Shown here: one piece after another, positions 1 through 52,942 of the stretch | Layout: each line of letters opens with the position of its first letter | How positions within the stretch are numbered: position 1 is the stretch's first letter | From: Verrucomicrobiota bacterium | GTDB lineage: Bacteria > Verrucomicrobiota > Verrucomicrobiia > Limisphaerales > CANJSG01 | NCBI GenBank assembly: GCA_038209745.1 | Contig: JBBQXJ010000028.1 | Coordinates: 1-52,942 of the forward strand | Length of the DNA: 52,942 nt | Direction: 5' to 3' | The notes under the pieces: generated by a model | Databases searched by the model: none | What the model was told of the DNA's origin: nothing | Seen by the model: only the letters and a program-made list of their open reading frames with translations | Program-made: the position numbers and the translations under genes

Positions 1-594
1 ACCGTCTACCCTGTCTTCCGCCGCTGGACCAAGGACGGCACCTGGGCCGTCATCAACGCCCGGCTCCGTGCGAGGGTGCGCCACGCCGCCGGCAAGAACT
101 GCCAGCCCTCGGCCGGCGTCCTCGACCGCCAGAGCGTGAAGTCCAGTCCCCACGGCAGCCGGGTCGGCTACGACGCGGCCAAGAAGATCAAGGGCCGCCA
201 ACGCCACCTCCTGGTGGATACCCTCGGCATGGTGCTGGCCGTGAAGGCCACCCCCGCCAGCAGGCCCGAACGGGTCGGCGGCCTCGCCGTGCGGGCCACC
301 GTGCTCTGCTGGCTGCGCTGGTTCAAGAAGCGGTGGGTCGGCGGCGGCTACACCGGAGAGGACTTCGCCAAAAAGGCCCGCGAACACCGGCCCGCGCTGG
401 GGGTCGAGGTCGTCAAACGCAACGAGGTCGCCACCGGCTTCGTGGTCCTGCCCCAGCGCTGGATCGTCGAACGCACCTTCGGTTGGCTCATGCAGAACAG
501 ACGCCTCGTCCCCGACCACGAGACCCCCGAAGCCAGCGCCGAAGCCTTTGTCTACCTCGCCATGATCCGCCTCATGCTCAACCGACTCGCTTGA
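1..594 (+). mobile_element. IS5-family transposase, 5' end outside the window, probably degenerate
   Basis: Frame 1 is open from base 1 (TVYPVFRRWTKDGTW...). IS5 motifs LDRQSVK, GYDAAKKIKGRQRHLLVDTLG, VEVVKR and RWIVERTFGWL are present. The second DDE Asp appears replaced (WVGGGY vs usual WADGGY). Confidence 0.9.
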
Positions 595-612
595 TTCCCT
601 CCATGTAATCTC

Positions 613-631
613 TTTTTCAGACAGAATCTCA
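613..631 (+). repeat. Probable right terminal inverted repeat of the IS5 element, followed by a TCA target-like trinucleotide
   Basis: TTTTTCAGACAGAATC then TCA, 19 nt after the transposase stop. Resembles IS1031-group ends (TTTTCAGACAGxCTC, TNA target). The left end is not in the window. Confidence 0.55.
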
Positions 632-817
632 GTTGCTGAATCGAACGAGGTTCGATCTGGGGAAGAGCAGATTCGGTGGATGCCACGAGCGCGAGGGGAT
701 TATTCAGTCCCCGGTCCGCCCGCCAAGCCACCCTTGTCCCAAATCGGCCATGACACCACGCCACCGCCAACCCCAAACGAGAGTTCCGAACAACAAAGCT
801 TTGGAACCAACATGCGA

Positions 818-1198
818 CTATCGATTCTTGGCCAATAGTGTGATCCCGAGCACTCCGAGCACCGCTCCGCCGAGCATCCCGACCACTGCGGTAGCCCGCC
901 CCCACCAACTGCTAGATTCCGTCAGAAGCATCCAGGACAGAACCACCAACGCCCCATCAGCCGCCAATAGAATGGCTCCCAAGGAAGAAACGGACAAAGG
1001 AGCCAAGGCAGAGCCACCGGATTCTCCCGACGGGACCGCTCCCGTCTCTTTCGCTCCCTTGTCCTGTCCCCGCTTGAGGAATTGCCGTATTCCGGGGCGA
1101 TCCACATTGGTCACGGAGGCGCTGTCCGCCCGGGAGTCTTCACCCTTGGGCCGGTCCATCAACGATTCCAAACCACGTCCTAATCCGCGCTTCGACAC
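818..1198 (-). CDS. Small membrane protein with a ParB-like N-terminal LGRGL peptide and two C-terminal transmembrane helices (126 aa)
   Basis: GTG start at 1198 within ORF 818..1396 gives MSKRGLGRGLESLMDRPKG, a polar linker, then hydrophobic segments LGAILLAADGALVVLSWMLL and ATAVVGMLGGAVLGVLGITLLA followed by KNR. Divergent from the M48 gene and does not overlap it. Confidence 0.75.
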   Translation of the reverse strand: MSKRGLGRGLESLMDRPKGEDSRADSASVTNVDRPGIRQFLKRGQDKGAKETGAVPSGESGGSALAPLSVSSLGAILLAADGALVVLSWMLLTESSSWWGRATAVVGMLGGAVLGVLGITLLAKNR

Positions 1199-1295
1199 GG
1201 GCGGAGCCTCGGACAAAGCCGTTTTGGGCACAATACCGAAGCAAGGAAGGAGCCCACCTCTTGAGAATCCGTCCAGGTTCTGCAAACTTTCGGCC

Positions 1296-2090
1296 ATGAA
1301 ACGAGCTCTGCTTTCCGTCCTGGCCGCCCTGATCGCCGTTCCTCTCTTCACCGCTTGCAACACGGTCGCCATCACCGGCCGCCGCCAGGTGAACATCTAT
1401 TCGCCCGCCGAAGAGATGCAGCTTGGCTTGGCCAGCTTCACCCAGATGAAGCAGGAGCAGAAGGTGAGCAAGGATCCGGCGGGGAACGCGCTCCTGACCA
1501 AGGTCGGCAAGAAGATCGCCGCCATCGCCCAGCCGGACATGCCGGATGCGCAGTGGGAGTTCGTCCTCTTCGACAGTCCGGAAGCCAATGCCTTCTGCCT
1601 GCCCGGCGGCAAGGTGGGCGTCTACACCGGCATTCTTCCGGTCACCAAGGACGAGACCGGATTGGCCGTCGTGCTCGGCCATGAGATCGCCCACGCCGTG
1701 GCCCATCACGGCGGCGAACGCATGACCGCCGCCGCCGGCATGCAGGCGCTCGGCCAGATCGGGAGCGCCTATGCTTCCGCCAAAGGGGTCAGCGCGGGCA
1801 ACCTCGCCCTCGCGCAGCAGCTCTATGGTGTCGGCGCCCAAGTCGGAGCCGTGCTGCCCCATAGCCGCGCGCAGGAGAGCGAGGCCGACCACATCGGCCT
1901 GATCTACATGGCGCGGGCCGGTTACGATCCGGAACAGGCCGTCGCCTTCTGGCAACGCTTCGCCGACTACGCCAAGAGCGCGGGCGGCGATTCGAGCCCC
2001 TGGTTCCTCCGCACCCACCCGTTGGATCAGACCCGCATCGACCAGCTCAAGGGCTGGATGGCGGAGGCCAAAGGCCAGATGCCGAAGTGA
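1296..2090 (+). CDS. M48 family Zn metallopeptidase, lipoprotein
   Basis: ATG 1296, MKRALLSVLAALIAVPLFTAC (lipobox), NAFCLPGG, HEIAH, ESEADHIG, FLRTHP. Confidence 0.93.
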   Translation: MKRALLSVLAALIAVPLFTACNTVAITGRRQVNIYSPAEEMQLGLASFTQMKQEQKVSKDPAGNALLTKVGKKIAAIAQPDMPDAQWEFVLFDSPEANAFCLPGGKVGVYTGILPVTKDETGLAVVLGHEIAHAVAHHGGERMTAAAGMQALGQIGSAYASAKGVSAGNLALAQQLYGVGAQVGAVLPHSRAQESEADHIGLIYMARAGYDPEQAVAFWQRFADYAKSAGGDSSPWFLRTHPLDQTRIDQLKGWMAEAKGQMPK

Positions 2091-2161
2091 ACCCGACCCA
2101 GCGGGCTGTCGTTGAAGGATCGGTCTTCCCAAACCGGACGGGACCGGCTTGAATTCTGGTC

Positions 2162-3016
2162 GTGAAACCACTCTTCCTCTCCATGGCCGCCGCCTTGGCC
2201 CTGTCCCATCCCGGCCTGTCCGAGGCCGCGCAGACCGGCCTCAAACATCCAGTCGGACTGCAGCTCTACAGCCTGCGCGCCGACTTCACCAAGAACGTGC
2301 CCGCCGCGCTCGCCAAGGTGGAATCCTTCGGCGTCAAGAACGTCGAGCTCGCCGGGACCTACAACCTTTCCCCCGAGAAGTTCGGCGAGATGCTCAAGGC
2401 CCACGGCCTCAAAGCCGTCAGCGGCCACTTCTCGTATGACGACTACAAGAAGGACCCGGAGGACATCGCGAAGCAGGCCGCCGCGCTGGGTCTGAAATAC
2501 GCCGGCTGCGCGTGGATCCCGCACAAGGGCGCCTTCGACGAGGCCCAGGCCAAGGATGCGGCCGAGGTCTTCAACAAGGCCGGTGCCGCCCTCGCCAAAC
2601 ACGGCATCAAGTTCTTCTACCACTGCCACGGCTTCGAGTTCGACAAGCACGGCGACGGCACCTTGATGGACCTGTTGATGAAGGAGACGGATCCGAAGCT
2701 CGTCTCGTTCGAGATGGACGTCTTCTGGGTCAAATTCCCCGGAGAAGATCCCGTGAAATGGCTGGAGAAGTATCCCGGTCGCTGGGAGCTGATGCACATC
2801 AAGGACATGAAGAAGGGCCTCGCCACCGGCTCCAACAGCGGCGGAACCGACGTCTCCAACAACGTCGTCGCCGGCACCGGCCAGCTCGACTGGAAGGCGA
2901 TCCTCAGCACCGCCGAAAAGACGGGCGTCACCCAGTATTTCATCGAGGATGAAAGCCCCGTGGCCGCCGAGCAGATTCCGCAGACGCTGAAGTATCTCCA
3001 CGGATTGAAGTGGTAG
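2162..3016 (+). CDS. Sugar phosphate isomerase/epimerase (xylose-isomerase-like TIM barrel), secreted
   Basis: Signal peptide; GLQLYSLR, YHCHGFEF, EMDVFW, HIKD, FIEDE. Confidence 0.9.
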   Translation: MKPLFLSMAAALALSHPGLSEAAQTGLKHPVGLQLYSLRADFTKNVPAALAKVESFGVKNVELAGTYNLSPEKFGEMLKAHGLKAVSGHFSYDDYKKDPEDIAKQAAALGLKYAGCAWIPHKGAFDEAQAKDAAEVFNKAGAALAKHGIKFFYHCHGFEFDKHGDGTLMDLLMKETDPKLVSFEMDVFWVKFPGEDPVKWLEKYPGRWELMHIKDMKKGLATGSNSGGTDVSNNVVAGTGQLDWKAILSTAEKTGVTQYFIEDESPVAAEQIPQTLKYLHGLKW

Positions 3017-3043
3017 TCCGGGAAGATTGATCCCAGAACGCAG

Positions 3044-3073
3044 AACGGCCCCGGAGCGATCCGGGGCCGTTTC
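3044..3073 (+). terminator. Rho-independent terminator-like hairpin
   Basis: 12-bp stem AACGGCCCCGGA / TCCGGGGCCGTT with GCGA loop, between convergent genes. Confidence 0.75.
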
Positions 3074-3089
3074 GTATGGATCTTTCAAA

Positions 3090-3120
3090 GGTGGGGACGC
3101 CTCGGCGAGGCGTCCCTACC
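3090..3120 (-). repeat. GTAG-type REP palindrome
   Basis: Minus strand reads GGTAGGGACGCCTCGCCGAGGCGTCCCCACC: GTAG tetranucleotide followed by a GC-rich hairpin. Confidence 0.65.
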
Positions 3121-3135
3121 AAAAGCGGACGCTTC

Positions 3136-4341
3136 TCAGCGCACCACTTCGAAGGCGTAGCCTTTCAGGTATTCCGTCTCGGGGATCGCCGGCAGCACCG
3201 GATGATCGGGGCTCTGGCTGTAGATCGCCACGCGGCGCAAAAGGCGATGCGCGTCGTAGGCGGCGGCGAGGATCACATCCATGAACATGGAGGCGTCCAC
3301 ATGGTGCGAGCAGCAGAAGGTCGCGAGCGTGCCGCCGGGTTTCAGCAGCTTCAGCGCGCGGATGTGGATCTCCTTGTAGCCGCGCATCGCGTCCGGCACG
3401 GAGGCGCGGTTGCGGGTGAAGGACGGCGGATCCAGCACGATCATGTCGAAGGGCGAGATCAGCCTGTCGCTGTGGCCGGTCTGGGTGCGGCTCTTGAGCC
3501 AGTCGAAGGCGTTGGTCGTCTCGAAGGAACATTTGTCTTCGAGGCCGTTGGCCTTCGCGTTCTTGGCGGCGGCCGCATTGGCGTCGGCGCTCTGGTCGAT
3601 GGCGAGGACGCTGTTGGCGCCGGCCCGGGCGGCGTGCAGCGCGAAACCGCCGAGGAACGAGAAGCAATCCAGGACGTTCCCGCCCCGGACGAGGTCGGCG
3701 ACTTTCTGGTAGTTCGCCTGCTGGTCGAGGTAGAGACCGGTCTTGTGGCCACCGGCGGGTTCGACCTGGAACTTGAGGCCGTTCAGGAGGATGTCCACGG
3801 GACCGTCGATCTTGCCGAAGATCACGCCGCTGGATTCCTCCATGCCCTCGAACTTGCGATAGGCGGCGTCGCTGCGTTCCACGATGGCGCGGGGGGAAAA
3901 GACCTTCTTCAGCGCCTCCACGATGATCATCTTGCGCTTCTCCATCCCGAGGGAGGAGATCTGCATGACGAGGACGTCCTCGTATTTGTCCACGATCAAG
4001 CCGCTGAGCAGATCGCCCTCGGCGTTGACGGCACGGAAGGAAGTGGCGCCCGGCATGTGGCGCTTACGAACGTCGAGCGCGGCGCGGATGCGCTGCTCGA
4101 AGAAGGCGGCGTTCGGCTCCACCCGGTCCGCGTCGAGCATGCGGACCTGGATCTTGGAGCGGGGATTGTAGAAGCCCACGCCGAGCATGCGCTGGCGGGA
4201 ATCCTTCACTTGGACAAGGTCGCCGTCGTTGACGGGGCCGGTCAGGCGATGGATGGCGCCGGAGTAGATCCAAGGATGGCCGGCAACGATACGGTCGGCT
4301 TCGCCGGGTCTGAGGAGGACAGTAGAGAGAGTCGTGTTCAT
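3136..4341 (-). CDS. rlmI: 23S rRNA m5C1962 methyltransferase (RlmI family)
   Basis: PUA-like N-terminus GHPWIY, EGDLLSGLIVDKY, GHKTGLYLDQ, VLDPPSF, PETEYLKG; ATG at 4341. Confidence 0.9.
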   Translation of the reverse strand: MNTTLSTVLLRPGEADRIVAGHPWIYSGAIHRLTGPVNDGDLVQVKDSRQRMLGVGFYNPRSKIQVRMLDADRVEPNAAFFEQRIRAALDVRKRHMPGATSFRAVNAEGDLLSGLIVDKYEDVLVMQISSLGMEKRKMIIVEALKKVFSPRAIVERSDAAYRKFEGMEESSGVIFGKIDGPVDILLNGLKFQVEPAGGHKTGLYLDQQANYQKVADLVRGGNVLDCFSFLGGFALHAARAGANSVLAIDQSADANAAAAKNAKANGLEDKCSFETTNAFDWLKSRTQTGHSDRLISPFDMIVLDPPSFTRNRASVPDAMRGYKEIHIRALKLLKPGGTLATFCCSHHVDASMFMDVILAAAYDAHRLLRRVAIYSQSPDHPVLPAIPETEYLKGYAFEVVR

Positions 4342-4449
4342 GGTTTGTAGACAGTTGCGGCGGGATGGCCGCAGAACCGCAGAGTGGGCCACATTCCGGT
4401 TTCAAGGGGAAGACCGAAACAAGTCCAAAGCGGCAAGTGGGTCCGGCAA

Positions 4450-4505
4450 TTCGTGATTCGGCTCTGGGGTTTCTTTCGGCCTTTGACCTTCGGATTCCGG
4501 ATTTC
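4450..4505. repeat. Degenerate 7-bp periodic repeat (TTCGGAT-like)
   Basis: TTCGGCC TTTGACC TTCGGAT TCCGGAT TTC at 4475-4505; related units on the opposite strand at 6799-6820 (AATTCGA AGGCCAA AATCCGA A). Confidence 0.5.
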
Positions 4506-4633
4506 TCGAACACCGCCGCACAAATGTCGGTTGGCAAATCTCCGGCCCGCCCTCCACACTCGAATTCGCGTTTGGAGGTGTGTTTGTGCCGAACGCCCGC
4601 CCTTCACCGGGCTGCTCAACCTGAACCTGCACT

Positions 4634-5860
4634 ATGAATCTGGACTCCCTCTACTCGAAACTGACCATTAAAACAGGCGCGAAAATGGCGCTCATCGTCC
4701 TCGACGGCCTCGGCGACATCGCGACCATGGCCCAGGGCGAACTGACCCCGTTGGAAGCCGCCAGCACCCCCAATCTCGACAAACTCGTCAACGAAGGCGT
4801 CGCCCAGGGCCGCATGATCCCGGTCGCCCCCGGCATCACCCCAGGCTCCGGCCCCGGACATCTCGCGCTCTTCGGCTATGACCCGATCGAATTCGAGGTC
4901 GGCCGCGGCGTCATCGAGACGCTCGGCCTCGGCATCGAGCTGAAGAACGGCGATGTCGCCGCCCGGGCCAACTTCTGCACCTTGAACGCCAAGGGCATCG
5001 TCACCGACCGCCGCGCCGGCCGCATCGCCACGGAAGTCTGCGAACGCCTGTGCAAGATCCTTTCCTCCAAGATCAAGAAGGTCGGCACGACCCAAGTGAT
5101 GATCGTTCCCGGCAAGGAACACCGCTTCGTCGTCATCTTCCGCGGCGCCGGTCTCGAAGGCCCGGTGACGGACACCGATCCGAACCGCGAAGGTCTGCCC
5201 ATCGCCGAGGCCAAGCCGGTCGATCCGAAGAACGCCGGCCAGAAGAAGGTCGCGAAGCTCATTGCCGACTTCTACGTGAAGGCTCTTCCGCTGTTGGCCA
5301 AGGAAAAGGCCGCGAACGGATTCCTGATGCGCGGCGCGGCCCATCAGCCCGACATCCCGACGTTCGAGGAGCGCTACCAGATGAAGGCCGCGGCCATCGC
5401 CGTGTATCCGATGTATAAAGGCCTCTCCCAGCTCGTCGGCATGGTGAAGATCGAAGGGCCCCAGACCATCGCCGAACAGTTCGAGCGCTACGTCGCCGAA
5501 TACGACAACTACGACTTCTTCTTCATCCACTACAAATACACCGACAAAGCCGGCGAAGACGGCGACTTCGAGGCCAAGAAGAAGGCGATCGAGGACTTTG
5601 ACGCCGCGCTCCCGATCCTGCTCGGCAAGAAGCCCGACGTGCTCGCCATCACCGGCGACCATTCCACGCCCTGCGCCATGAAGGGCCACTCCTGGCATCC
5701 GCAGCCCGTGCTGCTGCACTCCGCCTACAGCGGTTCCGACAAGCTGGAGCGCTTCAGCGAAACCGGTGCGAACATGGGAAGTCTCGGCGTCTTCGAGGCC
5801 AAGTATCTGATCCGCCTCATGCAGGCCAACGCCAAGATGTTCGACAAATACGGCGCGTAA
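4634..5860 (+). CDS. apgM: 2,3-bisphosphoglycerate-independent phosphoglycerate mutase (ApgM type)
   Basis: LDGLGD, TPLEAASTPNLD, PGSGPGHLALFGYDP, TDKAGEDG, ITGDHSTP, HSWHP. Confidence 0.93.
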   Translation: MNLDSLYSKLTIKTGAKMALIVLDGLGDIATMAQGELTPLEAASTPNLDKLVNEGVAQGRMIPVAPGITPGSGPGHLALFGYDPIEFEVGRGVIETLGLGIELKNGDVAARANFCTLNAKGIVTDRRAGRIATEVCERLCKILSSKIKKVGTTQVMIVPGKEHRFVVIFRGAGLEGPVTDTDPNREGLPIAEAKPVDPKNAGQKKVAKLIADFYVKALPLLAKEKAANGFLMRGAAHQPDIPTFEERYQMKAAAIAVYPMYKGLSQLVGMVKIEGPQTIAEQFERYVAEYDNYDFFFIHYKYTDKAGEDGDFEAKKKAIEDFDAALPILLGKKPDVLAITGDHSTPCAMKGHSWHPQPVLLHSAYSGSDKLERFSETGANMGSLGVFEAKYLIRLMQANAKMFDKYGA

Positions 5861-5890
5861 GCCGGAAGCGCGTCCATCCCGGACGCAACG

Positions 5891-5925
5891 AAGCCGTCCA
5901 TCGGTTCGCCGATGGACGGCTTTTT
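5891..5925 (+). terminator. Rho-independent terminator
   Basis: 14-bp stem AAGCCGTCCATCGG / CCGATGGACGGCTT, TTCG loop, T-tract. Confidence 0.9.
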
Positions 5926-5946
5926 CGTGCGTAGCGGCGAACGGGA

Positions 5947-6768
<822 letters not shown>

Positions 6769-6896
6769 GGGCCGACAGGTTACGGACCGGAACGACGCAA
6801 TTCGAAGGCCAAAATCCGAACGCTCGCGCTGGGCATTTTTTGGATTTTTGCCTGCGTATTTCTGCTTTGCCCTCGATCCACTCCTTCCGCGGGGCA

Positions 6897-6926
6897 TTGC
6901 TCCCGGGCCAAGGGGTTCCCTATGCT
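6897..6926 (+). promoter_or_regulatory. Putative sigma70 promoter of aroB, leaderless geometry
   Basis: TTGCTC-18 nt-TATGCT-6 nt-ATG(6933). Confidence 0.55.
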
Positions 6927-6932
6927 CAACCC

Positions 6933-8039
6933 ATGAGAATCGTCCCAGTGCCGCTCGGTGAGCGGTCGTATGCCATCCAGATCGGCGGCGGCCTGCTCAA
7001 GAAACTTGGAGCGGAATGCGGCCGTCTGTCGTTGGGAACGCGTTGCGCCGTGGTCACCGATTCCAATGTCGGACCGCTCTACGTCTATCCGGCGATCCAG
7101 TCGTTGAAGAAGGCGGGCTTCGCTCCCGTGGTCATCCGCGTGCCGGCTGGCGAGACGGCCAAAAGCCTCAAGACGGTCGCATCTTGCTACGACCAGATGG
7201 CCGCCCACCGGCTGGAGCGGCAGTCCTTCGTGGTGGCTCTCGGTGGCGGGGTGGTGGGGGACTTGGCCGGGTTCGTGGCGGCGACGTATCTCCGGGGCGT
7301 GCCGTTCGTGCAGGTGCCGACCACCTTGTTGGCCCAGGTGGACAGTTCGGTCGGCGGCAAGGTGGGAGTGAATCTGAAGGCCGGAAAGAACCTTGTCGGC
7401 GCTTTCTATCAGCCGCGACTGGTGCTGTGCGATCTGGACACCTTGAAGACGCTGCCAATGCGGCAATTCCGCGCCGGTCTGGCCGAGGTGATCAAATATG
7501 GGATCATCTACGACGCGCCGTTGTTCGGGCGACTGGAGAAGGATCTGGGCAGGCTGCTGAAGCAGCAGCCCAAGGTGTTGGCCGAGGTGGTCGCGCGTTG
7601 CTGCGAGATCAAAGCCGAGGTGGTCGGGCAGGACGAAACGGAGACCGGTCTACGGGCGATCCTGAATTTCGGCCACACCATCGGGCACGCCATAGAGAAC
7701 ACGGCCGGCTACGGGAAGCATCTCCACGGGGAAGCCATTTCGATCGGGCAGGTCGCGGCCGCCCGGCTGTCGTGCCGTTTGGCCGGGATGAAAGACGCCG
7801 AGGCGGAACGCATCGCCGCGCTGTTCAAAACGGCCGGTCTGCCGGTCGGCATCCGTCTCGGCAAGGTTCAAACAGGTCGCCTGCTGGGGGCGATGAAACT
7901 CGACAAGAAGGTCAGCGGCGGCGAGGTGAAGTTCGTGTTGTCCGACCGGATCGGTTCGGCAAAGAGGGGCTGCCGCGTTCCGGCGGCGGCGCTTCTGGAG
8001 GTGCTGCACGGATTGGGCATCCGCCCCGAGCGCGCGTGA
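6933..8039 (+). CDS. aroB: 3-dehydroquinate synthase
   Basis: [56 protein letters not shown]. Confidence 0.97.
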
Positions 8040-8088
8040 ACTTCAACTTGTGACGGCCGACGCCCACCAATACCGTCCCGGCTTCGAA

Positions 8089-8748
8089 ATGGCATTGAAC
8101 TACAAAGTCACGGGTGGCGACGGCTCCGAATATGGGCCCGTCCCGCAGGACGATTTGGAGCAATGGATCCTCGACGGGCGGATCATCGATTCGACCCCGG
8201 TGTGGCGATCCGACACCGCCCATTGGAAAGCAGCCGAAGACTACCTGGAGCTGGGATTCTCCCTGAACCAAGCGGCGAAGAAGCCAATCCACGAAGACGA
8301 CGAGGATGTCGCCGCGATTCGGCCGGTCGGGTTCTTCCCTCGTTTGGTCGCCTACTTGGTGGACTACTTCATCATGACGGCGCTCATGACGGCCATTCTT
8401 CCTCTTTTCAACAGCATCGTGGATCTGAAGGAGACCGGAAACGTTCTGGAACTTCTCCGTCAGCCGGGGTTCTGGGTGATCCTGGGGGTCCAAGTGTCGG
8501 TGGCTGGCGTGTTCAACGTCGTCTTCAACGGCCATTTCGGCGCCACTCCCGGCAAGATCCTGATCGGCGCGAAGATCGTGGCCGAAGACGGTTCGCCGAT
8601 CGGCTACGGCCGCGCCCTCGGCCGCTACCTCGCCGAGTGGGTCAGCGCGTTCTCCTTGGGCGTGGGGTATCTCTTCGTCGCGTTCCGACCGGATCGGCGG
8701 GCTCTGCACGACCTGATCGCGGGGACACGCGTCGTTTTTCTCACATGA
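8089..8748 (+). CDS. RDD family membrane protein with N-terminal GYF_2-like domain
   Basis: YGPV...LEQWILDGRI...VWR (GYF_2); GFFPRLVAYLVDY, ATPGK, RRALHDLIAGTRVV (RDD). Candidate promoter TTGTGA-17-TACCGT at 8048-8076 favours ATG 8089. Confidence 0.88.
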   Translation: MALNYKVTGGDGSEYGPVPQDDLEQWILDGRIIDSTPVWRSDTAHWKAAEDYLELGFSLNQAAKKPIHEDDEDVAAIRPVGFFPRLVAYLVDYFIMTALMTAILPLFNSIVDLKETGNVLELLRQPGFWVILGVQVSVAGVFNVVFNGHFGATPGKILIGAKIVAEDGSPIGYGRALGRYLAEWVSAFSLGVGYLFVAFRPDRRALHDLIAGTRVVFLT

Positions 8749-9257
8749 AACTCAATGGCAACCGGCAGATGGCGGCGATCTGCGCCGGCGTCTTCGTCCT
8801 CGATCAACTGACCAAGCAGATCGTGCTGCGTGCTTTGGGGACGGAGGAGAGCCGGGAAGTGTTCCCCGGATTCTTCAAGCTGGTGCATTGGCAGAATCGA
8901 GGAGCCGCATGGAGCCTGTTCAGCACGATGAACGGCAGCAACTACGTCTTGGCCGGCGTTTCACTTCTCGCTTTCGGCGCGCTGGTACGGTTCCGCCACC
9001 ATTTCGGAGCAGACACCCGGATCGGCCGCATTTCGTTGGGCCTCGTGATGGGTGGAATCCTCGGCAACCTCAGTGACCGCGTGTTTATCCACCACGTCGT
9101 CGATTTCCTCCGCTTCTATTTGGACAGCCGCAGCGGGCTGGAGGTCGGGTTCCCGGCATTCAATGTGGCGGACTCAGCCATTTGTATCGGAGTGGGACTC
9201 ATGTTCATCCAAGCATGGATCGCCGAATCCGCCCACCGGACGGGAAAAGCCAACTGA
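8745..9257 (+). CDS. lspA: Lipoprotein signal peptidase II
   Basis: ATGA overlap with the RDD gene; LDQLTK, NRGAAWS, GNLSDR, VVDF, FPAFNVADSAI. Confidence 0.96.
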   Translation: MKLNGNRQMAAICAGVFVLDQLTKQIVLRALGTEESREVFPGFFKLVHWQNRGAAWSLFSTMNGSNYVLAGVSLLAFGALVRFRHHFGADTRIGRISLGLVMGGILGNLSDRVFIHHVVDFLRFYLDSRSGLEVGFPAFNVADSAICIGVGLMFIQAWIAESAHRTGKAN

Positions 9258-9433
9258 GCGCCCGACAAACCCCGCTGCACATCGCTGAGTGAACCCGATG
9301 GAACCGGTCTGTCGGGAAAACCTGCGCGCTCAAAATGTGTCACAAAAGTGGATTTTTTCAGTTTACAACGTCTTGGAAGTGGACTCTTATGCACCTGTCG
9401 TTAGCGACGGCGACATTCAGCAAAGGATCAAAA

Positions 9434-10228
9434 ATGAAGATTAACAAAGTAATTGGAAATAGCCTCCTCTCGGTCGGGGCTGCGATGGCGCTCTCTCAGG
9501 GAGCTTCCGCAGCCGCAGTTATCAACATCCCCGTGACCTATCGCGACTTCACTCCCACGAGTGATGCGAACTTGGCCGGTGTGTTTCAAGGGACAATCAT
9601 CGGAAATAAGACTGGCCTCGCCAGTTCCACGATCATTCCTGGCGGAACCCCGACTGCGGGCCCGAACTGGTCGACCTACTATCCCGGGACAACCTTCACC
9701 GACCTCTACTCCAACGGAGCCGGACGGATCGCCATCGCCGGCAGCCTGCCGTTTACCGAGACCGCCCCGGCGTCTGGTATCTACACCTACATCAACTCCA
9801 GCTTTTTCCCGATCGATGGGATGGGCTTCGGAAACTATGCCAGCTCAGGTCATAACTTCCATTTCACCACGGAATTGCACACGGCCTTTACCTATGTGCC
9901 CACACAGACCTTCGCGTTCACCGGGGACGACGATATCTGGGTCTACATCAACGGCCAGTTGGTCATTGACTTGGGCGGGGTTCACGGAGCTTCCTCGGGT
10001 TCCATAGCGCTCAACACGTTGGGGCTCACCCCGGGCAACAACTATGCGTTCGATCTGTTCTTCAACGAACGCCACACCACCCAGTCCAACTTCAAGGCGA
10101 CGACTTCGATCGCCTTCCGTCCGCCGCCGCCGCCGGTCCCCGAAGTTTCGACCGCGGTGTCTGCCGCTGGTTTCGCCCTCCTCGGCGGAATGTTCCTGCT
10201 GCGCTCCCGCAAGGTTGCTCAAGTTTAA
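9434..10228 (+). CDS. Fibro-slime (PA14-like) domain protein with PEP-CTERM-like sorting tail
   Basis: Signal peptide; [50 protein letters not shown]-terminal [11 protein letters not shown] + TM helix + RSRK. Confidence 0.9.
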
Positions 10229-10250
10229 TCGGGATCCGATTCGAATTCGC

Positions 10251-10284
10251 GAAAAACCCGCCACCTCACGGTGGCGGGTTTTTC
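10251..10284. terminator. Bidirectional rho-independent terminator
   Basis: GAAAAACCCGCCACC-TCAC-GGTGGCGGGTTTTTC perfect 15-bp inverted repeat between convergent genes. Confidence 0.9.
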
Positions 10285-10304
10285 ATTGTCCAACCGCGCG
10301 AACA

Positions 10305-11486
10305 TCAGGCCCTGACCCGATCAAGAAATCTTCCCAAACGGTCGACGGCGGTCTGGATCTGGTCGAAAGCGGTCGCATAGCAGCAGCGGAGAAACCCTTC
10401 GCCGCTCGGACCGAAAGCCGTCCCTGGCACCGCAGCCACCCGTTCCTCCTGGAGAAAACGAAGGGCAAATTCCTTGGAAGATAGTCCGGAAGATCGAATG
10501 CACGGGAAGGCATAGAATGCTCCGCGGGGCAGATGACAATCCAAGCCCAGTTCGTTGAACGACTTCACGATGAAGTTCCGGCGCCGCCCGTATTCTTCCC
10601 GCATCCGGTCCGTGTCCGGTTCGCCATGTTTGATCGCTTCCAGGGCCGCTTCCTGGCTGATGATCGAGGCGCAGAGCATCGAATACTGGTGGATCTTCAT
10701 CATCGCATCGATGATCTCGACGGGGCCACAAGCATAGCCAATACGGAATCCGGTCATCGCGTAGGCCTTGCTGAAGCCATGGAGGAAGAGGGTTCTCTCC
10801 ACCATTCCCGGCAATGAGGCGATCGAGACATGTTCTCCTTCATAGGTGAGTTCGCTGTAGATCTCGTCGGTGATCACGAGCAGATTGTGGCGCTTGACCA
10901 CTTCCGCGATCTTCATCAGCTCAGCCCGGGTCATCGTGCCGCCGGTCGGATTTGTCGGGAAATTCAGCATGACCGCCTTGGTTCTGGGCGTCACGGCCGC
11001 CTCGATCGCTTCGGCGGTGACCGCGAATTGGTCTTCCGCCTTGCACGAGATTGCCACCGGCACGCCGAAAGCCAGCACGATGCTTGGGGAGTAGCTCACG
11101 TAGCAGGGCTCATGGTAGATGATCTCGTCTCCGGGATTGATGATCGCGCGCAGTGCCAAGTCCATGGCCTCGCTGACCCCGACGGCGATGAGAATCTGTG
11201 ATTTGGGGCTATAGCTGATGTTGAAGCGCGTCTCGATATGCTTGGCCAAGGCTTCTCGCAGCGACAGAAGGCCAAGGTTGGAAGTGTAGGACGTGCGACC
11301 CCGCTCCAATGCGTAGATGGCGGCCTCGCGGATGTGCCAAGGCGTCGCGAAGTCGGGTTCGCCCACTCCTAGCGAAATCACGTCCTTCATCCCCTGGACG
11401 ATGTCGAAAAAGTCTCGGATTCCGGAACGGGGAATGTTCCGGACATGCGAGGCCACAAAACGTTCTGGCTGCCAAATCTGACCCAT
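10305..11486 (-). CDS. PLP-dependent aminotransferase class I/II
   Basis: ATG 11486, SGIRDFFD, SLGVGEPDF, NFPTNPTG, DEIYSE, GFSKAYAMTGFRIGY. Confidence 0.95.
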   Translation of the reverse strand: MGQIWQPERFVASHVRNIPRSGIRDFFDIVQGMKDVISLGVGEPDFATPWHIREAAIYALERGRTSYTSNLGLLSLREALAKHIETRFNISYSPKSQILIAVGVSEAMDLALRAIINPGDEIIYHEPCYVSYSPSIVLAFGVPVAISCKAEDQFAVTAEAIEAAVTPRTKAVMLNFPTNPTGGTMTRAELMKIAEVVKRHNLLVITDEIYSELTYEGEHVSIASLPGMVERTLFLHGFSKAYAMTGFRIGYACGPVEIIDAMMKIHQYSMLCASIISQEAALEAIKHGEPDTDRMREEYGRRRNFIVKSFNELGLDCHLPRGAFYAFPCIRSSGLSSKEFALRFLQEERVAAVPGTAFGPSGEGFLRCCYATAFDQIQTAVDRLGRFLDRVRA

Positions 11487-11747
11487 AGGTCCAAGGAAGG
11501 GACGGCAAAGCGGGCAACCGGAAAAGGAAAATCTGAGCCTTCGCGCCAGATGATGTTCTTCAGTCCGGATTCTCGACCCGCATCTCCTCTTGGATCTCCC
11601 AATCCGCCTCTCTAAAAGCGCGAGGGGAGAATCTATCTGAATTGCCGACAGGAGAAGACCCGCAGAATCCTCTTCCATGCGGCAAAGGAAAAGGCCGGCC
11701 GCACAAGCATGCGACCGGCCCCTGGTTGTGGAGGTCCTTCGGAGTGC

Positions 11748-14700
11748 CTATTTGAGGGTCGACAAGTATTCCACGATGTTCCGGAGATCCCTTTTGCTGA
11801 TCAGGTCGGGAAGCCCCTCCAGCATTCCGGAAGGTCCTTTGATGCGCTCTTTAATGTCGGCTTTCTTGACCTTCACCGGCCCGTCTTCGGGTGAGTTGAT
11901 CTCCAGCTCGGCGTCCGTCTCACCCTTGAGCATGCCCGCCACTTCGTTTCCATTCTTGAGGGTGACGATCACGGACTCGTAGCCCTTCGCGATGTCCTTG
12001 TTCGGATGCACGACGGAGTCCAGCAGGTATTCCCGGTTCTTGACTGCGGCGATCTTGCCGAGATCCGGTCCGATCTCTCCACCTTCGCCGTTCACCTTGT
12101 GACAACGCACACAGGACGCTTCGGGCTTCTCGAAGAACACCTTCTTGCCCTCCTCCGCGTTGCCACCAAGAAAGGCCCAACGGAACTTCGCCAAGTCGTC
12201 GCTCGCCGGCAATGACGCCTGATAAGCAGCCACCTTGACCTTCAATTCGGGCGTCAAGTCGGCCGCCTCCATGACCTCCAGCATCAGCTCCTTGCCCAAT
12301 GAGCCATCCACCAGTTTGTCGACCCAATGGCCGAGGATCGCGGCGGCCTTGGCGCTCTTCAACTGGCCCAGCGCGGTCAAAGCCGCCTGCTGCTCGCCGA
12401 TCGAGCCCTTTTCCAACGTGGCGACCAGACGCACCGTTGGATCCCCTTTGCCTGAAGCGGCCTCAAGACGGGTCGCGGCCTTGCGCAACGGTTCTTCCGG
12501 AGCGGCGGCGGCCGTCTGCAATGCCTGGGGAAGAAACGAATCGTTCAACGACGCCAGCGCGTCCAGCGCAGCGACCCGGGCGTCCACAAACGCCGTCTTG
12601 CTCTGGACCAATGCCAGCAGGGCCGGCCCCGCTTCCGCGATCCGCAGCGAGTTCGCGGCCTGGGCGGCGGCGGCCTGCACGGGTCCCGGAGATTCCAGGA
12701 GAATCGCGTTCAACACCGGCCTCAACGCGGCCGCCGCCGTGCTGGCGTCGCGGGAACCTTCGATCGGACGCCAGAGTCCCGTGACATGGTCGCGCCCCCC
12801 CGGTTGGCCCCAGTCAGCCAGATTCTGGAGCGCCTCGACCCGGGTGTCTCCGTTGGCTTTTTCGTTGGCCGCATACTCGGCCACGGCCATTGCATTGGCT
12901 GCGGCCCCAACCCGGAAGTTGGCGTTGAGCAATCGGCGGGTGAGCGGCTTTTCGTCGGCCGCAACGTTCAGCATCCGCGCCATGAAAGGCATGGCCGACG
13001 AGACGGTCTCGTCGTTGATCGCCCGGACCGCTTCCAGTCGGATGTTCGCGTCGCCGTCGCCGAGGAACTGGATCAACTCGTCGCTGTGCTGCCGGCGCAG
13101 GGCGATGAGCGCCGCCATCCTCAAGGAAACCGACTCGTCCTTCGCCAAGGAGATCAACTGGTTGCCGGAAGTGATCCCGAGCAACGCCATCACACCGGCG
13201 TGCCGCAGATAGGCGTCCTTGTCGGCATTCGCCCGGATCATCGACTTGACGGGCTCCAGCGCGGCGGCGGTGCCCAGCTTGCCGAGAGCGATCGCCGCCT
13301 GGAACTGGGCCCGGGGTGCACTCGGGTCGCCCAGCAGCGCGATCAACGCCTCGGCCGACGGCTTGTAGCGCGCATCGCCCATCATCTTCGCCGTCTGGGC
13401 CCGGATCTCCGGGTCCGAATCCTTCAACAAAGGGTCCAGCCCCACCATGACGGCGGGATTCTTCCGTCCAAGCATCCCGACGCCCCAAATGCCATGGATG
13501 CGGGCAAGCGGGTTCGCGTTCGTGCGCGCGGCGGTGACGAGCGGCCACATCGCGTTGCGGTTCACCAGCTCGAACTGAGCCTCCTGCCGGACGCGCTGAT
13601 CCGCATGGGCCAACAGGGAAAGCAGATCCGGGGTGGCTCGCTCCTTCATGCCATCGCCGATGATCTGCTTGGTTTGCTGCACCAGCGAATGGTCCGTGGC
13701 GGCGGTGTCGGTCAGACGATAGATGCGGCCCTTGCCGTTCTTGTTCCAGCCCCGGACCCAGTCGCTCGCGTAAAGATTCCCATCCGGCCCCTGCTCGATG
13801 TCCGTCACTTCGAAGCCCGTCACCAACTGCGTGTCGTTCGTGACGGAGAAGCTGGCCCCGTTCTGCTTCATCTGGATCGTGTGGACCAGGCTGCTCTGGC
13901 TGCCCCGGAAATCGGACAGGAAGAACGCGCCATTGTAGCGGGATGAAAGACCCACGCCGCTGTAGTGCATCAACCCGGACGGACCGGCGGCGACGTTGGC
14001 GATCGGGGGCAGGTGCCAGAAACCCGTCGTGTCGGGACGGCAGAACTTCTCGGCGATCCAAGGGCCTCGGCTGCTTGGCCGCTCGATGAACTGCCAGCCC
14101 ACGCGCCAACCGGAGTCGCCGCCGTCCACCACCTGCACCCAACGGGCCGGATCACCGCCGTCCGAATTGTTGTCCCCGGTGAAGAGATCGCCCAGATCGT
14201 CAAAGGCGAGGCTCTGCGGATTCCGGAGACCGCGATGCACCACCTCGAAATCCGACCCGTCGAGGTTGCAGCGCATCACCGCGCCGCATTCGGGCTCCGT
14301 GATCACGCGTTCGTCCTGTTTCACGCTGAAGCCGCGGTCGCCGATGGAGAAATACAGCTTCCCGTCGGGCCCGATCCGCAGCCCGTGCAGGTCGTGGCCG
14401 AGAAACGCGATGCGGACGCCATACCCGTAGCTCAGCACCTCCTTGTTGTCGGCGATGCCGTCGCCGTTCTTGTCCTCCAGTTTGTAGAGCCCGGGAATGC
14501 AGGTGTAGAAGACGTCGCCGTTGTGCCACAGCACCCCCGCGCCGATTCCATCGAGATAGTTGTTGTAGCCCTCGGAAAAGACCGTCGCCGTATCGACCTT
14601 CCCGTCTCCGTCCGCATCCCAGATCAACTTGATCCTCTCCGATGCCTTCGAGAACTGCACCAGCTTGTCCTCGTAGTGGTCGTGCATGAACTTGATCCTG

Positions 14701-15068
14701 TCGTCGAGCGTCTTGGCCGCCAGTTCCTCGTCCAGCCATGGCATGTGGCCCCGGATGTCCAGCACGCCCGCCTCGTCGCCGTGGCGGAAGGTCTCCGCCA
14801 CATAGAAGCGACCCTTGTTGTCGATGCTGAAGGCGACCGGGTTGGCAAGAAACGGCTCGGCGGCAAAAAGATCGATCTTGAACCCCGGCGCGGCCGTGAA
14901 TCCCTTGATGGCTCGTTCGCCCTCATCCGAAGCAGGAGCGATCTCGGGCTGGAAGCCGCCGCTGGACTGGCCCAACTCGTGGCCGGCGCCCATGGCTCCC
15001 AGAGTGGAACCTGCCAGCACGCTGGCGATCATCGCGGCTCGGACGGACGGAGAGAAAAAATAGAGCAT
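11748..15068 (-). CDS. PVC-type membrane-bound dehydrogenase-like beta-propeller / HEAT-repeat / c-type heme protein
   Basis: Signal peptide; FAAEP..NPVA, D.DGDG repeats, GLRNP, HEAT-like repeats, CVRCH heme motif with GGEIGPDL. Confidence 0.9.
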   Translation of the reverse strand: MLYFFSPSVRAAMIASVLAGSTLGAMGAGHELGQSSGGFQPEIAPASDEGERAIKGFTAAPGFKIDLFAAEPFLANPVAFSIDNKGRFYVAETFRHGDEAGVLDIRGHMPWLDEELAAKTLDDRIKFMHDHYEDKLVQFSKASERIKLIWDADGDGKVDTATVFSEGYNNYLDGIGAGVLWHNGDVFYTCIPGLYKLEDKNGDGIADNKEVLSYGYGVRIAFLGHDLHGLRIGPDGKLYFSIGDRGFSVKQDERVITEPECGAVMRCNLDGSDFEVVHRGLRNPQSLAFDDLGDLFTGDNNSDGGDPARWVQVVDGGDSGWRVGWQFIERPSSRGPWIAEKFCRPDTTGFWHLPPIANVAAGPSGLMHYSGVGLSSRYNGAFFLSDFRGSQSSLVHTIQMKQNGASFSVTNDTQLVTGFEVTDIEQGPDGNLYASDWVRGWNKNGKGRIYRLTDTAATDHSLVQQTKQIIGDGMKERATPDLLSLLAHADQRVRQEAQFELVNRNAMWPLVTAARTNANPLARIHGIWGVGMLGRKNPAVMVGLDPLLKDSDPEIRAQTAKMMGDARYKPSAEALIALLGDPSAPRAQFQAAIALGKLGTAAALEPVKSMIRANADKDAYLRHAGVMALLGITSGNQLISLAKDESVSLRMAALIALRRQHSDELIQFLGDGDANIRLEAVRAINDETVSSAMPFMARMLNVAADEKPLTRRLLNANFRVGAAANAMAVAEYAANEKANGDTRVEALQNLADWGQPGGRDHVTGLWRPIEGSRDASTAAAALRPVLNAILLESPGPVQAAAAQAANSLRIAEAGPALLALVQSKTAFVDARVAALDALASLNDSFLPQALQTAAAAPEEPLRKAATRLEAASGKGDPTVRLVATLEKGSIGEQQAALTALGQLKSAKAAAILGHWVDKLVDGSLGKELMLEVMEAADLTPELKVKVAAYQASLPASDDLAKFRWAFLGGNAEEGKKVFFEKPEASCVRCHKVNGEGGEIGPDLGKIAAVKNREYLLDSVVHPNKDIAKGYESVIVTLKNGNEVAGMLKGETDAELEINSPEDGPVKVKKADIKERIKGPSGMLEGLPDLISKRDLRNIVEYLSTLK

Positions 15069-15074
15069 GGGGAA

Positions 15075-15102
15075 AAGCTACGTAGACGGAGGCTTCGAGC
15101 AA
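15075..15102 (-). promoter_or_regulatory. Putative sigma70 promoter, leaderless geometry
   Basis: Minus strand TTGCTC-16-TAGCTT-6-ATG(15068). Confidence 0.5.
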
Positions 15103-15516
15103 GGTCTGGTTGCAAGGTTTTCAACGGATTCATGTGACAGGCTCCTGATTTCATCCATTCAAAACCCCGGCGAAAAGGCTCCCGAACCGGCTCCGATTCC
15201 TCAGACCTCACCCCCCGTCGCCCCGAAGCGCAATCCCCGCATCAAGCTCTTCAGTTCCGCCGACCGGCATCCGAGCCGCCGCCCGTTCCAGACTGATTTT
15301 CAGCGGTTCAACGCGGCAGATTGGTCTGGAATCGCCCCGATTGTCCCAAACGTCGGGCTCGACGCCCGCCGAAATTGCTTCGCAAATTCAATCGGCGAGG
15401 AGGCACTATCAGGCAACCGTTCCAGAAGTGTTCGCCGATCAATAGACGACAGCGATGACCCACCATTCCTTGATCGCAATCCACCCGATTTCGGAAGCCT
15501 TTTCCGCCCTCCATCC

Positions 15517-18500
15517 ATGAACCCCGCGTCTCACTCATCCGAAGAGCTCCATCGACTGGCGGAGCTGCAGAGATACCAGCCCCTCGAATCGGAGTCGGAT
15601 CTCCCGCTCGAAGATTTGGCCTCGCTGGCCGCCCAGATCTGTGGAGCTCCCATTGCCTTCATCACTCTTATTGGTAAAGACCGGCTGAGGTTTCAGACCT
15701 CGATCGGTCTTTTCATCAAAGAAGCGCCGCGTGATGGATCGTTTTGCGACCAGGCCATTCTTTACAAGGACCTGTTCATCGTGCCGGACGCGACAGCGGA
15801 TAAACGCTTCGCCGCGAACCCGTTGGTCGCCGGCGAAGAAGGCGTCCGTTTTTTCGCCGGTTGCCCGCTCCGGACCTCCGACGGCATCGCACTGGGCATC
15901 CTCTCCGTCCTGGATCGAGTTCCCCGGCAGTTGACCGAGCCGCAACAGGAAGGTTTGCGCAAGCTGGGTCGACAGGTGATGTCGCAATTGAACCACCGCC
16001 GGCAAGCACGTGAACTCACCGCCAGCGAGGAACGACTGCGCATCGTGACTGAAAACGCCCGAGTGGGCCTCGTCGTCCTCGACGCGGATCGACGCTATGT
16101 CTACGTCAACAAGACCCATGCCGAGATTTTCGGCCGTTCCCCCGCCTCCATCGTCGGCCGGCACGCGGCGGACGTGCATTCGGAGATCTACGAAGACCAG
16201 ATCCGGCCGCATCTGGACCGCGCCTTCGCGGGAGAAGGGGACACCTACGAAATCCACACGACGGTCACCGACATCGATCGAGACTTCAGGGTCATCCTGG
16301 AGCCCATGCGGATCGACGGTGCGGTGGCCTACGTCGTCGCGGTGGTCACCGATATTTCCGAAGCCAAAGCCACCGAAGCCGCCCGCGTTCAGGAGAATAA
16401 AACGCTGCAACTGATCCTCGACTCCGTGCCCGCGATGATCTTCTTCAAGGACCGCGAGGGTCGCTTTCTGCGGGTCAACCGCCGGAACGCGGAGCTCAAT
16501 GGCAAGACTCCGGAGGAGTTCGTCGGCAAGACCGACACCGAAATGGGATTCCCCGGAAGCGCGGGCTACCGCGAAGACGACCTGAAGGTGATGAACTCCG
16601 GAGAGGCGATCCATCACATCAAGGAACAGATTCACACCGTCGACGGAGTCCGCTGGATCCTCACCGACAAAGTCCCCTGCCGCGATGAATCCGGTCGAAT
16701 CACCGGCCTGATCGGCTTTTCAGTGGACATCACCGAGCGAAAGCAAGCGAAGGAGGAACTGGCCGAGGCGGCACACTTCGCCCTTTCGATCATCAACGCC
16801 CTCACCGCCCAGATCTGCGTCTTGGATGAGAATGGCACCATCCTCGCGACCAACGAGGCTTGGCGGAAATTTGGCCAGGGATTCGCCGCGATAGGCCCGC
16901 CGACCAGCCAACCGGCCAACTACCTGCACGTTTGCGAAGGGGCGACCGGACCAGACTCGACAGAAGCATCCTCCTTTGCCGCGGGTATCCGCGGGGTCCT
17001 CAACGGCGAGACTCCCTCCTTCAGCCTGGAATACCCCTGCCATTCTCCGACCGAACAGCGCTGGTTCGTCGGCAGCGTCGTCCGCTTTTCGGGCGAGGGT
17101 CCGGTGCGCCTCGTGATCGCGCATGCCGACATCACCGTGAGAAAGCTGGCGGAGCTGGCGGCCGAGCGATTGGCCGACATCGTCAAATTCTCGGAGGATG
17201 CGATCATCGGCAAGGATCTGTTCGGGGTGGTGACCAGTTGGAACCGGGGTGCGGAAAAGATCTTCGGCTACTCCGCCGCCGAAATGGTGGGAACTTCGAT
17301 CACACGATTGATCCCCGAAGCCAGGCTGCCCGAGGAAACCCTCATTCTCGATAGAATCCGTGCCGGTAAGAGCGTGGAGCACTTCGAAACCAAGCGCCTC
17401 ACCAAGGACGGTCGCCTCATCGAAGTGTCGGTCACCGCGTCGCCGATCAGCGACGCCCAAGGACGGATCATCGGCGCCTCGAAAGTCGCGCGCGACATCA
17501 CGGCCCGAAAGGCGGTCGAAAATGCCCTGCACGAAACCAAGGAGCGCTTTCGTGAGCTGGCGGAGAACATCGAGGAAGTCTTCTGGATGACCGATCAGTC
17601 CAAGAACGAGATCCTCTATATCAGCCCCGCTTTTGAGAAGGTCTGGGGCCGCACCTGTGCGAGCCTCTACTCCGCTCCGCGGGAATGGCTCGATGCGATC
17701 CACCCCGAAGACCGGGAGCGGATCATCCTCGCGGCCGAGACCAAACAGGCAAACGGCACCTACGACGAAACCTACCGGATCCTCCGGCCCGACGGCTCCG
17801 AACGCTGGATCCGGGACCGCGCCTTTCCCATCCACGATGAGGCCGGGCGCATCCGGCGCAGTGTCGGCACCGCCACCGACATCAGCGAGACGCGGCAGCT
17901 CGAACATCAGTTCCGCCAATCTCAGAAGATGGAGGCCATCGGCCAGCTTGCCGGCGGCGTCGCGCACGACTTCAACAACATCCTCGCCGCGATGATGATG
18001 CAGGCGGACCTGGCTTCCTTCACCGAAGGCCTGCCGGCCGAAGCCCGGGAACTGCTCGAAGAGATCAAGGAATCCGCCGGGCGCGCCGCGAACCTGACCC
18101 GCCAGCTGCTGGCCTTCAGCCGTCGCCAGGTCATACAGGCGCGCGACATCGACCTGAACGACGTCGTCACCAGCCTGGCCAAGATGCTGCAGCGCACCCT
18201 CGGTGAAGACGTGCACCTCCAGCTCAACCTTCACCCCCGCCCCGTCGTGACCCGGGCCGATCCCGGAATGCTCGATCAAGTCCTGCTCAATCTCGTGGTC
18301 AACGCCCGCGACGCCATGCCCAGCGGCGGCAGCCTCTTCATCGAGACTTCGGAACGCACCCTGACCCGCGAGGAAGCCGCCGAAATTCCTGAATCCTCCC
18401 CCGGCCGCCATGTCTGCCTCTCCGTCACCGACACCGGCGGCGGGATCGACCCGAAGATCGCTTCCCGCATCTTCGAGCCGTTTTTCACGACCAAGGAACC

Positions 18501-19050
18501 CGGCAAAGGCACGGGCCTCGGCCTCGCCACCGTCTTCGGCATCGTCCGGCAGCATGGCGGATCCGTGACCATGAAAAGCACCCCGGGGGCAGGAGCGACT
18601 TTCCAGATCCTTCTCCCGGCCAAGGAAGGTTCCGTCGAATCGCAGCAGGTCCCCGTCCTTCCGCCCAAACTGGTCGGCGGCTCGGAAACCATCCTCCTGG
18701 TCGAAGACGATCCTTCGGTCCGTATCCTCACCCGGGTGATCCTGGAGCGATCCGGCTACCGGGTCGTGGAGGCGTCGGACGGAAAAGAAGCTCTCCGGGT
18801 CTGGACCCTGGAAAAGGACTCCATCGACCTGCTCCTGACCGACATCGTCATGCCCGGCGGCATGAGCGGACGCGAGCTGGCGACCCGCTTGCGCGAACAA
18901 AACCCCAATCTCCGGATCATCTACACCAGCGGCTACAGCGCCGAGATCGCCGGCCGGGAACTCACCCTCCAGATCGGACAGAACTTCATCCAGAAACCCG
19001 TCCGCCCCAACCAGCTCCTCGAAGTGCTCCGCCGGAGCCTCGACGCTTGA
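15517..19050 (+). CDS. Soluble hybrid sensor histidine kinase: GAF + 5 PAS + HisKA/HATPase + receiver
   Basis: GAF (PDATADKRFAANPLV..VRFFAGCPL), five PAS/PAC repeats ending DIT/DIS, GGVAHDFNN, NARDAM, FFTTKEPGKGTGLGL, LLLTDIVMPG; no TM segment. Start chosen at ATG 15517. Confidence 0.93.
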   Translation: MNPASHSSEELHRLAELQRYQPLESESDLPLEDLASLAAQICGAPIAFITLIGKDRLRFQTSIGLFIKEAPRDGSFCDQAILYKDLFIVPDATADKRFAANPLVAGEEGVRFFAGCPLRTSDGIALGILSVLDRVPRQLTEPQQEGLRKLGRQVMSQLNHRRQARELTASEERLRIVTENARVGLVVLDADRRYVYVNKTHAEIFGRSPASIVGRHAADVHSEIYEDQIRPHLDRAFAGEGDTYEIHTTVTDIDRDFRVILEPMRIDGAVAYVVAVVTDISEAKATEAARVQENKTLQLILDSVPAMIFFKDREGRFLRVNRRNAELNGKTPEEFVGKTDTEMGFPGSAGYREDDLKVMNSGEAIHHIKEQIHTVDGVRWILTDKVPCRDESGRITGLIGFSVDITERKQAKEELAEAAHFALSIINALTAQICVLDENGTILATNEAWRKFGQGFAAIGPPTSQPANYLHVCEGATGPDSTEASSFAAGIRGVLNGETPSFSLEYPCHSPTEQRWFVGSVVRFSGEGPVRLVIAHADITVRKLAELAAERLADIVKFSEDAIIGKDLFGVVTSWNRGAEKIFGYSAAEMVGTSITRLIPEARLPEETLILDRIRAGKSVEHFETKRLTKDGRLIEVSVTASPISDAQGRIIGASKVARDITARKAVENALHETKERFRELAENIEEVFWMTDQSKNEILYISPAFEKVWGRTCASLYSAPREWLDAIHPEDRERIILAAETKQANGTYDETYRILRPDGSERWIRDRAFPIHDEAGRIRRSVGTATDISETRQLEHQFRQSQKMEAIGQLAGGVAHDFNNILAAMMMQADLASFTEGLPAEARELLEEIKESAGRAANLTRQLLAFSRRQVIQARDIDLNDVVTSLAKMLQRTLGEDVHLQLNLHPRPVVTRADPGMLDQVLLNLVVNARDAMPSGGSLFIETSERTLTREEAAEIPESSPGRHVCLSVTDTGGGIDPKIASRIFEPFFTTKEPGKGTGLGLATVFGIVRQHGGSVTMKSTPGAGATFQILLPAKEGSVESQQVPVLPPKLVGGSETILLVEDDPSVRILTRVILERSGYRVVEASDGKEALRVWTLEKDSIDLLLTDIVMPGGMSGRELATRLREQNPNLRIIYTSGYSAEIAGRELTLQIGQNFIQKPVRPNQLLEVLRRSLDA

Positions 19051-19066
19051 AGAGCCCCTCAGCCGC

Positions 19067-20542
19067 TTACGCCAAAACGCCCTTCACCAAGTCCCCATGG
19101 ACGTCGGTCAGGCGGAACTGCCGCCCCTGGTACTTGAAGGTCAACCGCGTGTGGTCGACCCCCAGGAGGTGCAGCAAAGTCGCGTTGAAGTCGAAGAAGC
19201 TCACCGGATCCCGCGCGATGTTGTAGCCGAAGTCGTCCGTCTCTCCGTAGGTCGATCCCGCCTTGGTGCCGCCTCCGGCCATCCAGACGGTGAAGCATTT
19301 CGGATGATGATCCCGGCCGGAGCGCGGCGAATCGATGTCGCCCTGCGCATACACTGTCCGACCAAATTCCCCCGCCCAAACGACCAGGGTCTCCTCCAAC
19401 AATCCGCGCTGCTTCAGATCCCCGATCAACGCCGCGCAGGGCTGGTCCACGTCATGGCATTGGCCGCGAAGCTGTTGGGCCAGGCTGAAGTGCTGGTCCC
19501 AGCCCCGGTGGTAGAGCTGGATGAACCGCACGTCGCGCTCGGCCAGTCGCCGCGCCAGCAGACAGTTCGCCGCGAAGCTGCCGGGCTTCGTCACCTCCGG
19601 CCCGTAGGCTTCGAGCGTGGCCGGCATTTCCTTCGAGAGATCGGTCAGGTCCGGCACGCTGGCCTGCATGCGAAAGGCCATCTCGTATTGGGCGATCCGG
19701 GTCTGGATCTCCGGATCGCCGACCACGTCGAGCCGGGCTTGATTCAACTCGCGCACCGCGTCGATCACTTCACGCCGGTCCGCCCGCGGCACCCCTTCCG
19801 GATCGGAGAGGAACAGCACCGGATCGCCCTGCCCCCGGAACCGCACGCCCTGATATTCGCTCGGAAGAAAGCCCGCGCTCCACAGCCGGTCGTAGAGCGG
19901 CTGGCCGTCGGGCCGGCCCGTGCCGTTCGAAGTCAGGACCACGAACGCCGGCAGTTCCTTGTTCTCGCTCCCCAACCCATACGCGATCCACGCCCCGAAG
20001 CTCGGGCGCCCGGCGATCTGCGACCCGGTCTGGGCGAAGGTGATCGCGGGGTCGTGGTTGATGGCGTCGGTGTGGAGGCTCTTCACGAAGCAAAGGTCGT
20101 CGGCGCGCTTGGAAAGATGCGGCCACAGCTCGCTCATCCAAGCGCGGCTCTGTCCGTGCTGGGCGAATTGAAACGGGCTCGGAAACAGAGGCAGCCGGCC
20201 ATAGCCCGAGGTCATCCCGGTCAACCGCTGCGCGCCGCGCACGCTCGGCGGCAGATCCTCGCCGCGCATCTTCTGGAGCAGCGGCTTGTGGTCGAAGAGA
20301 TCCACGTGCGACGGCGCCCCGGACTGGTGCAGGAAGATGATCCGCTTGGCCCGGGCCCGGCCGCTGAGAAACGGCTTCGCCGCCTCGGCCGCGCTGCCGG
20401 ACAACGCCGGTCCCAGCAACGACCCCAAGGCCGCCAGCCCCAAACCGGCGCCGGCTTTCTGCAGAAACGTCCGGCGGGTCAGCGCCGCCTGCGCGGCCAG
20501 GTTCAATCGGCGAAAAGCTTCCTCGTTGCAGTTCATGGTCAT
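19067..20542 (-). CDS. DUF1501 family protein with Tat signal
   Basis: TRRTFL Tat motif, AKRIIFL..GAPSHVDLFDHKP, INHDPA, WDQH, GEFGRT, GRDHHP, RLTDVHG; ATGA overlap with upstream gene. Confidence 0.93.
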   Translation of the reverse strand: MTMNCNEEAFRRLNLAAQAALTRRTFLQKAGAGLGLAALGSLLGPALSGSAAEAAKPFLSGRARAKRIIFLHQSGAPSHVDLFDHKPLLQKMRGEDLPPSVRGAQRLTGMTSGYGRLPLFPSPFQFAQHGQSRAWMSELWPHLSKRADDLCFVKSLHTDAINHDPAITFAQTGSQIAGRPSFGAWIAYGLGSENKELPAFVVLTSNGTGRPDGQPLYDRLWSAGFLPSEYQGVRFRGQGDPVLFLSDPEGVPRADRREVIDAVRELNQARLDVVGDPEIQTRIAQYEMAFRMQASVPDLTDLSKEMPATLEAYGPEVTKPGSFAANCLLARRLAERDVRFIQLYHRGWDQHFSLAQQLRGQCHDVDQPCAALIGDLKQRGLLEETLVVWAGEFGRTVYAQGDIDSPRSGRDHHPKCFTVWMAGGGTKAGSTYGETDDFGYNIARDPVSFFDFNATLLHLLGVDHTRLTFKYQGRQFRLTDVHGDLVKGVLA

Positions 20543-23500
20543 TCCCGGGTGACGAATTCGTCCGTGTTGAGCAATGCGCTGGCGACCAGCGAATAGGCCG
20601 CGAGTTCCGATGCCGGCAGAGAGGCATCGACCGGCGACGCTCCCTGCCGCAGCAGAGCCGCCGCCGCGCCGGCGTCGTTCCGGAAACGCTCCAGTTGTCC
20701 GGCAAGCAGCGTCTCCAGAGTCTTTGTTTCGCGAAGGGTCGGCGAACGGCCGAGCACCAGTTCGAAGCCGCGCGCGATGCGCTCCGCCGGAGGTCCGCCG
20801 ACGACCATCATGCGCTCGGCCAGCCTGCGGGCGGCCTCCAGATACGTGACCTCGTTCATCAGCGCGAGCGCCTGGAGCGGCGTGTTGGTGCGCGGCCGTT
20901 TCACCGTGCAGTATTCGCGCGCGGTGGCGTCGAAGCTGGCGAGACTGGGATTGAACCGGGTCCGCTGCCAGAAGGAGTAGACCGAGCGCCGATACAGATC
21001 CTCGCCGAAGCCCGGCTTCTCGCCCGGCAGATAGGGCGTCACCGATGGGCCGCCGACGCGCTCCACCAACAAGCCGCTGACGGCGAGCGCTTCATCTCTG
21101 ATCGCCTCCGCGCCCAGCCGGAACCGGGCGCCGTGCGACAATAGCCGGTTCTCAGGGTCAAGCCGGCGCGCAGCCTCGCTGAAAACCGACGACTGCCGAT
21201 AGGTCGAGCTGAGCACGATCGTCTTCTGGATCGCCTTCAGATCCCAATGACCCTCGACCATCTCCACCGCCAACCAGTCGAGCAGCTCCGGATGGCTCGG
21301 CGCCTCCGCCTGCACGCCGAGATTCTCCGAAGTGCGGACCAGCCCGGTGCCGAAGAACCGTTCCCACAGCCGGTTCACCAACACCCGTGCGGTCAGCGGA
21401 TTCTCCGGCGACACGATCCACCGAGCGAGCCCCAGACGATTCGTCGGCGCACCGGCCGTCAGCCCGCCGAAGACCGCCGGCACATCCGCGACCACCGTGT
21501 CCCCCGGCTGGTCATACTGCCCGCGGCCGAGCATCCGTGCGGTCGGCGGTCCGGGCTTCTCCTTCATCACCATCACCAGCGGCAAAGTCCGTTCGAAGTC
21601 CGCTTGTCCCCGCTCCGCCGCACCCAGTTCAGCCGCCGCCGCCGCATGGGTCGGGGATACGAAGTCCCGATAGAACGCGGTCGCTTCTGCGGTTTCACCT
21701 GCGGTTCGCCGATCCGGATCCAGCGCCAACGACCCCGCCCCGGGCCAATGTGCGAGCCGTCCCACTTCGTCGTCGTTCAGCGCTCGATCATAGATCCGCA
21801 GATCCGACACGACGCCTTTTAGACCTGCGCCGTCCACGTCTCCACCGACCAGCAGCGGCGCTTCGTTCCTGAACTCCGGCAACCCGCGCATCGATTGGAA
21901 CCGGGCCTCGGCCTCCATCGCTTCGCCGTTGAGGAACAGCGTCGGACCACGGTTCATCCGGTTTCCATCCAGCACAACGGCCAAATGCAGCCAACGCCCG
22001 GGAGTGACCGGCTCCGCCGAAGTCAGGACCACCGGCACCATCGTCGCGTCGAAGTCGAAGTAGCGGTGGTCCAGCTCGAACCGCACGTGGCCATTGGTCA
22101 GTGACAGCGAGATACCGAGCGGAAAGAGCGGCTGCCGTCCGCTTTGGCTGAGAAGAACGCCGTTCGTCGAGTCGGGCCGAACCCACATCGCCAGCGTCGT
22201 GCGCGGCCGATCGAAGATGTTGGAAATGGCCAGCGACGGCGCCCGGCTTCCGATCTCCAGCGCCGGCCCCCGCCCCCCGTCCACGAACCGCGCCCCCGCC
22301 CCCGGCACGACCGCCAAGACCTGCCCGAACTCCGTGAGATTCGTCTGCGCGACCTCGTTCGTGACGACGGCGAGGTCTCCCCCCGCCAACCTGTTGGTCA
22401 CGGTTGCCAGTCGCTTCGAGATCTCGCTTCGCAGGCCGAATGTCGCGGCGAACGATCCGGCCAAAGGCAGACGCACCACCAGGTTGCCCGGCTCCTTCGC
22501 GAAGTCCGCGACTTTCCGCCCAGGATGCGCCCGCTCCCACTCCGCCTGTTCCGGCCCCAAGGCGGCGTCGAGCGCGAGCAGCGCTTCAACGGCGTTCGTG
22601 ACGGTCTCGGACAAGGCCGCGAGTTTCGGCTGATCCGCCGGCAACGGCGCCCGCATGTTCGGCTCGAAGGCCAACTGCTGATCACCGAAGACGTCCCAGA
22701 AAACGCCGCGTTCCGGGATATGGTTGAAGAAGGCGAAGAACTTGTAGAAGTCCCGCTGCGAGACGGGATCGAACTTGTGGTCGTGGCACCGCGCGCAGCC
22801 CATCGTCAAACCCAGCCACGTCGCCGACGTCGCTTCCACCCGGTCGATCACGTTCTCCACCCTCCACTCGTCCTCCAGCGAACCAAACTCGGTGTTGAAG
22901 CGATGGTTCCGGTTGAAGCCGGTCGCGAGCCGCTGCTCCATCGTCGCGTCCGGCAACAGGTCGCCGGCGATCTGCTCCACCGTGAACTGGTCGAAGGGTT
23001 TGTTGGCGTTGAACGAATCGATCACGTAGTCGCGCCAGCGCCACATCGTCCGCAGCGGATCGCCCTGGAAGCCGCTCGTGTCCGCGTAGCGCGCCAGATC
23101 CAGCCACCAGACCGCAAGATGTTCGCCGTAGCGCGGCGAGGCCAGGAGCCGATCCACCAGCGTCTCATAGGCGTCCGGACGCGGATCGGCAACGAACTGC
23201 GCGACCTCCTCCGGCGTGGGCGGCAGACCCGTGAGATCCAAGCAGACGCGGCGAACCAGCGTGCGTCTGTCGGCTTCGGCTGATGGTTTCAATCCGGCCA
23301 GTGTGAGCCGTTCAGCGATGAAGGCGTCGATCGGATGGGCGGCTCCGTTTGGCACCGGTGCCTTGACCGGTTTGATGAAGGCCCAATGGGCTTCGTATTC
23401 GCCACCGGCCGCGACCCAGCGCTTCAGCGTTTCGATCTCCGACGGCGTGAGTTGCCGGGCCGCCTTGCGCGGGGGCATCACGTCTTCTTCGTCCGCCGTC

Positions 23501-23784
23501 GAGATGCGCCGGACCATTTCGCTCGCTTTGAGATCGCCCGGAGCCAACGCGGGGAGATCGCTCTTGCCGCCCTTGAGCGCGGCCTCCCGGACATCCAACC
23601 GCAGCTCCGACTTGCGCGCGGCCGAATCGGCCCCGTGGCAGCTGAAGCAGGCCTCGCTGAGGATGGGCCGAATGTCGCGATTGAACCGCAGCGTCTCCGC
23701 GCCGCTACACGCCGTGGCCACCGCCAAGACGGCAACGGCCCAGAGACGACCAAGCGCGCCATGATTCATCGGGACGGGAAACAT
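20539..23784 (-). CDS. PSCyt1 / DUF1549 / DUF1553 (PSD1) planctomycete-type cytochrome c protein with inserted LamG-like domain
   Basis: FNRDIRPILSEACFSCHG, HWAF, LDLTGLPP, WLDLARYADT, CARCHDHKFDP, LamG segment (WLHLAVVLDG..DLRIYDRAL), NPLTARV.VNRLW, TNTPLQAL. Confidence 0.92.
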   Translation of the reverse strand: MFPVPMNHGALGRLWAVAVLAVATACSGAETLRFNRDIRPILSEACFSCHGADSAARKSELRLDVREAALKGGKSDLPALAPGDLKASEMVRRISTADEEDVMPPRKAARQLTPSEIETLKRWVAAGGEYEAHWAFIKPVKAPVPNGAAHPIDAFIAERLTLAGLKPSAEADRRTLVRRVCLDLTGLPPTPEEVAQFVADPRPDAYETLVDRLLASPRYGEHLAVWWLDLARYADTSGFQGDPLRTMWRWRDYVIDSFNANKPFDQFTVEQIAGDLLPDATMEQRLATGFNRNHRFNTEFGSLEDEWRVENVIDRVEATSATWLGLTMGCARCHDHKFDPVSQRDFYKFFAFFNHIPERGVFWDVFGDQQLAFEPNMRAPLPADQPKLAALSETVTNAVEALLALDAALGPEQAEWERAHPGRKVADFAKEPGNLVVRLPLAGSFAATFGLRSEISKRLATVTNRLAGGDLAVVTNEVAQTNLTEFGQVLAVVPGAGARFVDGGRGPALEIGSRAPSLAISNIFDRPRTTLAMWVRPDSTNGVLLSQSGRQPLFPLGISLSLTNGHVRFELDHRYFDFDATMVPVVLTSAEPVTPGRWLHLAVVLDGNRMNRGPTLFLNGEAMEAEARFQSMRGLPEFRNEAPLLVGGDVDGAGLKGVVSDLRIYDRALNDDEVGRLAHWPGAGSLALDPDRRTAGETAEATAFYRDFVSPTHAAAAAELGAAERGQADFERTLPLVMVMKEKPGPPTARMLGRGQYDQPGDTVVADVPAVFGGLTAGAPTNRLGLARWIVSPENPLTARVLVNRLWERFFGTGLVRTSENLGVQAEAPSHPELLDWLAVEMVEGHWDLKAIQKTIVLSSTYRQSSVFSEAARRLDPENRLLSHGARFRLGAEAIRDEALAVSGLLVERVGGPSVTPYLPGEKPGFGEDLYRRSVYSFWQRTRFNPSLASFDATAREYCTVKRPRTNTPLQALALMNEVTYLEAARRLAERMMVVGGPPAERIARGFELVLGRSPTLRETKTLETLLAGQLERFRNDAGAAAALLRQGASPVDASLPASELAAYSLVASALLNTDEFVTRE

Positions 23785-23791
23785 CGGGCCG

Positions 23792-23819
23792 ACTCTGACA
23801 GCCGACCCGGCGCCGGCAA
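23792..23819 (-). promoter_or_regulatory. Putative promoter, leaderless geometry
   Basis: Minus strand TTGCCG-16-CAGAGT-7-ATG(23784). Confidence 0.4.
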
Positions 23820-23888
23820 GTGGCCGAAAGGGGCCGCTCCTGGTTTCGCGGCACCTACCAATAAGTGGCTCTCCATCTCGGAAGTCCC

Positions 23889-25103
23889 TCACCAATCCTC
23901 GAAGTGCAAACGGTAGGTTTGCCACGCCTCCCGCCCCAGAACGCCCTGCAATCGCAGCGCCCGTTCAGCGTTCAGCGCCTCCGCCAGTTGCCGTCGTTCC
24001 CGGGGCAGGAGACGTTCATCTTTGCCCATCTTCCTCAGCGAATCATCGTATTCGCGGATCACGTCCAGCGCGGCGCGTGGCGTGGCGTCGGGAAGGTCGA
24101 AGCGGCGGGTCACCGATTGGAGGTTCAAGAAGTCGCCGCTCACCGCGAAATAGGCCGGACCCGTGCTCGACCCGTCGGCCGCGGCCGGCTCGTGGCGGAC
24201 CTCGGAAATGCGCTTCAGATCCGCCATCCGCGCCGGGCTCAGGGCGGAGGCCAGTTGGTCGGACGAAAGACCGGCCAGCGACCGCAACTCTGCCGGTGAC
24301 TGCGCCACCAAAGCCAGGGTCTGGAACTGTGCGCCGTGCTTTTCTTGCCATTCGCGCCGGTTGAATTCAATGAGTTCGTCCGGGTTCAATTCCTGCATCT
24401 GGCGGAGACGAAACGAGGACTTCAAACGGTCCACCTCCTCCTGGGAGCCTTGGCCGTTGCGGACATCGGATTCGGCCTTTTTGATTCTCGCCTGGCTGTT
24501 CGTCTCGATCGCCAGAAGCGCGGTCCGCCGCTCGGGAGCGACGTAGCTGAACTCCCGCTCGATCTGGTGCTCGGTCCACTCCTCCGAGGTTCTGGTCGTC
24601 GTCTCCCGTTGCTCCCCGATCCCCAGGGATCTGAGCAGCTCGGACCGTGCGTTCCTCGCCTGTGTCGCGGGTTCGGCAAGGGTCTGGGCGAGCTTCTCCA
24701 GGTTGCCGCTTGCCGAAAAGACCCCGTAGAGCAGCTCGTGCTGCTGGATGGAGTCGCCATGCACCTGCCGCATCAGATCCGTCCATGTCGCACCGCGGAC
24801 GATGTCGCCCAAGGCTTCCTCCGGGCAACCGATCCGCCGCAGGTTCGCGACGTAGTGGGTGTAGTCGCCGCCGAACAGCCCGTCCCAAAGGAACGGGGGC
24901 CATTCCGGCTGCTTCAGCGTCTCGGCCGGAGGGGTTGGCTTGGCTTTCGTCGTCATCTGCATGACTTGCTTTTCGGGCGCGGAGACGACCTTGGCAACGG
25001 TCGGGCCAGAATCGCGCTCCGCTGCGGCGCGCGACTTCCAAATGACAATCCTCAACGCGAGGTTCAACACCAGCGACGCGACAGCGAGTATCCGGAGCTT
25101 CAT
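23889..25103 (-). CDS. Hypothetical membrane-anchored helical protein (paralogue 2)
   Basis: ATG 25103 overlaps the upstream stop (ATGA); MKLRILAVASLVLNLAL anchor; DYTHYVANLRRIGCPEEALGDIV core shared with its neighbour. Confidence 0.82.
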   Translation of the reverse strand: MKLRILAVASLVLNLALRIVIWKSRAAAERDSGPTVAKVVSAPEKQVMQMTTKAKPTPPAETLKQPEWPPFLWDGLFGGDYTHYVANLRRIGCPEEALGDIVRGATWTDLMRQVHGDSIQQHELLYGVFSASGNLEKLAQTLAEPATQARNARSELLRSLGIGEQRETTTRTSEEWTEHQIEREFSYVAPERRTALLAIETNSQARIKKAESDVRNGQGSQEEVDRLKSSFRLRQMQELNPDELIEFNRREWQEKHGAQFQTLALVAQSPAELRSLAGLSSDQLASALSPARMADLKRISEVRHEPAAADGSSTGPAYFAVSGDFLNLQSVTRRFDLPDATPRAALDVIREYDDSLRKMGKDERLLPRERRQLAEALNAERALRLQGVLGREAWQTYRLHFEDW

Positions 25104-26398
25104 CGGACCCCCTCCCATTGGCCGTTCTCGATCTTCTGGATCCAGCCCGCCCGGTTCGTCCGATACTGGTCCCACAAGGCCGGCGGCATCGTCTCCTGGA
25201 GCGCAGCCCGGACGTCGCTTCCGATCTGCCGCAACCGTTCCTGCTCCTCCTCGGCCGAGAGCGCGGGATCGCTCCGGACCTTGGCAGCCTCGGTGTCGGC
25301 GAGGGTCCGGGTGTCCACCAGCGCCTCCGCCACCGTTCCGGGAAGCTGGTTCGCGCGGGCGAATTGGTCCGCTTCCCCCCAGCCCGGTTGCAGCCGCCGG
25401 ATCAGTTCCTCGGCGCGGGGTTCGCCCAGAGCCCGGACCAACGAACCGGCGAATCCACCGTCCGCTTTCCTGGAAACCGTCTTGGACAGGCCGGCCTTGA
25501 ATCGGTCCAAGCGGGCGACGATCTCGAAATTGAAGGCACCGTCGACCAACGAAACGTCCACTCCCTGGCAAGCCACGATGCGGTGCATCTCCTCGGCCGA
25601 GATGCGGGACGCCGGGTCGTCGCCATGGGCCACTTCGCTCAGGACGATGAGGGCCGAGGCCAGCCGCAGGACTTCGTCCACGCGATCCCGGCCGGCCAGC
25701 GCGAACAGGCGATTGAACCCGTCGTCGCGCAATTGCCTGAGCGACTCGATTTCCGAAAGTTTCAGCGGCCACTCGGTCACGACGTTGAAGCGGACTCTTC
25801 GGAAATCCATCCGATCCAGTTCCCAGGCCAGCGCTTCTCCGGTCTCGAACGTCGCCGGAACGACGACGGCACAAAAGGACGCCCATTCTTCCGGCCGATC
25901 CAGAGAGCCTTTGGGCCATGTCCCCTCCACTCCCAGCAAAGTGCGCAACAGGTCCCGTCGCTCCGCTGCCCGATCGCTCTCGGCCATCTGTTGGGCCCGG
26001 GCCTGCTTCGCTCGGTCGTCCTGGGGCAACCAAAGGTCATCCGGGCCCGGCACTGGTTCGGACTCCGTGCTCAAGTAGAGTGCATCGACCTCCGGCACGA
26101 CGATGTCGCGGATCGTCCGCTCGGGGCATCCCGTGGCACGGAGGTTGGCGATGAATGCCGGGTAGTCGGTCGACTCGATACGCGACCAAGGCGATGGATT
26201 CGGCGCCTGCGACGGCGCGGTCTTGATCGGTGTCGGGCTCCAATACCGGGCCGGAAGCCGGGCCAGTCCGTGGGTCTGGGTGGAAGAGGACAGGTTCGTT
26301 TGTTGCGGTGGAGCCACCAACCCCCTCGCCTTGAGCCAATACCCCACCAAAGCCACGTTCAGCAGCAGCGAGACTGCGCAGAGAAGTTTCGGACGCAT
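25100..26398 (-). CDS. Hypothetical membrane-anchored helical protein (paralogue 1)
   Basis: MRPKLLCAVSLLLNVALVGYWL anchor, Pro/Thr linker, WSRIESTDYPAFIANLRATGCPERTIRDIV core. Confidence 0.85.
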   Translation of the reverse strand: MRPKLLCAVSLLLNVALVGYWLKARGLVAPPQQTNLSSSTQTHGLARLPARYWSPTPIKTAPSQAPNPSPWSRIESTDYPAFIANLRATGCPERTIRDIVVPEVDALYLSTESEPVPGPDDLWLPQDDRAKQARAQQMAESDRAAERRDLLRTLLGVEGTWPKGSLDRPEEWASFCAVVVPATFETGEALAWELDRMDFRRVRFNVVTEWPLKLSEIESLRQLRDDGFNRLFALAGRDRVDEVLRLASALIVLSEVAHGDDPASRISAEEMHRIVACQGVDVSLVDGAFNFEIVARLDRFKAGLSKTVSRKADGGFAGSLVRALGEPRAEELIRRLQPGWGEADQFARANQLPGTVAEALVDTRTLADTEAAKVRSDPALSAEEEQERLRQIGSDVRAALQETMPPALWDQYRTNRAGWIQKIENGQWEGVR

Positions 26399-26499
26399 GG
26401 CCTTTCGGGACTTCTAGGCGATTCCGCCCGACGCCGCACGGGCGGTCAAGTCCGACGCCCGATCTTTTCTTTGGCGGGAAGACCGACGACCTTCCGGGG

Positions 26500-29199
26500 A
26501 TGCGCCCTACGTCAACTCCCTCCTTGCCTGGCCGCTTGGTCTTCTGGCTGTGCCTGTTCGTGGCCGTGTTGGCGCCCCGTCGAGCGTCCGCCGAATGGAT
26601 CTGGGTGGAAGGCGAAGCGCCGACCGCCAACCGGATGAACCGCCATCCGTGGTGGTATGACCAGGTGAAGAAGGACCTGTTCTCAGGCGGCGATTTCATC
26701 TCCAATTTCAGCGGGGAGAAGGCCGGCGAGGCGGAGTATCGCTTCGAGGCGAAGACGGCGGGCGCCTACGAATTCTGGGTCCGGGCCAATCCGCTCCAAG
26801 CCAAGCTCTCCTACTCGCTCAACGGCGGAGCCGCCACCGACATCGATCTCCAGAAGGACAAGCGGGGCGAGGTGAACGTCGCGGCGGATGGCAAGGCGGA
26901 CCTGCGCTTTCTCGCCTGGAGCAAGGTCGGCCACGTGGAGCTGAAGCAGGGCGCGAACACGGTCGTCTTCCGCATGGCCAGCGCCAATAGCCACCACGGC
27001 TACCTCGACTGCTTCGTTCTCAGCACCGATCCGTTCCAGCCGCGCGGGCTTTTGAAGCCGGACCAATTGGCCGCCAAATCCGCCACCGGCGGCGACTGGT
27101 TCGCCTTCGATCCCAAGCCGGATCCGTTCGCCACGAACTCCGCCATCGATCTCCGCTTCCTCAATGAACGCGTCGCGGGCGAGCACGGTTTCATCGACAT
27201 CAAGAACGGCGAGTTCATCCGCTCGGAGGACGGTCAACCGCTGCGTTTCTGGGCGGTCAACGGCCCGCCGCACGATCTCACCGGCGACGCGCTGAAGCGC
27301 TGCGCCCGGATGCTGGCCAAATACGGAGTGAACATGGTCCGCGTCCACGGCGGGCTCTTCGATGAACGGGGCGAGGTCGATCCGGCCAAGATCCGTCACG
27401 CGCTGGAAGTCGTCCGCGCGATGAAGGCCGAGGGCATCTACACCCATTTCTCGATCTACTTTCCATTGTGGCTGACGCCCAAGGCCGACCTTCCGTTCCT
27501 CAAGGGCTACGACGGCACCAAGCACCCCTTCGCCGCCCTGATGTTCAACCCCGATTTCCAGGAACAATACCGGAAGTGGTGGACGACGCTGCTGACCACG
27601 AAGGATCCGGAGACGGGCCGCGCGCTCATCGACGAACCGGCCGTGGCCAGCGTGGAGATGCAGAACGAGGACTCGTTCTTCTTCTGGACCTTCAGCGACG
27701 CGAACATCCCCGACGCGGAGCTCCAGATTCTGGAGACCCGGTTCGCCGATTGGTTGAAGGCCAAACACGGCTCGCTCGACGCGGCCTTCGCGCATTGGAA
27801 CGGCATGAAGGTGAAGCGCGATTCTCCGGGCGATGGGCGCGTGGGTTTCCGCCCGTTGTGGAACATCGCCAACGAACGCACGCCGCGCGACCAGGACACG
27901 GCGGCCTTCCTTCTCGATACGCAGACACGCTTCTACGCCGACACCGTGTCCTTCCTCCGCAAGCTCGGTTTCAAGGGCCGCATCACCGCGTCGAACTGGT
28001 CCACGGCCAGTCCCGAACGGTTTGGTCCGTTGGAGAAGCTCAGCTACACGCCGGGCGACTTCATCGATCGGCACGGCTACTTCGGCTCGAACCAGAAGGG
28101 CGACAACTCCGCCTGGTCGATCCGCGAGGGCCACACCTACTCGGACCGCAGCGCGCTGCGCTTCGATGCCGAGGAACCCGGGAAGCCGCGACAATTCATC
28201 CATCCCGGCATGGACCCGCACTACAACGGCCTCCCCTCGATGATCTCCGAGACGACCTGGAACCGCCCGAACCGTTTCCGCAGCGAAGCGCCGCTCTACC
28301 TCGCGTGCTTCGGTGCGCTCCAGCACTCCGACGCCATCGTCCACTTCGCGCTGGATGGCGACCGTTGGTCGGTCAAACCCGGCTATTGGACCCAGCCGTG
28401 GACACTGATGTCGCCGGCGATGGCGGGACAGTTCCCCGCCGCCGCGCTGATCTTCCGCCAACGGCTCGTGAAGCCGGGCGACGTCCTGGCCGAGGTGCGG
28501 CTCAACACGAACGATCTTCGCCAGCTCAAGGGAACACCGCTGCCGCAGGATGCCGCGCTGGACGAACTGCGACTGCAGGACGTCCCTGTCGGAGGCGCCG
28601 AGCTGAAGCCCGGCCAGCGGATCGATCCACTGATCCATTTCGCCGGTCGCACGGAAGTGTTCTTCACCGGGCAGCCCTCGCGCACGGAAGTGAAGAACCT
28701 GACGCCGTTCATCGACCATGCGAAGCAGACGGTGATGAGCACCACCGGCGAGCTGTCGCTCGACTACGGCCAAGGCGTTCTGACGATCAACGCCCCCGCC
28801 GCGCAGGGCGCGAGCGGCAACCTGAAAGCCGCCGGCCGCGTGGAGACCCGGGATCTGATTCTCCAGAGCGATCTCGCTCCCGGCCACATCGTCGCCGTTT
28901 CGTTGGACGGGAAGCCATTGGTCACCTCGGGCCGCATTCTTCTCCAAGCCATGTCCGAGGAACGGTCGACCGGTTTCCAGACCGAGGCCGAGTCCGCCAC
29001 GGTGAAACGCATCGTCAGCCTCGGCACCGATCCATGGCAGGTCCGCACTCTTCAGGGTTCGGTCGCCTTCAAACGCCCGGACGCCGCCTCGCTCCACGCG
29101 ACCGCGCTGGACTTGAACGGCTACCCCACCGGACCCGCCGGAAACGCCGCCTCGCTGAAGCTGCAACCCGCAACGGTCTACTATCTGATCGCCCGCTAA
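26500..29199 (+). CDS. Secreted putative clan GH-A glycoside hydrolase with N-terminal CBM-like beta-sandwich
   Basis: Signal peptide; WVEGE..Y.FWVR..V.LKQGANT (CBM-like); RFWAVN, GVNMVRVH, EMQNEDS (acid/base-like), DRHGYF, MISETTW (nucleophile-like); strong host codon usage. Confidence 0.72.
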   Translation: MRPTSTPSLPGRLVFWLCLFVAVLAPRRASAEWIWVEGEAPTANRMNRHPWWYDQVKKDLFSGGDFISNFSGEKAGEAEYRFEAKTAGAYEFWVRANPLQAKLSYSLNGGAATDIDLQKDKRGEVNVAADGKADLRFLAWSKVGHVELKQGANTVVFRMASANSHHGYLDCFVLSTDPFQPRGLLKPDQLAAKSATGGDWFAFDPKPDPFATNSAIDLRFLNERVAGEHGFIDIKNGEFIRSEDGQPLRFWAVNGPPHDLTGDALKRCARMLAKYGVNMVRVHGGLFDERGEVDPAKIRHALEVVRAMKAEGIYTHFSIYFPLWLTPKADLPFLKGYDGTKHPFAALMFNPDFQEQYRKWWTTLLTTKDPETGRALIDEPAVASVEMQNEDSFFFWTFSDANIPDAELQILETRFADWLKAKHGSLDAAFAHWNGMKVKRDSPGDGRVGFRPLWNIANERTPRDQDTAAFLLDTQTRFYADTVSFLRKLGFKGRITASNWSTASPERFGPLEKLSYTPGDFIDRHGYFGSNQKGDNSAWSIREGHTYSDRSALRFDAEEPGKPRQFIHPGMDPHYNGLPSMISETTWNRPNRFRSEAPLYLACFGALQHSDAIVHFALDGDRWSVKPGYWTQPWTLMSPAMAGQFPAAALIFRQRLVKPGDVLAEVRLNTNDLRQLKGTPLPQDAALDELRLQDVPVGGAELKPGQRIDPLIHFAGRTEVFFTGQPSRTEVKNLTPFIDHAKQTVMSTTGELSLDYGQGVLTINAPAAQGASGNLKAAGRVETRDLILQSDLAPGHIVAVSLDGKPLVTSGRILLQAMSEERSTGFQTEAESATVKRIVSLGTDPWQVRTLQGSVAFKRPDAASLHATALDLNGYPTGPAGNAASLKLQPATVYYLIAR

Positions 29200-29238
29200 A
29201 ACATGCCGGCCCCGCCAACCCGGATTCCATCGAGTTCA

Positions 29239-30105
29239 ATGAAGCCGTTCCCGCTGATCGCCGCTCTCCTCGCCCTTGTCGTTCCTCTCCGGACACCGGC
29301 ACAACCTTCAGGCCTCGTCATCAAGGCCGTCCATGCTGCGAAGAACGTCTACATGCTGGAAGGTTCCGGCGGGAACATCGGCGTCTCCGTCGGACCGGAC
29401 GGCCTGCTGATCGTGGACGACCAGTTCGCGCCCTTGGCTCCGAGGATCGAGGCGGCGCTGAAGGAACTGAATCCGGGGCCGGTGAAGTTTGTCCTGAACA
29501 CCCATTTCCATGGAGACCACACCGGCGGCAACGCCTACTTCGGCCAGCACGCGCCGATCATCGCGCACGAGCACGTCCGCGACCGGATGCTCCAAGCCGC
29601 CGGCACCAACACGGCCGCCCTGCCGGTGATCACCTTCGACGACTCGCTGCACCTTCATTTCAACGGCGAGGAAATCCGCGTGATCCACGTCGCCGCCGGC
29701 CATACGGACGGCGACAGCATCATCCACTTCATGGGCGCGAACGTCGTCCACCTGGGCGACCAGTTCTTCTCCGGCCGGTTCCCCTTCATCGATCTCAACG
29801 CCGGCGGCTCGATCAAGGGCTACCTCCGCAACGTGGCCGACGCGCTGGAGACGATCCCCGAGGACGCGATGCTCATCCCCGGCCACGGCCCCCTCAGCAC
29901 GAAGAAGGAACTGCGCGAATTCCACGGCATGCTCGTCGCCACCACCGGCATCGTCGAAAAGGCCATCGCCGACGGCAAGACGTTGGAGCAAGTGCAGGCC
30001 GAAGGCCTGCCCGAGAAATGGAAGAGCTGGGACTGGCCGAGCATCTCCACCGCCCAATGGCTCGAAATCCTGTATCGCGGTTTGAGCAAGCCGTCTGGCA
30101 AATGA
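29239..30105 (+). CDS. MBL-fold metallo-hydrolase (cyclase-like), secreted
   Basis: Signal peptide from ATG 29239; GGNIG, VDDQF, NTHFHGDHTGGN, GHTDGD, H.GD, IPGHG. Confidence 0.92.
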   Translation: MKPFPLIAALLALVVPLRTPAQPSGLVIKAVHAAKNVYMLEGSGGNIGVSVGPDGLLIVDDQFAPLAPRIEAALKELNPGPVKFVLNTHFHGDHTGGNAYFGQHAPIIAHEHVRDRMLQAAGTNTAALPVITFDDSLHLHFNGEEIRVIHVAAGHTDGDSIIHFMGANVVHLGDQFFSGRFPFIDLNAGGSIKGYLRNVADALETIPEDAMLIPGHGPLSTKKELREFHGMLVATTGIVEKAIADGKTLEQVQAEGLPEKWKSWDWPSISTAQWLEILYRGLSKPSGK

Positions 30106-30181
30106 CCGCCAGTTCGTTCCGTTCGGCGGCGTTGAACCGGGCGACTGGGCGCTTCATCCCTCGTCGACTCAGCCCGTAGCC

Positions 30182-30732
30182 ATGCATCGAACGTCCTGAT
30201 TTCTCCGACCCACCATCGCCAGAACCATCGGCGCGGTTGCCTTGGCCTTCCTCGGATTGGGCGCGGTGTCGCGGATCGACGCGGCCTCCGCCAACTGGCC
30301 GACGTATCCGGGGGGGATGGGGCGAGCAACCGGTTCTCGGAGCTGAAGGAGATCAACCCGCGCAAAGTCCGGCGGCTGGCGGTGCCGATGCCAACAACCG
30401 GTCCCAGATCCAGTGCAATCCCTTGGTCATCGACTGTGGGCTCTGCGGGCGTCGCCGGATCTCCAAGTGTTTGCCCTCGCGGCGGGCACCGGACGGGAGT
30501 TGTGGACGTTCGATCCCAAGACGATTCCCGGCGTGACCGCGTCCGGGGTCAATCGCGGGCTCGTCTATTGGGCGAGCGGCGAGGACTGCCGGATTCTCTA
30601 TGGCAACGACCCTTTCATCCATGCGCTGGACGCGGGCCTGGGGCGTCCGGTGGCGGGCTTCAGCAAGGGCGGACACATCGGACGGGCGCAAAGAGCGGCG
30701 ACACCTATACGGCCTTCGCGTTGACGGAGTGA
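30182..30732 (+). pseudogene. Degraded PQQ-dependent (glucose) dehydrogenase
   Basis: Fragments in shifting frames: signal peptide with in-frame TGA, NWPTY.G, SNRFSELKEINP, SQIQCNPLVID, VFAL.AGTGRELWTFDP, VNRGLVYW, then directly the family C-terminus KSGDTYTAFAL*. Confidence 0.88.
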
Positions 30733-30792
30733 TGCCCGGACGATTCCGATCCCGGACGCGGAGATGCCTGTAAACGACCCTCGGATTCCCGC

Positions 30793-30822
30793 TTCACACC
30801 CGTCCCGCAGAATCATTAAACT
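30793..30822 (+). promoter_or_regulatory. Putative promoter of prfB-trpC
   Basis: TTCACA-18-TAAACT-9-ATG(30832). Confidence 0.45.
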
Positions 30823-30831
30823 GCGCGGACA

Positions 30832-31981
30832 ATGTTCGAAGCCGCCACCGCCCAGATCGCCGCCGCCGCCGACAAATTGAAGCATCTACGGAGGTTTCTT
30901 TGACGTCGCCAAATTGAACCAACGGCTGGGCGAGCTCGAGGCCCAGATGACGTCCGACACGTTCTGGGGCAACCGTGAGAAGGCCCAGAAGGTGATCGAC
31001 GAAACAAACTCGATCAAAAAGAAGCTCGACCCGCTCTTCGCCCTCGAACGGCAGCTGAGCGATTTCCAGATCTTGATCGAACTCGGCGAAGCGGAACCCG
31101 AAGAGACCCAGCTCGCCATGGAGAAGGAACTGGCGCGCGACATCCCGCCGTTCCTCGCCCAGATCGAGGCGAACGACCTGAAGGTCTTCCTCACCGGGCC
31201 GCACGATTCGAAGAACTGCTTCTTCAGCATCAACGCCGGCGCCGGCGGCACCGAAGCCCAGGATTGGGCCGAGATCATGTCCCGCATGTACAAGCGCTGG
31301 TTCGAATCCCGGGGCTGGGAATTCGAGGTCACCGACGCGTTGGACGGCGATTCCGCGGGTCTGAAGAGCATCACCTTTCGTGTCGAAGGCGAAAACGCCT
31401 ACGGCTTCTGCAAGGCGGAACGCGGAGTCCACCGGCTCGTCCGCATCTCGCCTTTCGACTCGAACAAACGGCGCCACACCAGCTTCTCCAGCGTGGACGT
31501 GATCGCGGAGATCGCCGACCTCGACGAAGCGGACGTGGTCATCCCGAAGAGCGAAATCCTGCGCGACACCTTCCGCTCCGGCGGCAAGGGCGGGCAGAAC
31601 GTGAACAAGGTCGAGACGGCCGTGCGCCTCACGCATCTTCCCACCGGGCTCGTCGCCGCCTCCCAGGCCCAGCGCAGCCAGGTCCAGAACGAAGCCACCG
31701 CGATGAAGGCGCTCGTCTCGAAGCTCTTCGCCCTGAAGCTCGACGCCGCCAAGTCCGACATGGACAAGTTCTACGGAGACAAGGGCAGCGTGAGCTGGGG
31801 CAACCAGATCCGGAGCTACGTCTTCCAGCCCTATCGGATGGTGAAGGACCTCCGCACCGGCGTGGAGACCAGCAACGTGCAGCTCGTGATGGACGGCGAC
31901 ATCGACCCCTTCGTCAACGGCTGGCTCCGCGCCGGCAGCCCGCTCAAGCGGATCCAAGGGATCAAGGATGAGGAGGACTGA
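30832..31981 (+). CDS. prfB: Peptide chain release factor 2, programmed +1 frameshift
   Basis: ATG 30832 MFEAATAQ...LRRFL, then CTT TGA C (30898-30904); continues DVAKLNQRL in the +1 frame; RISPFD, GGQNVNK, NQIRSY. Confidence 0.97.
30889..30904 (+). promoter_or_regulatory. prfB frameshift site
   Basis: CGGAGG TTT CTT TGA C: internal SD-like GGAGG, slippery CTT and in-frame TGA. Confidence 0.93.
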
Positions 31982-31984
31982 CCG

Positions 31985-32773
31985 GTGAACATCCTCGAAA
32001 CCATCGTCGCCCAGAAGCGGCTCGAAGTCGCGAAGCTACCCGCGCGGATCATCGCCGCCGGTGATCTGCGCGACGCCATGCTGGAACACGGCGAACGCCG
32101 CGACTTTTTCGCCGCGTTGGCCAACCCGCGCGTCGGCGACATCGGACTGATCGCCGAGGTGAAGAAGGCTTCGCCCAGCAAGGGCGTCATCTGTCCGGAC
32201 TTCGACGCGGTCCGGATCGCCAAGGAATACGAGGCGGCCGGTGCGAGCTGCCTGTCGGTGCTGACCGACGAGACGTTTTTCCAGGGTTCGCTCGACTGCC
32301 TCCGAGCCATCCGTCAGGCGGTCTCGCTGCCGCTGCTGCGGAAGGATTTCATCATCGACGAACGCCAGATCCTCGAAGCCATCGAGTGGGGCGCCGACGC
32401 CGTTCTGCTGATCGTCGCCATCCTCGACGACGACCGCTTGAAGCATTTCCACGCCCTCGGCACCGAAGCCGGTTTGGCCGTGCTGGTGGAGGTCCATGAC
32501 GAAGCGGAGATGGATCGGGCGCTGGCGATCGGGGCTCCTTTGATCGGGGTGAACAACCGGAACCTGAAGGACTTCGTGGTGGACCTGGGCGTGACGGAAC
32601 GTCTGTCGAAGATGCTCCGACCATCGACCCTTCTGGTGGCCGAGAGCGGCATCTCCACCCGAGCCGACGTGGAGCGCCTGAAGGCCAGTGGCAGCCGGGC
32701 GATTCTGGTGGGGGAAAGCCTCATGCGCAGCGGCGACATCGCCTCGGCCGTCGGCTTTCTCATCGGAAAATAG
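31985..32773 (+). CDS. trpC: Indole-3-glycerol phosphate synthase
   Basis: IAEVKKASPSKG, SVLTD..FFQGS, LRKDFI, GADAVLLI, GVNNRNL, AESGI, LVGESLM. Confidence 0.97.
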   Translation: MNILETIVAQKRLEVAKLPARIIAAGDLRDAMLEHGERRDFFAALANPRVGDIGLIAEVKKASPSKGVICPDFDAVRIAKEYEAAGASCLSVLTDETFFQGSLDCLRAIRQAVSLPLLRKDFIIDERQILEAIEWGADAVLLIVAILDDDRLKHFHALGTEAGLAVLVEVHDEAEMDRALAIGAPLIGVNNRNLKDFVVDLGVTERLSKMLRPSTLLVAESGISTRADVERLKASGSRAILVGESLMRSGDIASAVGFLIGK

Positions 32774-32774
32774 A

Positions 32775-32799
32775 AAGGCCCGCCGAAACGGCGGGCCTT
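32775..32799. terminator. Terminator hairpin between convergent genes
   Basis: AAGGCCCGCCG-AAA-CGGCGGGCCTT. Confidence 0.8.
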
Positions 32800-32826
32800 G
32801 ATGAGAAAGTTGAGACGTCGGACAGG

Positions 32827-33837
32827 TCAGGCCTGTTTGCGCCGGGCCTTGAGCAGCATCGCACCCAAGCCCACGGCCATGAGACCGATGGTGGCGGGTT
32901 CAGGGACGGAGGTCACACTCACATTGTCGATCAGGGTGAAGTCCAGTTGCTCAAAGAGATTGGCCGGAGTGCCCGCACCCGTGCTGGTGTCCGACATCCC
33001 AAAAAGGATGTTGTTCCCTCCCGGCGCCACCGTGAAACCCGCAGTGTCGACCGTGGCCAGAAGCGTTCCGTCAACCTTCCAAGTGACGGCGCTTCCCTCC
33101 TTCGTGATCTCAACGTCGTGCCAGGCGAAACCCGCCGTACCGGCCAAGGTCATGCCGCTCTGGGTGGTGGCAGAAATGGCGGTTTGCGCCGCCGGAGCCG
33201 AGAGCCCACCCGGAAACAGTGTCTGGTAGAGGCTCGCTGCGCTGTCCCGGGATCCGGCCGCATAGGTGACATTTGCGTCTCCTACTGCGTAGCTCGCCGG
33301 TTTGTCGGAGGAATAAACGCGGTAGTCCCCGGAGGAGGCGCCGTCGCCGGTCGAACCAAAGAAAACCGAATCTGCCGTCCCGGCCAAGTTTGGGGTCGCC
33401 CCGGCGCTGAGAACACCGAACGTCGAAAGCTGGGTGGAGCCGGAGCCGCCCGAAGCAGAACCGATCCCTGTCGTCCCGCTGCCGAGCCAATTGTGCCACC
33501 AGTAAAACTTCAGCGTGTAGTCTCCCGAGAAACTCTGGCCAGTCGGTGAAACGCTGATCCCAGCCAGAGCGGGGCTTGTGGCACCCCCTAGATTCGCACC
33601 CAGCTTGAGCCCGATGGTGCTGCCACCTGAATTTGGCGCCGAAGGAATCCCAAGCGCGCTGTAGTCGAAGAACAAGTTCGCAGCGTTAACGCCTTGTCCA
33701 TTGTTGTTCACCGTCCAGTTGGCCGAGTGATTGGCGTCGAAGTTCTCGCTGAAGAGGACCGACTGGCCATGGGAGACCGAGACGGTGGCGACAGAGACAA
33801 GGAGGAGTGCAAGTTTTGGGTTTGGGTTCTTATGCAT
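32827..33837 (-). CDS. PEP-CTERM sorting domain protein (Ser/Thr/Gly-rich surface protein)
   Basis: Signal peptide; C-terminal IDNVSVTSVPEPATIGLMAVGLGAMLLKARRK. Confidence 0.92.
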   Translation of the reverse strand: MHKNPNPKLALLLVSVATVSVSHGQSVLFSENFDANHSANWTVNNNGQGVNAANLFFDYSALGIPSAPNSGGSTIGLKLGANLGGATSPALAGISVSPTGQSFSGDYTLKFYWWHNWLGSGTTGIGSASGGSGSTQLSTFGVLSAGATPNLAGTADSVFFGSTGDGASSGDYRVYSSDKPASYAVGDANVTYAAGSRDSAASLYQTLFPGGLSAPAAQTAISATTQSGMTLAGTAGFAWHDVEITKEGSAVTWKVDGTLLATVDTAGFTVAPGGNNILFGMSDTSTGAGTPANLFEQLDFTLIDNVSVTSVPEPATIGLMAVGLGAMLLKARRKQA

Positions 33838-34025
33838 GGCTTACCTTTGGACTGCCAATACCGTGTGATCGAGGCCGTCATGGCAATCCCCTAGTTTGGG
33901 CCGCCGGGAGCCGCGCGCGTTCCAACAGCCGAAGCAGCCCCGGGAAATTTCCGAGGTCCCAAAAATCTCGCTCCGTAAAATGCCGTCCCGAAATTCAGGC
34001 AGCCATCCAGGCGGACACTGGGGCA

Positions 34026-34053
34026 TTGTGCCGGCCCGGGATTTGCCTAGGAT
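34026..34053 (+). promoter_or_regulatory. Putative promoter, leaderless geometry
   Basis: TTGTGC-16-TAGGAT-7-ATG(34061). Confidence 0.5.
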
Positions 34054-34060
34054 CCCACCC

Positions 34061-34195
34061 ATGCCCCGTTTGACACGGCAAGAGACGATGGTGTTGCTGG
34101 CGGTCGCTGGTCTGCTGTTGTTGGGCTTGTCGGCGAAATACTGGCATGTGACCCACATCGATGCAGCCCGATCCGCCGAAACAGCGGGTCCCTGA
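34061..34195 (+). CDS. Small single-TM protein (44 aa)
   Basis: MPRLTRQETMVLLAVAGLLLLGLSAKYWH...; promoter immediately upstream; 3 nt before the next ATG. Confidence 0.65.
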   Translation: MPRLTRQETMVLLAVAGLLLLGLSAKYWHVTHIDAARSAETAGP

Positions 34196-34198
34196 ACA

Positions 34199-34624
34199 AT
34201 GCAACAACCCAATTTCGAGGAAGTGCTGGAGGCGGTCGTGGCGCGGGATCCGCGCTTCACGGCCGACGCCTATCATTTCATCCGCGAAGGGCTGGACCAC
34301 ACCCAGAAACGGGTCGCCAAGACCGCCAAAGGATCGTCCCGCCACATCAGCGGCCACGAACTGCTGGACGGCATCCGCGACTACGCCCTCAAGCTCTACG
34401 GCCCGATGACCCAGACCGTCTTCGCGGAGTGGGGCGTGCGAACATGCGAGGATTTTGGCGAGATCGTCTTCAACCTGGTCGAAGCCGGCCTGCTCTCCAA
34501 GACACAGAAGGACTCCCGCGAGGACTTCAAGGGCGGCTACGATTTCGAGGACGCCTTCAGAAAACCATTTCTTCCGTCGGGCAAAACCAGCGCGGTGCGG
34601 ACCAGCAAGTCCGCCAGCGCCTGA
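34199..34624 (+). CDS. Minf_1886 family (Verrucomicrobia/Planctomycetes-restricted) protein
   Basis: DPRF..DAY.FIREGL, RHISG.ELL.GIR.YA...YGPM, WGV..CEDFGEIVFNLV, DSREDF. Confidence 0.88.
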   Translation: MQQPNFEEVLEAVVARDPRFTADAYHFIREGLDHTQKRVAKTAKGSSRHISGHELLDGIRDYALKLYGPMTQTVFAEWGVRTCEDFGEIVFNLVEAGLLSKTQKDSREDFKGGYDFEDAFRKPFLPSGKTSAVRTSKSASA

Positions 34625-34648
34625 TTGCCGTTCCCGAACCGCCCCATC

Positions 34649-37225
34649 ATGACATCCCCTTCCACCCCGTCGCAGGAACGTCCGCTCCTGCCCGCCGGAG
34701 TCTCCCTGACCACCCTCGACAACGGCCTCATACTCATCGTCCGCGAAGACCACAGCGCCCCGGTGGTCTCCGTCCAGGCGTGGAGCCGCACCGGCAGCAT
34801 CAACGAAGGCAAGTGGCTGGGTGCCGGGCTTTCCCATGTGCTCGAGCACATGCTCTTCAAGGGCACGAAGACCCGCCCGGCAGGGCGGATCGACCAGGAG
34901 ATTCAGGATGCGGGCGGCTACATGAACGCCTACACGTCGTTCGACCGCACGGTCTACTACATCGACGTCCCGTCGACGGGCGCCCGCACCGCGATCGACA
35001 TCCTTTGCGACATCGCCCAGAACGCCACCCTTCCGGCCGACGAACTCGCCAAGGAACTGGACGTCATCCGCCGGGAAATGGACATGTGCCACGATGATCC
35101 GGGTCGGCGCTCCAGCCGCCGGCTCTTCGAGACGGCCTACACCCGCAGCCCCTACCGTTTCACGATCATCGGCTATCCGGACATCTTCAACGAACTGAAG
35201 CCCGAGGACATCACCGCCTACTACCGATCCCGCTACGCGCCGAACAACCTGTTCTTCGTCGTGGCCGGCGACGTGAAACCGGAGGAGGTCGTCGCGCAGA
35301 TCAAACAGGCGTTCGCGGGAACCAAAGCCCGCCCCATCGAAGCCGTCGTTCTCCCGGATGAACCCCGCCAAACTGCGCCCCGCGAAACCATCGAGGAAGC
35401 GTCGATCGAGATCGCCCGTCTGCACCTCAGCTGGCACATCCCGGACCTGCGTGACTCCGACGTGCCGCTGCTCGACGTATTGGCCGGCCTGCTGGGCACC
35501 GGACGCAGTTCACGCCTCTTCCGCGAGATCCGCGAAAAGCAGGGACTGGTCACTTCCATCGACGCCTGGACCTACAATCCGGGTAATCCCGGACTCTTCG
35601 GCATCAGCGCCGTGGTCGAGCCGGCCAAGTTCGCCGCCGCCCGCGCCGCCATCTTCGGGGAGATCGACCGCGTCACCCGCGAGCCCGTCGCCGAGGCGGA
35701 AATCGCCAAGGTGGTGAAGCAATACGTCTCGGCCACCCTGTCTTCGCGGAAGACCATGGCCGGCCAGGCCCAGGATCTCGGCGGCAGCTGGATGGCCACG
35801 AACGACCTCGGCTTCAGCGAGCGCTATCTCGACGCCGTCCGCCGCGCCACGCCCGCTGAACTTCGCCGGGTCGCCCGCACCTATCTCACTCCGGAGAACC
35901 GCACGATCTACGCGCTGATGCCCAACGGCACCGCACCGAAAATCCTTCCGTCGAGCGAGTCCTCCACCGACAACGCCGTCCAGCTCTTCACCCTGAAGAA
36001 CGGGCTCCGCGTGCTCGTCCGCGAAGACCACCGCCTGCCCTTCGTCCAGATCGAGGTCGGATTCCGAGGCGGCGTGCTGGCGGAGACTCCGACCAACGGG
36101 GGTCTCACGCATCTCCTCGCCAAAATGCTCCTCCAGGGCACGCCCAAGCACAGCGCCGAACAACTGGCGAACGAAGTGGAGTCCCTCGGCGGCCACATCG
36201 ACACGTTCGGGGGCAACAACAGCTTCGGGGTCACCGTCGAGGTGCTCGACGAGGACTTCGCCACCGGCCTCGGTCTCGTGGCCGACGTCCTCCTGCATCC
36301 CGCGTTTCCCGCCGACGCCCTGGAGCGGGAGCGCACCATCCAGTTCGCCTACATCCGCGCCCAGCGCGACCAGTTGCTCCAGTCCGCGATCCGGGGGCTC
36401 CGCCGAACGCTCTTCGGCCCCACCGGGTATGGTTTGGATCCACTCGGAACCGATGATTCGGTCAAGGCGCTCACGGCCGAAACGCTGCGCGAATTCCACC
36501 GCCAGATCATGGTGCCGAACAACTGCGTGATCGCGATCTTCGGCCACGTGTCCTCCGCCGACGCGCTCAGCCGGGTCGAGAAGCTCCTGGGCCATTGGGC
36601 TCCCAATCCCGAGCTGGCTAAAGTGATCGATCGGCACGATCCAACCGTGAAACCGACCGGCAATCGCGCCTCGGCCAAACGGGACAAGAAGCAGGCCGTC
36701 ATGGTCGTCGGCTTCCCGGGCGTGCCGCTGAATTCTCCCGACCGCTACGCGCTCGAGCTCGTCCAGGAGTCCTGCAGCGATCTCGGCTCCCGCCTGTTCG
36801 TCCGGATCCGCGACGAGCTGGGGTTGGCCTACTATGTCGGCGCCCAGAACATGATGGGCATCCGCAACGGCTACTTCGCCTTCTACTGCGGCACCTCGCC
36901 GGAGAAGGCCCCTTTGGTCGAAAAGGAACTTCTGGCCGAAGCCGCCAAGCTCGCCGCCGACGGACTGACCGAGGAGGAACTGCGCCGCAGCAAGAACAAG
37001 ATCATCGGGCAGAAAAAGATTGGCCGCCAGGATCCGGGGAACTTCGCCATGAACACCATGCTCAACGAGCTCTACGGCCAGGGCTACAAGTTCATCGACG
37101 AGGAAGACGCGCATATCGAGGCCGTCACCCTGGAACAGGCCCGCGACGCCGCCCGCCGCTATCTCGTGGCGGAACGTGCCGTGGTGTCCGAGGTGCTGGG
37201 AGATCCGAACGGCACCGAAGAGTAG
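34649..37225 (+). CDS. M16 family (pitrilysin-like) Zn protease, fused two-half type
   Basis: LDNGL, HVLEHMLFKGT (HxxEH), NAYTSFDRT, SSRLFREIRE, second inactive half LKNGL...SRLFVRIRDELGLAY. Confidence 0.95.
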   Translation: MTSPSTPSQERPLLPAGVSLTTLDNGLILIVREDHSAPVVSVQAWSRTGSINEGKWLGAGLSHVLEHMLFKGTKTRPAGRIDQEIQDAGGYMNAYTSFDRTVYYIDVPSTGARTAIDILCDIAQNATLPADELAKELDVIRREMDMCHDDPGRRSSRRLFETAYTRSPYRFTIIGYPDIFNELKPEDITAYYRSRYAPNNLFFVVAGDVKPEEVVAQIKQAFAGTKARPIEAVVLPDEPRQTAPRETIEEASIEIARLHLSWHIPDLRDSDVPLLDVLAGLLGTGRSSRLFREIREKQGLVTSIDAWTYNPGNPGLFGISAVVEPAKFAAARAAIFGEIDRVTREPVAEAEIAKVVKQYVSATLSSRKTMAGQAQDLGGSWMATNDLGFSERYLDAVRRATPAELRRVARTYLTPENRTIYALMPNGTAPKILPSSESSTDNAVQLFTLKNGLRVLVREDHRLPFVQIEVGFRGGVLAETPTNGGLTHLLAKMLLQGTPKHSAEQLANEVESLGGHIDTFGGNNSFGVTVEVLDEDFATGLGLVADVLLHPAFPADALERERTIQFAYIRAQRDQLLQSAIRGLRRTLFGPTGYGLDPLGTDDSVKALTAETLREFHRQIMVPNNCVIAIFGHVSSADALSRVEKLLGHWAPNPELAKVIDRHDPTVKPTGNRASAKRDKKQAVMVVGFPGVPLNSPDRYALELVQESCSDLGSRLFVRIRDELGLAYYVGAQNMMGIRNGYFAFYCGTSPEKAPLVEKELLAEAAKLAADGLTEEELRRSKNKIIGQKKIGRQDPGNFAMNTMLNELYGQGYKFIDEEDAHIEAVTLEQARDAARRYLVAERAVVSEVLGDPNGTEE

Positions 37226-37246
37226 TCTGCCCGTTCCCGCAAAAAG

Positions 37247-37281
37247 AAAAGCCCATGGCATCGGACGCCATGGGCTTTTTC
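37247..37281. terminator. Bidirectional rho-independent terminator
   Basis: AAAAGCCCATGGC-7 nt-GCCATGGGCTTTT, flanked by A and T tracts. Confidence 0.88.
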
Positions 37282-37360
37282 GTTTCCAGTGTCCGCGCAG
37301 AACACCGGGGGCGGACTCAAATCAACTACGAGAGTAAACTGGCCGAATCAAGGGCGTTCT

Positions 37361-37421
37361 CCCCACCCGGCCTCCGGCCACCCTCTCCCCATCGGATGAG
37401 GAGAGGGCCTGGGTGAGGGGG
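37361..37421. repeat. CCCTCTCCC/GGAGAGGG-type intergenic palindromic repeat
   Basis: CCCCACCCGGCCTCCGGCCACCCTCTCCCCATCGGATGAGGAGAGGGCCTGGGTGAGGGG, a nested imperfect hairpin. Confidence 0.6.
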
Positions 37422-37459
37422 CTTCCCGCTGTTTTACCAAACTTCTTCCGTAGGCGGGA

Positions 37460-39565
<2,106 letters not shown>

Positions 39566-39781
39566 GCAGCTGCCCGCAAATTGCGGACCAATACCCTACC
39601 GGATCCAGGCCGGAGTGTGAGCTTTATTTTCAGGCCCAGATGGGACCCGGCAGACACGTTTCCTCCCGCTGTTCCCATGCCGGAACCGACTCCACCATAA
39701 AGAAGCGGCCGCTTCTGATTACAAAATTTTCCGGTCTTCCTGCTTTGCCTTCGCCCGCCGCTCTGACACCACAATACTTGC

Positions 39782-40486
39782 ATGATGAGCCCGTGGAGAT
39801 ACAACCGCAACGGCCAGCCCAGCGATCCCATCGATCAACCCGCCTTGGAAGGCCTCCTCAAGAACGGCATGCTGCCACCGGACACCCTCGTCTGGCGCGA
39901 AGGCATGGCGGAATGGACCAAGGCCACCACCGTGCCCGAGCTCGCTACGGCAATCACACCCTCTCCCGCCGAGACCACGGCCATCCTCCCTGTTCCGCCC
40001 GTTTTAGAAACGCCTCCCCATTCCCAACAGCCGACAGGGGGACCAAAAAACTCTTCACCGTCACCGAAACCCGCCCAACTGGCTGGCGGCACACCTCCGC
40101 CGCCCATCGGGCTGCCACCCGCGTCGGTCGGAATCAGCGCCGAAAACACGGATATCGAGCAGAACCGCGTGTTCGCGGTTCTGGCCTACATCGGGATCCT
40201 TTTCCTCGTTCCGTTGCTGGCGGCTCCGAAGTCTCGTTTCGCCCGTTACCACACCAATCAGGGGATCGTCCTCTTCATCGCCAATATCGCAGCTTCGGTG
40301 GCGACGATCCTCCTGCTTTTCGTTCCATTCGTCGGGTGCGTGGGCGGCATCTTGGCGGTCGCCCTCCCCGCTGCATCCCTGGTCTTCATGATTCTGGGCA
40401 TCGTCAACGCCGCCTCGGGTCTTTACAAACCGTTGCCGCTCATAGGCCACTACGAACTGATGAAGAGCGATCCGGGATCCTTGTAA
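39782..40486 (+). CDS. GYF_2 (DUF4339) domain membrane protein with DUF4870-like C-terminus
   Basis: W.Y..NGQ...P..DTLVWREGMAEW; Pro-rich linker; AVLAYIGILFLVPLL..SRFARYHTNQG..GIVNAASG..KPLPLIG. Confidence 0.85.
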   Translation: MMSPWRYNRNGQPSDPIDQPALEGLLKNGMLPPDTLVWREGMAEWTKATTVPELATAITPSPAETTAILPVPPVLETPPHSQQPTGGPKNSSPSPKPAQLAGGTPPPPIGLPPASVGISAENTDIEQNRVFAVLAYIGILFLVPLLAAPKSRFARYHTNQGIVLFIANIAASVATILLLFVPFVGCVGGILAVALPAASLVFMILGIVNAASGLYKPLPLIGHYELMKSDPGSL

Positions 40487-40490
40487 CCGA

Positions 40491-41078
40491 TCAGCCCGCC
40501 CGGATGATCCACTCGCGGCCGTAGACGCGCACCGCCAGATCGGACTTTTTCTGCGCGGCGGCCAACTCCCCCTCCAAAACGCCTCCCCGAACGGTCACCA
40601 TCACCTCGTTTGACCCGGTCTCCGCCGAAAGGTCCGCCACTTTCTGGCGATGCGTCCGATCCAGCCCATCCGCCACTCGAAGGAGGCCCGCCAGTTTCTC
40701 CACCCACCGGCGATCCGTCTCGGAAAGAGCCATAAAAGCCCCATGTTCAGTTTGGGGAAGGCTCTTGCGGTGATATCGGGCGATCTGGGCGAGCATCGCC
40801 ACTTCCCGGCCCGGCAGTGCGGTCCAAACACGCTCCTGGATCAAGCGCGCGGAGTGCTTGTGATGCGCCGTTCCGTCAGGAGAAACACTCCAGCCGATGT
40901 CGTGGAGCAAAGCGGCCGATTCAAGGAGGAATCGCTCCGTCGCGCCGCCCCCGTGCAGATCCATCAGGTCGTCATAGAGCCGTAACGCGAGACGCGCCAC
41001 CTGCCTCGCATGGGCCGGCTCCCGCTCCATTGCGGACATCAGGGAGGACACCTCTGCCCATGCCGCTCCCAAGTCCAT
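40491..41078 (-). CDS. Stand-alone HD-domain protein similar to the Ppx/GppA C-terminal domain
   Basis: HARQVARLAL.LYD, ALLHDIG, HHKHS, IARYHRK, LLRVADGLDRTH. Confidence 0.88.
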   Translation of the reverse strand: MDLGAAWAEVSSLMSAMEREPAHARQVARLALRLYDDLMDLHGGGATERFLLESAALLHDIGWSVSPDGTAHHKHSARLIQERVWTALPGREVAMLAQIARYHRKSLPQTEHGAFMALSETDRRWVEKLAGLLRVADGLDRTHRQKVADLSAETGSNEVMVTVRGGVLEGELAAAQKKSDLAVRVYGREWIIRAG

Positions 41079-41091
41079 GTCGATCAAAAGG

Positions 41092-41121
41092 AAAAACCCG
41101 CCGGCGCAGCGCGACGGCGGG
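41092..41121 (-). terminator. Possible terminator after the ferredoxin gene
   Basis: Minus strand CCCGCCG...CGGCGGG followed by TTTTT. Confidence 0.55.
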
Positions 41122-41141
41122 CGATGAAATTCAAGGCCGGA

Positions 41142-41375
41142 TCAGGGTGCGTCGTCGCCGATGGCTTCGACCGGGCAGCCTTCTTGGGCTTCCTTGCACT
41201 GGGCTTCTTCCTCGGGATTCTCCGGCTGCTTGAAGACGTAGGAGTATCCACCCTCGTCCCAGCGCGTGAAATTCTTCGGCGCGGTCTCGCGGCACAGGTC
41301 GCAGTCGATGCACTGGTTGTCCACAAAGTAGTGGCCAGTCACGTTCTGTTCGTAGCGGTTTGCAATATCAGCCAT
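41142..41375 (-). CDS. Ferredoxin (single cluster)
   Basis: CIDCDLC...CPVEAIG, acidic, 77 aa. Confidence 0.93.
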   Translation of the reverse strand: MADIANRYEQNVTGHYFVDNQCIDCDLCRETAPKNFTRWDEGGYSYVFKQPENPEEEAQCKEAQEGCPVEAIGDDAP

Positions 41376-41464
41376 AACTCAGTTCCAAAAACGGCGGGAC
41401 TTTGCGAATGGGTCCGGGGCAAGTAAAGCCCCTTTTTCGAAGGCGTGAAAAATCTACCGCAGGA

Positions 41465-41613
41465 GGTGGGACGAAGCCTCCCGCCGAGCCACCGCAGGGC
41501 GCCCTTGGCCTCGTTGGCCCCACCGGCAATTCCAGAGCGCCCCGGAGTCGGCAGTGGAGTGGGTTCTTGGTCAGAAAATCAACCAGCGGCTCGGCCGGAG
41601 CCTTCGCCCCACC
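41465..41613. repeat. Inverted REP pair (REPIN-like)
   Basis: GGTGGGACGAAGCCTCCCGCCGAGCC (41465-41490) matches the reverse complement of 41588-41613 at 23/26 positions. Confidence 0.75.
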
Positions 41614-41662
41614 CCTCTCGGATCCTTGACCGGCCGCCCGGGTTCGGGAAAATCCCCGCCTC

Positions 41663-41992
41663 ATGGCAACGATTCCCGCTCAGTTCGACGGCGTCACCGC
41701 AGTGACCAAGGCCAACGTCTATTTCGACGGCAAGGTCGTCAGTCACACGATCCTCTTTCCCGATGGTTCCAAGAAGACCCTGGGGCTGATCTACCCCGGC
41801 AAGTTCCACTTCGGCACCGACCAGGCCGAGCTGATGGAGATCGTGGCCGGCAGTTGCTCCGTGAAGCTCGACGGCCAGTCCGAAGTGAAGACCCACGCCA
41901 CCGGCACTGTGTTCGAAGTCCCGGCCAAATCCGGCTTCGACATCGAAGTGACCTCCGGAATCTGCGAATACATCTGCTCGTTCATCGGGTGA
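41663..41992 (+). CDS. ppnP: Pyrimidine/purine nucleoside phosphorylase (DUF1255)
   Basis: KANVYFDGKVVSH, KKTLGLIYPG, F.T..AELMEI, YICSF. Confidence 0.92.
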   Translation: MATIPAQFDGVTAVTKANVYFDGKVVSHTILFPDGSKKTLGLIYPGKFHFGTDQAELMEIVAGSCSVKLDGQSEVKTHATGTVFEVPAKSGFDIEVTSGICEYICSFIG

Positions 41993-42011
41993 ACCGAGTT
42001 GGGCGCGATTG

Positions 42012-42482
42012 AACCGCAGAAAACACGGACCACGCAGAACACTCGGTGAAGCTAAACGCACCCATCAACCGCTTTGCCGCGCCTACGGCTGCCCTCGCTC
42101 TTGGAATGTTAGCCGGTTGGCTGGGAGGAGTGGATTGGGCGGGTAAGACAGTCGAGAGAATGGTCGCGTTCGAATGGCGAAAGCCGATCTCGAACACTGT
42201 TCCGTATGGCGCGCATGTCTTCTTGGTCCCGTTGGAAGAAGGCTTCTCAGTTCGAGCCAAAGTCCATGTGGATCGCAGCGGGCCGTTCATGGAATACGTC
42301 CACGCTTGTGGTGAACTGGGCCGGGTAGCCACCGCAAACGAAGCTGTCGAACGACGGGGGCGGATCGAGTGGAAGGGTGATGGCCTCCATATCGGCTCAG
42401 GCACCAACCACTTCTTTCTTGAACGCAGTCTGCTTGAAAAACATCGCTGAACCATTCTGCGTCTTCCGCGTTTTCTGCGGTT
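42012..42482. mobile_element. Inverted-repeat-bounded single-gene cassette
   Basis: 28-bp IRs at 42012-42039 and 42455-42482 (25/28 identical) tightly enclose ORF 42046-42450. Confidence 0.6.
42046..42450 (+). CDS. Hypothetical protein with N-terminal hydrophobic segment
   Basis: 134-aa ORF that fills the space between the IRs; many A/T-ending codons unlike its neighbours. Confidence 0.65.
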   Translation: MKLNAPINRFAAPTAALALGMLAGWLGGVDWAGKTVERMVAFEWRKPISNTVPYGAHVFLVPLEEGFSVRAKVHVDRSGPFMEYVHACGELGRVATANEAVERRGRIEWKGDGLHIGSGTNHFFLERSLLEKHR

Positions 42483-42492
42483 AATACAAACC

Positions 42493-43287
42493 ATGTTCCG
42501 CCCCTGCATTGATCTCCACGACGGCCAGGTGAAGCAGATCGTCGGCGGCTCGCTGACGGACAGCGGCGCCGGCCTGCGCACCCACTTCGTCTCCGAACGG
42601 CCCGCCGCCTGGTTCGCCGAACTCTACGGCCGCGACAACCTGCGCGGCGGCCACGTCATCCAGCTCGGTGCCGGCAACGATGCCGCCGCCAAGGCCGCGC
42701 TCGCCGCGTTCCCCGGCGGACTCCACCTCGGCGGCGGCGTCAACGCCTCCAACGCCCGCGACTGGCTCGATGCCGGCGCCTCCCACGTGATCGTGACGTC
42801 ATGGGTCTTCCGCGAGGGCCGACTGGACGAGGAACGATTGGCGGAACTGGTGAAGATCATCGGCCAGGAACGTCTTGTCCTCGACCTCAGTTGCCGCCGC
42901 AAGGGCGACGCCTACTTCGTGGTGACGGATCGCTGGCAGAAGTTCACCGACCTGCGCGTCGAGCCCAAGGTGCTCAAGCGTCTCGCTGCGAGCTGCGCCG
43001 AATTCCTCGTCCACGCCGCCGATGTCGAAGGGCTCTGCGCGGGCGTGGATCTGGAGCTGGTGGAGATTCTCGGCGAGTTCAGCCCAATCCCCGTGACCTA
43101 CGCCGGGGGCGCCCGCTCGATCAGCGACCTCATCGAAGTCACGCGGGTCGGCCATGGCCGTGTTGACCTCACCATCGGCTCGGCTTTGGACATCTTCGGC
43201 GGCAAAGGCGTGACCTACGCCGAACTCGTGGAGTGGAACCGCACCCATCCCGCAGCCCCCATTGGGCAACCGCCCGCCTCATCCTAG
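42493..43287 (+). CDS. hisA: ProFAR isomerase, eukaryote (His6)-type
   Basis: FRPCIDLHDGQVKQIVG, GGHVI.LG, ASHVIVTS, LVLDLSCR, VTDRWQKFT, EFLVHAADVEG, TIGSALDIFGG. Confidence 0.93.
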   Translation: MFRPCIDLHDGQVKQIVGGSLTDSGAGLRTHFVSERPAAWFAELYGRDNLRGGHVIQLGAGNDAAAKAALAAFPGGLHLGGGVNASNARDWLDAGASHVIVTSWVFREGRLDEERLAELVKIIGQERLVLDLSCRRKGDAYFVVTDRWQKFTDLRVEPKVLKRLAASCAEFLVHAADVEGLCAGVDLELVEILGEFSPIPVTYAGGARSISDLIEVTRVGHGRVDLTIGSALDIFGGKGVTYAELVEWNRTHPAAPIGQPPASS

Positions 43288-43338
43288 CCGCCGTCCGCCA
43301 AGCAGCCGTCGCCCACTGAAGGAGCGGCTTCAAAGAGC

Positions 43339-43369
43339 AAGGCCGGAACCCACGACAGGTTCCGGCCTT
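43339..43369. terminator. Hairpin between convergent genes
   Basis: AAGGCCGGAACC-7 nt-GGTTCCGGCCTT. Confidence 0.75.
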
Positions 43370-43390
43370 CGACCAAATCAGCCAAAGGGC

Positions 43391-44440
43391 TCAGTCCTCT
43401 TTGTTCAACGCCGGGCGGACGCCGAACTTCTTCTTCAGCGCCAAAACCTCGGCGAGCTTCTTCATGCCGCCGGTGCAGGTCGGATCGCTCAAAGACGCCG
43501 CAGCGGCGCAGACGCCGATTTCGAGGCATTCCTGCAGCGGTTTGTCGTCATGAAGCCCGAGCAGAACCCCGGCGCAGAAGGCGTCTCCGGCTCCGGCGGT
43601 GCCGACAATGTGCTTGGCGGCGAGCTTGAGGGAGGATTGCCAGACGTCTTCTCCCTTGCGGGTGCGGCAGAAACCTCCCTCGGGGAAGTGGATGACCACG
43701 AGCTCACGGACACCCTGCTGGAGCATGGCGCCCGCCGCGTGGCGCACGCTGACGGTGTCGAGCTTGCCATCGGAACCGCGGAGCTTGAAGCCGGTGACTT
43801 TTCCGGCCTCGATCTCGTTGATGATGCAGTAGTCCACCGCCTTGAGCGCGGGCAGGACGACCTTGGCAAAGCGGTCGCTGTCTTCGCTGACGACGTCGAT
43901 GCTGGTTTTCAAGCCGGCTGCCTGGGCCGCGGTGAGCAGCCGCGCGGCCTTGGTGCCGAACTTGGCGTCGGACGCGTCGAGGGCATCCAGCAGCAGCAGG
44001 TAGCCGAGATGGAAGATCTTGGCCTTGGTTTTGGAGAATTCGATGTCGGAACCGTTCCACAGGGCGTTGGCCCCCCGGTAATGGAAGAAAGTGCGGCGCC
44101 CGTTGCCCTCCTCCGTCATCACGTCGGTGAAGGAAGTGGCGACGTTGGGAGCAGCCCGGAGATGCTTGGTGTCGATCTTGTGCTTCTTGCAGTCGGCCAA
44201 GATACCGGCACCAAGCTCATCCTTGCCCACAAAGCCCGCACCGGAGAGCGGGATGCCCGCTCCCATTCGGGCGAGGTCGACAAGAATGTTGTAGGGGGAA
44301 CCGCCGGTTCCCTGATGCTGACTGCGGATATTGGCGAGCTGTTCGCGCTGGGGATAAGTATCCACCAGCTTGACCTGATCAATGATCCAATTGCCTCCGG
44401 CGAGGATACCCTTGCGGGTGGAGCTTGACTTGGTATTCAT
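43391..44440 (-). CDS. PfkB family carbohydrate kinase
   Basis: GGSPYN, G.VGKD..G, INEIEA, GTAGAGDAFCAG. Confidence 0.93.
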   Translation of the reverse strand: MNTKSSSTRKGILAGGNWIIDQVKLVDTYPQREQLANIRSQHQGTGGSPYNILVDLARMGAGIPLSGAGFVGKDELGAGILADCKKHKIDTKHLRAAPNVATSFTDVMTEEGNGRRTFFHYRGANALWNGSDIEFSKTKAKIFHLGYLLLLDALDASDAKFGTKAARLLTAAQAAGLKTSIDVVSEDSDRFAKVVLPALKAVDYCIINEIEAGKVTGFKLRGSDGKLDTVSVRHAAGAMLQQGVRELVVIHFPEGGFCRTRKGEDVWQSSLKLAAKHIVGTAGAGDAFCAGVLLGLHDDKPLQECLEIGVCAAAASLSDPTCTGGMKKLAEVLALKKKFGVRPALNKED

Positions 44441-44455
44441 GGAGTCGATCTACCG

Positions 44456-44484
44456 AGACTATCGGGCTGACAGGGCAAAGGCAA
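44456..44484 (-). promoter_or_regulatory. Putative sigma70 promoter of the PfkB kinase
   Basis: Minus strand TTGCCT-17-TAGTCT-15-ATG. Confidence 0.5.
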
Positions 44485-44570
44485 TCTGCTTGAATCGCAA
44501 ACACTCCCAAATTTGGCCGGACGGAAGAATTCCTTCCTTTGCCCAAAGCCCCTGAAATAATCGGCTCCCG

Positions 44571-47104
<2,534 letters not shown>

Positions 47105-47213
47105 AGCGCGTTGACCAATCCGGAAAAACACCGGAGATGTTTCAACCGTCGGGTTCGGAGAATCCGCTCGGGCCGCCAAAGGGTCGGCGACCACCCCAAC
47201 AAGCTAAGACGTC

Positions 47214-47447
47214 ATGCCCATCTACGAATTCCACTGCCTGAAGTGTGAAACCGACAGCGAACAGCTCGTCCGTTCCGCCGACTGGAAAAGCCACGCGAAG
47301 TGCCCGCACTGCGGCTCCTCCCGCCTGGAGAAGAAGTTTTCCACCTTCGCCGCCTCCGTTCCTGCCGGTGCCGGCGAAGCCCCGTCCTGTTCCGGTGTTC
47401 CGTCCTCCTGCGGGATGTGCGGCACCGGCAAACCCCACTCCCACTGA
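47214..47447 (+). CDS. FmdB family zinc-ribbon protein
   Basis: MPIYEFHCLKC...CPHCGS..LEKKFSTF, Cys-rich tail. Confidence 0.9.
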   Translation: MPIYEFHCLKCETDSEQLVRSADWKSHAKCPHCGSSRLEKKFSTFAASVPAGAGEAPSCSGVPSSCGMCGTGKPHSH

Positions 47448-47505
47448 TGTCCACCCATCGCGCCATCACCCCCCGAAACCCATCGCCTCCTCCCCAATCT
47501 TCCCG

Positions 47506-48036
47506 GTGAAACTCCTCACGCTCGTCCCGGCCTTGGCCGCCCTGCTGTTCGCCGGCTGCGCGGTCCCGTCACGCCCACCGGCTCCGGCCCAGATCACGGG
47601 CAACGGTCCAGACATCACCTTTTCCGTAGCCAACCGGAGCTGGAAGGTCTCCCTCCCCGCCGCCATCCGTCGGACGCCTCCGGACGACGCCGTCGAGCTG
47701 GTCGACTACCGGAACGACAATGGATCGGACTACCTGCTGCTGTCCGTGGAAGGGTCTTCGCACGGGCGCAATCCCGCCGGTAATCCCTGTAGTGGCGGCG
47801 ACGAATCCACCCTCGTCTGGATGCGCTTCCGCGACGGCAAACCGATGGCCACGCAACAACGGCTCATCCGCTCGTGCGCCAACAGCGTCGAAACCCTCCG
47901 CCTTGGCTGGTTCGGACAGGAATATCGCGCCGACCTGTTCGAACTGAAGGACGGCCGCACCTACCGCTCCCAGGTCCGCTACGACCTGACCCACATGGAC
48001 GACGGCATCCAATCCGCCACCTGGCTGGAGAAATAG
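47506..48036 (+). CDS. Hypothetical lipoprotein
   Basis: GTG 47506, MKLLTLVPALAALLFAGC (lipobox); host-like codon usage. Confidence 0.75.
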   Translation: MKLLTLVPALAALLFAGCAVPSRPPAPAQITGNGPDITFSVANRSWKVSLPAAIRRTPPDDAVELVDYRNDNGSDYLLLSVEGSSHGRNPAGNPCSGGDESTLVWMRFRDGKPMATQQRLIRSCANSVETLRLGWFGQEYRADLFELKDGRTYRSQVRYDLTHMDDGIQSATWLEK

Positions 48037-48051
48037 CTCCCCATCCGTTCC

Positions 48052-48327
48052 ATGCCCGATCCTTCCACCCATTTCCGCGATCCCCTGCACGGGGTCACTC
48101 TGGAGACCATCGTCCGCACTCTTCAGGAGCGGCATGGCTGGGAAAAAATGGGCCGGCAGATCCCGGTGAAGTGCTTCCTCGTCCAGCCCAGCGTGAAGTC
48201 CAGCCTGACCTTCCTGCGCAAGACCCCGTGGGCTCGTCAGCGGATCGAGGACTGGTTCATCTACGAAGCGGCGCAACGGCTTCGACCCCGCGACGGGGAA
48301 GATCGCCGCGAAGACCCTCGCCCCTGA
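48052..48327 (+). CDS. VF530 / DUF2132 family protein
   Basis: DPLHGVTLE, GWE..G..I...CF..PSVKSSLTFLRKTPWAR. Confidence 0.92.
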   Translation: MPDPSTHFRDPLHGVTLETIVRTLQERHGWEKMGRQIPVKCFLVQPSVKSSLTFLRKTPWARQRIEDWFIYEAAQRLRPRDGEDRREDPRP

Positions 48328-48339
48328 CCCATCATCGCC

Positions 48340-49845
48340 TCACCGCGCCGGCCCCACATCCACCACCTTCGGTCGACCCGCCACTCCGGTGCGGCTGACA
48401 CCGGTCACCGCCACGAAATCCGCCTTCGCCGTCGCGGGATCAGGAAACCACCGGGGAACCTCCGCCGGCTGGATCCGCGTGGTCCACTTCCCACCCGCCC
48501 GGGACTGGACCGCCCACCAGCGCACCGCTTCGCCACCCGTCGGTTTCCAGTCGAGGATAGGTCGGCCATTGCTGCGACCCAGATCCACATCCGGAGTTCC
48601 AGGAACCCCCGCATCGAGCCACGGCGACGCCGGCACCAGCGCCGGCGAGACGAACCCACGGCTCCGCAGCGCAACGGCCAGTCCGGGCTTGGACTCCACC
48701 GCGCTCGCGTTCCAGAACACCATGCCGTCCACCCCGCGCTTCTTCCGCACCGTCGCGATCTGCCTCAGCATTTCGTCGGCGGTCAAAGGACGCCGCTCGT
48801 TGCGGGGAGTGGTCCCGACCAGCGCGGCGTTCAGACCGGGCCAGAGGTGGCGGCTGCGGGCGTTCTGCTCGCTCCACCAATCGAGCAGGACGGGCAGGCT
48901 CTGCTCCTTCGACGAGAGGGCCCAATACAGCTGTGGGCTGAAGTAGTCCGCCCAGCCGTTGAGCATCCACTTGCGCGCATCCGCATAGAGCTCGGTGTAG
49001 GCGTCGAAGCCCTGGATCGAGGCGGGAAACTTCGGGCGCCAGATGCCGAACGGGGAAATGCCGAACTTCACCCAGGGCTTCTCGGCGTGGATCTCGCGGT
49101 TCAATCGCTCGATGAACCGGTCCACGTTGCTGCGGCGCCAGTCGTCCCGGGCCAGCTTTCCGCCGGCGCGCCCATACTTGGCCCACGACGGGTTGTCGGG
49201 AAACTGGATCCTCCGCCCGCTCCGGTCGTTCACCGGGTAGGGATAGAAATAATCGTCGATATGGACGCCATCGATGTCGTAGCGCCGCACCACGTCGCGG
49301 ATGACCGCGATGCTCCGCGCCTGGACCTCCGCCTCGCCCGGATCGAGCCATAGGTCGCTGCCATAGGCCTTCACCAAGTCGGGGCGGGCCTTGGCAATGT
49401 GATTGGCGGCCAGTTCCGACCGCCCGGACTTGTGACGCGCCCGGAACGGATTGAACCACGCGTGCAGCTCCAGGCCCCGCAGACGGGCTTCGGCCACGGC
49501 GAAGGCCAGTGGATCATAGCCCGGCGACTGGCCGGACTTCCCGGTAAGATACTCGGACCAAGGCTCCAGCGTGGACTCGTAGAGCGCATCGCAACCTGGA
49601 CGCACCTGGAGGATGACGGCGTTCAGGCCGAGCGCGACGGCCTGGTCGAAGAGCGCCTTCAGCTCCGCCTTTTGCCGCGTACGATCCAGCCCCTTCTCCG
49701 ACGGCCAGTCGATGTTCGCCACCGACGCGATCCACAAGCCACGAAACTCACGCGCCGGAAGCGGCGGCACCGGCAAGGCGGAATACGCCCCGGGACCGAG
49801 CAGGCAGAACGTCAAAAGAAACAGAAAACGAAACCGCAAAACCAT
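48340..49845 (-). CDS. GHL10 / DUF187 glycoside-hydrolase-like protein (YddW/DigH-like)
   Basis: Signal peptide; REFRGLWIASVANIDWPS, QVRP..DALY.S, HAWFNPFRA, YDIDGVHIDDYFYPY, FGISPFGIW, DYFSPQLYW. Confidence 0.92.
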   Translation of the reverse strand: MVLRFRFLFLLTFCLLGPGAYSALPVPPLPAREFRGLWIASVANIDWPSEKGLDRTRQKAELKALFDQAVALGLNAVILQVRPGCDALYESTLEPWSEYLTGKSGQSPGYDPLAFAVAEARLRGLELHAWFNPFRARHKSGRSELAANHIAKARPDLVKAYGSDLWLDPGEAEVQARSIAVIRDVVRRYDIDGVHIDDYFYPYPVNDRSGRRIQFPDNPSWAKYGRAGGKLARDDWRRSNVDRFIERLNREIHAEKPWVKFGISPFGIWRPKFPASIQGFDAYTELYADARKWMLNGWADYFSPQLYWALSSKEQSLPVLLDWWSEQNARSRHLWPGLNAALVGTTPRNERRPLTADEMLRQIATVRKKRGVDGMVFWNASAVESKPGLAVALRSRGFVSPALVPASPWLDAGVPGTPDVDLGRSNGRPILDWKPTGGEAVRWWAVQSRAGGKWTTRIQPAEVPRWFPDPATAKADFVAVTGVSRTGVAGRPKVVDVGPAR

Positions 49846-49942
49846 CACTTCGCCACAGTCGCAAACAACGGCACGGATGCCAACGATTGGATGTCCCGAA
49901 CGCTTCTTGCCACAGCGGGGACGGGCGCGGGTCGCACCGGAA

Positions 49943-50719
49943 TCAGCCCGCACCGCCGCCCGCCGACTTCATGGGGCCGCCCTTCAACAAGGCGACGCCG
50001 TAGTCCCGGTTCATACGGGCGATGAAGTTGAGGGAGATCTCCTTCGGGCAAACGGCCTCACAACTGCCAGTGACGGTGCAGCCGCCGAAGCCTTCGGCGT
50101 CCATCTGGTTCACCATCGCCTCCACCCTCTTGTAGCGCTCGGGTTGGCCCTGCGGCATGAGACCGAGATGGGAAACCTTTGCCGCCACGAAGAGCATGGC
50201 GCTGGCGTTCTTGCACGCCGCCACGCAGGCGCCGCAGCCGATGCACTGGGCGGCATCCATCGCGAGATCGGCGCTCTCCTTCGGCACGGGAATGCTGTTC
50301 GGGTCGGGCGCGGCGCCGGTGCGGACGCTGATGAAGCCGCCCGCTTGCTGGATCCGGTCGAAGGCTTTCCGGTCGCAGACCAAGTCCTTGATGATCGGAA
50401 AGGCCTTCGCGCGGAACGGCTCGACCACGATCTCGTCGCCGTTGTTGAAGCTCCGCATGTAGGTCTGGCAGGTGGCCACGCCCCTGTGAGGGCCGTGCGG
50501 CTTGCCATCGATGACCAGCGAGCACGTGCCGCAGATGCCCTCGCGGCAGTCGTGGTCGAAGGCGATGGGCTCCTCGTCCTTGTGGACGAGCTCCTCGTTG
50601 ACCACGTCGAGCATCTCGAGGAACGACATGTTCCCGGTCAGCTCGGGCGAAGTGTAGGTCTTGAACTCGCCGGCGGAGGCCGCGTTCTTCTGCCGCCAAA
50701 CTTTGAGGGTCACTTTCAT
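49943..50719 (-). CDS. sdhB: Succinate dehydrogenase/fumarate reductase iron-sulfur subunit
   Basis: [41 protein letters not shown]. Confidence 0.96.
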
Positions 50720-51288
50720 GGGGAAACTTTCGCTCGGGACCGAGACTTGGGCTTGATGGCCCGCTCGGGAGGGTTGGTGTGGAATCCGATTTCGCGCTTC
50801 CGGCCGGGAGTGGGCGGCTGCATCAGTCTGCGGATGGCGTCAAAGACGGCCCGGAACTGCTCGTCATGCTTGCTCTCCACGCGGGTCGGTTTTCGGGCGA
50901 GGCCAGCATGGGTCGAGAGCCACTCCCGCAATTGCACGAAGGGTCGCATCATGGCGATGTTCACTTCGACGGCTTGTGGGCTGTTCAGGACGCCGGACAC
51001 CATCGACGCGCCCTGCTCGGTGAGGGTCAGGGCGCTCTTGGAATACTTGGGTTCGGCCTGCCCCGAGGATGTCACAGATTGTGCTATCCTCGGGATCTTC
51101 TCCCAAACCAGCGTGAACCTGAAGTCGTCGGGGAACCGACCGCTGTTCCGCCGAACCGCTTGGTTGAGCGCACGGGTCTCGACGCCGTCGAGCTCGGCCA
51201 GATCGCGATCCAGCAGCACCTTCCGCCCTCGCACGAGCGGGATGCGGTGCGCGATGCGCTCGGCGGGGATGCTGGATCTAGCTGACAT
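50716..51288 (-). CDS. ORF6N-domain protein, full length but divergent
   Basis: [58 protein letters not shown]; stop overlaps the sdhB ATG. Confidence 0.88.
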
Positions 51289-51306
51289 GGTGGCGGAGGA
51301 CTCGGG

Positions 51307-51480
51307 TCAGTTCGTGCCGGGCTTGGTAGACCGAGGGGGCTTGAGGCGCGAGACACGGTGGGGCGACCGTTTTTCGCGCTTCATGGCATCCGCGAAGATG
51401 GCGTCGATGGCGTAGTTGAACTTGGCCGCCAACTTTTCACGGATTTTGCGGACTTCCTCGACGATGGGGTCGTTTTTCAT
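51307..51480 (-). CDS. Small DPIVEEVR-type protein (57 aa), resembling partners of PIN-domain toxins
   Basis: Not in the ORF track. Own translation: MKNDPIVEEVRKIREKLAAKFNYAIDAIFADAMKREKRSPHRVSRLKPPRSTKPGTN*; GGAGG upstream of the ATG. Confidence 0.8.
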   Translation of the reverse strand: MKNDPIVEEVRKIREKLAAKFNYAIDAIFADAMKREKRSPHRVSRLKPPRSTKPGTN

Positions 51481-51513
51481 GGTTCAAACCTCCACCAGTT
51501 CTTACGACAATTC

Positions 51514-51701
51514 AGCGCCGGAGGCGCGGAAGAAAGTAGCCCACAGCGCGAGCTGTGGGTTCGGGTGCGTCTTGATCGAAAAGCCCCGGCAGGGGCGACA
51601 GAAGCGCGGTCCCAGTCTGCCGCCCCTGCCGGGGCTTGATCCAAATTGCCGCCAATCCACGGCTCACGCCGTGGGCTACTGTCTGCCGCTGCTCCGCAGC
51701 T
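51514..51701. mobile_element. 188-bp nested-palindrome non-autonomous element (REPIN/MITE-like)
   Basis: Outer 45-bp imperfect IRs at 51514-51558 and 51657-51701, each with a GTAG-led hairpin; inner 22-bp IRs at 51581-51602 and 51616-51637 (21/22). Confidence 0.8.
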
Positions 51702-51950
51702 AAACAATCGGATGGGCCACGGAGCTGCGATTCCCGGAGTCAGGGCCACTTCGCGTATCTCCGTCTCCGAGAGCCGGAGCATGAAGTCCTCGGGGAAGCG
51801 GTCGAGGTTGCGCTTCACCGCTTGGTTGAGCGCCTTGGTCGGCACCTCGTAGAGTTCCGACAACTGGAAATCCAGCAGCACCTTCTGCCCCCGCACGAGC
51901 GGGATGCGGCGCTCGATGCGCTCGGCGGGGATGCTGGTGGAGTTGTTCAT
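51702..51950 (-). pseudogene. Truncated ORF6N-domain gene (N-terminal part only)
   Basis: ATG 51950 MNNSTSIPAERIERRIPLVRGQKVLLDFQLSELYEVPTKALNQAVKRNLDRFPEDFML; similarity is lost just before the palindromic element. Confidence 0.8.
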
Positions 51951-51955
51951 GGGGT

Positions 51956-52705
51956 TTATCCACGCAACGATTCGACGTTCTTTTCGAGAGCATTCAGACA
52001 CTGCTCCGCTTCTCGCGCATCGCTGGTGCCTGGATGTTTTTCCATCACTCTGCGGTAGATGATCCTTGCTCCATCCCAATTGCCTTTTGATTCAAGTTTT
52101 GATGCTTCTGCCACCCAGTTGCCGTCCACAAGGGAAGTTGGCTCCGCCGCCGCAAGGCCAAGAAGCGCATCTCGCTTGGAATCCAAAAGAACCCACGTTC
52201 CAGCCCACCGCTCCCCCACCCTTCGTCCACGAGCTATTTGGGTGGCCGCAACGAGCATCGCGAATGGCACAAAGAAAACGACGTTTCGCTTTATGCCCTG
52301 TCCTATCGTCACTGCCTCACCTTTCAAGCTTCCGACAGCTCGCAGCCCCATCAGTGACTTGCCAACAAACCGGCCACCAAAACTATCGCGAAGAAGCCAT
52401 GTTCCAAGCGCGATCCAAGTAAAAAGCATGAAAACTCCACCGTAATCACCGACAAGTCCCTTCAGTGCGTCTAAGAAAAACAGATTCCCGACTATTCGAT
52501 TTTGAATCGGGACATTCTGAGCAGAAAGACCTGCAAATTCCGCTGTGATTGGAACAACAAACCAGATGAGTGAATAGTCCAACAGAAAGGCACCGGCTCG
52601 CTTACAAAAGTAGCTGGTTGAACATTTCTTGCAGACCGGTTGACCGAAAATATGCGAGCCCAAGCCCTCTTGGATCTCGCTACTGCATAGAGGACATTGG
52701 CTCAT
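51956..52705 (-). CDS. RDD family protein with N-terminal Zn ribbon and C-terminal TPR-like helix pair; low GC
   Basis: CPLC..CKKC, KRAGAFLLDY, GKSLMGL, GRRVGERWAGTWV, A.KLESKG.WD.A...Y..VMEKHPGT..A.EA; visibly A/T-richer than flanks. Confidence 0.82.
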   Translation of the reverse strand: MSQCPLCSSEIQEGLGSHIFGQPVCKKCSTSYFCKRAGAFLLDYSLIWFVVPITAEFAGLSAQNVPIQNRIVGNLFFLDALKGLVGDYGGVFMLFTWIALGTWLLRDSFGGRFVGKSLMGLRAVGSLKGEAVTIGQGIKRNVVFFVPFAMLVAATQIARGRRVGERWAGTWVLLDSKRDALLGLAAAEPTSLVDGNWVAEASKLESKGNWDGARIIYRRVMEKHPGTSDAREAEQCLNALEKNVESLRG

Positions 52706-52727
52706 TATTTGAATTGAGGCTGCAACG

Positions 52728-52942
52728 TCACTTGTAGCTCCGCGTGCTCATCTTCACTTCCTCGTAGACGAGCGGTTCCTTGTTCAGGATCGGCGCCTTG
52801 GCGGGCGAACCGGCGTATTCCCAGGCGGCCACGAAGGCGAACTGGTCGTCGCGGCGCTTCACGTCGCCGGGGTTGACGATGCCGTCCTGCACTTCCTTGT
52901 CGGCGGCGGTGTATTGGTATTCCTCCCGGAAATGGCCCCCGC
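52728..52942 (-). CDS. sdhA: Succinate dehydrogenase/fumarate reductase flavoprotein subunit, 3' end (partial)
   Basis: Own translation of the minus strand: GGHFREEYQ...RRDDQFAFVAAWEY...KEPLVYEEVKMSTRSYK*. Confidence 0.93.
   Translation of the reverse strand, partial: GGHFREEYQYTAADKEVQDGIVNPGDVKRRDDQFAFVAAWEYAGSPAKAPILNKEPLVYEEVKMSTRSYK

What the first reader, a model, noticed from the sequence alone, without database searches (positions are those of the whole stretch)
818..1198. Membrane-tethered ParB-like ParA-activating peptide with no DNA-binding domain
Seen: a 126-aa minus-strand protein hidden under a spurious plus-strand ORF extension. It starts MSKRGLGRGLESLM, then has a ~55-aa polar linker with a second amphipathic patch (RPGIRQFLKRG), and ends in two hydrophobic helices. 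It has no ParB CTPase (GxRR) box and no HTH, and no parA or parB lies in the window. Known: the extreme N-terminal basic LGRGL motif of chromosomal ParB/Spo0J binds ParA/Soj and stimulates its ATPase. Inference: this may be a membrane-anchored ParA modulator or tether that shapes the ParA gradient or links segregation to the membrane, pole or septum. I know of no description of this architecture. Best candidate for a new system in this window.
Basis: partly seen in the sequence, partly recalled or inferred. Interest (0 to 1): 0.8.

Follow-up and report, generated by a model that had tools for sequence, protein, structure and literature searches.

The report
Membrane protein carrying ParB's ParA-binding peptide
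A small, previously unannotated membrane protein, conserved across one order of Verrucomicrobia, begins with the same short peptide that the chromosome-segregation protein ParB uses to grip and switch on its motor ParA, so it probably links that motor to the cell membrane.

Summary
Window 818-1198 (minus strand) encodes a real 126-aa protein with a GTG start. It has a ParB-type N-terminus (MSKRGLGRGLESLM), a disordered linker with a second conserved motif, and a two-helix membrane hairpin.

I verified relatives in 69 further loci (68 genomes) of the same order of Verrucomicrobiae. All 70 loci keep LG[RK]x[LI]xxL[LM]. In 57 of 68 loci where it could be judged, a start codon lies exactly 5 codons upstream. 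That is the spacing in the ParB genes of the same genomes (59 of 62). The two consensus N-termini agree over residues 1-11. Synonymous codons vary freely at the invariant residues.

The protein has no ParB CTPase domain, no HTH and no Pfam or NCBIfam family. Sources that name it call it "hypothetical protein", and gene callers usually cut the motif off.

The hairpin, with an invariant mid-helix Asp, is shared with other Verrucomicrobiae proteins, including a membrane-anchored GrpE-like paralogue in this genome.

Best reading (about 0.55): a membrane-anchored ParB mimic that binds the chromosomal Soj-type ParA. Binding is inferred, not shown. My searches found no description in print. The scan's own index held no look-alike of this protein.

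The parts
818..1198 (-). Coding sequence of the 126-aa protein (GTG start at 1198-1196, stop at 820-818)
   Evidence: Homologues with the same start position relative to the motif: 57 of 68 loci. In several loci an upstream stop lies 1-8 codons before that start.
1207..1210 (-). GAGG, a possible ribosome-binding site 8 nt upstream of the GTG start
   Evidence: Read. Its function is inferred only.
1157..1198 (-). Residues 1-14, MSKRGLGRGLESLM: ParB-type ParA-binding motif at the extreme N-terminus (LGRGL = residues 6-10, Arg8)
   Evidence: Family logo M-[SA]-K-P-[VA]-L-G-[RK]-G-L-G-x-L-[ML]. ParB logo of the same genomes M-[SA]-K-[PTS]-[AV]-L-G-R-G-L-[GS]-A-L-L. The family profile matches the genome's own ParB N-terminus at E 8e-6. 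Synonymous codons vary at invariant residues.
1067..1099 (-). Residues 34-44, RPGIRQFLKRG: second conserved motif in the linker, modelled as a short helix (38-48)
   Evidence: G36 is nearly invariant in A2. Motif logo. Helix, at low confidence (pLDDT about 58).
917..991 (-). Residues 70-94: first membrane helix, holding the invariant Asp81 (bases 956-958)
   Evidence: AlphaFold2 helix, pLDDT 84-88. D81 is invariant in 45 sequences. The same Asp is invariant in the paralogous hairpin proteins.
824..907 (-). Residues 98-125: second membrane helix, rich in small residues (LGAxL), followed by a basic C-terminal end (KNR)

Best explanation
The gene encodes an integral membrane protein that displays the ParA-binding peptide of the host's own ParB, on a long flexible tether at the cytoplasmic face of the membrane.

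Shown:
- The first 11 residues match the ParB consensus of the same order, with the same spacing from the start codon.
- The peptide is under protein-level selection.
- The next 55-100 residues are low-complexity and modelled as disordered.
- The C-terminus is a tight two-helix hairpin that other Verrucomicrobiae proteins also use as an anchor.

Inferred:
- The N-terminus faces the cytoplasm.
- The peptide docks at the dimer interface of the ATP-bound chromosomal Soj-type ParA (contig C59), as ParB peptides do.
- It thereby recruits nucleoid-bound ParA, and the DNA under it, to the membrane. With DNA it may trigger ATP hydrolysis, acting as a peripheral sink or competitor of ParB that shapes where ParA sits.
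- Equally, the same contact could let the ParA gradient distribute whatever membrane complex the hairpin joins.
- Single ParB peptides bind ParA weakly (PMC12462528). The second motif, or pairing of hairpins, may supply the needed second contact.
For: 1. All 70 verified loci carry LG[RK]x[LI]xxL[LM] at the N-terminus. 57 of 68 judged have a start codon exactly 5 codons upstream and 4 more have it 4 codons upstream.
2. ParB of the same genomes: of 65 loci read, 62 showed the motif and 59 have ATG 5 codons upstream. The two logos share residues 1-11.
3. The family profile hits the genome's own ParB N-terminus (E 8e-6) and those of two relatives.
4. In the whole genome only ParB and this gene combine the motif with that start spacing.
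5. Leu6 uses all 6 codons, Gly7 uses 4 and Arg8 uses 6 Arg codons across 57 genes. Selection is therefore on the peptide, not the DNA.
6. L6, G7 and L13 are invariant, so the motif is the best-conserved part of the family.
7. This motif is the ParA-binding and ParA-activating element of ParB:
   - PMC12462528 (passages read): necessary for ParA binding, and a 20-residue peptide stimulates the ParA ATPase with DNA.
   - PMC11229316 (abstract): a 10-residue peptide binds near the ParA dimer interface.
   - PMC12704722 (passages): the motif is defined as (L|F|I)G[K|R]G(L|F|I).
   - PMC9927451 (passages): it is required for ParA binding.
8. The genome has one canonical Soj-type ParA (E 1e-77 to a solved ParA, E 1e-58 and 1e-56 to the two H. 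pylori Soj chains). Phe aligns with H. pylori Soj Phe52, the contact of the peptide's Arg (the residue count is mine).
9. The PF13614 scan found nothing that looks like MinD. Its other four matches are one ParA-like gene, two proteins of about 720 aa and one of 348 aa, which I read (untested) as tyrosine-kinase-like and Mrp-like. The ParA-like gene sits with a replication initiator.
10. The linker is modelled as disordered and the hairpin as confident helices.
Against: - No experiment or reliable model of the contact exists.
- The gene is not next to parA or parB in the loci scanned. Pfam scans of neighbours covered 44 loci, in 39 of them only the two immediate neighbours. By coordinates, parB lies about 2.4 kb away only in two genomes of one genus.
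- Position 12 is Ala in 59 of 59 ParBs and never among the commonest residues there in the family. Position 9 departs from Gly in 8 of 57 members. The peptide is therefore tuned differently from ParB's.
- Arg versus Lys at the central position does not track ParB. Of 8 genomes with a Lys member and a parsed ParB, 7 have Arg in ParB.
- ParA occurs in nearly all genomes searched, so co-occurrence says nothing.
- Near-full-length matches were seen in only about 30% of the order's sampled genomes. Either the protein is dispensable or the search is insensitive.
- The mostly GTG start (47 of 67) may mean low expression.
- The Phe52-equivalent column is Leu in the consensus of 21 related ParAs.
Confidence: 0.55

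Rival explanations
1. Cargo-adaptor reading. The same ParA contact exists, but its purpose is to let the nucleoid-bound ParA gradient space or partition a membrane-embedded complex that the hairpin belongs to. This would resemble how McdB, TlpT or PomX couple their cargo to ParA-like ATPases. The protein would be an adaptor, not a regulator of chromosome segregation.
For: - The hairpin, with an invariant mid-membrane Asp, is a shared module also found on a GrpE-like protein and on long coiled-coil proteins. That suggests it docks onto a common membrane partner.
- Partners of ParA/MinD ATPases generally act through short N-terminal peptides (bioRxiv 10.1101/2025.12.01.691545 on PomX/PomY, abstract in a search listing only; the McdB and TlpT examples are recalled).
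Against: - Known adaptors usually have a dedicated ATPase encoded beside them. None is beside this gene.
- No cargo has been identified.
- The hairpin partner is hypothetical.
Confidence: 0.2
2. The peptide addresses another deviant-Walker-A ATPase of the ParA/MinD superfamily in the cell. Candidates are the two proteins of about 720 aa that I read as tyrosine-kinase-like, the protein that I read as Mrp/ApbC-like, or plasmid-type ParAs. This would be comparable to the two-helix membrane modulators that activate cytoplasmic BY-kinases in Firmicutes (CapA/CapB, TkmA/PtkA; recalled).
For: The genome encodes such proteins. A membrane protein with two helices and a cytoplasmic activating peptide is a known design for that superfamily (recalled).
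Against: - The peptide copies the chromosomal ParB motif residue for residue.
- At about 720 aa the two kinase-like proteins are long enough to carry their own membrane part (inference from length).
- The plasmid-type ParA has its own small partner and a replication initiator beside it. A mobile-type module is unlikely to be the constant partner of an order-wide family (inference; its distribution was not searched).
Confidence: 0.07
3. The likeness to ParB reflects only a shared origin: a copied 5' end of parB fused to a hairpin gene, or convergence. The peptide would now serve something unrelated to ParA, such as assembly, turnover or regulation of the hairpin module.
For: - Systematic differences from ParB at positions 12 and 14-16.
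- No genomic link to par genes in most loci.
- The commonest neighbour is an SNF2-family helicase, in 9 of 44 loci.
Against: - The residues kept invariant (L6, G7, L10, L13 and the central R/K) are the ones that define the ParA-binding motif (PMC12704722).
- Conservation of the exact N-terminal spacing over an order-wide divergence to about 25% identity argues for the same binding geometry.
Confidence: 0.16
4. Not a gene: a chance open frame opposite or beside the M48 peptidase gene.
For: - Gene callers predict only a 95-aa truncated form here (P0002).
- The start codon is GTG.
Against: - 70 loci in 69 genomes keep the frame, the start and three conserved elements.
- Codon usage shows protein-level selection.
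- AlphaFold2 gives a confident hairpin.
- The real M48 gene starts about 100 bp away on the other strand and does not overlap.
Confidence: 0.02

Closest known systems
[quoted passage not shown]
   Same: Same residues, same central Arg/Lys and the same place at the extreme N-terminus. In this order, both proteins also have the same five-residue lead (M-S/A-K-P-A/V) (PMC12704722, PMC12462528).
   Different: There is no CTPase domain, no HTH and no dimerisation domain; the carrier is a membrane hairpin. Position 12 is polar or acidic instead of the invariant Ala. The start codon is mostly GTG, against ATG in ParB.
PadC of Myxococcus xanthus (ParB-like adaptor that holds ParA on the bactofilin scaffold)
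   Same: A non-centromere protein that carries a ParA-binding motif and parks ParA on a fixed cell structure (PMC12704722, passages; PMC5703909, search listing only).
   Different: PadC keeps the ParB CTPase fold and binds a cytoskeletal polymer. The protein here has no ParB fold and is itself in the membrane.
Membrane-anchored polar ParA partners TipN (Caulobacter) and HubP (Vibrio)
   Same: Membrane proteins that contact ParA and bias its distribution (recalled, not checked in a paper here).
   Different: They are large, coiled-coil or repeat-rich landmark proteins. They are not known to use a ParB-type peptide. I ran no sequence comparison against them.
ATPase-activating partners of other ParA/MinD ATPases (PomX/PomY, McdB, MinE)
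   Same: They act through a short, positively charged N-terminal peptide on a dimeric deviant-Walker-A ATPase (bioRxiv 10.1101/2025.12.01.691545, abstract in a search listing; the others are recalled).
   Different: Their peptides differ in sequence, and their ATPases are dedicated and usually encoded alongside.
Noc of Bacillus subtilis
   Same: A relative of the ParB system that ties DNA-bound complexes to the membrane (PMC4331003 and PMC8429893, abstracts in a search listing).
   Different: Noc is a full ParB-fold CTPase that lacks the ParA-binding motif and reaches the membrane through an amphipathic helix. This protein is the reverse case: it has the motif, lacks the fold and has true membrane helices.

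Membership tests
ParB/Spo0J partition proteins | ParB_N CTPase domain (PF02195, GERR box) | tested here: not met
   Pfam finds no such hit in the window protein or in any of 45 members. The same model finds the genome's true ParB at E 6e-33.
ParB/Spo0J partition proteins | Helix-turn-helix parS-binding domain and C-terminal dimerisation domain | tested here: not met
   The protein has 126 residues. After the linker only two hydrophobic helices remain. No Pfam or NCBIfam domain is found.
ParB/Spo0J partition proteins | N-terminal ParA-binding motif (L|F|I)G[K|R]G(L|F|I) as defined in PMC12704722 | tested here: met
   The window protein has LGRGL at residues 6-10. Of the 57 members with the standard start, position 6 is Leu in 57, position 7 Gly in 57, position 8 Arg or Lys in 57, position 9 Gly in 49 and position 10 Leu or Ile in 57.
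ParA partner / ATPase-activating peptide proteins (functional class) | Physical binding to a ParA-ATP dimer and stimulation of its ATPase | not testable with these tools
   This needs peptide binding and ATPase assays with the cognate ParA, or a validated complex model.
ParA partner / ATPase-activating peptide proteins (functional class) | Cognate ParA-type ATPase present in the same genome | tested here: met
   A Soj-type ParA lies on contig C59. ParA was found in 38 of 41 related genomes at E<=1e-40, and as fragments at contig ends in 2 of the other 3.
Two-helix integral membrane hairpin shared in Verrucomicrobiae (unnamed) | Two hydrophobic helices with an invariant Asp in the first and a small-residue LGAxL stretch in the second | tested here: met
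   A2 has D81 invariant. A4 has the matching Asp invariant. Profile-profile comparison gives probability 98%, E 2.5e-13 over 63 columns. Membrane segments can inflate such scores.
Two-helix integral membrane hairpin shared in Verrucomicrobiae (unnamed) | Cytoplasmic N-terminus (N-in, C-in topology) | not tested
   Inferred from the absence of a signal peptide and from the long charged N-terminal segment. No topology predictor or reporter data were available.

The most novel reading that the evidence does not exclude
An integral membrane protein has copied the ParA-binding peptide of ParB. It uses that peptide to couple the chromosome-segregation ATPase directly to the cytoplasmic membrane.

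It would be one of several Verrucomicrobiae proteins in which a lineage-specific hairpin anchors a regulator of a cytoplasmic ATPase at the membrane. Here the regulator is a ParA activator; in the paralogue it is a GrpE-like exchange factor for DnaK.

This would be a ParB-independent, membrane-based input into the ParA cycle.
Probability: 0.5. Interest if true: 0.8.

Novelty: new variant of a known kind. Interest (0 to 1): 0.68.

Why it matters
How ParA gradients are shaped by anything other than ParB is known only from a few species-specific polar factors, and none of them uses the ParB peptide on a membrane anchor. A minimal protein made of peptide, tether and hairpin would be a simple natural tool for testing what happens when ParA activation is moved from the centromere to the membrane.

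It would also be a first handle on chromosome organisation in Verrucomicrobia, where almost nothing is known.

There is a practical lesson for annotation. Because the start is GTG, gene callers truncate most members and remove the motif. Similar peptide-bearing partners may be missed elsewhere.

Tried and rejected
- **Complex prediction.** Chains were the ParA dimer, 2 ATP and residues 1-50 of the protein. The verdict was "no answer" (score 0.02, mark 0.32) and the controls were not run. This is no evidence either way.
- **RNA evidence.** No RNA holder was listed. Twenty DNA runs from sediment or soil metagenomes hold all or part of the stretch.
- **Single-protein searches.** These found few relatives: 3 and 7. 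Most predicted proteins lack the N-terminus. P0009 (406 aa, E 4e-4) looks unrelated and was dropped.
- **Profile search of the protein collection.** It gave only 9 hits because of the candidate cap.
- **The search for related loci.** With alignment A1 it failed, as there was no conserved stretch to search with. With the window protein it found nothing. With the G052 member it returned only that record, titled "MAG: Verrucomicrobiae bacterium".
- **Neighbourhood.** There is no conserved par context. The only recurrent neighbour is an SNF2-family helicase directly upstream (9 of 44 loci). SufE or SufS-like genes lie upstream in 2 loci.
- **Arg/Lys covariation with ParB.** No clear signal.
- **Partial matches.** In one search I set aside the rows that cover only the hairpin, which lie in 250-650-aa frames, and did not count them as members. 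later showed several of this kind to be hairpin paralogues.
- **Fold search.** Not run. The model is a disordered tail plus a helical hairpin, which would give no informative match.
- **Earlier scan notes.** The look-up by sequence found nothing. The look-up by words found one note on a different system.

Full report
**1. The observation**

The minus strand of window 818-1396 is open. GTG at 1198-1196 gives a 126-aa protein that begins MSKRGLGRGLESLM. A GAGG lies 8 nt upstream, at 1210-1207.

The 485-aa plus-strand ORF 633-2090 that covers this region is an over-extension. From ATG 1296 it encodes a 264-aa protein (MKRALL...) with an M48 peptidase domain (PF01435, E 7e-38). The two genes are therefore divergent and about 100 bp apart.

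The window protein has no Pfam family. The contig begins with a DDE transposase fragment at 1-591, so what follows the gene is unknown.

**2. It is a real, conserved family**

Protein databases hold few relatives, and most of those are cut short. The genome's own predicted protein is a 95-aa form that starts after the motif. Others start at the Met of ...LESLM.

Six-frame searching gave the true picture. A profile of 13 sequences (A1) matched 145 of 301 sampled genomes of the same order at E<=1e-3. By my reading of the rows listed, 92 rows in about 89 genomes cover nearly the whole model. The rest cover only the hydrophobic part inside longer frames. Eighteen further matches were not listed.

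I fetched and inspected 70 loci from 69 genomes. The findings were:
- All 70 carry [LIVMF]G[RK]x[LIVMF]xx[LIVMF][LIVMF] at the N-terminus. My script flagged 69, and L040 shows MSKPALGRSLGSLL by eye.
- Of 68 that could be judged, 57 have a start codon exactly 5 codons before the motif and 4 have one 4 codons before. L003 is cut by a contig end.
- In several loci a stop codon lies 1-8 codons upstream of that start, so no other start is possible.
- The start is GTG in 47, ATG in 19 and TTG in 1 of 67.

An alignment of 45 members (A2; mean identity 25%) has five invariant positions: M1, L6, G7, L13 and D81. L10, G36 and L84 are nearly invariant.

Across 57 genes, Leu6 uses all six codons, Gly7 uses four, and position 8 uses six Arg and two Lys codons. 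Selection therefore acts on the peptide and not on a DNA element.

**3. Anatomy**

There are three conserved elements.
- **N-terminal peptide:** M-[SA]-K-P-[VA]-L-G-[RK]-G-L-G-x-L-[ML]-x-G.
- **Second motif:** after a low-complexity stretch comes [ST]-P-G-[LV]-x-x-[LF]-[LIV]-[RQK]-G. Its Gly lies at a median of residue 39. A loose pattern finds it in 65 of 67 members. It resembles the second half of the first motif (G-L-G-x-L-L-x-G).
- **Hairpin:** a tight two-helix hairpin closes the protein.

AlphaFold2 on A2 gives mean pLDDT 70.5. Residues 1-60 score 49-59. Helices 70-94 and 98-125 score 84-88 and are joined by three residues.

My script's hydropathy windows mark hydrophobic segments spanning about 50-60 C-terminal residues in the 67 members, merged into one segment in L060. 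Member lengths run from 114 to 233 residues, median 137.

The invariant Asp sits about 12 residues into the first helix, which places it inside the membrane. I infer a cytoplasmic N-terminus because there is no signal peptide and because 55-100 charged, polar residues precede the first helix. This was not tested.

**4. Likeness to ParB**

The genome has one ParB (contig C12), and it begins MSKSALGRGLGALL. I read the ParB N-termini of 65 genomes that hold the family. Of these, 62 showed the motif and 59 have ATG exactly 5 codons upstream.

| | Positions 1-16 |
|---|---|
| ParB | M-[SA]-K-[PTS]-[AV]-L-G-R-G-L-[GS]-A-L-L-G-G |
| This family | M-[SA]-K-P-[VA]-L-G-[RK]-G-L-G-x-L-[ML]-x-G |

The two logos coincide at positions 1-11 and 13.

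They differ steadily in three ways:
- Position 12 is Ala in 59 of 59 ParBs, and polar or acidic in the family.
- Position 14 is Leu in ParB, and Met or Leu in the family.
- The central residue is Arg in 58 of 59 ParBs, against 46 Arg and 11 Lys in the family.

The family is thus a separately maintained copy and not the product of recent gene conversion.

The A2 profile finds the genome's own ParB N-terminus at E 8e-6. In a six-frame scan of the genome, 20 places carry the extended motif, but only ParB and this gene have a start 5 codons upstream.

**5. What the peptide does in ParB**

- PMC12704722 (passages read) defines the ParA-binding motif as LG-R/K-GL, written (L|F|I)G[K|R]G(L|F|I). It names PadC and KorB as other carriers; both have the ParB fold.
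[quoted passage not shown] A 20-residue peptide stimulates the ATPase only with DNA. Single peptides are far weaker than two held side by side.
- PMC11229316 (abstract) reports a crystal structure in which residues 1-10 of H. pylori ParB bind near the ParA dimer interface, with Arg9 stacking on Phe52.
- PMC9927451 (passages read) shows the same requirement in Pseudomonas.

**6. The likely partner**

A scan with PF13614 found five matches in the genome.
- A Soj-type ParA on C59. It matches a solved ParA at E 1e-77, Thermus Soj at E 6e-68 and the two H. pylori Soj chains at E 1e-58 and 1e-56.
- A second ParA-like gene on C40. It sits beside a small partner gene and a replication initiator (PF10134), which marks it as plasmid-type.
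- Two proteins of about 720 aa, which I read as tyrosine-kinase-like. This reading was not tested.
- One protein of 348 aa, which I read as Mrp-like. This too was not tested.

Nothing that looks like MinD was found.

In the alignment to H. pylori Soj, Phe64 of the C59 frame falls on Phe52 (the count is mine). The consensus of 21 related ParAs has Leu in that column.

ParA was found in 38 of 41 related genomes at E<=1e-40. In two of the other three it appears as a fragment at a contig end. Co-occurrence therefore cannot discriminate between readings.

**7. Surroundings**

Neighbours vary. I scanned all ORFs within about 8 kb at 5 loci, and the two immediate neighbours at 39 loci (74 proteins).
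- No ParA or ParB family appeared.
- The only recurrent neighbour is a roughly 1,090-aa SNF2-family helicase directly upstream on the same strand, with gaps of 8-212 nt. It occurs in 9 of 44 loci.
- By coordinates, parB lies about 2.4 kb from the gene in two genomes of one genus, and about 30 kb away in two genomes of the window's own genus.

**8. The hairpin is a shared module**

A search of 401 genomes of the phylum with A2 found no full-length match outside the order. Only three genomes of the order were in that sample. It did find the hairpin part in 260-950-aa frames in other orders of the class: 19 of 26, 27 of 35 and 3 of 3 genomes in three families.

These proteins start 17-22 residues before the Asp, with ...KWPF(I/L)(I/L)GD... 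They continue as long coiled coils with a conserved C-terminal domain, and have no Pfam family.

The window's own genome has such a paralogue on C68. Its soluble part is GrpE-like (PF01025, E 2.8e-7, 30.8 bits against a cut-off of 25.8). The same holds for the homologue in G019.

Profile-profile comparison of the two hairpins gives probability 98% and E 2.5e-13 over 63 columns. Membrane segments can inflate such scores. However, the shared Asp, the preceding basic-Trp pair and the LGAxL stretch all agree.

The protein thus reads as the ParB peptide plus a tether, mounted on a lineage-specific membrane anchor.

**9. Mechanism**

The most likely reading (about 0.55) is as follows. The peptide binds the ATP-bound chromosomal ParA at the inner face of the membrane. 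It thereby ties nucleoid-bound ParA to the envelope, and with DNA it may trigger hydrolysis. The protein would act as a peripheral sink or as a competitor of ParB.

The long disordered tether fits capture of ParA on the nucleoid surface. The second motif, or pairing of hairpins, could provide the two-site contact that strong binding needs.

All of this is inference from sequence.

The rivals are:
- The same contact, used to let ParA distribute a membrane complex (0.2).
- Another ParA/MinD-type ATPase as the target (0.07).
- A peptide that has kept its form but changed its job (0.16).
- No gene at all (0.02, refuted by conservation).

**10. Comparison and novelty**

The protein fails membership in the ParB family, since it has no CTPase domain and no HTH. 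It does meet the definition of the ParA-binding motif.

Its closest functional analogues are PadC, polar membrane anchors such as TipN and HubP (recalled), and the peptide-bearing partners of other ParA-like ATPases.

Five full-text searches found no paper describing a membrane protein with this peptide. Pfam, NCBIfam and the protein atlas give no family or name. Sources that name it call it "hypothetical protein". Supplements of the papers cited were not read.

The idea of non-ParB carriers is therefore not unique to this locus.

I rate it a new variant of a known kind, with interest 0.68.

Noticed in passing
G000:C68:13187-14149 (+), = L193:1688-2650: A 321-aa paralogue with the same two-helix hairpin (KWPFLLGD...) followed by a GrpE-like domain (PF01025, E 2.8e-7, above the cut-off). 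This is a membrane-anchored GrpE homologue. G019 has the same architecture.
   Followed up: partly
L088, L091, L092, L093 and others (other orders of the class): Proteins of 400-570 aa made of the same hairpin, a long coiled coil and a conserved C-terminal domain (...TAYIGIGNxLxIRGxGPGLSWxKGVPLQFxSIGKWRWE...). They have no Pfam family and are widespread in two large families of Verrucomicrobiae.
   Followed up: partly
L047, L051, L054, L056, L068, L071, L082, L084, L016: A roughly 1,090-aa SNF2-family helicase lies directly upstream of the family gene on the same strand (gaps of 8-212 nt) in 9 of 44 loci. It is the only recurrent neighbour and its meaning is unknown.
   Followed up: partly
L161 (G208:C65:9500-15000) and L165 (G171): In one genus the family gene lies about 2.4 kb from parB, facing the end of a parB / PfkB-like kinase / deformylase block. 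The PfkB-like gene also follows parB in the window's own genome (L001).
   Followed up: partly
window 1-591 (+): A DDE transposase fragment (PF01609, E 6e-18) is cut by the contig start. The gene studied is the first complete gene after it, so its downstream context is lost.
   Followed up: yes
window 1296-2090 (+): An M48 peptidase with a signal-peptide-like start (MKRALLSVLAALIAVPLFTAC...). The listed 485-aa ORF from 633 is an over-extension that hides the minus-strand gene.
   Followed up: yes
G000:C40:7030-7890 (L010): A second ParA-like gene with a 153-aa downstream partner and a neighbouring replication initiator (PF10134). It is probably a plasmid or an integrated element.
   Followed up: partly
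L101-L103 (G006, G003, G004): In three genomes of the window's genus the ParA match lies inside open frames of about 700 aa. This may be a fusion or only a long upstream open frame.
   Followed up: no
family-wide (67 loci): 70% of the family's genes start with GTG, while ParB of the same genomes starts with ATG (59 of 59). Gene callers therefore pick a later ATG and delete the motif from database entries.
   Followed up: yes
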